DNA of 64,000 nucleotides, taken from Octopus vulgaris (lineage: Eukaryota). The notes beneath the pieces are model-generated. The model worked only from the letters and a program-made list of their open reading frames with translations, did not search any database and was not told the origin of the DNA. Positions 1 through 64,000 of the stretch are shown here, in pieces. Location of the stretch: positions 3,596,001 to 3,660,000 of the forward strand of contig OX597823.1 of the NCBI GenBank assembly GCA_951406725.2. Direction: 5' to 3'. Position numbers and translations under genes: made by a program. Each line of letters starts with the position of its first letter. Positions within the stretch are counted from its first letter, which is position 1.

Positions 1-18
1 AACACATATTTTAACTAA

Positions 19-65
<47 letters not shown>

Positions 66-66
<1 letters not shown>

Positions 67-478
67 AGGCACGTGCCATCAGTAATTACTCAGTGTAGGC
101 AGTTGGTGATATTTATGTAGTAAAACACGTAAAAAAAATAAGCGAAACACAGCCATATGACTGAGTCGAAGGCAGAATTACTTTTTCCTTTATAGTACAT
201 AAAAAGAACATTGTTTTAGGAATGTACACAGCATGTGTACTACAACAGCACTATACGTAGTTTTAATACTGAAATTGAAAGGCAGGGATGAATTACGTCT
301 ACCCCTAATCTACAAAAAAAAAATTATTTTACATTTTATGCAGAGTAATCAGAGTAACCCTCATAATTTTATTGAATTAGGTGCATATTTTGCCATAAAA
401 GGAAAATGTTGTGATTGATCTACTTTTATTCAGGGTAGGTACAGCTTACCTTGCCTACCCAGGCGTGGCATGACCCTG
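66..478. mobile_element. hAT-like non-autonomous DNA transposon (MITE), degenerate
   Basis: Imperfect terminal inverted repeats caggcacgtgcca (66) / tggcatgaccctg (478), subterminal ggtagg/cctacc motifs, flanked by (TA)n; no clear TSD. Confidence 0.5.
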
Positions 479-710
479 ATTATATATATATATATAAAGA
501 TTCAGGTAAAAACCTTGTAGAATGCCATGCAAGGCTTGTCAATGAAGAACTTCTTTTGGCAATCATTTGAGGAGGTGCATTCTACACCTTTGATGTTGGA
601 AAATGATTGCACATCTCACCTATGTAGTACAGGTGTAAGAATCTGTTGAAACAACCAAAGTGATTTTAAATGAAGAATATCATTAATTCTATTTTTTTCC
701 ATTTGTTTCA

Positions 711-736
711 CCTTTTGGCTAAGATCAAAGTGTAGT
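711..736 (+). pseudogene. U2: U2 snRNA 5' fragment (about nt 13-38)
   Basis: ccttttggctaagatcaaagtgtagt matches the conserved U2 5' region up to the branch-point recognition sequence; the rest of U2 is absent. Confidence 0.75.
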
Positions 737-742
737 GTGTCT

Positions 743-749
<7 letters not shown>

Positions 750-817
<68 letters not shown>
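750..817. repeat. (TA)n microsatellite
   Basis: Perfect TA run; one of many in the window. Confidence 0.95.
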
Positions 818-819
<2 letters not shown>

Positions 820-820
<1 letters not shown>

Positions 821-1047
821 GCGGCGAGCTGGCAGAAACGTTAGCACGGCGGGCGAAATGCGTAGCCGTATTTCGTCTGCCATTACGTTCTGGGTTCAAA
901 TTCCGCCGAGGTCAACTTTACCTTTCATCCCTTTGGGGTCGAAAAATTAAGTACCAGTTACGCACTGGGGTCGATGTAATCGACTTAATCCGTTTGTCTG
1001 TCCTTGTTTGTCCCCTCTATGTTTATCCCCTTGTGGGTAGTAAAGAA
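820..1047 (+). mobile_element. tRNA-derived SINE, family A (full length)
   Basis: Head ggcggcgagctggcagaaacgttagc, B-box-like gggttcaaattcc, central cctttcatccc..ggggtcga..aagtaccag domain; about 12 related copies in the window. Confidence 0.85.
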
Positions 1048-1049
1048 GA

Positions 1050-1094
<45 letters not shown>

Positions 1095-1152
1095 GGTCTA
1101 CTTTCAGTTTCTGCCTACCAAATGCACTCACAAAGTTTTAGTCAGCCCAGAG

Positions 1153-1789
1153 CAGGACTGGCCAACCTGAGGCCTGCGGGCCACATGCAGCCCACAGACT
1201 TTTATCTTGCAACCTGCTTGATACTTTCTTGAAATGGGTTTATTTAAACAAACATTTTAAAACTTTTATCAAAAATTAAAGATTGTAATGAAAAGTAAAA
1301 GAGAAAGATTCTACTGTTTCTGCAACGATAATATTTCATGTTGAATCAACGATTATTCGTTCATTATATCTATTATATGGACATGTGTGTTTTCAGGGTG
1401 TGGGAGTAGAGACGTGTGTGTCTCTGGGTATAAGCACCTGTTTTTATGTTCAACAGTAAAAAGATTATTGCTTTAATGTCCGCTCTCTGGATGCTCTTCC
1501 CCTTGACAACTATTATCTGTTTCCAGGCAAGGTAATATTTCCCCAAGGCCAAACAGGTTTTCATGGAAGACTGGAAACAAATGACACTGCTTGTATAACA
1601 GTGATGCTCGTTTACAACTATTACACAATGCTAAGGCAAGGGAACACACATATGTATGTGTGTTAGAGATCATATATGTGGGTGCATGAGAAAGCAAAAT
1701 GCTTTCAATTCAGTCAGTATACAAGCGACCCTCAAAAAACTTTCTGCAATTAAAGTGGCCCACAATGTGACTCGAGTTGGCCAGGCCTG
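1153..1789. mobile_element. hAT/Charlie-like MITE nested in a family B SINE
   Basis: TIRs caggactggccaac / gttggccaggcctg (13/14 match); 8-bp TSD gcccagag (1145-1152) / gcctagag (1790-1797); the SINE sequence resumes on both sides. Confidence 0.8.
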
Positions 1790-3214
1790 GCCTAGAGCTT
1801 TAGAAGAACACATTTGCCTAAGGGGCTGCAGAATGAGGATGAACCCGAGGGAGGACATTTAGTTGGGAAGTGAAATTCTTAACCACACAGTCATGGTCGT
1901 ATGTTTATAAATGACGTGGAACGTGTGAAATACATATGGAATGGTTAATTAATCAGTTATTTATAAGCAAAAATCTAATTAAAAATACAGCAATCAAACA
2001 ATATTCCCTGGACAGGTAACATGCTGATATTCAACTACTTGTCATAATGCTGTTGTTATTGTTGTTGTGGTGGTTGTAATATTAGTTCAAGTGTGGGTAG
2101 TTACGAATTTCTGCAACTGTAAACAGAGATTGAATTTTAGTCGTTTATTTACTGATCGGCTCCAATCAGGCAGACTAAAGGTTCAAAATATTCCTGTCAT
2201 GACCATCACGAACATAGTATCGAGGACAACATTGCATAATACGTCACTCCCTGTTTAAGACATTAGGGTGTGATTTGAAAGAGATTGGGCTGCTGTTTCT
2301 AGCAGGTCGAGCGACCACTATAGGCTCCCTTATTGGCTTGTGTTAACACGACGAAACATTAGTCACTTATGACTTTAAGTACATTACAAATAGCTTGTCT
2401 TCCTAAAATTACTGTTTCATAAATGTGTGTCTGTGCTACACTGAAACACACCCTTCTAAATAATTGTGGTGGCAAAGTTTGCCTTGGAAAATATCTGAGT
2501 AAAATCATACAAAATATTTAGCAACTGACTGCAATAATACGATTAATAAATCAATGGGGTGTATTTATGTATGAAAATCTATTATATGGACATGTGTGTT
2601 TTCAGGGTGTGGGAGTAGAGACGTGTGTGTCTCTGGGTGTAAGCATCTGTTTTTATGTTCAACAGTAAAAAGATTATTGTTTTAATGTCCACTTCCTTGA
2701 AGCAGATTTTCTATGCCTGGATGCTTTTCCTCTTGACAAGTATTATCTGTTTCCAGGCAAGGTAATATTTCTCCATGGCCAAACATGTTTTCATGGAAGA
2801 CAGGAAACAAATGACACTGCTTGTATAACAGTGATGCTCGTTTACAACTATCACACAATGCCAAGGTAAGGAAACACACACACACATATGTATGTGTGTT
2901 ATAGAACACGTGTGTGAGTGTGTTTTGGGATCTCCTAGTCTTGACATCACGTGATAGTTATAAACAAATGTCACTGTCATATAAGCAGTGTCCCTTTTCT
3001 CCAGTCTGCCATGAAAACATGTCCAGCCATGGGGAAATATTGCTTTACTTGGAAACCTGTGAGAGTTGGTGACAGGAAGGGCATCCACAGCCGTACAAAA
3101 TCTATGTCAATGAGTTCTGCAAGCGTGGGAAAATGGAGATGAAGACAACGACTGTTACAAGGCTTGTGTTTTAACAGGTACTCAAGAAGACCTGCCCACC
3201 ACAACAGAAATGAG

Positions 3215-3418
3215 ATTCTAAAACCAAGGTGCCATGTAGAAAGCACCTGGTACACTCTGCAAAGTGGTCATCCAGAAGAGCATCCAGTTGTAGAAACCAA
3301 GCCAAAATAGAGACAATGAAACATGGTGTGGACCCCTGGCCATGTCAGTTCCTGTCAAGCTATCCAACCCATGCCAGCATGGGAAATGGACATTAAATGA
3401 CGATGGTTATGATGACGA
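3215..3418 (+). mobile_element. RTE 3'-UTR-derived short repeat
   Basis: gcatccagttgtagaaac..ccaacccatgccagcatgg..(gat)n tail, the same as the 3' end of the RTE at 44683-46490. Confidence 0.7.
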
Positions 3419-4839
3419 TTCTACCCTAATGAAATTGTTTCAATTCAATCTGGTTGTAACAAACTGAATCCATTCCAGTGCTGCACTGATGTCCATTTTG
3501 CTGAGGCTGCAAAGACGAACAGGAAATCTGCTCTTATTAGAGCACCGAGCGAATTATCAGGAAATGTTCCGTCCAGTTTAGCATGTTCCTTGAGACGTAA
3601 TGAATGCATGTTGCTAACAGCTGATGGCAGGACTCCTGACTAGGATGTTTTAATGCAATCGATGGCTCCCTCACCTGAGTTCCACTATACTAGGGTTGAC
3701 TGAATCAGCAACTGAATTAGATTGAATCAATTTTGCATCACCCCACCACCTGCAAAAATTGGCTGTGAGCCCAGTCCAAAGAAATCAATAACTAGAAAAT
3801 CACTCTTTCAATATTGGTCCATATCTATGATACCCTGATATACAATATTGAAATAGAGCAATGATTATAATTTGTTAAGGCAGATTTCCAGTAGCCGGAT
3901 GCCTTTCCTGTTGCTAACCCTCGCCTGTTTCCAAGCAAGGCAATACTTCTCCATAGCTGGGAAGGTTTTTCACAGAAGACTGGAAATGAGGCACAGCACT
4001 CGCATGTTGACAACATTCATTTACGCCTGCCATGTCATTTTAATTTTGACAGGCACTAGCATACCTGTGCGGGTAAGAAATTTGCTTCCCAGCCATGTGG
4101 TTTCAGGTTCAGTCCCACTGCATGGTATTTTGGGCAAGTGCCTTCAACTATGGTCCTGGGCCAACCAAAGGCTTGTGAGCGAACAGAAATTAAAAGAAAC
4201 TCATCATCATCATCTGTGTGTGTGTGTGTGAAGGTGCATGGCTCACTGATTCCTGGACTGTGTGTTGTTGTATTCTTGAGCAAGACACTTTATTTCATAT
4301 TTGTCCAGCAGAAAAGAGTTGCGACATCACTGATGCCAAGCTGTATTGGCCCCCTTTGCCATTCCCTTGGATAACATTGGGAGCATGGAGAGGGGGAGGC
4401 TGGTATGCATGGGAAACTGCTGGTCTTCCATAAAATCAACCCTAGGTTGTGTGTTTGTCAGTGAGGCAACTTTCTGCCCAGACTTGTACTCTGGAGGGGA
4501 ACCTCTTAGGTGCACCCATGGTCATTCATGACCGACAGAGTCAAGTTACACACACACACACAGTGCCCCAGCATGGCTGTAGTCCAATGACTGAAACAAG
4601 TCTGTGTATATGAGTGTGTGTGTGTATGTTCATGTGTCCCTTTGCTGGCACAATGATGATGCTTTCTTACCATCTTGTAATGTCAAGACAATGTTGTTCA
4701 ATTCCAGTCTTCCATGAAAAACATGTCTGGCCAAAAGGAAATTTAACTTTGTTTGGAAACAGGTGAGGGTTGGTGACAGGAAGGGCATCCAGCCTTAGAA
4801 CATATGCCCTCTGACACATTCATAGATTTTGTTTTTTTT

Positions 4840-5985
4840 ATATACTCAGGCTTATTCCCCAATTTTTTAAGAGTGGGTGGCCACAATAGGACACACACCA
4901 AGCATTCCATTCATTTCCCAGCTCAAAGAGGTGAGCCTCATTCTATGCTCAGGTCAAGGCATAGAATGCAACCCCCAACAGCATAAGCTGGTTTACCCCC
5001 GCTGCATCATGCTGGTTCCATACCCCTTTGAGCAACATCAAAATTCACTCATCCATCCACAAACAATCTCCAAGCTTTCCTACCATTTATAAACTCTCTC
5101 ACCTCTCTCACTCCAACACCTCTGACCACCAAAGCTTTCCTCGCTCCATCCATCCATACAAACCGAGGTCTGCCTCTGGTTCTGCTGCCCACCACTTCTT
5201 ACTTCATCAGCCTCCTTACCATCCACTCCTCATCCATCCTCTCCATGTGGATAAACCACCTCAACATTCGGTTATCCATTTTGATTGTTACACACCTCCT
5301 CATTCCTCATCCTGTCCATCCATGTCACACCAACCATAGCCTTCAGACATCTCATCTCAAACACATCTAGTTGGCTCTTTTCCACTTCTCTCAGCCCCAC
5401 CCCCGTCTCTGCACCATATAGCATTGTCAGCACAATCATGCCCTCAAGCACCCCTCTATTCACTTTCATACTCAACCTTTTATCTCTCATCATACTTTGC
5501 ACAACTCCAAGTGTCTTACTCCCCTCCCTCACTCTGTATCCCACTTCCTCAGCCAACCTCTCCCCATCACCATCTCATGTGATCCCAGATACTTAAAAAC
5601 ACTCACCTCCTCTTAACACCTCACCATTTACACTCACATTCATTCCTACCAGCCATTCCATCACTTGAACATCTCATCACCTTTCTCTTAGCTACATTCA
5701 CTTTCAGTTTCCTCCTCTCACACACTCTTCCAGACTCTACCACCAGTCTCCTCAGTTGCTCTTCCGAACCCATCATCAGCAAACAACAACTGACTCACCT
5801 GCCATTTCTCTCCATTTTCTCCCACCATTTGGGCTCCCTTACCAAGGGGTCTAGCATTTACCTCTCTCACCATAGCATCCACATGTAAAATAAACAGCCA
5901 TGGAGACATCACACAACCTTGTCTTAGCCCCACCTTCACATCAAACCATTCACTTGCTTTACCACCTACCCTAATGCATGCCCTA
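4840..5985 (-). mobile_element. RTE-BovB-like LINE, 5'-truncated and frameshifted
   Basis: ORF 5718-6026 has RT motifs GLRQGCVMSPWLF and LLFADD; ORF 5272-5556 has LYGAET..FEMRCLKAMVGVTWMDRMRNEEV. Confidence 0.9.
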
Positions 5986-6423
5986 ATTTCAAGTGAAGGG
6001 ACAGGGGATCCACTCTGCCTAGACATTTCATCTTCCTAAAAAAACTGGCCCATTCAAGCATGGAAAAATAGATATTATAATGATGATGATATATACTTAT
6101 GATATTAACATATATAATATCAAGGTATTGTAATAAACAGTGTACTTTCAAGATATACAATATTGAGGTGTAGCAATAATATTTGTACATTTAATATCAA
6201 TCTATATCAATGATAAGGCAGCAAGCTGGTGGAACCATTAGCAGGCTGGGGCAAAATGCTTAGTAGCATTTCATCCATTTTTATGTTGAGTTCAAATTCT
6301 GCCAAGGTCGACTTTGCCTTTTTTCCTTTTGGGATTGATAAAATAAGTACAAGTTGAACACAGGGGTCAATTATTTACATTATTTACATTTGATGGATAT
6401 TGGTCTTCATCTTGTTTGCTGTT

Positions 6424-6469
6424 AACACAATGTTTCGGCTGATATACCTTCCAGCTTTCATCAGGTGTC
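6424..6469 (-). ncRNA. Minimal type-I hammerhead ribozyme motif
   Basis: Minus strand: GACAC CUGAUGA AAGCUG-GAAGGUAUAU-CAGCC GAAAC AUU GUGUU; stem I GACAC/GUGUU; cleavage triplet is AUU here versus GUU in the sister copy. Confidence 0.75.
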
Positions 6470-6547
6470 TTGGGGGGAAATTTCCAACCTGGGTTCTCAT
6501 TCCTAACATATTTTTCAATGTTAATATTATTATTATTGTTCAGGTCA

Positions 6548-6615
6548 CTGCCTGGAATCAAACTCGGAATCTTGGGGTTAGTAGCCTGCACTCTTAACCG
6601 CTGCGCCATATGCCC
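6548..6615 (-). promoter_or_regulatory. tRNA-derived internal Pol III promoter (A and B boxes)
   Basis: Minus strand: TGGCGCAGCGG (A box), anticodon-like loop CTACTAA, GTTTGATTCC (B box, one mismatch). Confidence 0.7.
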
Positions 6616-6682
6616 ATGGGCATATAATAATAACATCAAAAAATACTTTAGGAATGAGAACCCAGGTTCGAAATTTCCCCAA

Positions 6683-6724
6683 GACACCTGATGAAGCCTA
6701 AGAGGGTATATCAGCCGAAACGTT
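6683..6724 (+). ncRNA. Minimal type-I hammerhead motif, 3' arm of stem I replaced by an inversion
   Basis: GACAC CUGAUGA AGCCUAAGAGGGUAUAUCAGCC GAAAC GUU, followed by an inverted copy instead of GUGUU; stem II weakened. Confidence 0.6.
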
Positions 6725-8423
6725 TCGGCTGATATACCCGAAAAAAGATGGGGACAAATATCCGTCAAATGTACATAATATAAATAATGTGCATAATTCC
6801 TCATCTCTTAAAGAACGGGGGTCAATGTTGTCAACTTACCCTCTTCCTTGAAATTGCTGGCCTTGTGCCAAAATTTGAAACCAATATCAATCAAAATATT
6901 GCACATGTTAATATCATAGATATGGATGATAGTGAAAGTACAATGTCAAGATATAATAATGATATTGTACTTTTAATATTGATTTATATCTATGATATTA
7001 AGATATATGATATCGATATAGCAATGGTTTGCCAGAAAGGCATTACCACAAAACATAGACAGCATCCCCCCCCCTGCTGCAAATATAAGACAAAAAGTTC
7101 TTCAATACAAGAGAGAAGAAATAATTTTTTCGCCTATAAACAGTCTTACAGGAACTAAGATGAGATCAAGGATGCAGAATTTATTAATCAATACAACCCC
7201 CACTATAGAATATCAACCAATGAAATTGCTAAGAAATATACGATCAACCAATGAAATTGCTTTCACAAGTGTAATATTGGCCAATAAAATTGTAAGTATG
7301 AAATGTAGGCCAATGAATTGCTAAACAGGAAATGTAATAGGCCAATGAAATACCTAGAAATGAATTACCAGATTGTTTATTAAGTCAATAAATTTGGGAG
7401 TTACACATCTTCAGATCAGTTTTATCTCTCTTATTACAGTTAATTATATTTTCATAAAGGAGAGCATTGTAGCTTGTGTAAAGCATTGTGATATAAGAAA
7501 AAATAAAATAATGTAAAGCAGAGAGTTTCTTATAAAGTGAAAAGAATTTATTAATCCTTTATATTTCAGGTGACTCACTCATCATCAACAGATGACAGAC
7601 AAAAAATATGATATAAAGTTTATGGCATAATCTGGCTGACTAACATCGTGCACATATGAAGCTTGCATTACAACACACATATGCACACAAGTATGCATGA
7701 GGTAACCTCTATATATTCACTCTACCTGCTAGAAAGAGCAACCAAATTTCCCTCATATCATACCAATGTTTTGGAGATTTCCTTCAGTAATGAACATTAC
7801 ACTACCATCACCGTACTGTTGGTCAGTCAAAGAAGTCAACCACATTTTCTTTGCCTTGAGACAATTGAGCCTAACTAGCAAGCTAACTGACAATTCATTA
7901 AACAATTTTATTTTGTTGCAAATGAACCAGGGACATCTCAAACCAATGGAGCTAATGAAGAGAACCCATAAACAGTCGTACAACATGGTAGAAACACCAG
8001 CTGAATTCTCCTTTTTTAGTCTTAAAAAAAATTAGCACATTAAACAAAGTAATTCTACCTACACCCACAAAAAAAAAAAAAAAAGAAAGGAATGGTCTAG
8101 GTTTGAATACCTTTTATCATAGGTGTGTACTCAATCAGAGCTGACCTGGAACTCAATTACTCAAAGGTAAGGAAGCAAATATAATACACGCTTATCTGAA
8201 GGAAATAAGACACTTTAGTATCAGTCACTAAACCTAAACAGGATTTCAATCTAAGCTGGATTTTGATTTCAGAAGTAAAACACACGAATCATACTGGACA
8301 AACCATAACTTAAGAAATCTTTGGTTATATTTGCCGAGAACAGTCCAGGAATTCTTAGCTTGTCATCACATGATACCTACTCATCCAGTTTTTATTCATG
8401 TGATTGTCTGCTTTTTTCTTCTT

Positions 8424-8456
<33 letters not shown>

Positions 8457-9676
8457 TGTTTTTTGTAATTTATTATGGCTAAATATAGTACAGTATCTAT
8501 TGAAACATATACACATATTGATTTCTTACAAAGAATACAGCAATTTTTGCAAGGTGGGGCTGCAGTCAATTTAAACAGGTCTACTTTTATGAAAACTTAT
8601 ATTTTATCAGCAAGAGTAGGGTAAAATGTAAAACCAAAATCAGTAGGATTTGAAATCAGAAAAACATTATCCCTGTCAGAAGAGAGATTAACTTTCTTCA
8701 ATCTTTGTTATTAAAAGCAACAAATTATACAAGAAATTTCAACTCTAAATATCATTGTCATCTTTTAATGTCTATCTTCTATGCTGGCATGAGTTGGACA
8801 GATTGATAGGATCTGATGAGGTGAAAGGGATGCATTGTGCTCCCATATCGGCACTAAAAGTGTGTCTGGATGCCCTTCTTAAAGGCTAACCACTGTACTA
8901 AGTGTATTGGGTGGTGCTGTTTTCACGGTACCAACACTAGTGAGGGTGCCATACAACTCACAATACAAAGTTGGACTTTGAGTGGGGCTACAGTATAACG
9001 GGGAGAAAGAGTTAGGTGAAAGGTTAAAGTATGAATGACAGGTTAACAAGAACATCTGGACATTGACAAGGAGAGATGATCACAATAGTTTAGACATAAC
9101 TAAGAAAAAAAATGGTATTTGAGATGTATATATATATATATATATAAACAACACAAAAACTGGAACAAGAATGTAACAGGCGACAACAAAACATTTGGAC
9201 AGTTAGACAATACAAAAAAAGGAGAGGAAAAAACAAGAACAGGCTTTCAATCTTCAGTCAAGTACCAGATTGTCATAGCAGTTTCGGCCGATATAGATAG
9301 ATGGATGGATGGATATCAAACACAGGTATATATTCTTTGATGATCTACGGACAATTACGTAATTTATTGATAGTGAAACATGTATACGAATAATCCATAT
9401 TTTTATTACTTTTTCTTTTGTCTTGCTCGATTATGTTTTAGTTGTTTTGCTAAATTTTTCTTGAGAACATTTCTTAGTGGTGAGACCGTAGCGGATCTAT
9501 TTCTAGGTGTCCATATGGGTGTCCACAGCATGGGTTGGACGTGGTTTCAGATCTGGCAGTGTTTCTACAGCTGGATGCCCTTCCTAACGCCAACCACTCC
9601 GAGAGTGTAGTGGGTGATTTTATGTGCACGACACAGGTGCCAGACGAGGCTGGCAGACGGCCACGCTCGGATGGTG

Positions 9677-9732
<56 letters not shown>

Positions 9733-9828
9733 CAATTTTACTGAACCTTTAGTTTTTTTTAATGCTAGACCACTGGTGTGAAATCGATGTTAATCAAATT
9801 AATATCTAATTTCTCACCCTCATTTAAA

Positions 9829-9867
<39 letters not shown>

Positions 9868-10039
9868 TATATACGATGGGTTTCTTTCAGTTTCTGTCTA
9901 CCAAATCCACTCACAAGGCTTTGGTTGTAGAAGACACTTGCCCAAGGTGCCACGCAGTGGGATTGAACCCAGAACCATGTGGTTCATAAGCAATATTCCA
10001 ATAAATCTTTCTATCCTAGGAAGATTTCAATGCTTGAGG

Positions 10040-10750
10040 TTTTATTGTACTTCAAGCCATTCACAGCAAAGTGGACTTTTTTTAAACGTTGAGTGGGTTC
10101 TGCCGTGCACCTCTTTGGTAAGTCTAGATGAGATGTGTTGTAAAATAGCTTCTTCGCCAACATTAGGATAGCAAACCTGGAGCTGCTCAAACTGTTCCTT
10201 CTTGCAGTGATTGATTTTCCTTGGCTTTTAGGAGGTTTGTAAAGTCTCTGTTTTTAATTGGTGTCCAGCTAATCATTTACAAGTTGTAGATGGCCTTTGT
10301 AGCATTGAAGAAACTGATGACATCATTGATGACCATGAGGTGTAGGTTTTCTTATATCTTTTTTAGTTCTCTCTCCCTTTTCATCATCAGTCTTTTAGAA
10401 CATGACTAATCTACTGTGTCAGAATTTTGCTTTTCTGATAAGCTTTACTCTTTTTGTTGGGTATGAGGCTCTGTGGGCTGTCTACTTCTCTTCATTGAGG
10501 TGTTAGGGATCCTTGTCATTAAACCAGTCTTGTTGTTTCTGTGTCTGTATATCAATGCTTTGTTCATATGTTGAAGGGGTGGCCCTTTTCAACATACCCA
10601 ACAATGGTTCTTCAATTATTAATAGGTATTCAGTGCCATATTTTTGTTCAACTCTTTGCTGAAATTTTATCCTTTTTGTAATGTTTTTCACAGATGCTAC
10701 AGTAAATTTTGGGAATGTTCACTTCCTTAATGTCCTTTGTCTAGGTTTAA
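10040..10750 (-). mobile_element. Old, degenerate RTE LINE fragment (endonuclease-RT linker)
   Basis: ORF 10503-10691 ends KQQDWFNDKDP, resembling the RTE-BovB 'QDWFDEND' motif; heavily decayed. Confidence 0.55.
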
Positions 10751-10879
10751 TTCCAATTCAGCAGCAATTTTGGTTCAAGGGACAGTGTAAACAGTTATCA
10801 GTTCATGTGACAGCCTTGATATAGAGTACATCTTTACAGTTACAAGACCTGATACTAATGTACTCAATAAAGTACCGGC

Positions 10880-11665
10880 GTTTAAACCGGAACTTCTACC
10901 TGGATGTAGTGGAGAGGCTTGTTTGTTCTGGTGATGCTACCAGGAGCCTCATGCTCTTGACAGGGCAGCAAGGTTGCCTATTGCCCCAAGTTCTTAATGG
11001 TAGATAAGGCAGGTAATATGAAATTAACTCACACAGTGGTTGGCAAGGTGGGAGAGGGCTGTAGTTATTCTTTTCATCTTGAATTATCTTGATTATCTGA
11101 AGGTTTAGCAAGGACTGCGCATCTTATTATGTGGTGCACCATTCACATGTTAAACCAACTCAATCTGCATTGTTATGTGTGTTGCAAGAACTGACAATCA
11201 GCTGGTGGGTGGGTGGGGGGGGGGGGGCAGGATTCTTAATGAGGAAGCTCCTAGTTGATATACAGTACACAGGGTATGAGTTTAGTTTAGTTGATGAATT
11301 CTTGCACAGAAGCAGGAGAGTTTTTTTGACAATATCTATGAATGGGTAGGCCTTTTTCTTTTTTAGGAGCCACTCTACAATGAGAGGGAGCTAAGAAAGG
11401 TACCTGAAACAGCCTGCTTCACCTTATCTGCTCTGAATAACTGCACCCAGAGGGACTAGAAAACCTTGCAGTCGGAACACTAACATGAAATTCAAAGGTA
11501 CAAACTTGGATGGATATAGTTAACTACAATGGAGCAAAGATGAGAAGAGCTTTGTTCAGAAACTCAGAGAATTCAACTGCCTTATCATTGCTCTCAGCAA
11601 GACCAGACATGTAGGAGAAGGTCGGCTAAAGGCAGAGAAAGGAGGTTGCATTTTCTTCAGTACAT
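10880..11665 (+). mobile_element. Old RTE LINE 5' region with AP-endonuclease N-terminus
   Basis: About 11560-11660 translates KLREFNCLIIALSKTRHVGEGRLKAEKGGCIFF, similar to the RTE 'ELARYNIDIAALSETR..GEG.L.E..GGYTFF' segment. Confidence 0.6.
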
Positions 11666-12375
11666 CTCCTTTAGGAATCATGAATCCACAGACGTAACGT
11701 CTCTCAAAGGACATCCTTCTATCCAGGACCTAAGAGTTTCCTGTTGGTGACAATGAAAAATTCCATCTCTCTCTCTCTCTTTCCCACTCCCTTCAGCTCT
11801 CCCTCTCTCCCACTCCCTTCAGCTTTCTCTCTCTCTCTCACTTCTTTCAGCCAACTCATCCTAGATTTGTTGATGCTTAAAGACAAGAGCATTGAAGTGG
11901 TGCCTTTGCCTCCTCACATTGACACAGGCACTTAAAAACCATTAGCAAATGGAAGTCATGTCAGTATTACACCCCAGCCCCCATCACGTGCGTGTGTACG
12001 ATGGTTGTCCGCTTGTTGGACACGTGTGACCATCAGTGACCAATACAGTTTATTTTCCAAAGAGTATATTTATCTTGAAGTGATTTTTGGGTCTTAATAT
12101 CTTGCAGTTTTCACAGCAAACCTGACACGCTCTATTTGCCTTGGGTTTATTTTGCATCATCATCATTATTGTCATTTAACTCCCACTTTTCCATGCTTGA
12201 TGGAATTCGTCATGGCAATTCTCTAGGGTTTGACACCCTTTTGTCAACCCACACTTGTTTTCATAGCTAGACATGTTCTCATGGAATATTGGTAACATTC
12301 TTCATAGGATGGTGACAGTTATCTACAACTATCACGTGAAAATGAAACAAGGAGGCACTAACACACCTACCAACC

Positions 12376-12538
12376 CACACGACAGGCTTCTTCCAGTCTC
12401 CATCTACCAAATCTACTCATGAGGCTTTGGTCAGCCCGGTGATATAGTAAAAAACACTTGTTGAAGGTGTCATGCAGCGAAACTGAACCTGAAACCATGA
12501 GGTTGGGAAGTAAACTTCTTAACCACACAGCCACACCT
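12376..12538 (-). mobile_element. tRNA-derived SINE family B, 5' half
   Basis: Minus strand gtggctgtgtggttaagaag..ggttcagtttcgctgca..aagtgtttt, shared with many copies. Confidence 0.75.
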
Positions 12539-13011
12539 GTTCTGAACTTCAGAAGGACGAGTGAGAACTGATGCACTCTCACATCATCATCATCATCATT
12601 TAACATCCATCTTCCATGCTGGCATGGGTTGGATGGTTTGACAGGAGCTGGCAAACCTGAGAGCTGCATTAGGTTCCGATTGTCTGTTTTGGTAAGGCTT
12701 CTGTGGCTGGACGCTTTCCCTAGCACCAACCACTTTACCGTGCACTGGGTGCTTCTTATGTGGTACCAGTACCAGTATTTTTTTACATGGCACCATCACC
12801 AGTGGTCACCATATTCTATTAGAAAGACTCAACTTATGTATATTGATCATAATGAAACTCTACACTTGGACTCATGGCATGGCATCTTTTTCGCTCAAAA
12901 GACCAATTATGAAAACAAATGCTGTGAACGCAGACATCCATTAAACCACACTCATTTCCTTGCGACATCTGATCTTCCACAGTCTTTTACCCATGTCTCA
13001 CTACCTTTTTT

Positions 13012-13238
13012 TTTTTACTGCCCACAAGGGGCTAAACACAGAGAGGACAAACAAGGACAGACAAACGGATTAAGTCGATTATATCGACCCCAGTGCATAA
13101 CTGGTACTTATTTAATCGACCCCGAAAGGATGAAAGGCAAAGTCGACCTCGGCGGAATTTGAACTCAGAACGTATCGGCAGACGAAATACGGCTTCGCAT
13201 TTCACCCGGCGTGCTAAGGTTTCTGCCAGCTCACTACC
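13012..13238 (-). mobile_element. Family A SINE (full length)
   Basis: Reverse complement closely matches 820-1047. Confidence 0.85.
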
Positions 13239-14119
13239 ATTTAGCAAAACAAATTTTATACATGCTTTATACAGCTGGTACACTGAGATAAAAATAAACC
13301 CCTTGGTTTCCAAATGTAAATACGAACCCCTTTAAATTTCCACCCTTGTCTTATACAAGAAACTAAGCCTTCACTAAAACCATTCATAACATAAATTAGA
13401 TCAGGTTGGTGACAGAAACTATTGACTATGTTTTGGTAAGTTATCTGAGAAGTTCATCTACTTAATTTAATGGGTGCCCTTTACAGTTAACTATTCCCAT
13501 CTAAAGCATCTGAAGACCTCCTTACACACAGTCTGACATCTGACATTGCCACGTGTGTGTGTGTGTGTGTGTGTGTGTATGAAGAGAGAGAGAAAGCGAA
13601 CAGACTAAAAGCTTGTAAAAAAAAAATGTAATGACTGTTAGCCTATGCCACATTTTCAGTATTTAGATAACAAAACCATAAATGAAACAAAATCTATGAC
13701 ACAGATTAAACCAGAAAGAACAACTTATTTTGTGATTATTTTAAACAAAAACCAGCTAAAGGGTAAACATAGCTTAGTTTAATTATCCCCCTGTATCAAG
13801 GGCAGTCAGAGCCACTGTTTTGTCGTATGATCTCTTTTAGTCCTCTGCCTCTACAAAGGATTCTGTCCTTCTTCTCGAGCTGATCCTCTGGTTGTAGGTG
13901 ACCATTTATTACTTCTTGAAAGTATTCCATGCTGGCACTGCAGCCACCAAATTCAAGTTTGGTGACTGCAGGCCCCAACATAGACGACCTTCAAAAGGTA
14001 TTAAATAACCATCTGACTCTACTCAGTACCAACCAAATCTACAGAGTTGACACCATTGAAACCTATTCCAAAGACCTGCCTCGCCTCCAACATACTCCAG
14101 CTTTAATTCCATGACCCAG

Positions 14120-14280
14120 ATGCATGCCTTGTGGTTAGGGTGTTCAGCTCGTAATTATAAAGTTATGAGTTCAATTCCCAGACCAGACGGAGCATTGTGT
14201 CTTTCAGCAAGACACTTCATTTTATGTAGCTTCAGTCTATTCAGCTCAAAATGAGTAACGAATACCATTTGGGTGCTGAG
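14120..14280 (+). mobile_element. tRNA-derived SINE family C
   Basis: gtggttagggtgtt..gagttcaattcc..ttgtgtctttcagcaagacactt; related copies near 4230-4545 and 29313-29570. Confidence 0.6.
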
Positions 14281-15593
14281 GCATTTCTCTCTCTCTCTCT
14301 CTCCAGGTGTCACATCCAATATATGCTGCTGAGTCAAAGAGAGAGAGAGAGTTAAGAAGGGGTCTGTGTCTATTCACAACTACAGAGACACCTAAAAACC
14401 ATGAGTGACAACATTGTACAGGTTATACCAAACCATATTCATTCACGGAAACCTTCTCCTAAATACTTTCATACGATTTCTATCTCAGAACACACACACA
14501 CACACACTCTCGTCTCTCCCCCCCTCTGGTTATTCCCTGCAGCCAACTACTACTTTTCTGCAATTCAAACCAAATTTTCACACTGATGTGCTCTGAATTC
14601 CAATCATTTGGCATGAAAAGAAAATGCCAAGCTGCCCTTAAAATGTTACTTAGTTTTCACATTTTCAAATGAAAATGTCATGTAGGGCCCTTAAAATGCT
14701 AGCAGACGCTTTCAACCAGCCAACTAAACAGGTTCACTATGACTGGAGATTGTTGATATGAAGAGTAAGGTGAAATAGAAGCGAATAAAAGCAGTGCCGT
14801 AGATTGGGGAGAGTCGGCAGCTGACCTCAACTGCAATGCATTCATTCGCTCGTCTTCTGCCTTAAACACTATGGACTTGCTAACTAACCCACTGGCCTTC
14901 TTCCCCAGACAGATTGGTAATCATTCAGGCTGCTCTTTTATCACTACACAACAACAATAACAGAACGGAGTGTGAGAGGTCAATTTGCCATTTCAGACGA
15001 TCTCCTTCCAGGTTTAATACGTAATAATGTGTCGATAGAGTCGATGACCAGGGCCGGCAGCAATAAAATACAAACACTGTGTAGAAATCAATGTCTCTTC
15101 AATGTGAATAACCACTTGCTACGGTGTATGTAGGGGGTGGTAGGGTGTCGTCGTTAAAGCATATAATGCAGGTTATGTGATTGTTATTTAACCCCAGGTC
15201 GAAGTAGATCGAGCAGGCCTATGATTAAAAGCAATCTAGCTGTGAGCAAACCATCTTTTTTTCTTATGCACGGGGAACCCAACACGGAGACAATAGGACA
15301 AAATTTATATTTTTATAAGGGTAGGATGTGATTTGAAGGGAGATTTATAACAGCTATTTCTTGACGGTCGGGCAATCACGAAGACACTCCTTCCTTAGCT
15401 CATGCTAGGTAACCTAGGGGTGGATTTAGTATATGTAATTACATGCATGAAACGCAGAAAGATGTCGGGTACATATTTGCTGTTTTATCCCTTTCTGCAA
15501 TGTTTTAAATGATATACACACACACACACTCACACTCTCTCTCTCGCTATATATATGTGTATATATATATACATACATACACTCTCTCTATTG

Positions 15594-15638
<45 letters not shown>

Positions 15639-15729
15639 CACACTCTCTCTCTCTCTTGCTATATATATGTATGTATATATATATACACACATACACACAA
15701 ATTGATTTACACAGTTTATTCGGTAAATG

Positions 15730-15771
<42 letters not shown>

Positions 15772-16333
15772 CTCAGTATATGCATGTTTCAGAACGAAAT
15801 GTTAGACGAGTATAGAGTGGTAATTAGAAAAAGAGGGGACAAAGGAACAAACGATGATCATGTGCCCAGTAGAGAGCTGGCGAAACAATAATTCGAATGG
15901 GACTCAATATGCGTATTACGTAGTATATATAAAAATGTTTCTTCTAAGAATGTAGAATAGATGTTGCTTAGAGGTAAAAGCTAATCTTCACACACACACA
16001 CACGCTACCACAGAGTAGCTATACTCCCTGATTGAATACTCAACGGTTCGCATCCCGTCCCCGTGCAGTGATGTTCTTAGCAAAGAGACACCCAGCGCCG
16101 TGACATAACCACCCAGGTACCGCTTAAAAGTACATCTTACTGACGATAACAACAAACACAACAGTTACAAGTAACTAATGCCGGGGGTCCATCTTCTTAA
16201 TCAGCAACCAGACAGGGGATATATATTAAGTAATAACGGTCACATCATCAAAACCTGGGGAAGGGGAGCGACAGAATGATGGTTTATTTGAACTTAAATG
16301 GCATAGATTTACCAGTATGATGATACGTATTCT

Positions 16334-16855
16334 GGCATAACTACAGATTGATGCCCCACCGACTTTCCCCGTAACTTTTTTTTAAATATGTATATTTTTC
16401 AATGAAATTTTGCCGAGATACGTCTTCGAAGGCGTAGATTACAATTACACTAGTGAAATTTTGAGACCCCCACCCACAAATACGAACTTTTAGGAGGAAC
16501 TTTAGATCGTTTTCCATCCTCCCGTCTAGATTATGTTATCACCAATTTCCGTAATTTCAGCATTTTACACTCTTTTTCCAGAAATCTAGTTTTGATACAT
16601 CAACATTACATAATCTAGCTTCTCGTAAACGTATTTCTACACAATGTCATTTAAAATAGGAATTTTCAAGAGAGTTATGAAGAAACAAAGGTGGGGAGAT
16701 GTGAGAATGATTCGAAACTCATAATGTCTTTTCTTTTCTTTAATGTTATCAATATAACAATAACCTACACGCTCAGAAAAATGTCTCTGCGAAATTTTAG
16801 TCATACGCATGTATTTTTCACAAAATCTCGGGGGCACTAATGTGTAATTATGCCC
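16334..16855. mobile_element. MITE-like element with about 24-bp imperfect TIRs
   Basis: ggcataactacagattgatgcccc versus reverse complement of the right end ggcataattacacattagtgcccc; TSD not convincing. Confidence 0.5.
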
Positions 16856-18639
16856 TTATATTTTTCTATAATTAATTTGAAGATTTTTAGGGAAAAAATT
16901 CTGTAAATATAAACTAATAATCTTTCATTTTATTTATTTATTTTAGATTTTTTTTCACGTTGATATCTTTTTTTGACAATAAAATTCATATTTTACGAAT
17001 ACAATTCTTTTCATTCTCCTCAGTAAATCTGTTTCCTTTTGAAATATCTAATATCATATTTTAACAATAAACCTTATTTGATACATTTTAAAAATTATTT
17101 TTAAAAGACAACTTATATTAATAATATTTTCATCATAGAATATTATCATAAAATTAAAAGCATTTTAAAAGCTTTTATTAATTATTAAATTCGCAAATTT
17201 AACCCTAATGAACTACTCCAAATTTTAAATGCTTTTAGAATAAACAATATTTCAAAATGATTTCAATTCATTTTCTTTTTATATAAGTCTGATAATTAAG
17301 AAATGTTTCCTTAAGCATTAGAAGTTATTTTATTGATAATTTCGATAAGAAATCGTAAAGTTGTGTTCATTTCGACAGAATAATAATAATATTGATTATG
17401 TGGCCAGATTTATTACACTATCTTCGTAAAAGTATTACATACTCGATATATATATATATATGCCATTAGAAAAAAATATATATATATATATTCATTGAGA
17501 ATGATTTGAACCCCTGTTATGCCGGAATTTTTATTCCCTAACAAATAAAAATAAATATATATATATATATACTATGTACATACACTGTGTATACATAGGT
17601 TATATAGATATACATATATGCATACACATAGCTATATAGATTATATATATTCATATATATAAACAAATATGTCCACACACATATATATGTATATATAAAG
17701 CATATATAAATATGTCTACACACACACACACATATATATACATAAACACTATATATATACATGTATGTATGTATATAAACACACACATACAATATATATA
17801 TGGTGTGCAAGTGTGTAGAGCAACAGTTGTAAAGATGAACGTCAATGAAATCACAAGATTAAACACGAGGAATGCAGAAAAAAAGCTGAAAATAATATTT
17901 AATACTTACAAATGTGTGTAAGCCGAAACAAATGGGAAACTTATGAATCCAGACAAGATTTCTTCCGGAGTGCAAATGTCGTGTGAGGACAGCAAAGATG
18001 TAAGATGCTCTCCCACTGGGTAGGGACCACGACAAAAAAACGGCCAATTTGCTATTTAAAAAAATAACCAGGGAAGAGAAAAGGAGCAGACGAAGGGGAT
18101 GATGATGGTTCGTCCATAACAAGCAAAACTGTCCAAATGCAGTGACAATTGCGTCTGTTACAAAGTAGGGACACTAATATAGATGACTGTATGTGTATAA
18201 CATTGACAGGTAAGGGCTGGTTGTTAGAAGATATATGGGGACAGAGAGAGAGAGAGAGATAAGGAGACAAGGTGCTCCTTGCCAACCCCGTTAACAACTG
18301 CTACTGTTGCTGATGGGAGAGGGAAAGAGGGTGTGTTAGAGAGAAGTAGGGGGGCGGTGATGACAGCTGGTTGATTATAAAAGAGTTTGATGGTCGGTGG
18401 ACGTTAGATTAAATACACTATATTATATTATCCATGTGAAGTTGGTAAGATTATACCATGGTGAGCTGGCGCGCCTAAGTGTGTGTGTGTTAGCATGTAC
18501 CGACGTGTGTGTCACGTATCTATGCGTGTGTGTATGTATGTATATATATATCTATCTAGCTATACACATAGATATATATGTATAGTGGGTGGGAGAGGAG
18601 AGCTCGGTGGTGTAGAAATTCCAGCTGGAAAGCCGAAAT

Positions 18640-18830
18640 GGAGCCTGTTTGGGAAGCGGTGAGGAGGTTGGTGACGGCGTCCAGCTAATGCAGTGCTACT
18701 AACTTAGCAGACATCAATGCATCGACGTCAGCACAAGGTCACTGCGCATGCGTACCACTCACGCCGCCGACTGACGACGGTTGCAGCCGTAGTAGTAGTA
18801 GTGGAGGCAGCCGTCAGTTCGTTTTTCGTC
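18640..18830. promoter_or_regulatory. CpG-rich promoter-like segment
   Basis: Non-repetitive, CpG-dense; CRE-like gacgtca, nuclear-receptor-type caaggtca and NRF1-type tgcgcatgcg motifs within about 30 bp (18724-18752). Confidence 0.5.
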
Positions 18831-19005
18831 TGTTCTGTTATTCTTATATTCTTTTGACTTGTTTCAAGTTATTGGACTGCGGCCATGCTGGGGCCCCGCT
18901 TTGAAGAGGTGGGGATAACGATAGTTTTGAAGGCGAAGCAAGGAGTTTAGCGGGTGAAACAATGGACATTAACAGAAGAGATAGAAAAGTGTGTAGAGAA
19001 AAATT

Positions 19006-19706
19006 GGATCTTTTCCTTTTGAACGGCAGTTTTCAACACAATTTCTAGTTAACTAAACTCTTTTAAACTTCGTATACTGGTAGAATGTGTTTATAAAACA
19101 TCATTTTCTCTTGGCTTTATTGAGAAAATTCTATAGTTTGTAAGATTTTAAGAAACAGATTGGGTTTATTTACATTTGTGAAGAAAAAAGATACCCTTCC
19201 CCCACCCCTAACCCTAACCCTAAATCTAAAATAGATTGAAATGCAATAGATCGATACTAGGGCCATAATTATGGGTGACATTTTCATTTGACACCGCTAG
19301 AAAAAAATCCCATTTTCTGTAGCGGTGTCGTATGAAATTGTCACCCATAATTATAACCCTAGTATCGATCTATTGCATTTCAATCTGTTTTAGGATTAGG
19401 TTAGGTTAGGGGTGGGGGAAGGGTATCTTTTTTTCTTCGCAAATGTAAATAAACCCAATCTGTTTCTTAAACGAGGGACATATTCATACAGCATGGAATG
19501 TTTTCACCCCAAATGGACTCCAGCGATTGGTTAAAATTGCCGAAATGCTTGATTTTAAAGTGGAAATATCTTACAAACTATAGAATTTTCTCAATAAAGC
19601 CAAGAGAAAATGATGTTTTATAAACACATTCTACCAGTATACGAAGTTTAAAAGTGTTTAGTTAACTAGAAATTGTTACAAAGTGCCGTTCAAAAGGAAA
19701 AGATCC
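19006..19706. mobile_element. Foldback MITE (Merlin- or MULE-like) with about 290-bp TIRs
   Basis: GGATCTTTTCC..GGAAAAGATCC termini; perfect 8-bp TSD gaaaaatt (18998-19005 / 19707-19714); arms nearly fully complementary except about 95 bp present only in the right arm. Confidence 0.9.
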
Positions 19707-19867
19707 GAAAAATTTTAGAAAAAAACAAAAACAAATTGTCGTTTTCGATGATGAATTTTCCAGGTGTTGTATATGAAATCTCTCATCAGATTTCAGTCTA
19801 AGTGGTTAAGTATATCACAGACACGTGTATTCTTTATGTAGAGGTTTTCAATTTTTTTTTATTTTAA

Positions 19868-20545
19868 TGAAGTGGTGAAGCACGACCTTTGAACATTAGG
19901 CCTCACAGAGGCAATGACTAATGACCGAGACCTTTGGAAATATGCTGTGCTTGAGAAGACCTGGCAAGCCAAGTGAGACCATAACCTGTGGCCTATGCCA
20001 GTGGTGTTACCAGCTCACTTATGCGTACCTTTCCTTCTTTGGACACTAAACTCTGCTTGTGAAGATCTGTTGAGGCAAGTGAAATCTAAATCAAATTTGA
20101 TGACTGGCATCCGTGCTAGTGGAGCGCTAAGAGCACCATCCGAGCGTGATCGTTGCCAGAGCAGCTAACTGGCTTCCGTGTTGGTGGCATGTAAAAAGCA
20201 CCATTCGAACATGATTGTTACCAGTGTCGCCTTACTGGCACGTGAAGAAACATTCGAGCGAGGTCATTGCCAGTGCCGCTTGACTGGCTTCTGTGCAGGT
20301 GGCACGTAAAAAACACCATTTGAGCGTGGCCGTTACCAGTTCCGCATGACTGGTTCTTGTGCCGGTGGCACGTAAAAGCACCCACTACACTCTCAGAGTG
20401 GTTGGCATTAGGAAGGGCATCCAGCTGTAGAAACTCTGCCAGATCAGATTGGAGCCTGGTGCAAGCCATCTGGCTCGCCAGTCCTCAGTCAAATCATCCA
20501 ACCCATGCTAGCATGGAAAACGGACGTTAAATGATGATGATGATC
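19868..20545 (+). mobile_element. RTE LINE 3' end (C-terminal codons plus 3' UTR)
   Basis: Translates EVVKHDL*TLGLTEAMTNDRDLWKYAVLEKT; UTR with tandem tggcacgtaaaaagcacc modules and (gat)n tail. Confidence 0.85.
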
Positions 20546-20644
20546 CATTGGCAATCAAATGAAATATCACTGATGTACTTGGTATGAAAAGATATATAAA
20601 ACACCAACAAACTAGTTTTAATGTTCAAAATTTTACAGAAAAGC

Positions 20645-20880
20645 ATCATCACCATCATTTAACGTCTGTTTTCCATGCTGGCATGGGTTGGATGGTTTGA
20701 CAGGAGCTGGCATGCTGGAAGGCTGCATCAGGCCCCAGTCAACTGTTTTGACATGGTTTCTGTGGCTGGATGCCCTTTCTAATGCCAACCACTTTACAGA
20801 GTGTACTCGGTGCTCTTTATGTGGCACCAGCACTGAGGATTTTTGCATGGTGCCTACACAGGTGCTTTTTACATGTTGCC
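20645..20880 (-). mobile_element. RTE 3'-UTR-derived short repeat
   Basis: catttaacgtctgttttccatgctggcatgggttggatgg..gctggatgcccttt, same family tail. Confidence 0.75.
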
Positions 20881-21507
20881 AGCCCCTTTTGTTACCATAT
20901 TTCTGGTGACATACACTGCCCTTCTTTCACTCACTTTTGGAAATTATGAAGAATTTAATAAAAGAATATTGTATTATTTAGTTGGATGTTTGTAATAATT
21001 TTTAATTTTGATGGATTTTATATTTAATTACTTTAAATCAAGAAGTTTGTATCATAGAAGTAAGAGCAGTCTCAGGGAGGTTGATATCAAACAGGATTGT
21101 GCATAACAAAACTATGATTAGTTCTAACACGTTTTTCAAGATACTTAGACATTAATAAAGATTTCCTGAAGCCTTAAATTATACATTTAAAAATGTGAAG
21201 CGGGCCTCAATACTGCTTATGATATCAATATGCCCAAAGTTCAAGAGTCACTGACTTAGGCTGGATTAGCATGAGATGATATGCAACAAGGCTGGTCCTT
21301 TCAATTACAGATATAATCCATCAGAAGGTTTTCATATAGCTTCAATCTTGTTTCACTCAAAGGACTTAGGGCCATCTGAGGCTTTGGTGGAAGACATCTT
21401 GCCAAGGGTCCACACAACGGATTTGAACTCAAGACCTTATGGTTATGAATTGAACATTTCAATCATTCAGGCATACTTACAGAAAGACATGCATAGGCAT
21501 AAACATA

Positions 21508-22229
21508 CTCCTGCAACTCAACTTGATTTCGAGCCGGGTCGTCTGCTGCTGGAGAGGACCGATCAGGTAAAGGACCTGGGTATCTTGGTGGATTCCTCCT
21601 TTTCGCCTTCGGCCCAGTGCGTCCATGCTGCCAACAAAGCACGCGGAATTCTGTTCTTGATTCGACGGTCATTCGGAATGCTCACAGCAGCCATATTCCT
21701 ACCACTCTATGTCACGCTGGTGAGACCCATATTGGAGTACGGGATTCAAGCCTCTTCTCCTTATCTCCTCAAAGACATACAGCATCTCGAAAGAGTCCAG
21801 AAGCTGGCTACCCGCATGGTTCATGGTCTCAAAAATTTGTCCTATGAAGAAAGGCTGAGGACGCTCGACCTTTATTCTCTTGAAAAACGCCGCCGCCGTG
21901 GTGATCTCATTCTCGCCCACAACATCATAAGCGGGAAGTGTAACCTCTCGAAAGAGCTGTTCTTCACTCCTGCTCCGGAGCGTCGGCTGCGGGGTCATTC
22001 CGAAAAGCTCTACCTGCAACGATTTCATCTCAATCGAAGAAGAGGAGCTTTCCGTCCGGTTTGCGGATCCGTGGAACAAGCTGCCAGACGAGATGGTGAA
22101 GATGGCCGACGACCGCTTTGTTTTCAAAGCCTCCCTGGACCTCAAGTGGCCTAAACTCTTTATGAACACCACCCTGTACTTAACTCCATGTCCCCCTACA
22201 TGGCCTTGCTATTTGCTTTTGAGCCAAAT

Positions 22230-22261
<32 letters not shown>
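21508..22261 (+). mobile_element. Young 5'-truncated CR1-clade LINE, ORF2 C-terminus with (TAAC)n tail
   Basis: ORF 21276-22154 includes VKDLGILVD..LYVTLVRPILEY..LERVQKLATRMV..LSYEERLRTLDLYSLEKRRRRGDLI..RLRGH; CpGs intact; (TAAC)n at about 22229-22261. The ORF N-terminus before about 21508 is unrelated flank. Confidence 0.92.
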
Positions 22262-22439
22262 ATGAGTATGTGTGTGCATATCTATCTATCTATGTCTGTC
22301 TGTCTGTCTATCTATCTGTATACACACACATACACATATATAGCACATTTACATTTACACACATACACATTTACACACATACACATATATACACATATAC
22401 ATATATATATTTGTGTATATATACATATGTGTATCTCTC

Positions 22440-23400
22440 TTAGCTCTTCAGGTCCTCCACTGCTGTCAGCACAGTGGGCAATAAGCCTCTCAATTGCTTG
22501 CTTTTCCTCTTAGCTTCACTCAGGTTGATTCCCATCATCATCATGTCATCCTGGAGGAATTCAACCATGTTTTTGAGAAATGTACCTCACTCCTTTATTG
22601 ATCCAGTGGCTAAAGATTTCATCTTGTCTGAGATTGAACCACGTCCAGTACTTCGGCCCTTACTCTTCTACCGTTTTCAACGTGGCAGGGCCCCCTCCTT
22701 TCAGAGGTGTTTTCAGCTCTGGTCTTGAGTGCGTTTCTTCCTTTCTCCTTTTTTATTGTGCCACATCTGTCATGGCCTGCATTATATCTCTGTCAGAGCT
22801 TAGTAATGCCAAATCATCTATGAAATCCAAAAACTGCTGTTTAGTCTTCACATCCTGCAAAAACTTCCCATGCCAGCTCTTCTTATCACTTCTTTGTTTC
22901 TCACTCTGTAAAAAAAGCCCAGGATTGAATGGAGGCAGCATTGATGGGACACTCCCAGCATTTAAAAGATCTTCTTCCAGATTTCACAGACGTAGATAAT
23001 TGTTAATAAAACAACACATGAGAGTGGTTGCAGCTTTATCTTCTTACCGATCCTCTTCAGTCTCCATATTAAATAAAGGCTTTAGAAAACTGATTCTGTT
23101 TTACCTATCCTGGTCTTGACTTCAAATTCTGCATCACCCTCATTGGAAATATGGCTTTTGAGAAATGTAAACTTATTGATTGCCTGCTAGGTTCTCATCT
23201 TGTACTGAGATTGACAAGTTGTACTTGGCTTCCACCAATTGGCATGGCTTGTGGGTTTTTTCAGTGCTAATCTACAACCCTGCTTTTGCCCTCAAAAGCT
23301 ACCTGTCATGGCCTGCAGGCATATATCTCTAATACATGTCAGAGCTTAGTAATGCCAAATCATCTATGAAATCCAAATCCATCAGTTTTTCCAGTCCTCA
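22440..23400 (-). mobile_element. Degenerate, scrambled RTE-X-like LINE fragment
   Basis: LDFIDDLALLS RT-like motif occurs twice (about 22800 and 23350); intervening pieces are fragmentary. Confidence 0.55.
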
Positions 23401-24396
23401 TATAATTTGTAGAATTGGTGCTGTTTGGGTTGGACGGTTTGACCAGAGCTGAAGAGCTGCACCAGGTTCCAGTGTGATTTAGTTTGGTTTCTATGGCTGG
23501 AGGCCCTTCCTAATGCCAGCCACTCTACAGTGTGTGCTGGGTGCTTTTAATGTGGCACCAGCACAACCGCTTTTATGTGGCACCAACATGTGTGCTTTTT
23601 ATGTGGCACTGACACATGACTCATGTAGGCCTGATAGACTCTCAAGACATTCCAGAATCTATCTTTGTGAACACTGTCAAATGCTTTACAGTAATGATTG
23701 ATGAAATTAATCTAGTGGTTGCCTGCTAGGTTCTCATCTTATTTGAAGGGCTCAGCATTCTGAGGTCATCTTTGCAGCACCAAGATCTGCCACTCCGAAG
23801 ACCTGTCTGCTTCTCAGCACAGCATCAATCTCCTTTCATCCACTCAGCAGGACACTGCAAAGAACTTTGCCAGGCACGGATAACAGCATAATATGCGCAT
23901 GCACACACATATGCACATACATCCACACATATATATATCATTATCATCATCCGTTTAATGTCCAATAGTTTTGTATTGGCTAAAAAATGTTGAGTCAGAG
24001 GTAAACACTTAAATTCACAAACAAGAGCTGAAGAGCTGCACCCCAGGTTTATGCAGTGTGATTTAGTTTGGTTTCTATGGCTGGAGGCCCTTCCTAATGC
24101 CAGCCACTTTACAGTGTGTGCTGGGTGCTTTTAATGTGGCACCAGCATAACCGCTTTTACGTGGCACCAACATGTGTGCTTTTTATGTGGCACTGACACA
24201 TGCCACTTGTAGACCAATCCTCTTCACCAGGGAATGCAGCCTTAATTCTGCTGTGGAGGGCAGGTCATCTTGAGTACAGTAAGGTATCAAGTATCTTGGT
24301 CCCTTTTCATCTTATTTGAAGGGCTCAGCATTCTGAGGTCATCTTTCAATCCTTCAGTACCTGATCCCATGTCTTCCTGGGTCTCCCTCTTCCACA

Positions 24397-25142
24397 TGTT
24401 AGCATTCATAATTATTCTGTCAAATATAATATTTATTTATTTGCATTGTTTTAAGTTAATCCTGGATTATCTCATAGCTTTGAGATTTCAATGATGCGAT
24501 TGTTTATTTTTAGAATGACAGTTTTGTAGGGTAAAATATGTGAGAGACTGGATCTGGTCAGTTTGAACATAAAACTAGTAGAATATTTGGGCCAGATATG
24601 GTCCATCTAAATTCTAAAGATTAAATATATTTCTCATTATTTGAAGTCCAAAAGCACTTTGTAAGTCTTTGGTCACTGAGTTCAAGTCTTGCTGAGGTCA
24701 ACCAGAAGTTACCTGCTCATGTGGAGCTTAGGTGTTTCACTCATAAACACACACATCGCCTGGGCTGAGATTCGAGCCCATGATCCCTCAACCATGAGTC
24801 CATTGCTCTAACCACTAGGCCATGTGCCTCCACGATCAACTTGTTAGCATTCATAATTATTCTGTCAAATATAATATTTATTTATTTGCATTGTTTTAAG
24901 TTAATCCTGGATTATCTCATAGCTTTGAGATTTCAATGATGCGATTGTTTATTTTTAGAATGACAGTGTAGGGTAGGTGTGAGAGACTGGATCTGGTCAG
25001 TTTGAACATAAAACTAGTAGAATATTTGGGCCAGATATGGTCCATCTAAATTCTAAAGATTAAATATATTTCTCATTATTTGAAGTCCAAAAGCACTTTG
25101 TAAGTCTTTGGTCACTGAGTTCAAGTCTTGCTGAGGTCAACC
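24397..25142 (+). repeat. About 300-bp near-perfect direct duplication (24397-24702 / 24843-25142) of a piggyBac-like MITE remnant plus flank
   Basis: Both copies run tgttagcattcataattattctg..ctaaagattaa..gctgaggtcaacc. Confidence 0.85.
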
Positions 25143-26389
25143 TTACCTCTCATCGCTCTGGGGTCAATAAAACAAAGTACCAGTCAAAGTGGCGGGGTCA
25201 ATGATATCAATCAAACCCTTCTCTAAGATTGCTGGCTTTATACTGAAATCAGAAATCCTTTAAGGCTTTGACAGAATTGTTCATTAGCAGCATGATAAAT
25301 GCCTTGTCTTTGACTGACAGTTACATTCCGATTAAAGAGAGTATTTGCTGTTTTGCTGTGATAAGCTTTTTTTCCGAGACAGAAATTTATTAAAGTTTTG
25401 TTGACATTGACTCTCCCTCTCTCCTATTCTCCTTTGCTAACTTCCTACACAATATATATTATCAAACGGGACTATGAAATGTTGTGAGATTCATGCCTTT
25501 CTTAAGAGTACAAATAATTTTATTGGAAAGAACTTTCTTTAATTGTTCTTAGCAGCTGATAAATCTGTCTTTGACTGACAAAAATACATTTTTGTTTTCT
25601 CACCTTTTTTTTTCTTATTTGTAACAGGTGAGTCCTGTTGACATTGACTCTCCCTCTCTCCTATTCTCCTTTGCTAACTTCCTTTCTCTTATCTCCTCAT
25701 TTTTCTAACTCTCTCGCTCTCTCATATATATATATGTGTACACACACACACACACACGACATGGTTGTAAACCAAATTTCTTCACCTCATAATCATGTGT
25801 ATATATCTGTAGATCTTTATCTACCCATCCCTCTTCTCTCTGTGTATATATCTATCTATCTCTTATGTATGTACACATACACACACACACACAGAGTCTG
25901 ACTTTAAATACCTTAGATCATTTTTTGGGTCATTCGTAATCCCATACCCTCCTCCTCCGAGACAGATTTAATTTCACAAATGAATGTCAAATTCACAACA
26001 GACCTCCATTCCCCCATTTAAGTAAAGAGAGATGACATCGGTCTATGACTGTTTTGTCAGGCAATTTTAGTGAATTAATGAAGCTTAGTGCAAAACCACA
26101 GCCAGACCCACCTTTCAATTCATTGGTATCTTGTGTTTTTGAGAGCAGAAGTTGAATAAAATAAAATTTGTTGTCTTGGCTGTATGGTTAAAATGTTTGC
26201 TTCCCAATCACGTGCTTCTGGGTTCAGTCCCACTGCGTGACACCTTGGACAAATGTCTTCTACTATAGCCTTAGGCTCAGAAAAACCTTGTGAGTGGATT
26301 TGATCGACACAAACAGAAAGAAACCCATCATAAATGTTCACACATACACATGCATGTGCATGCACACATGTACACACACACACACACAA

Positions 26390-26435
<46 letters not shown>

Positions 26436-26486
26436 ATATAGCCATTACACATTCTTTATTTTCTCTCCTTGTTTCTTTCTGTGTCC

Positions 26487-26522
26487 CTTTCTGTAGAAGA
26501 GCGTAGGCTCGAAACGTTAAAG
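26487..26522 (+). ncRNA. Minimal hammerhead-like motif, core variant CUGUAGA
   Basis: CUUU CUGUAGA A GAGC-GUAG-GCUC GAAAC GUU AAAG: stems I and II perfect; lies in a short repeat (about 26440-26612) next to a TA/TG microsatellite. Confidence 0.65.
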
Positions 26523-26989
26523 ACTTTTTCACTTCCTGAGCATTATATTAATACATCTGTTTGTTGTTAACACCACTTGTCTTTGTCTTTTGTTTTTTGT
26601 GAATTCTCCCTAAATTGTACGCTGAAAAAATTAAATCAAACAGCGTTTCAACTTTATGTGAATATATGTGTGTGTATGTGAATGTGTGTGTTTGTGTGTG
26701 CACATGCAATGGAAGTGGGAGGGTTCGTCTTTGTTCACTTAGTATTTGGGTTTATTTTTTGATTTGGTTGAATCTTGGTTGGTTTTTTTTTGTTGTTGTT
26801 GGTCAGTTATTCTTAGCGTTTTGACAGAAAAAAGTCATTTTAAAATTGTTTTCCAACATAAGTGTGCCCAAACGAGTCGAATGCTTACACAGAGCAGGTT
26901 TTATAGCCACATCATCCAAACCGACCGGATGAAACTGGGCTTAGCTGCTAGTGTGTATATATATATTCTGCCAAAGATACACACAAACA

Positions 26990-27159
26990 TATGATGGGCT
27001 TCTTTCAGTTTCCATCTACCAAATCCACTCACAGGTTTTGGGAGGCCTGAGGCTACAGTAGAAGACACTTGCCCAAGGTGCCACAAAGTGGGACTCAACC
27101 CGGAAGCCATGTGGTTGGGAAGCAAACTTCTTACCACACAGCCACATATATACATGTAG

Positions 27160-27196
<37 letters not shown>

Positions 27197-27500
27197 TGTG
27201 AGTGTTTCTGCGTGCTTTTGTGTGTGTCTCCTTCTTTTCATGTCGCATGATAGTTGTAAACGAGCATCACCAACACACAAGCAGTGTTGTTCATTTCCAA
27301 TCAACTGTGAAAAACATGTCTGGTCATAGGGAAATATTACCTTACTTAGAAACAGGTGAAAGTGGGTCACAAGAAGAGTACCTGGCCACAGAAACTCTGC
27401 CACAGGGAATTCTACCTGACCCAAGTGAGCATGGAAAAGGGGACGTTAAAACAATGACGACAACGACGATGTTGATGATAATGATTATGATGATGATGAT
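26990..27500. mobile_element. Family B SINE half (-) abutting an RTE-tailed SINE-like repeat (+)
   Basis: 26990-27145 matches family B; 27230-27500 has tagttgtaaacgagcatcac..gcatggaaaag..gacgttaaa(atg)n, shared with 2940-3140 and 4660-4810. Confidence 0.65.
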
Positions 27501-28283
27501 GCTATTTTTAGTTCCAGGTCAAATATTAATAAATCATGATGTTGTCATTGATCTTAGGAAAGCCTGACAAAGATGCTCCATAGATCAATACTTTAATGGG
27601 TTTAAACGTGGGTGGTGGTGCAGTTTTGGGAGAGTTATGAGCTCACATGGAGACAGCCAATATAACGACCCAGTCTGAATGTATGAGGCAGGGTGGGGCA
27701 CTGGAGTAAAGGCAGAGAGGTTGTGACTGGGCTTTGAAATATAATATTTAAACCAGATAAAATACTCATGTTTTAAACATACATCGAAAAGAAGAAAAAA
27801 AGAAAAAGAAAAGACCTTTGTCAGGATTAAAATACTGGTTTCAAATTTTGGCGCAAGTCCAGCAATTTGGGGGGAAGGATTAAGTTGATTACATTGATTC
27901 CCAGTGTTCAACTGGTATTTAATCCCCAAAGAATGAAAGGTCAAGTTGACCCCGGCAGAATTTAAAGTCAGAAAGTAAAGCTGGATGAATCACCACTAGG
28001 CATTTTGCCCAGCATGCTAATGATTCCACCAGCTGACCACCTTTGTCCGGGTTAAAATATTGAAAGGATATTGTGTAATCTGTGAATAGAAACATAATTA
28101 ACGATGAGTCAAGTTCCAACATAATTTCATTATAAAAGTCCTCACCTTCTCCTCTAATTTCTATAAATATCTAACATTGATGGCATTTGTCCATGGAAAT
28201 ATGGAAAAGGAGACACGTGTTGGATGGGATAATATAAGGAAATAATGATGAGAAATCACTGTACGTAATTAACTTGTTTAAAT

Positions 28284-28537
28284 CAGAAGTTGTCGACCAT
28301 ATTTCTTTATGGGTCCCTTTATTCTGACTTTACTCTACTGGACCCCCATAATTATGCGATGTTTTAAAAAATCCTTTTATATTTTTGTAAGGAAATATTA
28401 TTAGGAATTGTAGAAAAAAAATTGTGAAAATGTTTTGTGTATTGTAGAAGTATAACCAGTTTATTGCAAATGAACTTAAATGACAAAATCTTATGTGGAC
28501 CCCTAAGGGTCATATGAACCCCCGTTGAGAACCACAG
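28284..28537. mobile_element. hAT/Charlie-like MITE
   Basis: Right end gttgagaaccacag, degenerate left end cagaagttgtcgac; perfect 8-bp TSD gtttaaat (28276-28283 / 28538-28545) with central TA. Confidence 0.8.
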
Positions 28538-28714
28538 GTTTAAATGAAATCTTTTTTTTTTGCAGAACATGAAGGAAGTCATTTGCCAGTTCAATGAAAG
28601 GGAGCACTGGGTTGCCAAATGTTGAGAAACAATAATTTAGACCAAGTCAATGGAAGCAAAAATCGGTTGGCCCTGTTCTAGCATACTTATGTTTAGGTTG
28701 TATTTATTCAGATG

Positions 28715-29277
28715 TGTAGCAGAGCTACATATTACATAGTAATCTGTGAGTCGACCTGCAGAGCAGACGAATATATCGATGAGGCATATCTAGCCTCACT
28801 TTGATACACTAAGCCTTGCTTTGGTTCAGTAGCCTCATTCTCAGACACTAGCCTCGTTCTGTGCTACACATTAGAAACTCTCAGTTCCTGCCAGGCTTCG
28901 GTCAAAGACACATGTCTTCTCTGCAGCTCCACAAGCAATCTCCCATGTACACCTCACATGTCTATTCACCTCAGCTCAAGATATCTGGTTCATAAACGAA
29001 GATATTTTGTCACACACACATTCTCAAAACGACTGTTCTCATTATACATAGTGTTAATACAAATATTACATGTTACTTCTTACAGAACAAAAGCAAAAAT
29101 CAAAACTTTCTTTGTACGTAAACACACGTTTTTGTATCATGCTACAAGCTTCCACCTCAAAAGGTGAACACAGAATAAACAATATATTTATACACAAAAA
29201 TGCTATGATTGGTCATTCATACTAACTGTTTTCCCATTTAATGATACGCACTTGAACAGCCAACGTCAGCTGCTATA
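28715..29277. mobile_element. Probable Gypsy-type solo LTR
   Basis: Termini tgtagcag..ctgctata (TG..CA with terminal C>T); 4-bp TSD gatg (28711-28714 / 29278-29281); internal tagcctc repeats. Confidence 0.6.
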
Positions 29278-29569
29278 GATGTGGCCATCCCATCTTTATT
29301 ATACATACATGAAGGCACATGGCTTAGTTGTTAGGGCGTTGCACTCGTGATTGCGAGATCGTGGGTTCGATTCTCAGACCAGGCATTGTGTTGTGTTCTT
29401 GAGCAAAACACCTTCATTTCATGTTGCTCTGTGATCATTTCAACAGCTGACATGCGGCAACCATTGTACCTGTGCAGGTAATGTTGATTTGATGGAGGGA
29501 GTGAGCTTATGTGAAGACAAACATTCGATCACTATAAACAAATCATCTGTGTGGTTGTTCAGCAAGAAA

Positions 29570-29978
29570 TTCTTTTCTATTCTAGGCGCAAGGTCCAAAA
29601 TTTTTGGGGAGGAGGAGGGCAATCGATTAGATCGACCTCAGTACACAACAGGTACTTTATTGACCCTGAAAGGATGAAAGGCAAAATTGACATCTGCAGA
29701 ATTTGAACTCAGAACCTTAAAGACAGACAAAATGACGAAATACCTATTTCTTTATTACCCACAAGGGGCTGAACATAGAGGGGACAAACATGGACAGACA
29801 TAGGTATTAAGTCGATTATATCGACCCCAGTGCTTAACTGGTACTTAATTTATCGACCCCGAAAGGATGAAAGGCAAAGTCGACCTCGGCGGAATTTGAA
29901 CTCACAACGTAACGGCAGACGAAATACCATTAAGCATTTCGCCCAGCATGCTAACGTTTCTGCCAGCTTGCCACCTTA
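29570..29978 (-). mobile_element. Two adjacent family A SINEs with different 3' tails
   Basis: 29570-29730 has the ccttgcgcctagaatagaaaagaat tail; 29745-29978 has the ccccttgtgggtaataaagaaatagg tail. Confidence 0.8.
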
Positions 29979-30027
29979 AAGAAATTGCCAAAACCTCATA
30001 CAGTGTCAAACGATGGGAGAGTCCATG

Positions 30028-31058
30028 ATGATGATCATCATCATTTAGCATCCGTTTTCCATGCTGAAATGGGTTGGATGGTTTGACTGGGGTCTGGGAA
30101 GCCAGGAAGCTGCACCAGGCCCCAATCTGATCTGGCAGGGGACATCCATCCTAATGTCAACCACTCCAAGAGTGTAGTGGGTGCTTTTTACATGCCACTG
30201 GCACAGGGGCCAGAGGAGCTGGCATTGACCATGATCAGATGGGGCTTTTTATGTGCCACCAGCACAGGGGTCACAACTACAATTTCCATTTGATTGTAAT
30301 TTAATTTGATTTGAATTTGATATTGATGTTGATGTACTTGACTCAATAAGTCTCCTCAAGCACAGCACGTCACCCTACGATCCAAGGTACTTTTCAGTGG
30401 GCTGGTTATGTGACACTGGTGTAGGTTACAGCTGTGATCTCACTTTATTTGCTGGGTCTTCTCAGTCACAGCATATCTCCAGAGGTCTGTCTTTTGTCAT
30501 TGCTTCTGTGAGGCCCAACATTTGAGAGTCATGCTTGACCACCTCATCCAATGTCTTCCTGGGTCTCCCTCTACTCCAGATTCCTTCCACTGATTGGGAG
30601 TGGCACTTCTTCACACATCTCTCCTCATCCATCCATAGTACATGACCATACCAATGCAAAAATCTCTCCTGCACGCTGCATCTGATGCTTCTTATGCCCA
30701 ATTTTTCTCTCACGGCACTTACACTCTGTTGTGTGTGCACACTGACATTACACATCCAGTGGATCATACTAGCTTCATTTCTTTCAAGCCTATGCATGTC
30801 CCCCACAGTCATGGCCCATGTTTCAAAGCCATGAAGCATGGCAGTTCACACACATCATTGTACAATCTACCTTTCACTCTGAGCGAGAGGCCCTTTGTCA
30901 CCAGTAGGAGTAAGAAGCTTTCTGAACTTTTCCCAGGCTATTCTTATTCTAGTGGTAACACTCTCTGAGCATCCACTCCCACTACAGACTTGGTCACCCA
31001 GGTAGTGGAAGCTATCAACTACTTCTAGTTTCTCCCCCTGGCATGTGATGGAATCTAC
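30028..31058 (-). mobile_element. RTE-BovB-like LINE 3' fragment
   Basis: ORF 30462-30839 ETWAMT..RLERNEASMIHWMCNVS..WYGHV..GRPRKT; same family as 44683-46490. Confidence 0.9.
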
Positions 31059-31275
31059 TCACACACATGTGAGTACACAGGTGTAAAACAAGGCAAGGAA
31101 AACAACACATGAATACTAAGTATTCAAGTGAAATTAAGCGAACAATAGTGTTTAAATGAAACAAAAGAAACTTCTGCCAGATGATGTTGGTTACATGAAA
31201 CCCTGTGTAACAATTTGTGAGGCTTTTCAGCTTCCATAAGACACTACGTCACTTAACGTCTGTTTTCCATGCTGG

Positions 31276-31711
31276 TTTATGTTCCTATAACCTGTGTTAA
31301 TTCTGTAACCCTTTAAAATGGAAGATAAGAAAGTTCATCTTCGGCACTTGATGCTTTTCTTTTTCCGTAAAGGGAAAACTGCCTCACAAGCAACCAAAGA
31401 AATATGCGCAGTTTATGGTGATGTTTCTTTATCCGAAAGAACTGTACGGAAGTGGTTCACAAGGTTCCAAGCTGGAGATTGTAGCCTTATTGATAAAGAG
31501 TGATCAGGCAGACCATCCACTACAGATGATGACCAAATCAAGTCATTAAATGAGAATAACCCACATTGCACAACCCGAGAATTGGCAGAAAGCCTCAACC
31601 TATCAAAATCCATCGTTCATGAGCACCTGGTAAAGATTGGATAATGGCAAATATTTATTGACCTTTTTCTTTCCTTTAAAAATAAGCACAAACTTTCCGG
31701 ACAACCCAATA
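31276..31711 (+). mobile_element. Internally deleted mariner element (transposase N-terminal HTH plus 3' TIR)
   Basis: MEDKKVHLRHLMLFFFRKGKTASQATKEICAVYG..TVRKWF..*SGRPST..TTRELAESLNLSKS; ends aactttccggacaacccaa-ta. Confidence 0.9.
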
Positions 31712-32099
31712 TATTTTCCTTCTGGCCAACATGTCTGAAGAATCACCAACATTAACGAGGGTCTAAGGCAGCAAGCTGGCAGAATTGTTAGCAAGCTGAA
31801 CAAAATTCTTAGGGACATTTTGTCCATCTTTATGTTCTGAGTTCAATATCTGCCTAGGTCAGCTTTTATTTTCATCCTTTTGCGGTTGATGGAATAAATA
31901 CCATCTGAACTCTGGGATCAACATAACTAGCTTACTCCTCCCCTGAAGTTGCTGGCCTTGTGTCAGAATTTGAAGCCAATTTTACCAATGTCACAAAAGT
32001 GGCAATAACATTCTGTCCAGTTATATGACGTAAGCAGTGACATACTGCTCAACTATTATAAGTTGTTCTATAAGGAACTATAAGTATTGATAGCAAATT

Positions 32100-32488
32100 C
32101 TTTTCCATGGCACTCCATTGGTTACAATGATGAGGGTTCCAGTTGATCCGATCAATGGAACAGCCTGCTTGTGAAATTAATGTGCAAGTGGCTGAGCACT
32201 CCACAGACATGTGTACCCTTAATGTAGTTCTCAAGGAAATTCAGCATGACACAGAGTGTGACAAAGCTGGCCCTTTGAAATACAGGTACAACAGAAACAG
32301 GAAAAAAGAGTGAGAGAAAGTTGTGGTGAAAGAATACAGCAGGGTTTGCCACCATCCACTGCCGGAGCCTCGTGGAACTTTAGGTGTTTTCACTCGATAA
32401 ATACTCACAACACCCGGCCAGGGAATTGAAATCGTGATCCTATGACTGCAAGTCCTCTGCCCTAATCACTGGGCCATTGCACCTCCAC
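32100..32488 (-). mobile_element. tRNA-derived SINE family D
   Basis: Minus strand ggaggtgcaatggcccagtgattagggc..atttcaattccc; related head at 24720-24835. Confidence 0.7.
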
Positions 32489-33379
32489 TGAAGTGTATAT
32501 AATTAAAATGTGTCATTATTGTGCATCAGCTAAATTGAATTTCAGTTTGAATGATTAACAAACTCTGTGGGTAAAAGAAATTAATTTATTTTAAAAATCA
32601 CCAACATCTTTGACTGGCCACCTAAACTAAATACATTTTTGACCCTTTTGATACCAACCTGCCTAAAGCTCTGCCTGGTTCTTTGATACAAACTTTAAAG
32701 AGATCTAAATTAAAACCTGCCATCAAAATTTTGTATTAATTTATACTCCAAACACCAGCTTAACAATGATAAACTTGCTTTATTAAATTCTTAGTTATTT
32801 TCAAAATCAACTGGAACAAAAATAGTGTGTTTCAACAGAAAACTATGGAAATAAAAGGGCAAAGCGCTTAATGCTTGAGACAAAGCATCTAAGACAATCT
32901 CTGGTCTCATGAGGCAAACTTCTTGTTTTAAAGTGATACCAACCATCTGGAAACTGCCTTTTGGTTCTAAGATACAAACTTCCTGCTTAGAGTGATTCAA
33001 ATTAAAACCTTCCATCAAAATTTCATGTTAATTTAGGTTCCAAACCTCAGCTTAATAATGACAAAGCTATCTCGTTAAATTCTTTGTTATTTTCCAAAAC
33101 CAGTGCATTTCCACATAAATAACAGATTTAAATATAACTTCATACGGATCCTCTTAAATTTTCAAATGCTGACCTTCTTTATTCTTTTAACTTATATTCT
33201 CTCGTAATTTATCCTTTCTTGTCCCTGCATCTTAGTCCTGTCAGAAACAATTCCTTTCCCTATTTCTTGTCATTAAATGCCTTCCCGAGAAATTTTATTA
33301 TTCCATAAACATTATGTTTTTCTAAGTATCATTTTTGTTTTTAATATCAATTTCCTTTCATAGCAAGCAATTATTTTAA

Positions 33380-34370
33380 TTAATCCATAGTAATCCTCAT
33401 ATACCTTCATTATTAAGGATTAAGCTAAATTCCATTTTCTTCTTAATCTATTGTATTATAATACTTTCTGTTACATCCACCAGTTTGATGGCCCCTTTCT
33501 AGATCATTCTCGTCATAGTTAATGATGACACCACTACACCAGCCATTAGGTGTGACACCCCTCTGTAATACTTGATTGATTATGCTAATAACTATAGCAC
33601 GTCCTACTTTGACCAAAATAGAACTCATGCTTGTATTTCAGGATATTTTTAGCACCTGAATGACTATCCCAGATGGTCTCAATGTTTTACCTACCACTTG
33701 GCGGTGAGCTGGCAGAAACATTAGCACACGGAGCAAAATACTTAGCAGTATTTCGTCTGTCTTTACATTCTGAGTTCAAATTCCACCAAAGTCGACTTTG
33801 CCTTTCATCCTTTTGGGGTTGATAAATTAAGTACCAGTTGCATACTGGGGTCGATCTAATCGACTGCCCCCTACCCCAAAATTTAGGGATTTGTGCCTAG
33901 AGTAGAAAAGAATGTTTTGCTAACTATCATACCTTAAATTGCACTTTTAGTCTTATGGTTGTAATCTCCAATAACTGGCCCTTCTGTTGGGTCCATGAAA
34001 GGAAGACACTCTCTCTCCCTTTTAGGAACCTTTCCATGCTGTTTTCTTCTTGAGTTCAGTGACAGAAACTCAACTGCTATCGTTCCATTCACACCTGTCC
34101 TCTACCTTGCAATCTGTATAACTTATCTCTCTGGTCCTTGCATCACAGAGTATTTGCAAACCTCTTATTTCCAGTGTTTCTCCAAACCACATCTAGCATC
34201 TCTTCTAGCAACTTGATATTGTTCCTTGCTTCCTCTTTTCTTCTTGTATTTCCAACTCTGTCCTTTACCTTTTGTGACTCTATCTAATCTACCATTCTGT
34301 TACCATGTCATCTTTCATCCAGCTGAAATTTTGCTTCATCCATAAATTTGGTCCATGGCTTGCAGTAAGG
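33380..34370 (-). mobile_element. Highly decayed RTE LINE fragment, interrupted by a family A SINE (33700-33913, +)
   Basis: ORF 33443-33628 IINQVLQRGVTPNGWCSGVIINY resembles the pre-RT 'G..P..W....I' segment of the local RTE family. Confidence 0.55.
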
Positions 34371-34376
34371 TTTGTA

Positions 34377-35035
34377 CAGGGTGTTCAAGCTAAATTTGAT
34401 GTTTTTTATGTATTCTTTCTTCAGGAACAGCCTTGGTCTATTGATAAGCAGTCCACAGCATTGGCGAGCATAAAGACTGCAGTTATAGTTGAGAAAAGGT
34501 GAGCTGACATGGAGGACTGGAAGTCCTCTGAATATTGGAAATGAGTCGTTTGTATCATAATCATTCATACTGGATATCCAAGTGCTGACATGATGATAGC
34601 TGCTCAATGCTCTGCAAACTCTATAAAGGTTGTAAAATGTGACATGGGCATCATGCAAACCAAGTTCTCCCAAACTGTGATAGCTTTTGGGTTGTGTCTC
34701 CAGTGAAGGTGACATCAAGCCAACCAATATGTGTGGCAGCAGGATTTGGCTGCCAGAAAGAGTCAGAAGTGGTTGCTGGAGAATTCCTATGACTTCACCA
34801 GCCCCCAACTTCTGGCTTCTTAATTTCCCCGATTATAATCCCATGGATTATTATCTGTGAGGTGCAGTTGAGAAAGATACCAACCACTCTGCCTGCAGCA
34901 TCCAAGGCCAATCTGGTAGCCAAGATCAAAGAGTTGTTTGAAGATCTTCTCAGGGACACAGTGAGGAACGCAGGCACCAGGTTCTGGAGACCTCTTGGCC
35001 ATGGGTCAAGCTGAGGGAGGCTATTTTTAACAAAC
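34377..35035 (+). mobile_element. Degenerate Tc1/mariner-superfamily (maT/DD37D-like) transposon
   Basis: ta-cagggtgttcaagctaaatttga start; about 34790-34880 translates DFTSPNFWLLNFPDYNPMDYYL*GAVEK (WPPNSPDLNPLDY-like). Confidence 0.7.
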
Positions 35036-35280
35036 TCTGTGTGTGCGCATGCACACATGCATGCGTGTGTGGTTTACTGTTCTGTTATTGGTAGGATCAG
35101 CAAAAAAGTACTCCATCCAGTGAAAGATAAATATCATTTAATATACAGAAACTCAGTAATTCAACAGACTTATATAACATGGTCTGTGTCTGAGAGCAAT
35201 TGTTCAGTCTCAAATAGACTGGCCATGAGTATTTGGGCCTAAAGGACTGCTTGGAGACACAAGGCCTGTTACATAAATCT

Positions 35281-35490
35281 TATTTCTTTACTGCCTACGA
35301 GGGGCTAAACACAGAGGGGACAAACAAGGACAGACATAGTGATTAAGTTGATTACATCGACTCCAGTGCGTAACTGGTACTTAATTTATCGACCCCCAAA
35401 GGATGAAAGGCAAAGTCGACCGTAGCGGAATTTGAACTCAGAACGTAAAGACAGACGAAATACTGCTAAGCATCTCGCCCAGCATGCTAG
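35281..35490 (-). mobile_element. Family A SINE
   Basis: Matches the reverse complement of 820-1047. Confidence 0.8.
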
Positions 35491-35697
35491 CTGAATTATT
35501 GTCTTTCCATAGCATGACATTATCAGCAGCTCATATGTAAACACTGTGTATATTAAATGATATATAAATACACACACACACACACACACACATATATGTG
35601 CATGTGATAGTACCATAATAGGAACGGGGGAAGGGGTCCCATAGTTCAAATAAGTACTTGACATATGTTGGGTAGAGAGGGACACATATATATATAT

Positions 35698-35990
35698 ACT
35701 AGCAGTATCGCCCGGCGTTGCTCGGGTTTGTAAGGGAAATAACTATATAGCATTTTTAAGAGTTAAAAAAAATAGCAAAAAAATTAAAAATGGGAAAAAA
35801 ATGATGGTAAATTTTTTTAAAAATCGTTGACTCATCGTAGATATTTTTAGAGAGTTACTTCCCTTATATAATAGCAAAAAAATGCATTAAAATGGAAAAA
35901 AATGATGGTAAATTTTTTTAAAAATCATAGACTCATCGTAGACGCGCACTAATACCCAGAAGGGCTCAATATGAATCACGACTATAAGAT
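35698..35990 (+). mobile_element. Helitron/Helentron-like non-autonomous element, 5' part
   Basis: Starts actagcagtatcgcccggcgttgctcggg (GC hairpin typical of such ends) within (TA)n; internal about 100-bp tandem duplication. Confidence 0.6.
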
Positions 35991-36174
35991 ATATATATAT
36001 ACACAAATTGAGATAGGGGTTGTAAATGCAACCCTCCATGGGATAACATATATCCAATATACTGCCAGTGAAGTACCCAACAAAGTTAATACATAAATGT
36101 TAAGAATTGCAATGCAATTAATTCATTTACTGTATTATATGGGCAAAGGTAAAGTGTTTTACCACAAATTCATA

Positions 36175-36330
36175 ATACAAAATAAGAAAATGGAGAAATA
36201 CATCCAAATCAAATATCAACTACCAGATAATACCCAATCACATACTTTATTAAACCAAAGTATGTGATTGGGTATTATCTGGTAGTTGATTTTTGATTTG
36301 GATGTATTTCTCCATTTTCTTATTTTGTAT
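36175..36330. repeat. 74-bp-arm hairpin, PLE-type inverted end
   Basis: Arms 36175-36248 and 36257-36330, one mismatch, 8-nt loop; abuts (TA)n. Confidence 0.85.
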
Positions 36331-36350
36331 ATATATATATATATATACAT

Positions 36351-36392
<42 letters not shown>

Positions 36393-36719
36393 GTATGTAT
36401 GTATAAAATCTGAAAATCCAGACAGACAATACAAAGAAAACAAGGACAGGTCATTCAGAGTTTTCTTTCCTCAGTTGAGTTCCAGATTATCTTTGCAATT
36501 TCGGCTGGTCATACTCAAGATTGCTCCAATCTGGCCAGCCCCAAGGAAAAACTAAGCTAAGAGCACTAGATTCCTTGGAAGAAAGCAGCAAATGTATACG
36601 AAAACAAGGACGGAAAAAAATGGAGAAATGGTACAGAAAAACAAATAACAGGACATTAACAACGGTTGTCTTTCAATTAAGGAGGAATTAAATTAAGCTG
36701 GCATATGTTGAAGTAGAGC

Positions 36720-37134
36720 CTTCTCCACCCCAGAGCGCTCAACAGAAGAAGACCAATCATTTTTCATAGCAATACTCGAGCACACGTTTCACTAATGACA
36801 CTCTAGAAGTTGAGGGAATTTGGCTACGAAGCTCTTCCCCACCCAGCTTATTCCCCAGTCCTTTCTCCTACCGACTACCACTTTTTCAAGCACCTTGATG
36901 GTTTCCTGCGACAGAAGGAGTTCAAAAATCAAACCGATGCTGAAAGTGCGTTCAAAGAGTTCATCAGCTCCAGAACTCCAGATTTTTATGTTACCGAAAT
37001 AAACAAACTTGTAACTCGTTGGCAAAAATGTGTTGATTGTAATGGTCTTTACTTTGATGAATAAACTTCCCACATTGTTGAAATATATGAATTTCGTGTT
37101 TCAAAACATTGCTTGCTTTTTGCTCAGCCTGATA
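36720..37134 (+). mobile_element. Mariner transposase 3' fragment plus 3' TIR
   Basis: ORF 36810-37064 LPHPAYSPVLSPTDYHFF..LVTRWQKCVDCNGLYFDE (YSPDLAP-D motif); ends ttgctcagcctgata. Confidence 0.92.
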
Positions 37135-38614
37135 CATCATCCATATATAGAAACCTATATACATACATCATCCATATGTATATATATCAAATATGCTCTG
37201 ATGGATGTGTATTGTTAGTGTGCATGTATGACAAAGTACCAATGGGCTGAGAGAAAAATTGTACATGTTTACATTTGTGCTTCTCTGAAACTCACTGAAT
37301 TACAAGTAGTCGTGTTATTGTGACTTCTCCTTTGTACAAACCCACTGGTGGGTTTGTGGGTTTGTACTTTTGAAGCAGTTAAGGGTCAGTGGCAAGAAGA
37401 GCATCTATCAGTAAAATAATGCTTCAGTAATCTATTCATCTAACCCATGCTGGCATAAAAAGAAAAAGAAAAACAAAACGAGAGTAATAACAAAAGAACC
37501 AAATGAATTTCTAAAGAGGCAAAATATTGTTACAGAATGTTCTTGTCTCTAAAATATGTGGAAAAACTGCAGCCAACAACTGAAACTGGGTCATGAAAGA
37601 TGAATATGAAAATAATGTACCATTATTGAAGTTTTGGCTGAGTACTAGTTACAGTGTTGTATTACTTAACTAAAGGTCACAAGTTCAATTCTTGTTACAA
37701 ACAATGTTAAATAACCTTGGACGATGTAAGTGTTTCTAATGGCTTCGTTCAACTTATGTAAAGTAGATACTGGATTCATGTGGTGTGAGGAGGGGGGGGG
37801 GACTGACAGCCGAAAGAAAACACACACACATACACACAAAACAAACATTTAGTAGCAAAAAAACTTATTCTTCGACTCTTTATCTGATGTCAGTCATTGG
37901 ACTGTGGCCATACTGGGGCACTGCTTTGATGCAAAATGACCCCGATACTTATTTTGAAAATTGGCTATATATTCTGTTTATCTCTTTTTGCTGAACTGCT
38001 CAGTTACAATGACTATAAACAAACCAACACTGGTTATCAAGAAGTGAGAGGCAAATATGTACACACTTGTGTGTAAATGCATTTTCCCTTATATTCCACT
38101 GCCACCATCATTATCATCAATGTCTTTCGAAATGGTTGAACAACCAACCCCAACCAGTTGGGATTCCCAGTATGACCAACATCCACAAATCTTAACCCCG
38201 AAGCTTGATTTGGTTGAACTGTTCATCCTTCTGATTGCCGAATACCAAAACGTGACTCCCAGGACCTCCATTCGGGTGAGTCCCCATCTCACCTGTGTAA
38301 CTTCCTTTCATTCCATTGATCTCTCCCCATAAAAGGGAGTCACCCTTTTTGTCCTTCCCTTTTTTTCAATGGCCATTGACTCTTCTCACTTCCTCTGCCC
38401 TTTGTGGAGTTTTGTTTTTTTTCACGCCCACAGGATGTCCAATAATCCCTGGCCCCACCTCTGGTGAGGGTTGCTGGTTTTGTGCCTAATGAACTGGCCA
38501 TAGGACAGGTTGTACTGGGTCACACAGGTTGCCAGAAGCACACAAACAACAGCCTCACACTCATGCTGACCGCTTTTCGACCAGGAGAGAATCAATGACA
38601 ACTATGGAAACTTA

Positions 38615-38623
38615 TTACTGCTG

Positions 38624-38664
<41 letters not shown>

Positions 38665-38686
38665 GCTACTGCTGCTGTTACTACCA

Positions 38687-38749
<63 letters not shown>

Positions 38750-38812
38750 GCTGTTGTTGTTGCCGCTGCTGCTGTTGCTGCTACTACTACTACTACTACT
38801 ACTACCATCTAT
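38615..38812. repeat. Compound trinucleotide microsatellite (TAC)n-(TAA)n-(TGC/TAC)n
   Basis: Seen directly. Confidence 0.95.
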
Positions 38813-39045
38813 ACTGCTGCCACTATAACCACTGAAGGAAAGGAACAAACCTCCCCTACCCCATCTCTCCCTTTTACCATTTCCATTGCCAGTTCTCCTC
38901 CTCCTCCTCCTGCCAATGCCATTTTTACAAGTGAGACTGATACCATCGCAACTGCTATGGTCCCAATCGTGTCTACTACCCCTACCACTAGGGGTCTCTT
39001 CTTCACATTAACATTTCTAAAGGCAGCAGCGCTGGCAGAATTGTC

Positions 39046-40390
39046 TGTACTTTTTGGTTATCTCACCATCACCATCACCATCATCGTTTAACGTCTGCTT
39101 TCCATGCTAGCATGAGTTGGACGGTTTAACTAGAGACAGGCAAGCTAGGAAGCCACACCAGGCTCCAATCTGATCTGGCAATGTTTCTACGGCTGGATAC
39201 CCTTCCTAATGCCAACCACTCCGAGAGTGTAGTGGGTACTTTTTAAGTGCCACCAGCATGGGAACCAGTCAGGCGGCACTGGCACCGACCATGTTCGGAT
39301 GATGCTTTTTATGTGCCACTGGCACAGGGGCCAGTCGGGGCAGGGAAGCTGGCTAAAAAATTGCCATTAAAAAACAGGGTTATCTCCCCACTAAAAAATC
39401 AAGTTAATGTGGCAAAAACAGATTAAATTAAAAGGGTTTAGGTCCTTTTCATTCAATAGTTCAACACATTTTTGACTTTTGGCCTCCTCAATAGGAATGG
39501 TATGATTTGTTATAAAAATGTTATTAGGCACAGGAGTGGCTGTGTGGTAAGTAGCTTGCTTACCAACCACATGGTTCCAGGTTCAGTCCCACTGCATGGC
39601 ATCTTGGGCAAGTGTCTTCTACTATAGCCTCGAGCTGACCAAAGCCTTGTGAGTAGATTTGGTAGATGGAAACTGAAAGAAGCCCGTCGTATATATGTAT
39701 ATGTATCTGTGCCGGTGGCATGTAAAAAGCACCCACTACACTCACAGAGTGGTTGGCGTTAGGAAGGGCATCCAGCCATAGAAACATTGCCAGATCAGAC
39801 TGGGCCTGGTGCAGCCTTCTGGCTTCCCAGACCCCAGTTGATCCGTCCAACCCATGCTAGCATGGAAAGCGGACGCCAAATGATGATGATGATGATGATA
39901 TACATATATATATATGTGTGTGTGTGTTTGCGTGTCTGTGTTTGTCCCCCCAACATCACTTGACAACTGATGGTGGTGTGTTTACGTCTCCGTCACTTAG
40001 TGATTCAGCAAAAGAGACTGATAGAATAAGTACTAGGCTTACATAGAATAAGTCCTGGGGTTGATTTGCTCGACTAAAGACAGTGCTCCAGCATGGCTGC
40101 AGTCAAATGACTAAAACAACTAAAAGAGTAAGAGATGCAATAAGATGTTTAAATTTTTTCCATTTTCGTTTTTTATTAATTTTTTCAGTTTTCTATGATT
40201 TCTTATAAAAATATCAGATTCAGGTATAAGGTTTCATCGTTTCACTTCTTTCTTTTTTTTTTTTTTTTGTTTTACTAAGGGTTAAACAATTTCTTTAGTT
40301 GAGGGAGATAACCAAAAGTACTGATATTTGTCATAAAATGCAGGGAAATAACCCAATATTTTAATGGTGCTGAGATAACCAAAAAGTACC
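39046..40390. mobile_element. Merlin-like MITE nested in a family A SINE and carrying further insertions
   Basis: TIR (t)gtactttttggttatctca / tgagataaccaaaaagtacc; perfect 8-bp TSD gaattgtc (39038-39045 / 40391-40398). Confidence 0.85.
39526..40133 (+). mobile_element. Full-length family B SINE with an RTE 3' tail inserted in its internal microsatellite (39707-39899)
   Basis: tRNA-like head ggagtggctgtgtggtaag..ggttcagtccc, internal TA/TG run, 3' half ending gcagtcaaatgactaaaacaactaaaagag. Confidence 0.85.
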
Positions 40391-41054
40391 GAATTGTCAA
40401 TTTGTGGCATTTCTTCTGAGTTTAGGTTCTGAGTTCAAATGTCACCAAGGTTGACTTTGCTTTTCATTTCTTTCAGGGACAATAAAAATAGGTACCAAAT
40501 GAGTGCTTGGGGTCAAAGTAACTGATTTAGCCCCTTACCTGAAATTGCTTGCCTTGTACCAAAATCGGAAACCAATATCAACGTTCCTAGTAAGGAACAA
40601 AAGACAACTGCCACTGACACCACCACCACCACCACCACCACCACCACCACCACCACTACTACTACTACTACTACAGCTGCTGTTGCTGCTACAATGATGA
40701 TGATGATGATGATGATGTCAACGGCAATCATTACCAACAACCATTAGAAGGAAATGAACTGTCAGCATCGTCTGAATTTTGTAAGAAAATGTAAACTTTA
40801 AGAATTGATATCATGAAAGATGTCTTGATACAAATGTTGATATTTTCTTTATTTGTCCACAATAAAGTTCTTGAACCACTTGCTTGTTGTTGTTGTTGTT
40901 ATTGTTAAGATACCCCTTGGGAGTGAATTTGATATACAATACCTGCGAAGAAGCCCATCATGTGTGTGTGTGTGTGTATTACACACAGAATATACATGCA
41001 TAAGTACATTTGCTAGTAGCACTTCTGTAGGCAAATATATATATATATATATAC

Positions 41055-41325
41055 ATAATATAATTCGAGACAAAACCACTATTTTAAAACCAAACAAGGA
41101 AAGACTTAATCAAAACATAAAATTTTAATATAAATTAAATAAACCGCCACTAAATTATTAAATTATTAAAATTTTATGTTTTGATTAAGTCTTTCCTTGT
41201 TTGGTTTTAAAATAGTGGTTTTGTCTCGAATTATATTATATAATATTTTACTATAAAATTGGATTTAACCCTAAATCTGATTTTTCCCTGTAATTTTGGA
41301 TTCATTCCCTAATATTTATTATTAT
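41055..41325. mobile_element. PLE-type hairpin (76-bp arms) with one-sided tail
   Basis: Arms 41055-41130 and 41164-41239; shares gaga.aaaaccactatt with the HHR-bearing element at 41705; flanked by (TA)n. Confidence 0.75.
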
Positions 41326-41348
41326 ATATATACATATATATACACACA

Positions 41349-41670
41349 CAGTCATAGACTGGGTCTAAAAATATTGGTTGCCAGGAGACTAAGGGGGCCC
41401 ACCCACAACTACAAGGGGGCCTACCCGCAACTACAATGCTATCATTTATTATTATTTATTTTTTTCTTCATTAAAAGCATTCTTTTCACCTGTCTACAAA
41501 CACAGCCAAGCTACAATAATTAATGCATTCTTCCAGGAGTGAATAAAAAATTCTAAGACATGGGGGGATGGGCTCCTTAGAGACTAACATGGGCCCCTAT
41601 GTATGGATTCTAATGGCGCAGGAGCCCACTTACCATCGGGCAAGCTGGCAACCTGGCCAGTCTACCACTG
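41349..41670. mobile_element. hAT-like MITE
   Basis: TIRs cagtcatagactgg / ccagtctaccactg; internal gggccc motifs. Confidence 0.65.
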
Positions 41671-41845
41671 CCACTATATATATATATATATAAATATATA
41701 TATATTATATTAAATTAGAGATAAAACCACTATTAGGCAAATCAAACAATGAAAAACTTAAGCCAATACATAAAATTGATTAATTTATATTATTTTAAAT
41801 ATATATCAAAATTATTAAAAGTTTAATAAAAGATAATGAGTAAAA

Positions 41846-41914
41846 CACTACGATCGTTTCATGGCTGTCCAATTCGTAATAATTCGAGTTATGGTTACAG
41901 TCAATCTTCAGGTG
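41846..41914 (-). ncRNA. Minimal type-I hammerhead ribozyme motif
   Basis: Minus strand: CAC CUGAAGA UUGACUGU..ACAGCCAU GAAAC GAUC GUA GUG; palindromic stem III ACGAUCGU. Confidence 0.75.
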
Positions 41915-42177
41915 ATTGAAATATAAAATAGTTGTAAAATTTATCTGTGAGGTTTTGATTTCTGCATTGACCCCCTGGTAAAAAATCATTAATGATTTTT
42001 CACCTTCATTATTATTATGTACATTTATATAGATATGGTAGATGTGTTCAGCAAAAATTTAGATTCAGATGAATATGGTACTTGAGTTGAGGCACCAGAA
42101 TTTAGTACAGTATTATCCATACAATTTCAAAATAAGGTGATTAAAATCAAAATAAGCAACAAGGATATCCAGAGATA

Positions 42178-42265
42178 ATGCAGTACAGTCGTTTCAAGCA
42201 ACTCCATTTAATTGAACAATGCAATCATTACATCAATTTAAATGCAGAGCAATCCTCAGCTGCAT
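42178..42265 (-). ncRNA. Type-I hammerhead motif with long stem II
   Basis: Minus strand: AUGCAG CUGAGGA (long imperfect stem II) GAAAC GACU GUA CUGCAU; perfect 6-bp stem I. Confidence 0.75.
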
Positions 42266-44682
42266 AAAGACATAGAATTTAATTAAATTAGAACAGATGG
42301 ACACATTAGTATAATTTTACCTAAAACTCCACGAAGGTAAGGAGATAAGACAGAGAACATGCTGCACATGCACACATACACACATATGTGTGAGTGGACG
42401 AACTAAAGAAGGGCACTAAACTAATTTATTGGGAGTTACATGTATGAATCAAAGCAGTTTGATCCATGTGTGTGTGTGGGGGGGGGGTACACGTATACAT
42501 GCATGTGCACATACATACATACGTACGTATGCTCGTAAGTGATTAGGGCAGAAGCGTGGGTACAGTGAAAATATTTTAATCCCAACACAGAGAGCAATGG
42601 ATTGCCAAATTCGGTGAATCCTCGGACAAAATGCCTTGCCTGACTTCAAATATCGTTGAGGGGGGCTTAACCTCCATTCCTCCGGGTTTTGTTATTTCTA
42701 TAAAACCTTTGAAACGTGAATGGAAAAGTATGCCGAACAATAAGGCTCCTGTTTGCGTATTTGATGGAGGAGTGAATTTACGAATCACTTTCTCAAGTAG
42801 AATTCTAACACTTTCATCCACTCTGACACAGAGAAAGTTTGTGAGTTCAATTCTTGTCCGAATATTTGTACACATAAGCGAAATCCTGACAGTGAACGGA
42901 AAGTAAAATGTAGAAAAAATACTAAAAATTCACAACTACTTAATGACAGAATCTACTGATTTGAAAAAAGAAACATAAACGAGACGAGGAGAACACAGAA
43001 GCGGAGAGAAGAACCTCCACACAAAGTTTAAGAATCGAAATTATACAGAAATTAGAAAAAAAATAAGGAGAAAAATATAAAGGGAAGCTACTCTGACAGG
43101 TAACTAGTTCAAGGGGAAAAACTCTTGCTTTTCCATTTAAATGGTTATTCAGTGTTTTCGATCCGAATACCGAAAGAAGTTTTGGCAGTGGGTTATAAAA
43201 TCTCGAGAAGAGATAGAGTAGTAACGTATACTAAACAGCAAAGCGAGTAACCACATCAAAGTGGCAGATGAATGTTACTACTAGTTTAACCCCAGGCGGA
43301 TTCTCCGTCAGCTGGTAAAGGACATGGACCGTACCCCGTTTCGGTTATTTGTTTTGTCTTTTTTCTACAGAAACCCACCGTTTCGACTGCGGGGATTCCG
43401 AATCTGCATAAAATAGATCGGCATTTCAATATTTGAACAGAGAAAAGATAGAAGAGAGAGCTAAAATACGTCCAGTCCTTAGGATAGTCCTGAACGAAAA
43501 GATAGATTTTCTCGCTATCTGACCCTCGTTCTCGTCTAGCGACCCTTGATGTTTGTTTTCGTTCGGTTTCCTTGTATATCTCCACTGTCCTGTCTTTGTT
43601 CCCAACTTAGACCCCCCCATAAATCCAACTTTGACCTTCCATAAATCCAAAGACTCATATTGTCGTTCAGTGCTCGAAATGAGAAGTAGATAGACGGTCG
43701 ACGACTGATGAAGGGTCGTTCTTTATGTTACTTTTCCATTTGTTTCTCTCGTTGTTTGCATATTGAACTCTTTTGTTTTCGTATTTCATGTTTACTGTTG
43801 ATGACGCCCTGTACCCATATATGCATATCTATCTATCTATCTATCTCTATATCTATCTATCTTTATATATATATATATATATATAGTGGATCTTGCATGC
43901 ATGAAGTGAATTCAATCCACCATAGCCAAATTTAAATTAATGCTGCAACAGAACTTTTCCCACAGTGGAACAATGGTTTTTTTCTGGCAGCAGTTTTACA
44001 TTTTCCAGATGCCTTTAGCTAGGCTGAAATAATGTCTTCAGCACTTGATCCTTTCCAACCTCTTCTACTTCATCAAAAGCTGGAATAGAGATAACAAGAC
44101 CATCAACTAAATCGATTGTTCTCAATGATACATCTATCCTTCTAGATAGTTATATAAGCAAGAACACTCCAAGCAAAAATTAGTCAGTGACAACTCAACG
44201 AGTTCAGCCACATGGTGATGACTCAATGAGAAAGAAGTCTGGCTGACCACCTAGAACCTTGGTCAGAGGGAGAAATGAAGTTTACTGTCAGCAACTGTGA
44301 GACTACACCCTACAACTCTCACTAGCTCTAATTCTGTTCTCTTACAACATCATTCTATCTCTCTCTGTAATTACATCTAAACAATGAAGAGGACACAAAC
44401 ACAGACTTTACTTTGCATGCTTTTGGATTTATCATAACCTGCCCATTGAGTTAAGGTGTTGTAATGTAATGGTAAATAAATATTTCCTTAAAACTTCATG
44501 CATTGTTCATCTTTCACATCTTACAACTTGCCATTATAACAACAAATTCTTATCGTTACAACTGCTGACTCTGACATTTCATATTATTATGTATGAAATC
44601 AATCTTACCTCTTACAATTGGTGACTCTTGACTTCAACTAAAAATTTTATCATCACACACACACACACATATATATATTATT

Positions 44683-46490
44683 TATAGGGGCATCAAACTG
44701 CTGGATCAGGTGATGAAGGCCACGGAGAGGGTCATAGTGCATCTCATTAGGGAGGGAGTTTGCTTAGATGAGATGCAGTTTGGTTTTGTGTCGGGTAGAA
44801 GCACCACCGATGCCATATTCTTGGTTCAACAACTGCAGGGGAAATACCTAGCCAAAGATAAACCCCTATACTTAACTTTTGTGGACTTGGAGAAAGCTTT
44901 TGACAGGGGCCCTGATCCCTTATCTGGTGGGTGATGTGGAAACTGGAGATTGATGAATGGTTAATAAGGACTGTACAGGCCCTTCACAGAGAGGCCGTGA
45001 GTAAGGTTAGGATTGGCAATAAGTATAGTGAAGAATTCTGGGTAGAAGTAGGGGTCCACCAAGGTTCAGCCCTCAGTCCCCTTTTATTCATCATAGTCCT
45101 CCAGGCAATAACAGAGGAATTCAAGAAGGGTTGCCCCTGAGAGTTTCTCTATGCTGATGACATGGCCCTCATAGCAGAATCACTACCAGAACAAGAAAAT
45201 AAATTTCGTGTGTGGAAGCTAGATTTAGAATCAAAAGGCCTTAGAGTCAATGTAGCAAAGACCAAAGTTCTAGTAAGTAGGAAGGCGAACTCATCACACA
45301 CACCCTTAGGTAGGTGACCCGGCTCGATCTGTAGAAAAGGTGTAGGTAGAGACTCCATAAGATGTACCTAGTGTAAGCTATGGGCACATAAGAGGTGCAG
45401 CAACATCAAAGGAAAATTAACCGAGAAGATAGCTTTCGTGTGCAGCAGATGCACAGATGCACAGGTGCAATAGACACCATTGATACTCAGAAAACAGATT
45501 CCATCACACTCCAAGGGGAGAAACTAGAAGTAGTTGATAGCTTCCACTACCTTGGTGATCAAGTTAGTAGTAGGGATGGATGACCAGAGAGTGTTACCAC
45601 TAGAATAAGAATAGCCTGGGCAAAGTTTAGAAAGCTTCTACCCCTACTGGTGACAAAGGGTCTCTCGCTCAGAGTGAAAGGTAGATTGTATGATGCATGT
45701 GTTTGAACTGCCATGCTTCACAGCAGTGAAACATGGGCTCTCACTGCAGAGGATATGCATAGTCTTGAAAGAAATGAAGCTAGTATGATCCGCTGGCTGT
45801 GTCATGTTAGTGTGCATGCACGACAGAATGTAAGTGCTCTGAGAGAAATTTTGGACATAAGAAGCATCAGATGTGGTGTACAAGAGAGACATTTGTGCTG
45901 GTATGGTCATGTACTATGGATGGATGAGGAGAGATGTGTGAAGTGCCACTCCTAAACAGTTGAAGGAATCCAGGGTAGAGGTAGACCCAGGAAGACATGG
46001 GATGAGGTGGTCAAGTATGACCTTTGAACGTTGGGCTTCACAGAGGCAATGACGAAAGACCCAGACCTCTGGAGATATGCTGTGACTGCAAAGACAAATG
46101 AAGTGAGTTCATGGCTCGCAGAATGGCCTGCTGTGCTAACCTTGAATCATAGGGTGACCTGCTGTGCTTGAGGAGACCTATTGAGTCATGTACATCAGCA
46201 TCAAAATAAAAATCAAATAGAAATTGTAGTTGTGATGCCTCTGCCAGTGACCCGTAAAAAGCACCAACCGATCATGGCCGTTGCCAGCCTCCCCTGGCCC
46301 CTGTGTCAGTGGCACGTAAAAGGCACCCACTACACTTATGGAGTGGTTGGCGTGAGGAGGGGCATCCAGCTGTAGAAATACTGCCAGATCACGCTGGAAC
46401 CTGGTGTAGCTTCCTGGCTTCCCAGACCCCGGTCGAACCGTCCAACCCATGCTAGCATGGAAAACGAACGTTAAACGATGATGATGATGA
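44683..46490 (+). mobile_element. RTE-BovB-like LINE, 5'-truncated (RT, Cys-rich insert, C-terminus, 3' UTR)
   Basis: YRGIKLL..QFGFVSGRSTTDAIF..FVDLEKAFDR; GVHQGSALSPLLF; LYADD; ETWALT..WYGHV..GRGRPRKTW; stops and frameshifts; (gat)n tail. Confidence 0.95.
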
Positions 46491-46562
46491 AGATTATTAT
46501 TATTTCAGTGAATGTCATGCATCCATTTCCAAGTAAGTTTATATATATATATACACATATAT

Positions 46563-47148
46563 ATCATCATCATCACCGTTTAACGTCCGTTTTCCATGCT
46601 GGCATGGGTTGGATGGTTCGACTGGGATCTGGGAAGCCAGGAGGCTGCACTAGGCCCCAATCTGATCTGGCAGTGTTTCTACAGCTGGATGCCCTTCCTA
46701 ACACCAACCACTCCGAGAGTGTAATGAGGACTTTTTACGTGCTACCGGCACAGGGGCCAGATGAGCTGGCATCGATCACAATCAGATGGTACTTTTTACG
46801 TACCGATGGCACAGAAGCCAGTCAAAGAGGCACTGGCATCGGCCACGTTCGGATGGTGCTTTTTATGTGCTACCAGCACGGGGCTCGCAACTACAATTTC
46901 CATTTGATTTGATTTTGATATTGCTGTTGATGTTGATATATATGACTCAATAAGTCTCCTCAAGCACAGCACGTCACCCTATGATCCAAGGTACTTTTGA
47001 GTGGCTGGTTATGTGACACTGGTGTAGGTTACAGCTGTGATCTCACTTTATTTGCCAGGTCTTCTCAGTCACAGCATACCCCCAGGAGTCTTGGTCTTTT
47101 GTAATTGCCTCTCTGAGGCCCAACGTTCAAAGGTCATGCTTCACCACC
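46563..47148 (-). mobile_element. RTE LINE 3' end, inverted relative to its neighbour
   Basis: Reverse complement runs from gaggtggtgaagcatgacc to the (gat)n tail, homologous to about 46004-46490. Confidence 0.85.
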
Positions 47149-47331
47149 TCAACTGCAGCCATGTTGGAGCACCCCCTTTAGTTGAACAAATTGACCTCAG
47201 AATTTATTCTTTGGAAGCCTAGTACTTATTCTATCAGGTTCTTTTGCCAAACTGCTAAGTTACACACCAACATCGGTTGTCAAGTGATTGTGGGTGGGGG
47301 TGGGGGAGGAAGACAAACACCGACACACAAA

Positions 47332-47364
<33 letters not shown>

Positions 47365-48205
47365 GACTAACTCATTTTTCATATTCATTCTAGTGTTATA
47401 ATTGGCATACCTCATGAATTCTCATTTTTCGTGGTTTAGGTTTTAACTGGCCTTTTTAGCATGTAAGGAGTCCTGTCAATAATCTCCTCTTTGTGTATAA
47501 CAAAAATATTTTATACACTCTTTTATATATATATATATATATACACGACAAGCTTCTTTGAGTGTTTGTCTACCAAATCCACTCACAAGGCTTTGGTCGG
47601 CCCAAGGTTATGACACTTGGCCAAAGTGCCACGCAGTGTGACTGAACCTGGAACGATGTGGTTGGGAAGCAAGCTTCTTACCACACAGCCACTCCCCTGG
47701 CCCCTATTGTTGATAGGTGTATTTACAGTCTGAGTCCAAATTTCGAGTCAGAGTGATTTAGTCTGTTTTATCCTTCAAGATACAATCCAAAAGAAATAAC
47801 CTTCAGGTATTGGTCTACATTAAAATTCCTACACTTTTCCCTATCATTGGCAACACAGTTTTCCCTAGAATTCTGAACGAATGAAACTAGTAACGGTCAA
47901 TGTTGGCAAATAAACAAATAAATAAACAGAAAACAAGAATTTTGTGAAAGAAGGTGGAAGAGGTGCGTTCTAACGTTTCAATAGACAATCGGGAATAACA
48001 GAGTTAACTCCCCTGGACCATCAACTCAGCATTCTAGTTTTGTGTATGTGTGTGTGTGTACACCAGACTATTCCTTCCCATTGATGAGGACACGGACATC
48101 CAGTCTTCAGTTTTTCCAGAGCATCAAACTAAAACACCTTTTTGTTTACTCTTCCCTCACCTGTCTCTGTCTTTTTGTTTTTTTGTACATTTTGAATCAT
48201 ATATA

Positions 48206-48363
<158 letters not shown>

Positions 48364-48763
48364 CGCGTGTGTGTGTGTGTGTATATCATGATCATCATCG
48401 TCGTCGTCATTTAACGTCCGCTTTCCATGCTGGCATGGGTTGGACGGTTTGACTGGGGACTGGCAAGCCAGAAGGCTGCATCTGATCTGGCAAACTTTCT
48501 ACACCTGGATGCCCTTCCTAACACCAACCACTCCGAGAGTGTAGTGGGTGCTTTTACAAACCACCAGCACAAGGGCCAATTAGGCATTACTGGCAACAAC
48601 CATGCTCAAAGGTGGTTTTTATGTGCCACCTGCACCGGAGCCAGTCCAGCACCACTGGCAACGACCACACTTAAATGTTGTCTTCATGTGCCACCAGCAC
48701 ATGTGACACTAAGGTGACGCTGGCAACAACCATGCTCACATGGTGCTTTTTACGTGCCACTGG

Positions 48764-49880
48764 CACGAGGTTGGACAAAATAATGGAAACACCTTAAAAT
48801 CTATTTTAATATGTGGTAGAACCGCCTTCGGCAGTAATTACAGCTTGAATTCTACGAGGTATGGACTCGTACAAAGTTTGAATTGTTTCCAAAGGAATTT
48901 TTATCCATTCTTCAGCTAGTCTCCAGTTTATGTAGTGATGATGGTGGAGGATATCGCTCCTTATTTGTTTTTCTAAAATGCACCATAAACATTGAAATCT
49001 GGGGACTGTGGTGGTCAGATAAGATGTTCAACTTCTAGAATGTTCCACGTGCCATTCAGTAACAACTTTAGCTTTGTGAATTGGTGCATTACCATCCTGA
49101 AAGATTGCATTTCCCTCCGGAAACAGTTCCACAACCATAGAATGAATTTGATCAGATAAAATGCTTAAATAGTCTTGACTATTAAACTCTTCTGTCATGA
49201 AGGGAAACCATTGGGCCGGCGGATTTCCAAGATATAGCTCCCCCCCCCCCCACCAATCATCACAGATCCTCTTCCATGTTTAACAGTTGGAAGAACGTAG
49301 TCTGGGTCAAATGCTTCTTTTGGCTGTATCCACACGTATACTCGACCAGTGGTCGGAAATAAGGTAAAGGATGACACGTCCGAGAAAAAAACATTCTTCC
49401 ACTGCTCTAGGGACCAATTCTGTAGGTTTTTACTCCAGTCAAAACACTTTGTAACGTTTGTTTTTGAAAGTAGTAATTTTCTGATTGCAGCCCTCCTACA
49501 AAATCTGGCTTTGTGCAACTCCCGGTGAACAGTTTTTGTGGAAACTGGGTTCTCAAAGTGGTCATTAAGCTCTGTAGTAATTTTAGAAGCTGTACTTTTG
49601 TGATAATTTCTAACAATTTGCATTAGAGTCCAATGGTCCCTATCGGAAAGTTTTGGCATTCTTCTGGAGTTTTGTTTCAACGAGGAGGTTTTTCCCTCTT
49701 TCTCAAAGGCTGTCATTACTTTCAAGACAGTACTTCTTCAAACACCAAACATTTCAGCTGTTTTCGTTATGCTAGCACCTGCCATACGAGCACCAACAAT
49801 TTGACCTCTTTGAAAGTCTGATAGGTCTGTCATTTTAAAGCATTTTAATTACCTTTTTCTGATGACATCTAAAAAGAAAC
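48764..49880 (-). mobile_element. Tc1-like transposon, decayed transposase with one TIR
   Basis: ORF 49195-49725 includes VSTKTVHRELHK..WKNVFFSDVSSF..PTVKHGRGSVMI; downstream FQDGNAPIH and *PPQSPDFN; TIR cacgaggttggacaaaataatggaaacacc. Confidence 0.92.
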
Positions 49881-49943
49881 AATAATCGATGATAGTCAAT
49901 TGTTGTTGATAAAGATTTCTCCATTTTCTCCTTAACTTAAATT

Positions 49944-50023
<80 letters not shown>

Positions 50024-50269
50024 TCAGTCAGATATATATATATATAATATGTATGTATATAAATAATATATATGTATTTATGTATATATACTGTTTTTAT
50101 ATTTAGTTTTAGAGAAAAACTGGATGAAAGTGTACTGTATGTATGTATTCCTAAAGGGTTGTCTGTACATCATTGAAACTTCACAGCCCTCTCTATTTTC
50201 TCTTCCTCAGTTGTGTCGAATCTTTCTCCTCCAAATTTGACATACTTGCTTTCAAGATCTCAAGCAGGT

Positions 50270-51860
50270 ATGTCAAAATAACTACTGGACAGAAAAGGCT
50301 GTTGAGCTTCAACGATATAAAACTCCAGAAACTTTAGGAATTCCTAAACACGTACTAAAGAATGATATGGCCCAATATGAGAGTCAACATGTAATTTGAA
50401 GACTGCCTGCCATGCTAACATTGACAGCCAAAATTTCCTGAACTAATGGAAAGTTTTCTTAGAACAATGCCTCAATATCCTCGTTAATCTTGCATGCCAA
50501 AACTCTCATCTTTCCATGAATTCAGAGATGCTGTCAAAAAGATGAAATGAAGGATGTTCCCTGGTCCAGATAATATTCCTCTAGAACTCATCACAAATGG
50601 TGGTCAGTCTTTTCAACCTTGTTTTAGAAATGTGGGAGACCCAAATCTAAAGAATGCCTTCATTGTTCACTCTTTAAGAAAGGAGTCTGCAGCAATTGTG
50701 AAAACTACCATGGCATGTCTCCTCTCTACATCTTAGGAAAAATCTTTGTCAGCATACTGCTTGACCATCTCCTAGTTATCTTGGAGAAAATGTTGCTGGA
50801 ATCTCAATATGAATTTCAAGCTTTCAGGGGAACGGTTGACATTGAATTCTGTGCAAAACAGCTCCTGGAAGAGTACAAAGAACAACAAAATTCTCTTTTG
50901 TTGGTTTTCTATGATCTCAAGATGGTTTATGACATTGTATAAGGTCCAACTATGTGGATGATCCTGAAGTGGTTCAGTTGCCCTGATCATTTTGTAACGC
51001 TCTTCCAGGCATTCCTCTGGGTACTCAACAACAGCATAGCATCACAGGTAACATATCAAAACAAAATGTCAGATTTCTTGATCACCAACAGCTTAAAGCA
51101 GGGACATGTACTAACCACAGCTTTGTTCTCCCTGTACATTGTAGCCATGGCTCTATGAAATTCTACCCAACAACCCCAGTGGAAGGATCAAGTGCCATTT
51201 CGATGATGGACTCTACAATCATTCTAGACTTCAATCACAAAGACCAACCAATGGCATTTGTGTCACACAACTGCAGTTTGCTGATGATGATGCTTTGTCA
51301 GCTCATTCACCCCCCAAAATGCAAGAGTTGGTCAACTACTTCAAAAATGCATGAGATCACTTTGGCCTGACAATCAACATCCAGAAGACCAAAACACTTG
51401 CACAACCTGCTCCAAACTTAATCCTTCCAGATTTCAACATTGCTATCTCTGACATACCATTGGAACAAGTAAACCAGTTCCCATACCTTGGAACCATCCT
51501 CTCCATACTGTGTAACTCCACTCCGGGAAAGATGACTAAAAGAGGATCCAAGCTGCACGTGTCACTTTTGGAAAACTCTTTCATCGTGTTTTTGGAAACA
51601 AGATCCTGAAACTACAAAATACATCCACGGCGAACCAGGCTGAAGTTGTTTCCACTTTACTCTACGGTTGTGACATGTGCACTTGTTGGGACATCTGCCA
51701 ACTTGAATGGCTTGGATTAATTATGAACACTGATTAATTATGAGCGTCAAATGGGAGGACTATGTGAAAAAAGTCCTTGACAGGGTTAAAGTCAACAGAA
51801 TTGAGGCCTTCAGCATCACACACCACAACAGGTGGGCAGGCCATGTCCACAATGATTATA
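50270..51860 (+). mobile_element. Old RTE-BovB-like LINE, heavily decayed
   Basis: PGPDNIPLEL, ESQYEFQAFRGTVD, LKQGHVL, LQFADD, FPYLGT motifs across shifting frames. Confidence 0.85.
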
Positions 51861-52334
51861 TGCACATGTTTTGATGCAGGTCAGCATCAGCTGAATGTCA
51901 TGATTTTATGCAAAAAGTAAATGACAAGAGAAAATTATTATTAACTGAAATGGTTCTATTTTTATCATTACAAAGTAAGATTATAAATTTCTTTGAGTTG
52001 TTGTACACAGATTATTATCCATTCTCTAATCCATTCTGTAATCCATTCTGTAGGTTGTTTAGATCATCTTTTGTTGACTGCTAAGAGAATGGATGGAAGA
52101 AGTGAGAGGGAAAGAGTAAAAGAATCAACCTATCTGAGATGACCAGTAGAGAGGATGAAAGCTGTGCAGTCTCTCACATGAGGTGCTTCTTCTGTCAGTG
52201 CCAAAACCCTGTGTGTGTGTGTGTGTGTGTCTATCTCATGCCAGCATGGAACAATGATTACACACACACAAAATGTACATGTATACATATATGTGTGTTT
52301 GTGTGAGTATGTATGCATTCACATTTATTTAGGG

Positions 52335-52380
<46 letters not shown>

Positions 52381-52670
52381 TCAGTGGAGAGACAAAAGAG
52401 GTGGAGTTAGAGGAGAAGGTCAAAAGTCGGTGAAGAGTGATGTGAGAAGACTGTCCCAGTTAAATCATTTCCCACACTTAAAAACAGCCACACTCAAAAT
52501 CCCGCCTTTTCTATGAGTCATTTGACTTGTTTTGAACTTGGTCATTACTCAAAATGACACTCATTTATGCTTTTGAGGAATGAATAATGAATAATGAATA
52601 ATGAATGGGCTTTCTTCCTCATTCTGGTTTATTAAAAGACATGTCTCCGAATATGCACTGTGTAATTCAA

Positions 52671-52714
<44 letters not shown>

Positions 52715-52796
52715 GATGATATATATATATAAGAATTAACAGAATGAGATAAAAATCCAAGGCTGTGAAAGATTTCAGAACATTTATAAATAGAAG

Positions 52797-52844
52797 GTCT
52801 TACAGCTGTTTCCGGGATATTTTATATATCCCTTCATCAGAGAC
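52797..52844 (-). ncRNA. Minimal type-I hammerhead ribozyme motif (intact core)
   Basis: Minus strand: GUCU CUGAUGA A GGGAUAU-AUAAA-AUAUCCC G GAAAC AGCU GUA AGAC; palindromic stem III ACAGCUGU. Confidence 0.85.
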
Positions 52845-53059
52845 GGTGTGAGAAAATGGTTAAGCAATAGTTATTCTAGATATGAAACAGAGAGTGAAGT
52901 GGAGGAATGAAAAATCTTACAGGAATCTTATATGTATACCATTCTGCCTAAATAATGGAACTGAAGATACAATATCCCTGCATATCCCACATCTATTTTC
53001 ATTCCTCCACTCTCTATTTCATATCTAGAATATCTATTGCTTAACCATTTTCCCACACC

Positions 53060-53107
53060 GTCTCCGATGAAGGGACATATAAAATATCCCAGAAACAGCT
53101 GTAAGAC
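53060..53107 (+). ncRNA. Minimal hammerhead motif, core variant CCGAUGA
   Basis: GUCU CCGAUGA AGGGACAUAUAAAAUAUCCCA GAAAC AGCU GUA AGAC. Confidence 0.7.
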
Positions 53108-53383
53108 CTTCTATTTATAAATGTTCTGAAATCTTTCACAGCCTTGGATTTTTATCTCATTTTGTTAGTTTTTCTATATATACACATGCTGATATATGAC
53201 CTACGTTGGACTCCTCATTCACATAAATAATCACCACACCTGGAGCTTAACTATGGTCTGTCCATAGCACTTACTCAGCATTACTTGATACCTTTGGGTC
53301 TTCTTGACATCATTACCTCTCATAACCTATACATATATATATATATATGATGATGATGGTGATGATGATGATGATGATGATAT

Positions 53384-53448
<65 letters not shown>

Positions 53449-53989
53449 CAGAGAGACAGACAGGTAGACAAATAGATAAAAGTAGATATGGCCAGTCTAT
53501 GATTTCAGATGTGGTTGCCAAGACCCTCAGAGGAAAACCACACATCTGATATCAGATATCTTTTATGAAATTTTGGTATATCACTGTCTCATTTCTGGTT
53601 TATATCATAATTTATTTTCATCTTTTAGAACAATTTACTTTTACTTTTTTCTACAATGCTAAGCTGCATGTTAACTCTGTTGAGACTTATGGGCAACCGA
53701 TAATATCTGTCTGTCTGTCTGTCTATCTCTCTATTTACCAGTCTATCTACATGTCTCTCTCTCTCTATATATATATATGTTGTGTGTGTGTGTGTGTGTG
53801 TGTGTGCATGTGTGTGTGCATGCATGAATGTGTGTGTGTGTGTGCAAGTGCCTCCTAAAATGAAATATTATTGGCAGGACCTTCCAAGAAGCATCAATCA
53901 TAGAAAAACCGGTTCCAATAAGCTTAGAAAAAAAAAACTGAACATTAAAACAGTATTTTCACTTTCAGTTGTAACCAGAAGCTGTGTGC

Positions 53990-54025
<36 letters not shown>

Positions 54026-54214
54026 CAGTTACCATGGAAAAATAAATTGATTGGCTTTATAAAATGAAAGTACATTGCAATAGAAACTGAAAGTGACAAC
54101 AGTGACACACCATAATTTCCTAGAAAAACCTTTGGCTGATCTTCAATGGGTGGGTTTCCTTCGTGGGTGGGTTTCCTTCGTGGGTCTCAGATACTTCTAG
54201 ACTTATGAGGCATT

Positions 54215-54612
54215 TCTTTTATTCTTTTTTTCATTTCAGCCATTTGACTGTGGCCATGTTGGAGCACTGCTTTTACTCAAACAAACCAACCCCAGGATTT
54301 ATTCTTTGTAAGCCTAGTACTTATTTTATCGGTCTGTTTTGCCGAACTGCTGACATATGGGGACATAAACACACCAGCATCGGCTGTCAAGCGATATTGC
54401 GGGGGGGGGGGGGGGACAAACACAGACACACACAGACACACATACACACATACATACATACATATATGTATATATGTATATATATAGATATATACGATGT
54501 GCTCTTTCAGTTTCCATCTACCAAATCCACTCACAAGGCTTTGGTCGGCCTGAGGCTATAGTAGAAGACACTTGGCCAAGGTGCCATGCAGTGGGACTGA
54601 ACCCAGAACCAT
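54215..54612 (-). mobile_element. Family B SINE, near full length
   Basis: Reverse complement has the same two-part structure as 39526-40133; similar copy at 47150-47695. Confidence 0.8.
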
Positions 54613-55748
54613 GAGACAACAGGAAATTACAGGATGTCAGTGTCATCACTTCTGGCATCAAGTGCAATATACTTTCATTTTCTTAAGAACAATTTACTTT
54701 CACTATTTTGTGGCGGGGGTAGGGGTTAAACTGCATGCTAAGCTGTGTGTGTGTGTGTGTGTATTTACATATAGACTAATATTCTTGAGGCATGGAAATA
54801 TTTAACTTCAAATGTATGAATGCATACATCACTTATAGATTCACTCACTCACTACCTCCCCTTCACTCCTCCAATTCCTCCCTCTGCACACACACACACA
54901 CTCTCTCTCTCTCTGTCTCTTTGTCTTTCTCTACAACAACATGAAAATAGTTAGTACAAATAATACTGTCTCTGATAATATTTTTGTTTATTTAACCTTG
55001 ATCAGCCCTTATGAGGCAAACCCCTGATCACTGATATTGCGGTCACTACCACCCGTTTTCAGTCAATGATCAACATCATCTAACACAGATGGCTGCAGAT
55101 GGCTGTTTTAAAATAAGATTTATTAAATTAGAATAAGATTGAAACAAATCTATTATTTGTATATTTGCAATGAATATTTTTAAATATTAGCAAGCCTAGC
55201 TGTGAGAGAAACAAAAAAAAATGTAAACACTTTCTTTCTATGCTTATGCAGAAACAAAGAGTGATGGGGGGGGGGAGTCTTGTGGCAGACTATTTTATAG
55301 TTCCTTAACAGCTCCTCACAGTTTTCTTTTGCAATCAATAACATAGAACCTTCTGCTCCTATTTAAAGCAACCATAAATTAGACTATCACTGTAATGGAT
55401 AGTTTAATTTGTATTTTTGTGCTTTTGATAGCACATCATTAATTAACCAATATTTATTGCATGTACAGCAAACACCAGTAAGGTTTAAATAAATTTAAGT
55501 ATTACAAATCAAAGCTATAGATGAAATAGGAATATGAAAAATATTCTCTTGTGCTTAAGATGTGACCAAGAAAAACAGCCAGAATGTTAAATATATAAGC
55601 ATGTGGAGATAGGAGAGCTATGCTTACATTTTCATAATTCTGCCACAGCTAGGCTTTCCAATATTTAAATTTATTTGGAATCTTGGCTTGTACTGTATCA
55701 TGCAGTGTGTGTGTGAGTGCGCGCACGCGCATATACACACACGTTATC

Positions 55749-55779
<31 letters not shown>

Positions 55780-55844
55780 GGAGTGAAGTTTAACAGTTAA
55801 TTACAGGTGTATTTTTACCTGATGCTTCTAACACTGGTAAAAGT

Positions 55845-55990
55845 ATATTCTTTTCTACTGTAGGCACAAGACACGAAATTTTTGGGCAAGGGACCAGTCT
55901 ATTAGATCGACCCCAGTACGCAACTGGTACTTAATTTATCGACCCCGAAAGGATGAAAGGCAAAGTCGACCTCGGCGGAAATTGAACTCA
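55845..55990 (-). mobile_element. Family A SINE, 5'-truncated
   Basis: Core gaccccgaaaggatgaaaggcaaagtcgacctcggcgg. Confidence 0.8.
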
Positions 55991-56428
55991 ATCACCAACA
56001 TTATCATATGACAATGCTATCCTTGGTAGAGACTGAACAAGGGAAGTAAATGCAAGGAGATTTATCTCCCTTCGAAGAACAGAAAAAAAAAAAGGTGAGG
56101 AGGGGGGTGAGAAAGAAAGACAGAAACAGAGAGGGGGAAGAGAGAGAGAGAGAGAGAGCAGATATATTACCAACAATATTCAAAGTTTGTACAAAATGTG
56201 TATCTTATGTATGTGTGTGTGTGTATATGCATGTATGTATGTATGTCAGTATGCATGCATGCATTTATGAAAGTATGTATTGATGAATATATGTATGTAG
56301 GTAGATAGTATGCAGACAGGTGTATGTATGTATGTACAAATGTATGCATTTATGCATATATGTGTAAGCATGTGTGTATATGTAGTTGTATGTGTATGTA
56401 CACATATATGCTGTTGTGTGTGTGTGTG

Positions 56429-56497
<69 letters not shown>

Positions 56498-57234
56498 CTT
56501 TGGGATTTTGTCATTTTAGAATTCAAAGCTGGTCATGAATAGATTGGCCAGGTTCTTTTGTTTACCTCAAGACAATTCTTTGGGTTTTTTGGGTACCTGG
56601 AATGGTTAATGTATACGCAAATATGTGTGTATTGTGTTTATGTGTTCATGCAGTGGATAAACTTATGGTCCTGGAGTGGGTCACATCAGAAGACAAATAT
56701 ACGTTCTTCGTTATTGGCGTTAGGAAGGGCATCCAGCTGTAGAAACACTGCCAGATAAGACTGGAGCCTGGTGCAGCCTTCTGGCTTCCCAGATCCCCGG
56801 TCAAACCGTCCAACCCATGCTAGCATGGAGAACGGACATTAAACGATGATGATGATGATTGTTTCTGGCCATATGTACATGTGAGTGTGTGCCCTGCATT
56901 CAAACCAGGAACCCCAGAGGGAGAATCCCTGGAATGTTTTACAAAGACTGTCTTCTGTATCGTAACTGATTGTATTTGCCGAATGTGAATCAGTCTGCTG
57001 TGTTTTTCTTGGAGAAACCCCAGATTTCTAGGTTTTTATGCAGATTTGCTGTTACGTAGTTCAGTACCAACTATGATAATGGGAACAAAGGAAAAATTAT
57101 AGCTTGGATATAAATGGATAAGGGTTACAGTTTATCTGTGAGTGTGTGTGTGTGCGTGTGTGTGGTCTCTTCTATTTTTTAATTATTATAAATCTTCCAC
57201 TGAGGAGGGAGTTGGTTTCCAAAGATATAAGGTT

Positions 57235-57800
57235 CCTATGTATGTATGTACGTACATATGTATGTATGATGATGTATATATGCATGATGATGTATGTATG
57301 TATGATGATGTCTGTATGTATGTATGTATGTATGTATGTAGGTAGGTAGGTATGTGTGTATGTATATATTATGTAGGTATGTCTGTCTGTATGTATGTAT
57401 GTATGATGATGTCTGTCTGTCTGTCTGTATGTATGTATGTATGTATTATGTAGGTATGTCTCTATGTATGTATTTATGCATAAATGTATATGAATGTGTG
57501 TGTATATATTTTTGTATGTATGTATGTACGTATTTATGCATATATGTGTATGAATGTGTGTGTGTGTGTGTGTATGTAAGTAGGTATGTCTGTATGTAGG
57601 TAAGTCTGTCTGTCTGTAAGTATGTATTTATACATAAATGTGTACAAATGTGTGTGTGTATGTATTTTTGTATATATGTATGTACTTAGCTATGTGTGTA
57701 TGTATGTATTTATGTATGTGTATGCATGCATGCATATATGTGTATGCATGCACGAATGTATGTCTATTTATGCGCGTGTGTATTTGTGTATGTAAGTAAT
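57235..57800. repeat. Degenerate (TATG)n/(TG)n low-complexity tract
   Basis: Seen directly; similar tracts at 17560-17800 and 56205-56495. Confidence 0.9.
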
Positions 57801-59460
57801 GTTGTGTAATGCCTGTATGTGTGCACGTGTGAATGGATGCTCATATTTGCATATGTATTCATGCATGTATCTATGTGTAAGTTCCCACGGAAATAAACAT
57901 ACACTGCATTAGTGTGTGTATATATCACCACCACCACCAACATTATCATTACCATCACCATCATCACCATCATCCTCATCATCACCACTTGCTGCTCAAT
58001 AACTCAGTTATTGCCAAGAGGCAGGCATTGAAGAGCGAACAGACTTCAAAGGAAACCTCTTCCAAAATGACGTCATGGCACTAAACTTCTTCACCATTAG
58101 GTGACTCCGAATGGCAATCAGGTTGGAACCATTGTAGAATGGATTTAGAATGGATGCTGTGGGTAACACTTAAGGAGAAATCTCTTGATGCGCATAGAGA
58201 AGTATATTGATTTCTTCATGTATGTGCGTGGGTGTATATACATACATATATTATGTATATATATGTATGTGTGTATATATACACATGTATACATCCCCCC
58301 TTCCCCCACACATATAAATATATATTTTTAGTGCAGAAACTGGTCCATGTGAGTCCAAATATTTAAATGTACGTTAGGAGATTTTATTAACCTGATCTGC
58401 CTTTGGTTGATTTCTGTAGCTATCATCAATGTATTTTGGCAATTTAAATAAGAGCTTTGGTTGTTATTTCTAGCAGGTAGACATGCTTAATATGTCCTTT
58501 GATTAATTTTAATCCTTCAGCTATTTAATGCTTATTTTGGGGTCTGCAATCGCCTATATTATTGATTCTGCTATCATTTTTTAGAATAGTCATTCCAGAT
58601 GATAACAAAATTAATGATATCTTAGCAAATTAATTTTTTGAGAATTATTTTTCTCATGAATTGTTTGCCCTTCTATTGATTGTATATAAATATATATTTA
58701 TTTGTGTGCATATATATGTATATAGATATGTGTGTGTGTGTATGTATGTATGTATATATTTATGTATGTATGTAAATATATATATGTATATACATACATA
58801 TATATTTGTGTGCAAGTGTCTGTGTTTGTATGTGTATCTATGTGCAAGCATGGCTGTGCTGTAGGAAGTTTTCTTCCCAACCACATAGTTCCAGGGTCCT
58901 TTTGCTAAACTGCTAAGCTACGGGGGACATAAACACATCAACACTAGTTGTCAAGTGGTGGTGGGAGACAAACAGACACAAACACACACACGCCTACCCC
59001 CACTTCTCTCTACATCTGCACTGAGCATTCTTATTGTTTAATTCACATAAATTCTTCAACACCATGCTAGCACTAACATGCTACCTTTAAGATAGCGTGT
59101 TGGCACATATTGCAAAACCACTTCATATTATCTCAAAAACGAAATCCATATTACCAATTACTTATTACTGTAAAACTGTCCCTCTTAGTTATACTCTCTA
59201 TTTCATTCTTTTACTGTCTTCCTCTCTTTTCATCAAACCGATGTCATCATTTCTGTTCACTGGCTTTGTGGAATATCAGGTGTTTGCACCTGATATTGCT
59301 GCTGTGTGTGCAGACAATGCAACCCAGCTGAGTGAAGAGATCCACTCTCGGTAGTTCACACATGTACTTTATATAAAACATATATTTTATAGAATTTCCA
59401 AAGTGCAGATTCCAAGGTAGGTGAATAAGATATGAGTTACAAAGACGTACAGGTGTCAAT

Positions 59461-59544
59461 TCATTACGGCCGTTTCAAGCAATTCCTTTAATTGATTAAT
59501 GAAAACATTTACATCATTTGAAAGAAACTGTTCTCATCAGATGA
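59461..59544 (-). ncRNA. Type-I hammerhead motif with long stem II (intact core)
   Basis: Minus strand: UCAU CUGAUGA GAACAGUUUCUUU..AAAGGAAUUGCUU GAAAC GGCC GUA AUGA; palindromic stem III ACGGCCGU. Confidence 0.82.
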
Positions 59545-60238
59545 CCGCATGGGCTTCAAACACAAGGGATAAAAACCAATGCTTTACCATATTCACATCA
59601 ATAAGGGAACGCAAAATATTTACATTGTTTCTGTTATCATATCTCTGGCAGAAAATATCAACATCATCATCATCATCATTAACACCACCATCAACATCAT
59701 CAGTTAACCTCCGTACAACATGCTGGCATGGGTTGGATGGTTTAACAGGAGCTGACAAGCCAGAGAGCTGCACTGGATACCAGGTCATCTGTTTTGGCAT
59801 GGTTTCCACTGGATGCCCTTCTTAACAATCAACCCCTTTACAAAGTGTACTGGGTGCTTTTATGTGGTGCCGGCACGTGCTTTTTATGAGGCGCCTACAT
59901 GGGTACTTCTTACGTGACACCAGCATGTGCGCCTTTTATGTGGTTGCAACACAGGTGCTTTATTTATGTGGTATTGAAAGCGTGTGTGGGTGGGGGGAGG
60001 TTGTGAAGGACGAACATGATCCCTTTTGTTCATTTCCAAGCATTTTTCCCAATTTTGTGGTAAAAAAAAAGATCTTTTATTTTCTTCCTGCTAATTCCTT
60101 TGCAGCTAGAACTTTTGACAAAAGCTTTTCTAACTCTGTTCACTTCCAAAACTCTTTTGTTGACCGAATGTTATGCATTTGTGTGTGTGAGTGTGTGTGT
60201 GAGTGTGTGTGTATGTGAGTGTGTGTGTGTGCATGCAT

Positions 60239-60275
<37 letters not shown>

Positions 60276-60346
60276 TGTTTGTATTCATAAATTTTTTTTT
60301 TAAATTGAACTGTACATGAATAGATTGAGCTGAACTTATAAACCTT

Positions 60347-60584
<238 letters not shown>

Positions 60585-60682
60585 TGGGTCATCCTGCATT
60601 GTGCAGAAGCGTTGAAAACCATAAAAGTAACTGAGTGAAATAATTGCAAAATAGAAGCCATTTCCTTATTGTGATGTGAAGG

Positions 60683-61053
60683 TCTTTTTCAGCCAGGGTG
60701 GAGGATACGATTATGAGAAGTCTTTTTAGCCAGGGTGGAGGATACGATTATGAGAAGTCTTTTTAGCCAGGGTGGAGGATACGATTATGAGAAGTCTTTT
60801 TAGCCAGGGTGGAGGATACGATTATGAGAAGTCTTTTTAGCCAGGGTGGAGGATACGATTATGAGAAGTCTTTTTAGCCAGGGTGGAGGATACGATTATG
60901 AGAAGTCTTTTTAGCCAGGGTGGAGGATACGATTATGAGAAGTCTTTTTAGCCAGGGTGGAGGATACGATTATGAGAAGTCTTTTTAGCCAGGGTGGAGG
61001 ATACGATTATGAGAAGTCTTTTTAGCCAGGGTGGAGGATACGATTATGAGAAG
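60683..61053. repeat. Minisatellite, 10 copies of a 37-bp unit
   Basis: Unit tctttttagccagggtggaggatacgattatgagaag; nine identical copies, the first copy has one extra C. Confidence 0.97.
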
Positions 61054-62130
61054 AGAAGCATGTGTCTTTGTTGTTTCTTTTCTCATTGAAATAAATGAAA
61101 TATGAAATCAGAGGTTTTTTGATAAACACACACACACACACATACACATGCACACACACACATCATGCACGCACACACATCACACATATACATCATCCAC
61201 ATACATGCACACACATACATCACACACACACACATTTATCATTCCAATAAGTATACGTACATTCCCATATTTTTTATCTTCAAACATTTGGCACAGATTT
61301 GTTTGTTTTTGCTTTTGTTTGTCTCTTAATCTTCTCGTTACAGTTGACAGCACTGTTATTAGTCTAGATTAATTCTCTTTTTGACTTTGTATCCCGTCTT
61401 CCACATTACTTTCACTTCAATCACATTATTTCAGAAGTGAATGGTAACAAGTGATTTGATTGGTTGAGAATATTGAATTAATCTTGTTTTGATCAAACAC
61501 TACCATATTGATGTGACAACTGACTCCATTTCACTTCTGCACTTCAATGTTTACATTCAGTATAAATATAAAGACAATGCAGTTAGCAAATTCTTACACT
61601 TAGCATTTAAGAATTTTCTCAGCTGCACAACGATGAGAGGACATTCAACAGAAGCACTGTAAAGGTTAGCTACTCTTGTTATGAGTAGTTTACCTCATTG
61701 GAAAACCATATTAGGAAAAGACTTTCTGAATCCAATGAAAATGAATGATAACCTAAATGTATTTCCATAGACTCCAGTAACTGCCCACATAATGGATATT
61801 GCTTGACCAAAGTAGTGCCAAAATCCAAGTGTCAATAACAGACTTATATACCAAAGTATATAAGTATGGGCAACACAAGATATTACTTGCACAAGTATTC
61901 ACTTAAATATCAAGGGCAATAGACCCTCAATGAGTCTATCTAAAGACATATGGTGTTGGTTTGTTTACATCCCCGTAACTTAGTGGTTTAGCAAAGGAGA
62001 CCAGCACTAAACTTAAAACAAAATTTAAGTACTGGGGATGATTTGTTCAACTAATGCCTTCAAGCCAGAATGACCATAGTCCAAGTGGCCACTTATTCTA
62101 TCAGTATCTTTTGCTGAACTACTAAGTTAT

Positions 62131-62998
62131 GGTTCTAGGTAAATTCCACCAGGTAAATTTCACCAGAAGTAAATTTCACTATGGTATATTCCACCATGGT
62201 AAATTCCACTCATGGACAGACTTCCAATATAAGCTGCTCCTGTTAATAATCACCGTGGTCAGTTTCTTTAGACAGTGGGTCAATACCTATGTTATTTAAT
62301 CTGTCTGTCTCTCAAGTCTTAAGAAGAGAGAGAGAGAGAGAAAATAATCATTATAATCTACTTGAACTGAGATGGGATCGCTTCAATGCGCTCACACTGA
62401 GCAAGAATTTATGAAAAGACTTGCTACAAAATTTCAAAATTTAAGCACACATTTTATTATAACAGTGAGGACATTGTGAAGCAGAGTTAGGATAAGAAAG
62501 TTTTGATTTGTTTTTGAAAAAATTTCTTAAGACAAATTGTGTGCAACACTTCTTCAAAATTGCAGAGGATTTTCATTTTGATATTCCTGAACTGGCTTCT
62601 TCAGTCATGCATCAATAATTTGATAGGTCCTTTTCTTGTTGTTGAATGAAGTTGTTTCTGTCTTGTAAATACTGTAAAACATTCTTATCTCTCTTTGAGT
62701 TTTTGCTTTGTTTAACAAATTTCAATGAGTCTCTTTCTCATCCTGCTTCCTCCCCATTCAGCTGTTTACTTTGTATTCCCCGTGGGTTTCTTCGTCTGGT
62801 TGTTCCTTAATTATTTTTCCTCCCTCCTATTTTTTTTTTGTATTCATTCATATTAATATTATTTTTTATGCATTCTTTTTTACTTTCATAATATCATAAC
62901 CCATATAATGATGATGATGATGATGATGATGATAATTTCACCTATGGTGAAATTTACCATAGTGGTGGAATATACTGTGGTGGAATTTACCAGTCACC
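62131..62998. mobile_element. MULE- or Merlin-like non-autonomous element with subterminal short tandem repeats, nested in a SINE
   Basis: GG..CC termini; ggtaaattccacc-type repeats at the left end and their complements at the right; 8-bp TSD taagttat (62123-62130) / taagttac (62999-63006). Confidence 0.8.
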
Positions 62999-63729
62999 TA
63001 AGTTACAGGAATATAAACAAACCAACACCAGTTGTCAAGCAGTGGTGAATGACAAACACAGACACAAAGACACACACATATATCATCATCGTCATCATTT
63101 AATGTCCACTTTCCATGCTGGCATGGGTTGGACAGTTGGACTGAGGGCTGGCAAGTCAGAAGGTTGTACCAGGCTCCAATCTGATCTGGCAGTGTTTCTA
63201 CAGCTGGATGCCCTTCCTAATGCCAACCACTCCGAGAGTGTAATATATACATACAACAAGCTTCTTTTAGTTTCCACCTACCAAATCCATGCTCAAGGCT
63301 TTGGTTGGTCTGAGGCTATAGTAGATGACACTTGCTCAAGGTGATAAACAGTGGGATTGAACCCAGAACCATGTGGTTGGGAAGTAAGCTTCTTACCACA
63401 CAGCCTTGCCTGCACCTATATCTAAAAGAATACTAAAACAGGATGGTCGTAGCTGGAACATCTTTGATCATAGGTCTGCTCGATCGGGGCTAGCCTGGTA
63501 TTAAACAACAACAACAACAACAGCATTAGGATCTGTTAAGGTGGGGTGAGGCAGTGAGACGGGATATGCTGAAGTATTTTGGAATGGTGAATAATTTCCC
63601 TAATGTTTCCCAGACCCCAACAACGCTAATCGTGGGAAAGTTCACCCTAAAGTCACAAAGTTGAAATTAATGACCAATTCACAATTCTATCTTCACAGCA
63701 TCTTTAATGAATAATGAGTTAAATAAAAT

Positions 63730-63962
63730 TAGCAGTTGTTGCTGCTGGAAGTTGTTGTTGTTGGTGGTTGGTGATGGTGGGTGGTGATGGTGATGGTGAT
63801 GGTGATGGTGGTGGTGGTGGCAGTGGTTGTTGTTGGTGATGGTCATCATCGTGGTGGTTGTTGTTTTTGGCAGCTGGGGGTGGAGGTGGTGATGCTGGTG
63901 GTTGTTGCTGTGGTGATGGTTGTTGCTGTTGCTGTTGTTGTTGGCCACTGTTGTTGTTTTTG
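63730..63962. repeat. Compound (GTT/GGT/GAT/GCT)n triplet low-complexity tract
   Basis: Seen directly. Confidence 0.9.
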
Positions 63963-64000
63963 CATTGTGAATTATTTGCAACATTGTTCCACCATTAATA

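What the first reader, a model, noticed from the sequence alone, without database searches (positions are those of the whole stretch)
6372..6812. tRNA-promoter-driven hammerhead element: candidate Penelope-dependent SINE
Seen: on the minus strand a tRNA-like head (A box TGGCGCAGCGG, B box GTTTGATTCC) is followed about 80 nt later by an HHR and an AT-rich end. The insertion is a head-to-head inverted dimer centred on an 18-bp palindrome at the 5' end of the head. The right arm lacks the tRNA body but keeps the HHR and adds a tail. Established: SINEs normally borrow LINE 3' ends, while inverted 5' segments and tails are PLE hallmarks. Inference: a Pol III-transcribed, ribozyme-bearing SINE mobilised by a PLE, which is an unusual pairing. 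I cannot say whether it is already described.
Basis: partly seen in the sequence, partly recalled or inferred. Interest (0 to 1): 0.85.

Follow-up and report, generated by a model that had tools for sequence, protein, structure and literature searches.

The report
Penelope retrotransposon with built-in tRNA promoter
This short repeat is the end piece of a protein-coding Penelope-type jumping gene that carries a tRNA-derived promoter sequence in front of a hammerhead-ribozyme motif; the promoter likely lets the element make thousands of short SINE-like copies of its own end, and may even transcribe the whole element, which would be unusual for a protein-coding retrotransposon.

Summary
The sequence is real and belongs to a family with thousands of copies, but it is not a free-standing SINE. 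All 272 nt (tRNA-like head, AAT tract, minimal hammerhead, tail) are the pseudo-LTR of a Penelope/Poseidon-type element. Its 835-aa RT + GIY-YIG ORF starts 119 nt into the head-first unit and runs through the ribozyme and tail. 28 of 30 ORF-bearing copies carry at least part of the head downstream. Short and long copies show no diagnostic differences. Yet 26 of 27 arms that reach the head stop at its start, and head words outnumber words 54 nt upstream 5148 to 919. That points to a likely Pol III start there. Head-to-head inversion (69/107 insertions), a one-sided tail (59/69) and TSDs mostly 11-15 bp fit PLE integration. The 2655-nt unit has no TTTT. Among 33 comparison PLE regions, the only other one without TTTT also has A/B boxes in its pLTR, so Pol III transcription of the whole element is possible (about 0.4). 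Both ribozymes in this copy are damaged. Pol III activity and cleavage are untested, and RNA-seq was uninformative. Pol III plus hammerhead is known (Sm-alpha); I found no report of a tRNA promoter inside a PLE pLTR.

The parts
6360..6371 (+). Left target-site duplication (9 bp perfect at 6363-6371; 12 bp with one mismatch)
   Evidence: L001
6372..6615 (-). Left arm: PLE pseudo-LTR from the first base of the tRNA head to about unit position 244 (tail-less end)
6543..6615 (-). tRNA-derived head, closest to tRNA-Arg among the isotypes sampled
6598..6608 (-). A box (tRNA positions 8-19)
6554..6563 (-). B box, with a CpG-type C-to-T change against the family majority
6519..6540 (-). (AAT)n tract, variable in length among copies
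6498..6500 (-). Predicted start codon of the PLE ORF (unit position 119); in this short copy the ORF does not continue
6424..6469 (-). Minimal type I hammerhead (stem I 5 bp, extra nucleotide after A9, palindromic stem III); this copy has G10.1 and G16.2 changed to A; predicted cut between 6429 and 6428
6608..6625 (.). Perfect 18-bp palindrome at the junction of the two arms; its core is the native short palindrome at the head start
6624..6816 (+). Right arm: headless pseudo-LTR from the AAT tract through the tail
6683..6724 (+). Right hammerhead remnant: core present, 3' strand of stem I lost
6704..6739 (.). 18+18-bp fold-back centred on the stem III palindrome
   Evidence: (I9)
6793..6816 (+). 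PLE 'tail', present on this arm only, with a 4-nt deletion; in full elements it is coding sequence
6815..6826 (+). Right target-site duplication (9 bp perfect at 6818-6826)
6211..6885 (+). Unrelated host repeat, interrupted by the insertion; 11 other matches in the window

Best explanation
[quoted passage not shown] Shown: the unit is head - (AAT)n - ATG - hammerhead - tail - RT - GIY-YIG - stop - about 40 nt - next head; short copies are this same sequence and begin at the head. Inferred: Pol III starts a few bases upstream of the head, in pLTRs of full elements and probably in short copies too. It needs no terminator because a PLE reverse transcriptase starts inside the RNA (shown in vitro for Anolis Poseidon, PMC11167929). 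Inferred: the endonuclease nicks both strands about 12 nt apart; two cDNAs are primed at two start sites (about unit 244 and 272); they are joined head to head, often through short palindromes. This would give the inverted dimer, the tail on one arm and the TSD. The hammerhead is the PLE's own minimal type, predicted to need a dimer or protein help; both copies here are probably inactive.
For: Head downstream of the ORF in 28 of 30 ORF-selected copies (A box 24/30, hammerhead 24/30). Tail runs into the ORF in junction copies; near-complete pLTR-ORF-pLTR copies exist (L192, L195, L206). The majority sequence of 81 aligned pieces gives one open frame, 835 aa with the pLTR part, and a 55%-identical relative (P0003) has the same ribozyme-encoded N-terminal motif. 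Exact CpG-free 20-mers: ORF end 749, just before head 919, in head 5148, hammerhead 6611. 26 of 27 arms reaching +20 end between -20 and +20. Monomers with apparent TSDs also start there. A/B boxes fit the consensus with tRNA spacing; head scores 63.5 against tRNA-Arg versus shuffle mean 20, max 51.5. No diagnostic site between 42 long and 96 short pieces; three haplotypes in both (15:10:3 and 50:14:6); about 5% divergence in both. Inverted 69/107, one tail 59/69, TSD of 8 bp or more 48/107 versus 9/321 controls. The only common non-CpG change in the ribozyme core is at the free position N7.
Against: No direct evidence of Pol III transcription or of cleavage. RNA-seq of a related species (3 runs, 1 study) shows reads in both directions, 70-74% running on into unrelated sequence, no sharp starts or ends, and only about a 2-fold depth step at the head. 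A native 12-nt imperfect palindrome sits exactly at the head start, so snap-back could create the same peak; 5' ends spread from about -7 to +19. The share of arms passing the head is 4% by arm mapping but about 18% by word counts. Of the ORF-junction copies that reach the head, 2 start there and 2 start further upstream. Rfam recognises neither module. Arm samples come mostly from the first megabases of one chromosome.
Confidence: 0.65

Rival explanations
1. The head is a silent passenger. The PLE is transcribed by Pol II, and the short copies are ordinary 5'-truncated PLEs whose reverse transcription stalls or snaps back at the palindrome at the head start.
For: Short and long copies are the same sequence. 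Many junctions contain the extended palindrome. The right arm in the window folded back at another palindrome. Drosophila Penelope has a LINE-like internal promoter (PMC2377424, abstract). RNA-seq shows no discrete start.
Against: Perfect 8-bp palindromes elsewhere in the unit lose about 0.004-0.006 of arms per nt, against 0.028-0.046 at the head start. Monomers without fold-back also start there. It does not explain intact A/B boxes, the lack of TTTT, or a second PLE with the same two traits.
Confidence: 0.2
2. One reading: an independent tRNA-derived SINE with its own source genes took the PLE's 3' arm, and the long head-bearing PLEs are later chimeras.
For: Short copies outnumber long ones about 5- to 7-fold and have a defined start. 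The roughly 20 nt before the head in the PLE resemble a decayed inverted copy of the head, as a SINE-capture relic might. Short copies with intact boxes could act as sources.
Against: Nearly all ORF copies carry the head (28/30). No SINE-specific diagnostic positions; haplotypes are shared in similar proportions; ages are equal. In 30 head-anchored loci the head was never seen followed by a different shared body.
Confidence: 0.12

Closest known systems
Penelope/Poseidon clade PLEs (e.g. Poseidon of Anolis, PMC11167929)
   Same: One ORF with N-terminal domain, RT and C-terminal GIY-YIG; pLTRs from partial tandems; minimal hammerhead overlapping the ORF start; two 3' ends defining an optional tail; 5' inversions.
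   Different: tRNA-derived A/B-box head inside the pLTR; strong excess of copies starting at that head; no TTTT in the unit.
Schistosoma Sm-alpha / Sj-alpha (as described in PMC6765202 and PMC2770079; the original paper was not held)
   Same: tRNA-derived, apparently Pol III-transcribed, hammerhead-bearing SINE-like repeat.
   Different: Described as tandem or dispersed SINEs with a canonical hammerhead and, in the passages I saw, no partner identified. Here the hammerhead is the minimal PLE type, copies are mostly inverted dimers, and the sequence is part of the coding element.
Non-LTR retrozymes (PMC7229834; bioRxiv 10.64898/2026.07.22.740005)
   Same: Short non-coding hammerhead units derived from PLE pLTRs; this family also forms a few headless tandem arrays (L091, L094).
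   Different: Retrozymes are tandem arrays, typically with canonical hammerheads; the preprint's main text never mentions tRNA, Pol III or promoter. Here tandems are 3 of 107 insertions.
TRIMp3: Cassandra, Helenus, Ajax (PMC10886601)
   Same: Small-RNA-derived Pol III promoter inside a terminal repeat.
   Different: Those are non-autonomous LTR elements with PBS and PPT; the author argues their autonomous partners must use Pol II and should not share the LTR. Here the coding element carries the promoter motif itself.
Octopus tRNA-SINEs OK, OR1, OR2 (Ohshima and Okada 1994; not held, seen only as citations; tRNA sources recalled)
   Same: tRNA-derived head of similar kind.
   Different: OR1/OR2 are cited as CORE-SINEs; this element's body is PLE sequence. 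Their sequences could not be compared.

Membership tests
Penelope/Poseidon PLE | Single ORF with RT and C-terminal GIY-YIG | tested here: met
   One 835-aa frame; RVT_1 E 2.7e-06, below Pfam's cut-off; GIY-YIG motif seen by eye and not hit by local Pfam in the L097 copy; 2744 homologues at E<=1e-30
Penelope/Poseidon PLE | pLTRs from partial tandem copies | tested here: met
   L186, L191, L192, L195, L206
Penelope/Poseidon PLE | Optional ~30-nt tail at one end; inverted 5' copies | tested here: met
   69/107 inverted; 59/69 with tail on one arm; ends at about 241-248 and 270-272
Penelope/Poseidon PLE | Minimal type I hammerhead in the pLTR (extra nt after A9, G10.1-C11.1, palindromic 15.2-16.2) | tested here: met
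   Family majority fits the description in PMC4209133; the window's own copies are damaged
Penelope/Poseidon PLE | Self-cleavage of the ribozyme | not testable with these tools
   No read ends at the predicted site, in libraries that could not be expected to show them
Penelope/Poseidon PLE | No Zn-finger-like linker of Neptune/Nematis; placement with named reference elements | tested here: inconclusive
   No such linker seen, unlike the 781-aa family; tree has no named reference elements
tRNA-derived SINE | tRNA-derived head with A and B boxes | tested here: met
tRNA-derived SINE | Transcribed by Pol III | not testable with these tools
   Indirect only: 5'-end peak; RNA-seq uninformative
tRNA-derived SINE | Short, non-coding, high copy, TSD-flanked | tested here: met
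   272 nt; 5148 exact head words; TSD 48/107
tRNA-derived SINE | Own lineage that shares only a 3' segment with its partner | tested here: not met
   Whole length shared; no diagnostic sites
tRNA-derived SINE | Poly(A) or simple-repeat 3' end | tested here: not met
   Ends at fixed PLE sites
Non-LTR retrozyme | Tandem arrays with a hammerhead in each unit | tested here: not met
   3 of 107 insertions tandem; separate headless arrays exist
Non-LTR retrozyme | Abundant circular RNA | not testable with these tools
   No suitable library
TRIMp3 (Cassandra/Helenus/Ajax) | True LTRs with PBS, PPT and 4-5 bp TSD | tested here: not met
   pLTR architecture and TSDs mostly 11-15 bp; PBS and PPT were not searched for

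The most novel reading that the evidence does not exclude
An autonomous, protein-coding Penelope-like retrotransposon is transcribed end to end by RNA polymerase III from a tRNA promoter captured in its pseudo-LTR, has purged Pol III terminators from its 2.6-kb unit, and spawns its own SINE from the same promoter; a second, non-sister PLE (L257/L258) reached the same design independently with a different tRNA-like head.
Probability: 0.4. Interest if true: 0.9.

Novelty: new variant of a known kind. Interest (0 to 1): 0.74.

Why it matters
It gives a concrete route by which a SINE-like family can arise: a coding retroelement takes a tRNA promoter into its terminal repeat and the promoter over-produces short templates, so parasite and host element are one sequence. 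If the whole unit is a Pol III transcript, it breaks the usual division (Pol II for coding retrotransposons, Pol III for SINEs) and raises a testable question of how an uncapped RNA is translated. The family also offers thousands of natural products for testing the PLE integration model: two start sites, two-strand priming, head-to-head joining. For annotation, such repeats will be split between 'tRNA-SINE' and 'Penelope' labels unless the link is known.

Tried and rejected
One-off nested SINE: rejected; thousands of copies share head and arm. Chance hammerhead: rejected. First partner candidate, the young 781-aa GIY-YIG family found with PF01541: shares only AAT repeats with the element. An apparent alternative head in L073, L075, L082 is another repeat inserted in the AAT tract (its identity as an R4/Dong LINE end is recalled). 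Rfam scans and default ARAGORN found nothing relevant. Free-energy folding of the window's arms gave no support for tRNA or hammerhead folds (z -0.1 and +1.1). Sequencing runs: no RNA holder listed; three raw RNA runs of a related species were uninformative on starts, strand and cleavage. Viral contigs gave no relatives; prokaryote genomes gave 3 loci that I did not analyse. DNA for the closest relatives (55-68% identity) was not obtainable, so their pLTRs are unchecked. The T-run signal was checked against other bases: G4 is also absent from the unit, but is absent in 17 of 32 controls, whereas T4 is absent in 0 of 32; L257 also lacks C4. The slower tree search did not finish; FastTree was used. 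Earlier findings of the scan: none. Papers not held: Ohshima and Okada 1994, Ferbeyre 1998, Lunse 2016.

Full report
1. Observation. The minus strand carries an A box (6608-6598) and B box (6563-6554) 45 nt apart, an (AAT)n tract and a hammerhead core; a second core lies on the plus strand. The core pattern matches twice in the window against 0.01 expected. The arms meet at a perfect 18-bp palindrome (6608-6625). The dimer (6372-6814) is flanked by a 9-bp perfect, 12-bp near-perfect duplication and interrupts another repeat with 11 further matches in the window. Against the family majority, the left ribozyme has G10.1 and G16.2 changed to A. The right one lost the 3' strand of stem I to a fold-back centred on its stem III palindrome. 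Both are probably inactive (inference). Rfam and default ARAGORN see nothing.

2. Family. A genome search gave 5439 candidates, of which 40 were scored, the best at 87-91% identity over the full query. The full short unit is 272 nt. Of 120 loci from four searches, 107 distinct insertions were classified: 69 head-to-head inverted, 33 single, 3 tandem, 2 other (49 of 78 inverted in the three pattern-anchored sets). Of the 69, 59 have the tail on one arm only, 1 on both, 9 on neither. Tail-less arms end mostly at 240-248 and tailed arms at 270-272. A duplication of 8 bp or more flanks 48 of 107, against 9 of 321 displaced controls, mostly 11-15 bp. The pattern-anchored loci come from one chromosome, mostly its first megabases.

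3. The partner is the same sequence. The first candidate, a young 781-aa GIY-YIG family, shares only AAT repeats. Among 30 tail-anchored loci, two had PLE coding sequence next to the tail. Locus L092 shows RT, GIY-YIG, a stop, a short spacer, then the same head, AAT tract and hammerhead. In 30 copies chosen by ORF similarity, 24 have the A box, 24 the hammerhead and 28 at least part of the head within 1.2 kb downstream; L106 and L112 have none nearby. In 37 loci chosen by the ORF's 5' part, the tail runs directly into coding sequence in most, and L192, L195 and L206 are near-complete. The majority sequence of 81 aligned pieces is one open frame; with the pLTR part it is 835 aa from an ATG at unit position 119, through the ribozyme and tail. 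P0003, 55% identical over the RT-EN part, has the same ribozyme-encoded motif near its N-terminus. One natural copy keeps 569 codons and hits RVT_1 at E 2.7e-06, below cut-off; local Pfam did not hit its GIY-YIG, which I read by eye. No Neptune-type linker is present, so Penelope/Poseidon is the likely clade; the tree has no named references.

4. Short copies start at the head. Exact CpG-free 20-mers occur 749 times at the ORF end, 919 just before the head, 5148 in the head and 6611 in the hammerhead: about 0.8 per 115 nt on either side, but 0.18 across 54 nt at the head start. In tail- and hammerhead-anchored loci, 80 arms were mapped; 27 reach +20 and 26 of them stop between -20 and +20. Other perfect palindromes lose arms five to ten times more slowly, though hammerhead anchoring hides ends in part of that range. 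Of 30 head-anchored loci, 22 have the hammerhead downstream and 8 are cut short (seven in or after the AAT tract or ORF start, one inside the head); 1 extends far upstream and 2 about 20-26 nt. Of 30 hammerhead-anchored loci, 13 lack the head.

5. Not a separate lineage. 42 long and 96 short pieces have the same majority base at every compared position; low p-values reflect deletions in ORF-selected copies. Non-CpG divergence is about 5% in both. Three haplotypes at positions 64 and 157 occur in both classes (15:10:3 and 50:14:6). Position 157 is N7, the free position of the ribozyme core.

6. The head. Among 30 tRNA genes from this genome (seven isotypes by ARAGORN, not a full set), two tRNA-Arg genes match best, 49 of 73; score 63.5 against a shuffle mean of 20 and maximum 51.5. 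tRNA-Ala also beats its shuffles, so tRNA origin is firm and the isotype tentative.

7. T-runs. The 2655-nt unit has no run of four T: P = 0.03 under synonymous shuffling, 0.01 under base shuffling. I then checked the RT-EN regions of 32 of the 80 metagenome loci (those with longer matches) plus the 781-aa family. Only L257 has none, and L257/L258 is also the only one of 24 distinct pre-hammerhead regions with an A/B-box pair (0.005 expected), present in both its pLTRs. The two have the lowest TT ratios of 34 (0.75, 0.88). L257's head resembles tRNAs (0 of 300 shuffles for three genes) but not our head (27 of 300), and it is not sister to our element, which lies nearer to relatives with T-rich, box-less pLTRs (FastTree). 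Against: L257's full unit has two T4 runs within 200 nt after the ribozyme and also lacks C4; ours is a consensus while controls are single, partly decayed and related copies; most controls lack a complete pLTR, so their box status is unknown.

8. Expression. No RNA holder was listed. Three raw RNA runs of a related species, one study, about 6% read, gave reads in both directions about equally, 70-74% running into unrelated sequence, no sharp starts or ends and about a 2-fold step at the head. This looks like passive read-through and neither supports nor excludes Pol III.

9. Mechanism. Shown: architecture, identity of short and long copies, 5'-end peak, two 3' ends, TSDs. Inferred: a Pol III start just upstream of the head; internal RT initiation at two sites and priming on both strands, as shown in vitro for Anolis Poseidon (PMC11167929, parts 1-2 of 4 read), which also found the ribozyme protein-assisted and dispensable for insertion; head-to-head joining through palindromes. 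In the window, the left cDNA ran from the inner site to the head start; the right one began at the tail, folded back once in the ribozyme and joined without the head. Confidence 0.65; snap-back on a Pol II RNA 0.2; independent SINE 0.12. How a Pol III RNA would be translated is open. Ribozyme-driven cap-independent translation is reported for RNA viruses (PMC13725137, abstract only), but here the predicted cut lies downstream of the ATG.

10. Known systems. Minimal PLE hammerheads: PMC4209133 (parts 1-2 of 4). PLE structure and non-autonomous Chlamys elements: PMC8557442 (passages). Retrozymes: PMC7229834 (passages) and bioRxiv 10.64898/2026.07.22.740005 (part 1 of 5 and a term search; supplements closed). 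Sm-alpha as a Pol III, tRNA-derived hammerhead SINE: PMC6765202 and PMC2770079 (passages). TRIMp3: PMC10886601 (passages). Penelope promoter: PMC2377424 (abstract). Octopus repeats: PMC13282606 (part 1 of 3, passages, one supplement searched; no mention of ribozymes), PMC8967140, PMC4758252, PMC5804259, PMC4824008 (passages). That the host is an octopus is my recognition of its repeats from memory, not a tool result. Ten searches showed no report of a tRNA promoter in a PLE pLTR or of a PLE-derived tRNA SINE; for the two broad ones I saw only the top listings. Repbase, Dfam, SINEBase and most subscription journals could not be searched, so an existing library entry is quite possible.

11. Verdict. 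A real, moderately old PLE family with a tRNA-type head built into its pLTR and a large excess of head-first short copies: a new variant of a known kind, interest 0.74. The bolder reading, a fully Pol III-transcribed autonomous retrotransposon that arose at least twice, has probability about 0.4 and would merit 0.9.

Noticed in passing
L257 / L258 (JGI1357J11328_10009043), head at L258:2212-2303, hammerhead at L258:2379-2423: Intact tandem PLE (2791-nt unit, 38% identical in RT-EN) with a different tRNA-like A/B-box head in each pLTR, no T4 in the RT-EN region, and two T4 runs shortly after the ribozyme that could end a short Pol III RNA.
   Followed up: partly
L091 (G000:C2:2734379-2735928) and L094: Headless tandem arrays of the AAT-hammerhead-tail unit (eight tail matches at about 217-nt period in L091), retrozyme-like, probably made by insertion into the element's own AAT tract.
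   Followed up: partly
L185-L221, forward-arm 5' ends: ORF-bearing copies often begin 10-50 nt downstream of the predicted ribozyme cut (11 of 28 versus 2 of 17 in the 50 nt before; Fisher p 0.048, post hoc, counted by hand), a hint of cleavage in vivo or of microhomology at the 9-nt repeats.
   Followed up: partly
L098 and other long copies, about 20 nt before the head: The PLE sequence before the head resembles a decayed inverted copy of the head's first bases, possibly a relic of the capture event.
   Followed up: no
L222-L224, L037, L042: Young 781-aa RT + GIY-YIG family with a cysteine-rich linker (Neptune-like, label recalled), many equal-scoring copies, and an upstream open frame of 330-380 codons.
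   Followed up: no
L073, L075, L082; similar in L067, L196, L202: Other repeats inserted into the element's (AAT)n tract, removing the head from view; one recalled as an R4/Dong LINE end.
   Followed up: no
window 6211-6885: Host repeat, SINE-like, with 11 further matches in the window at 68-83% identity.
   Followed up: partly
window 7205-7356: Five spaced copies of a CCAAT-containing 12-26-nt motif (families D5, D6, D17).
   Followed up: no
L011:911-983: Weak Rfam Hammerhead_HH9 match (E 0.025, 25 bits, far below gathering score), unrelated to this family.
   Followed up: no
L272:4074-4146: tRNA-Arg-like sequence about 915 nt downstream of a distant PLE ORF, not in front of a hammerhead.
   Followed up: no
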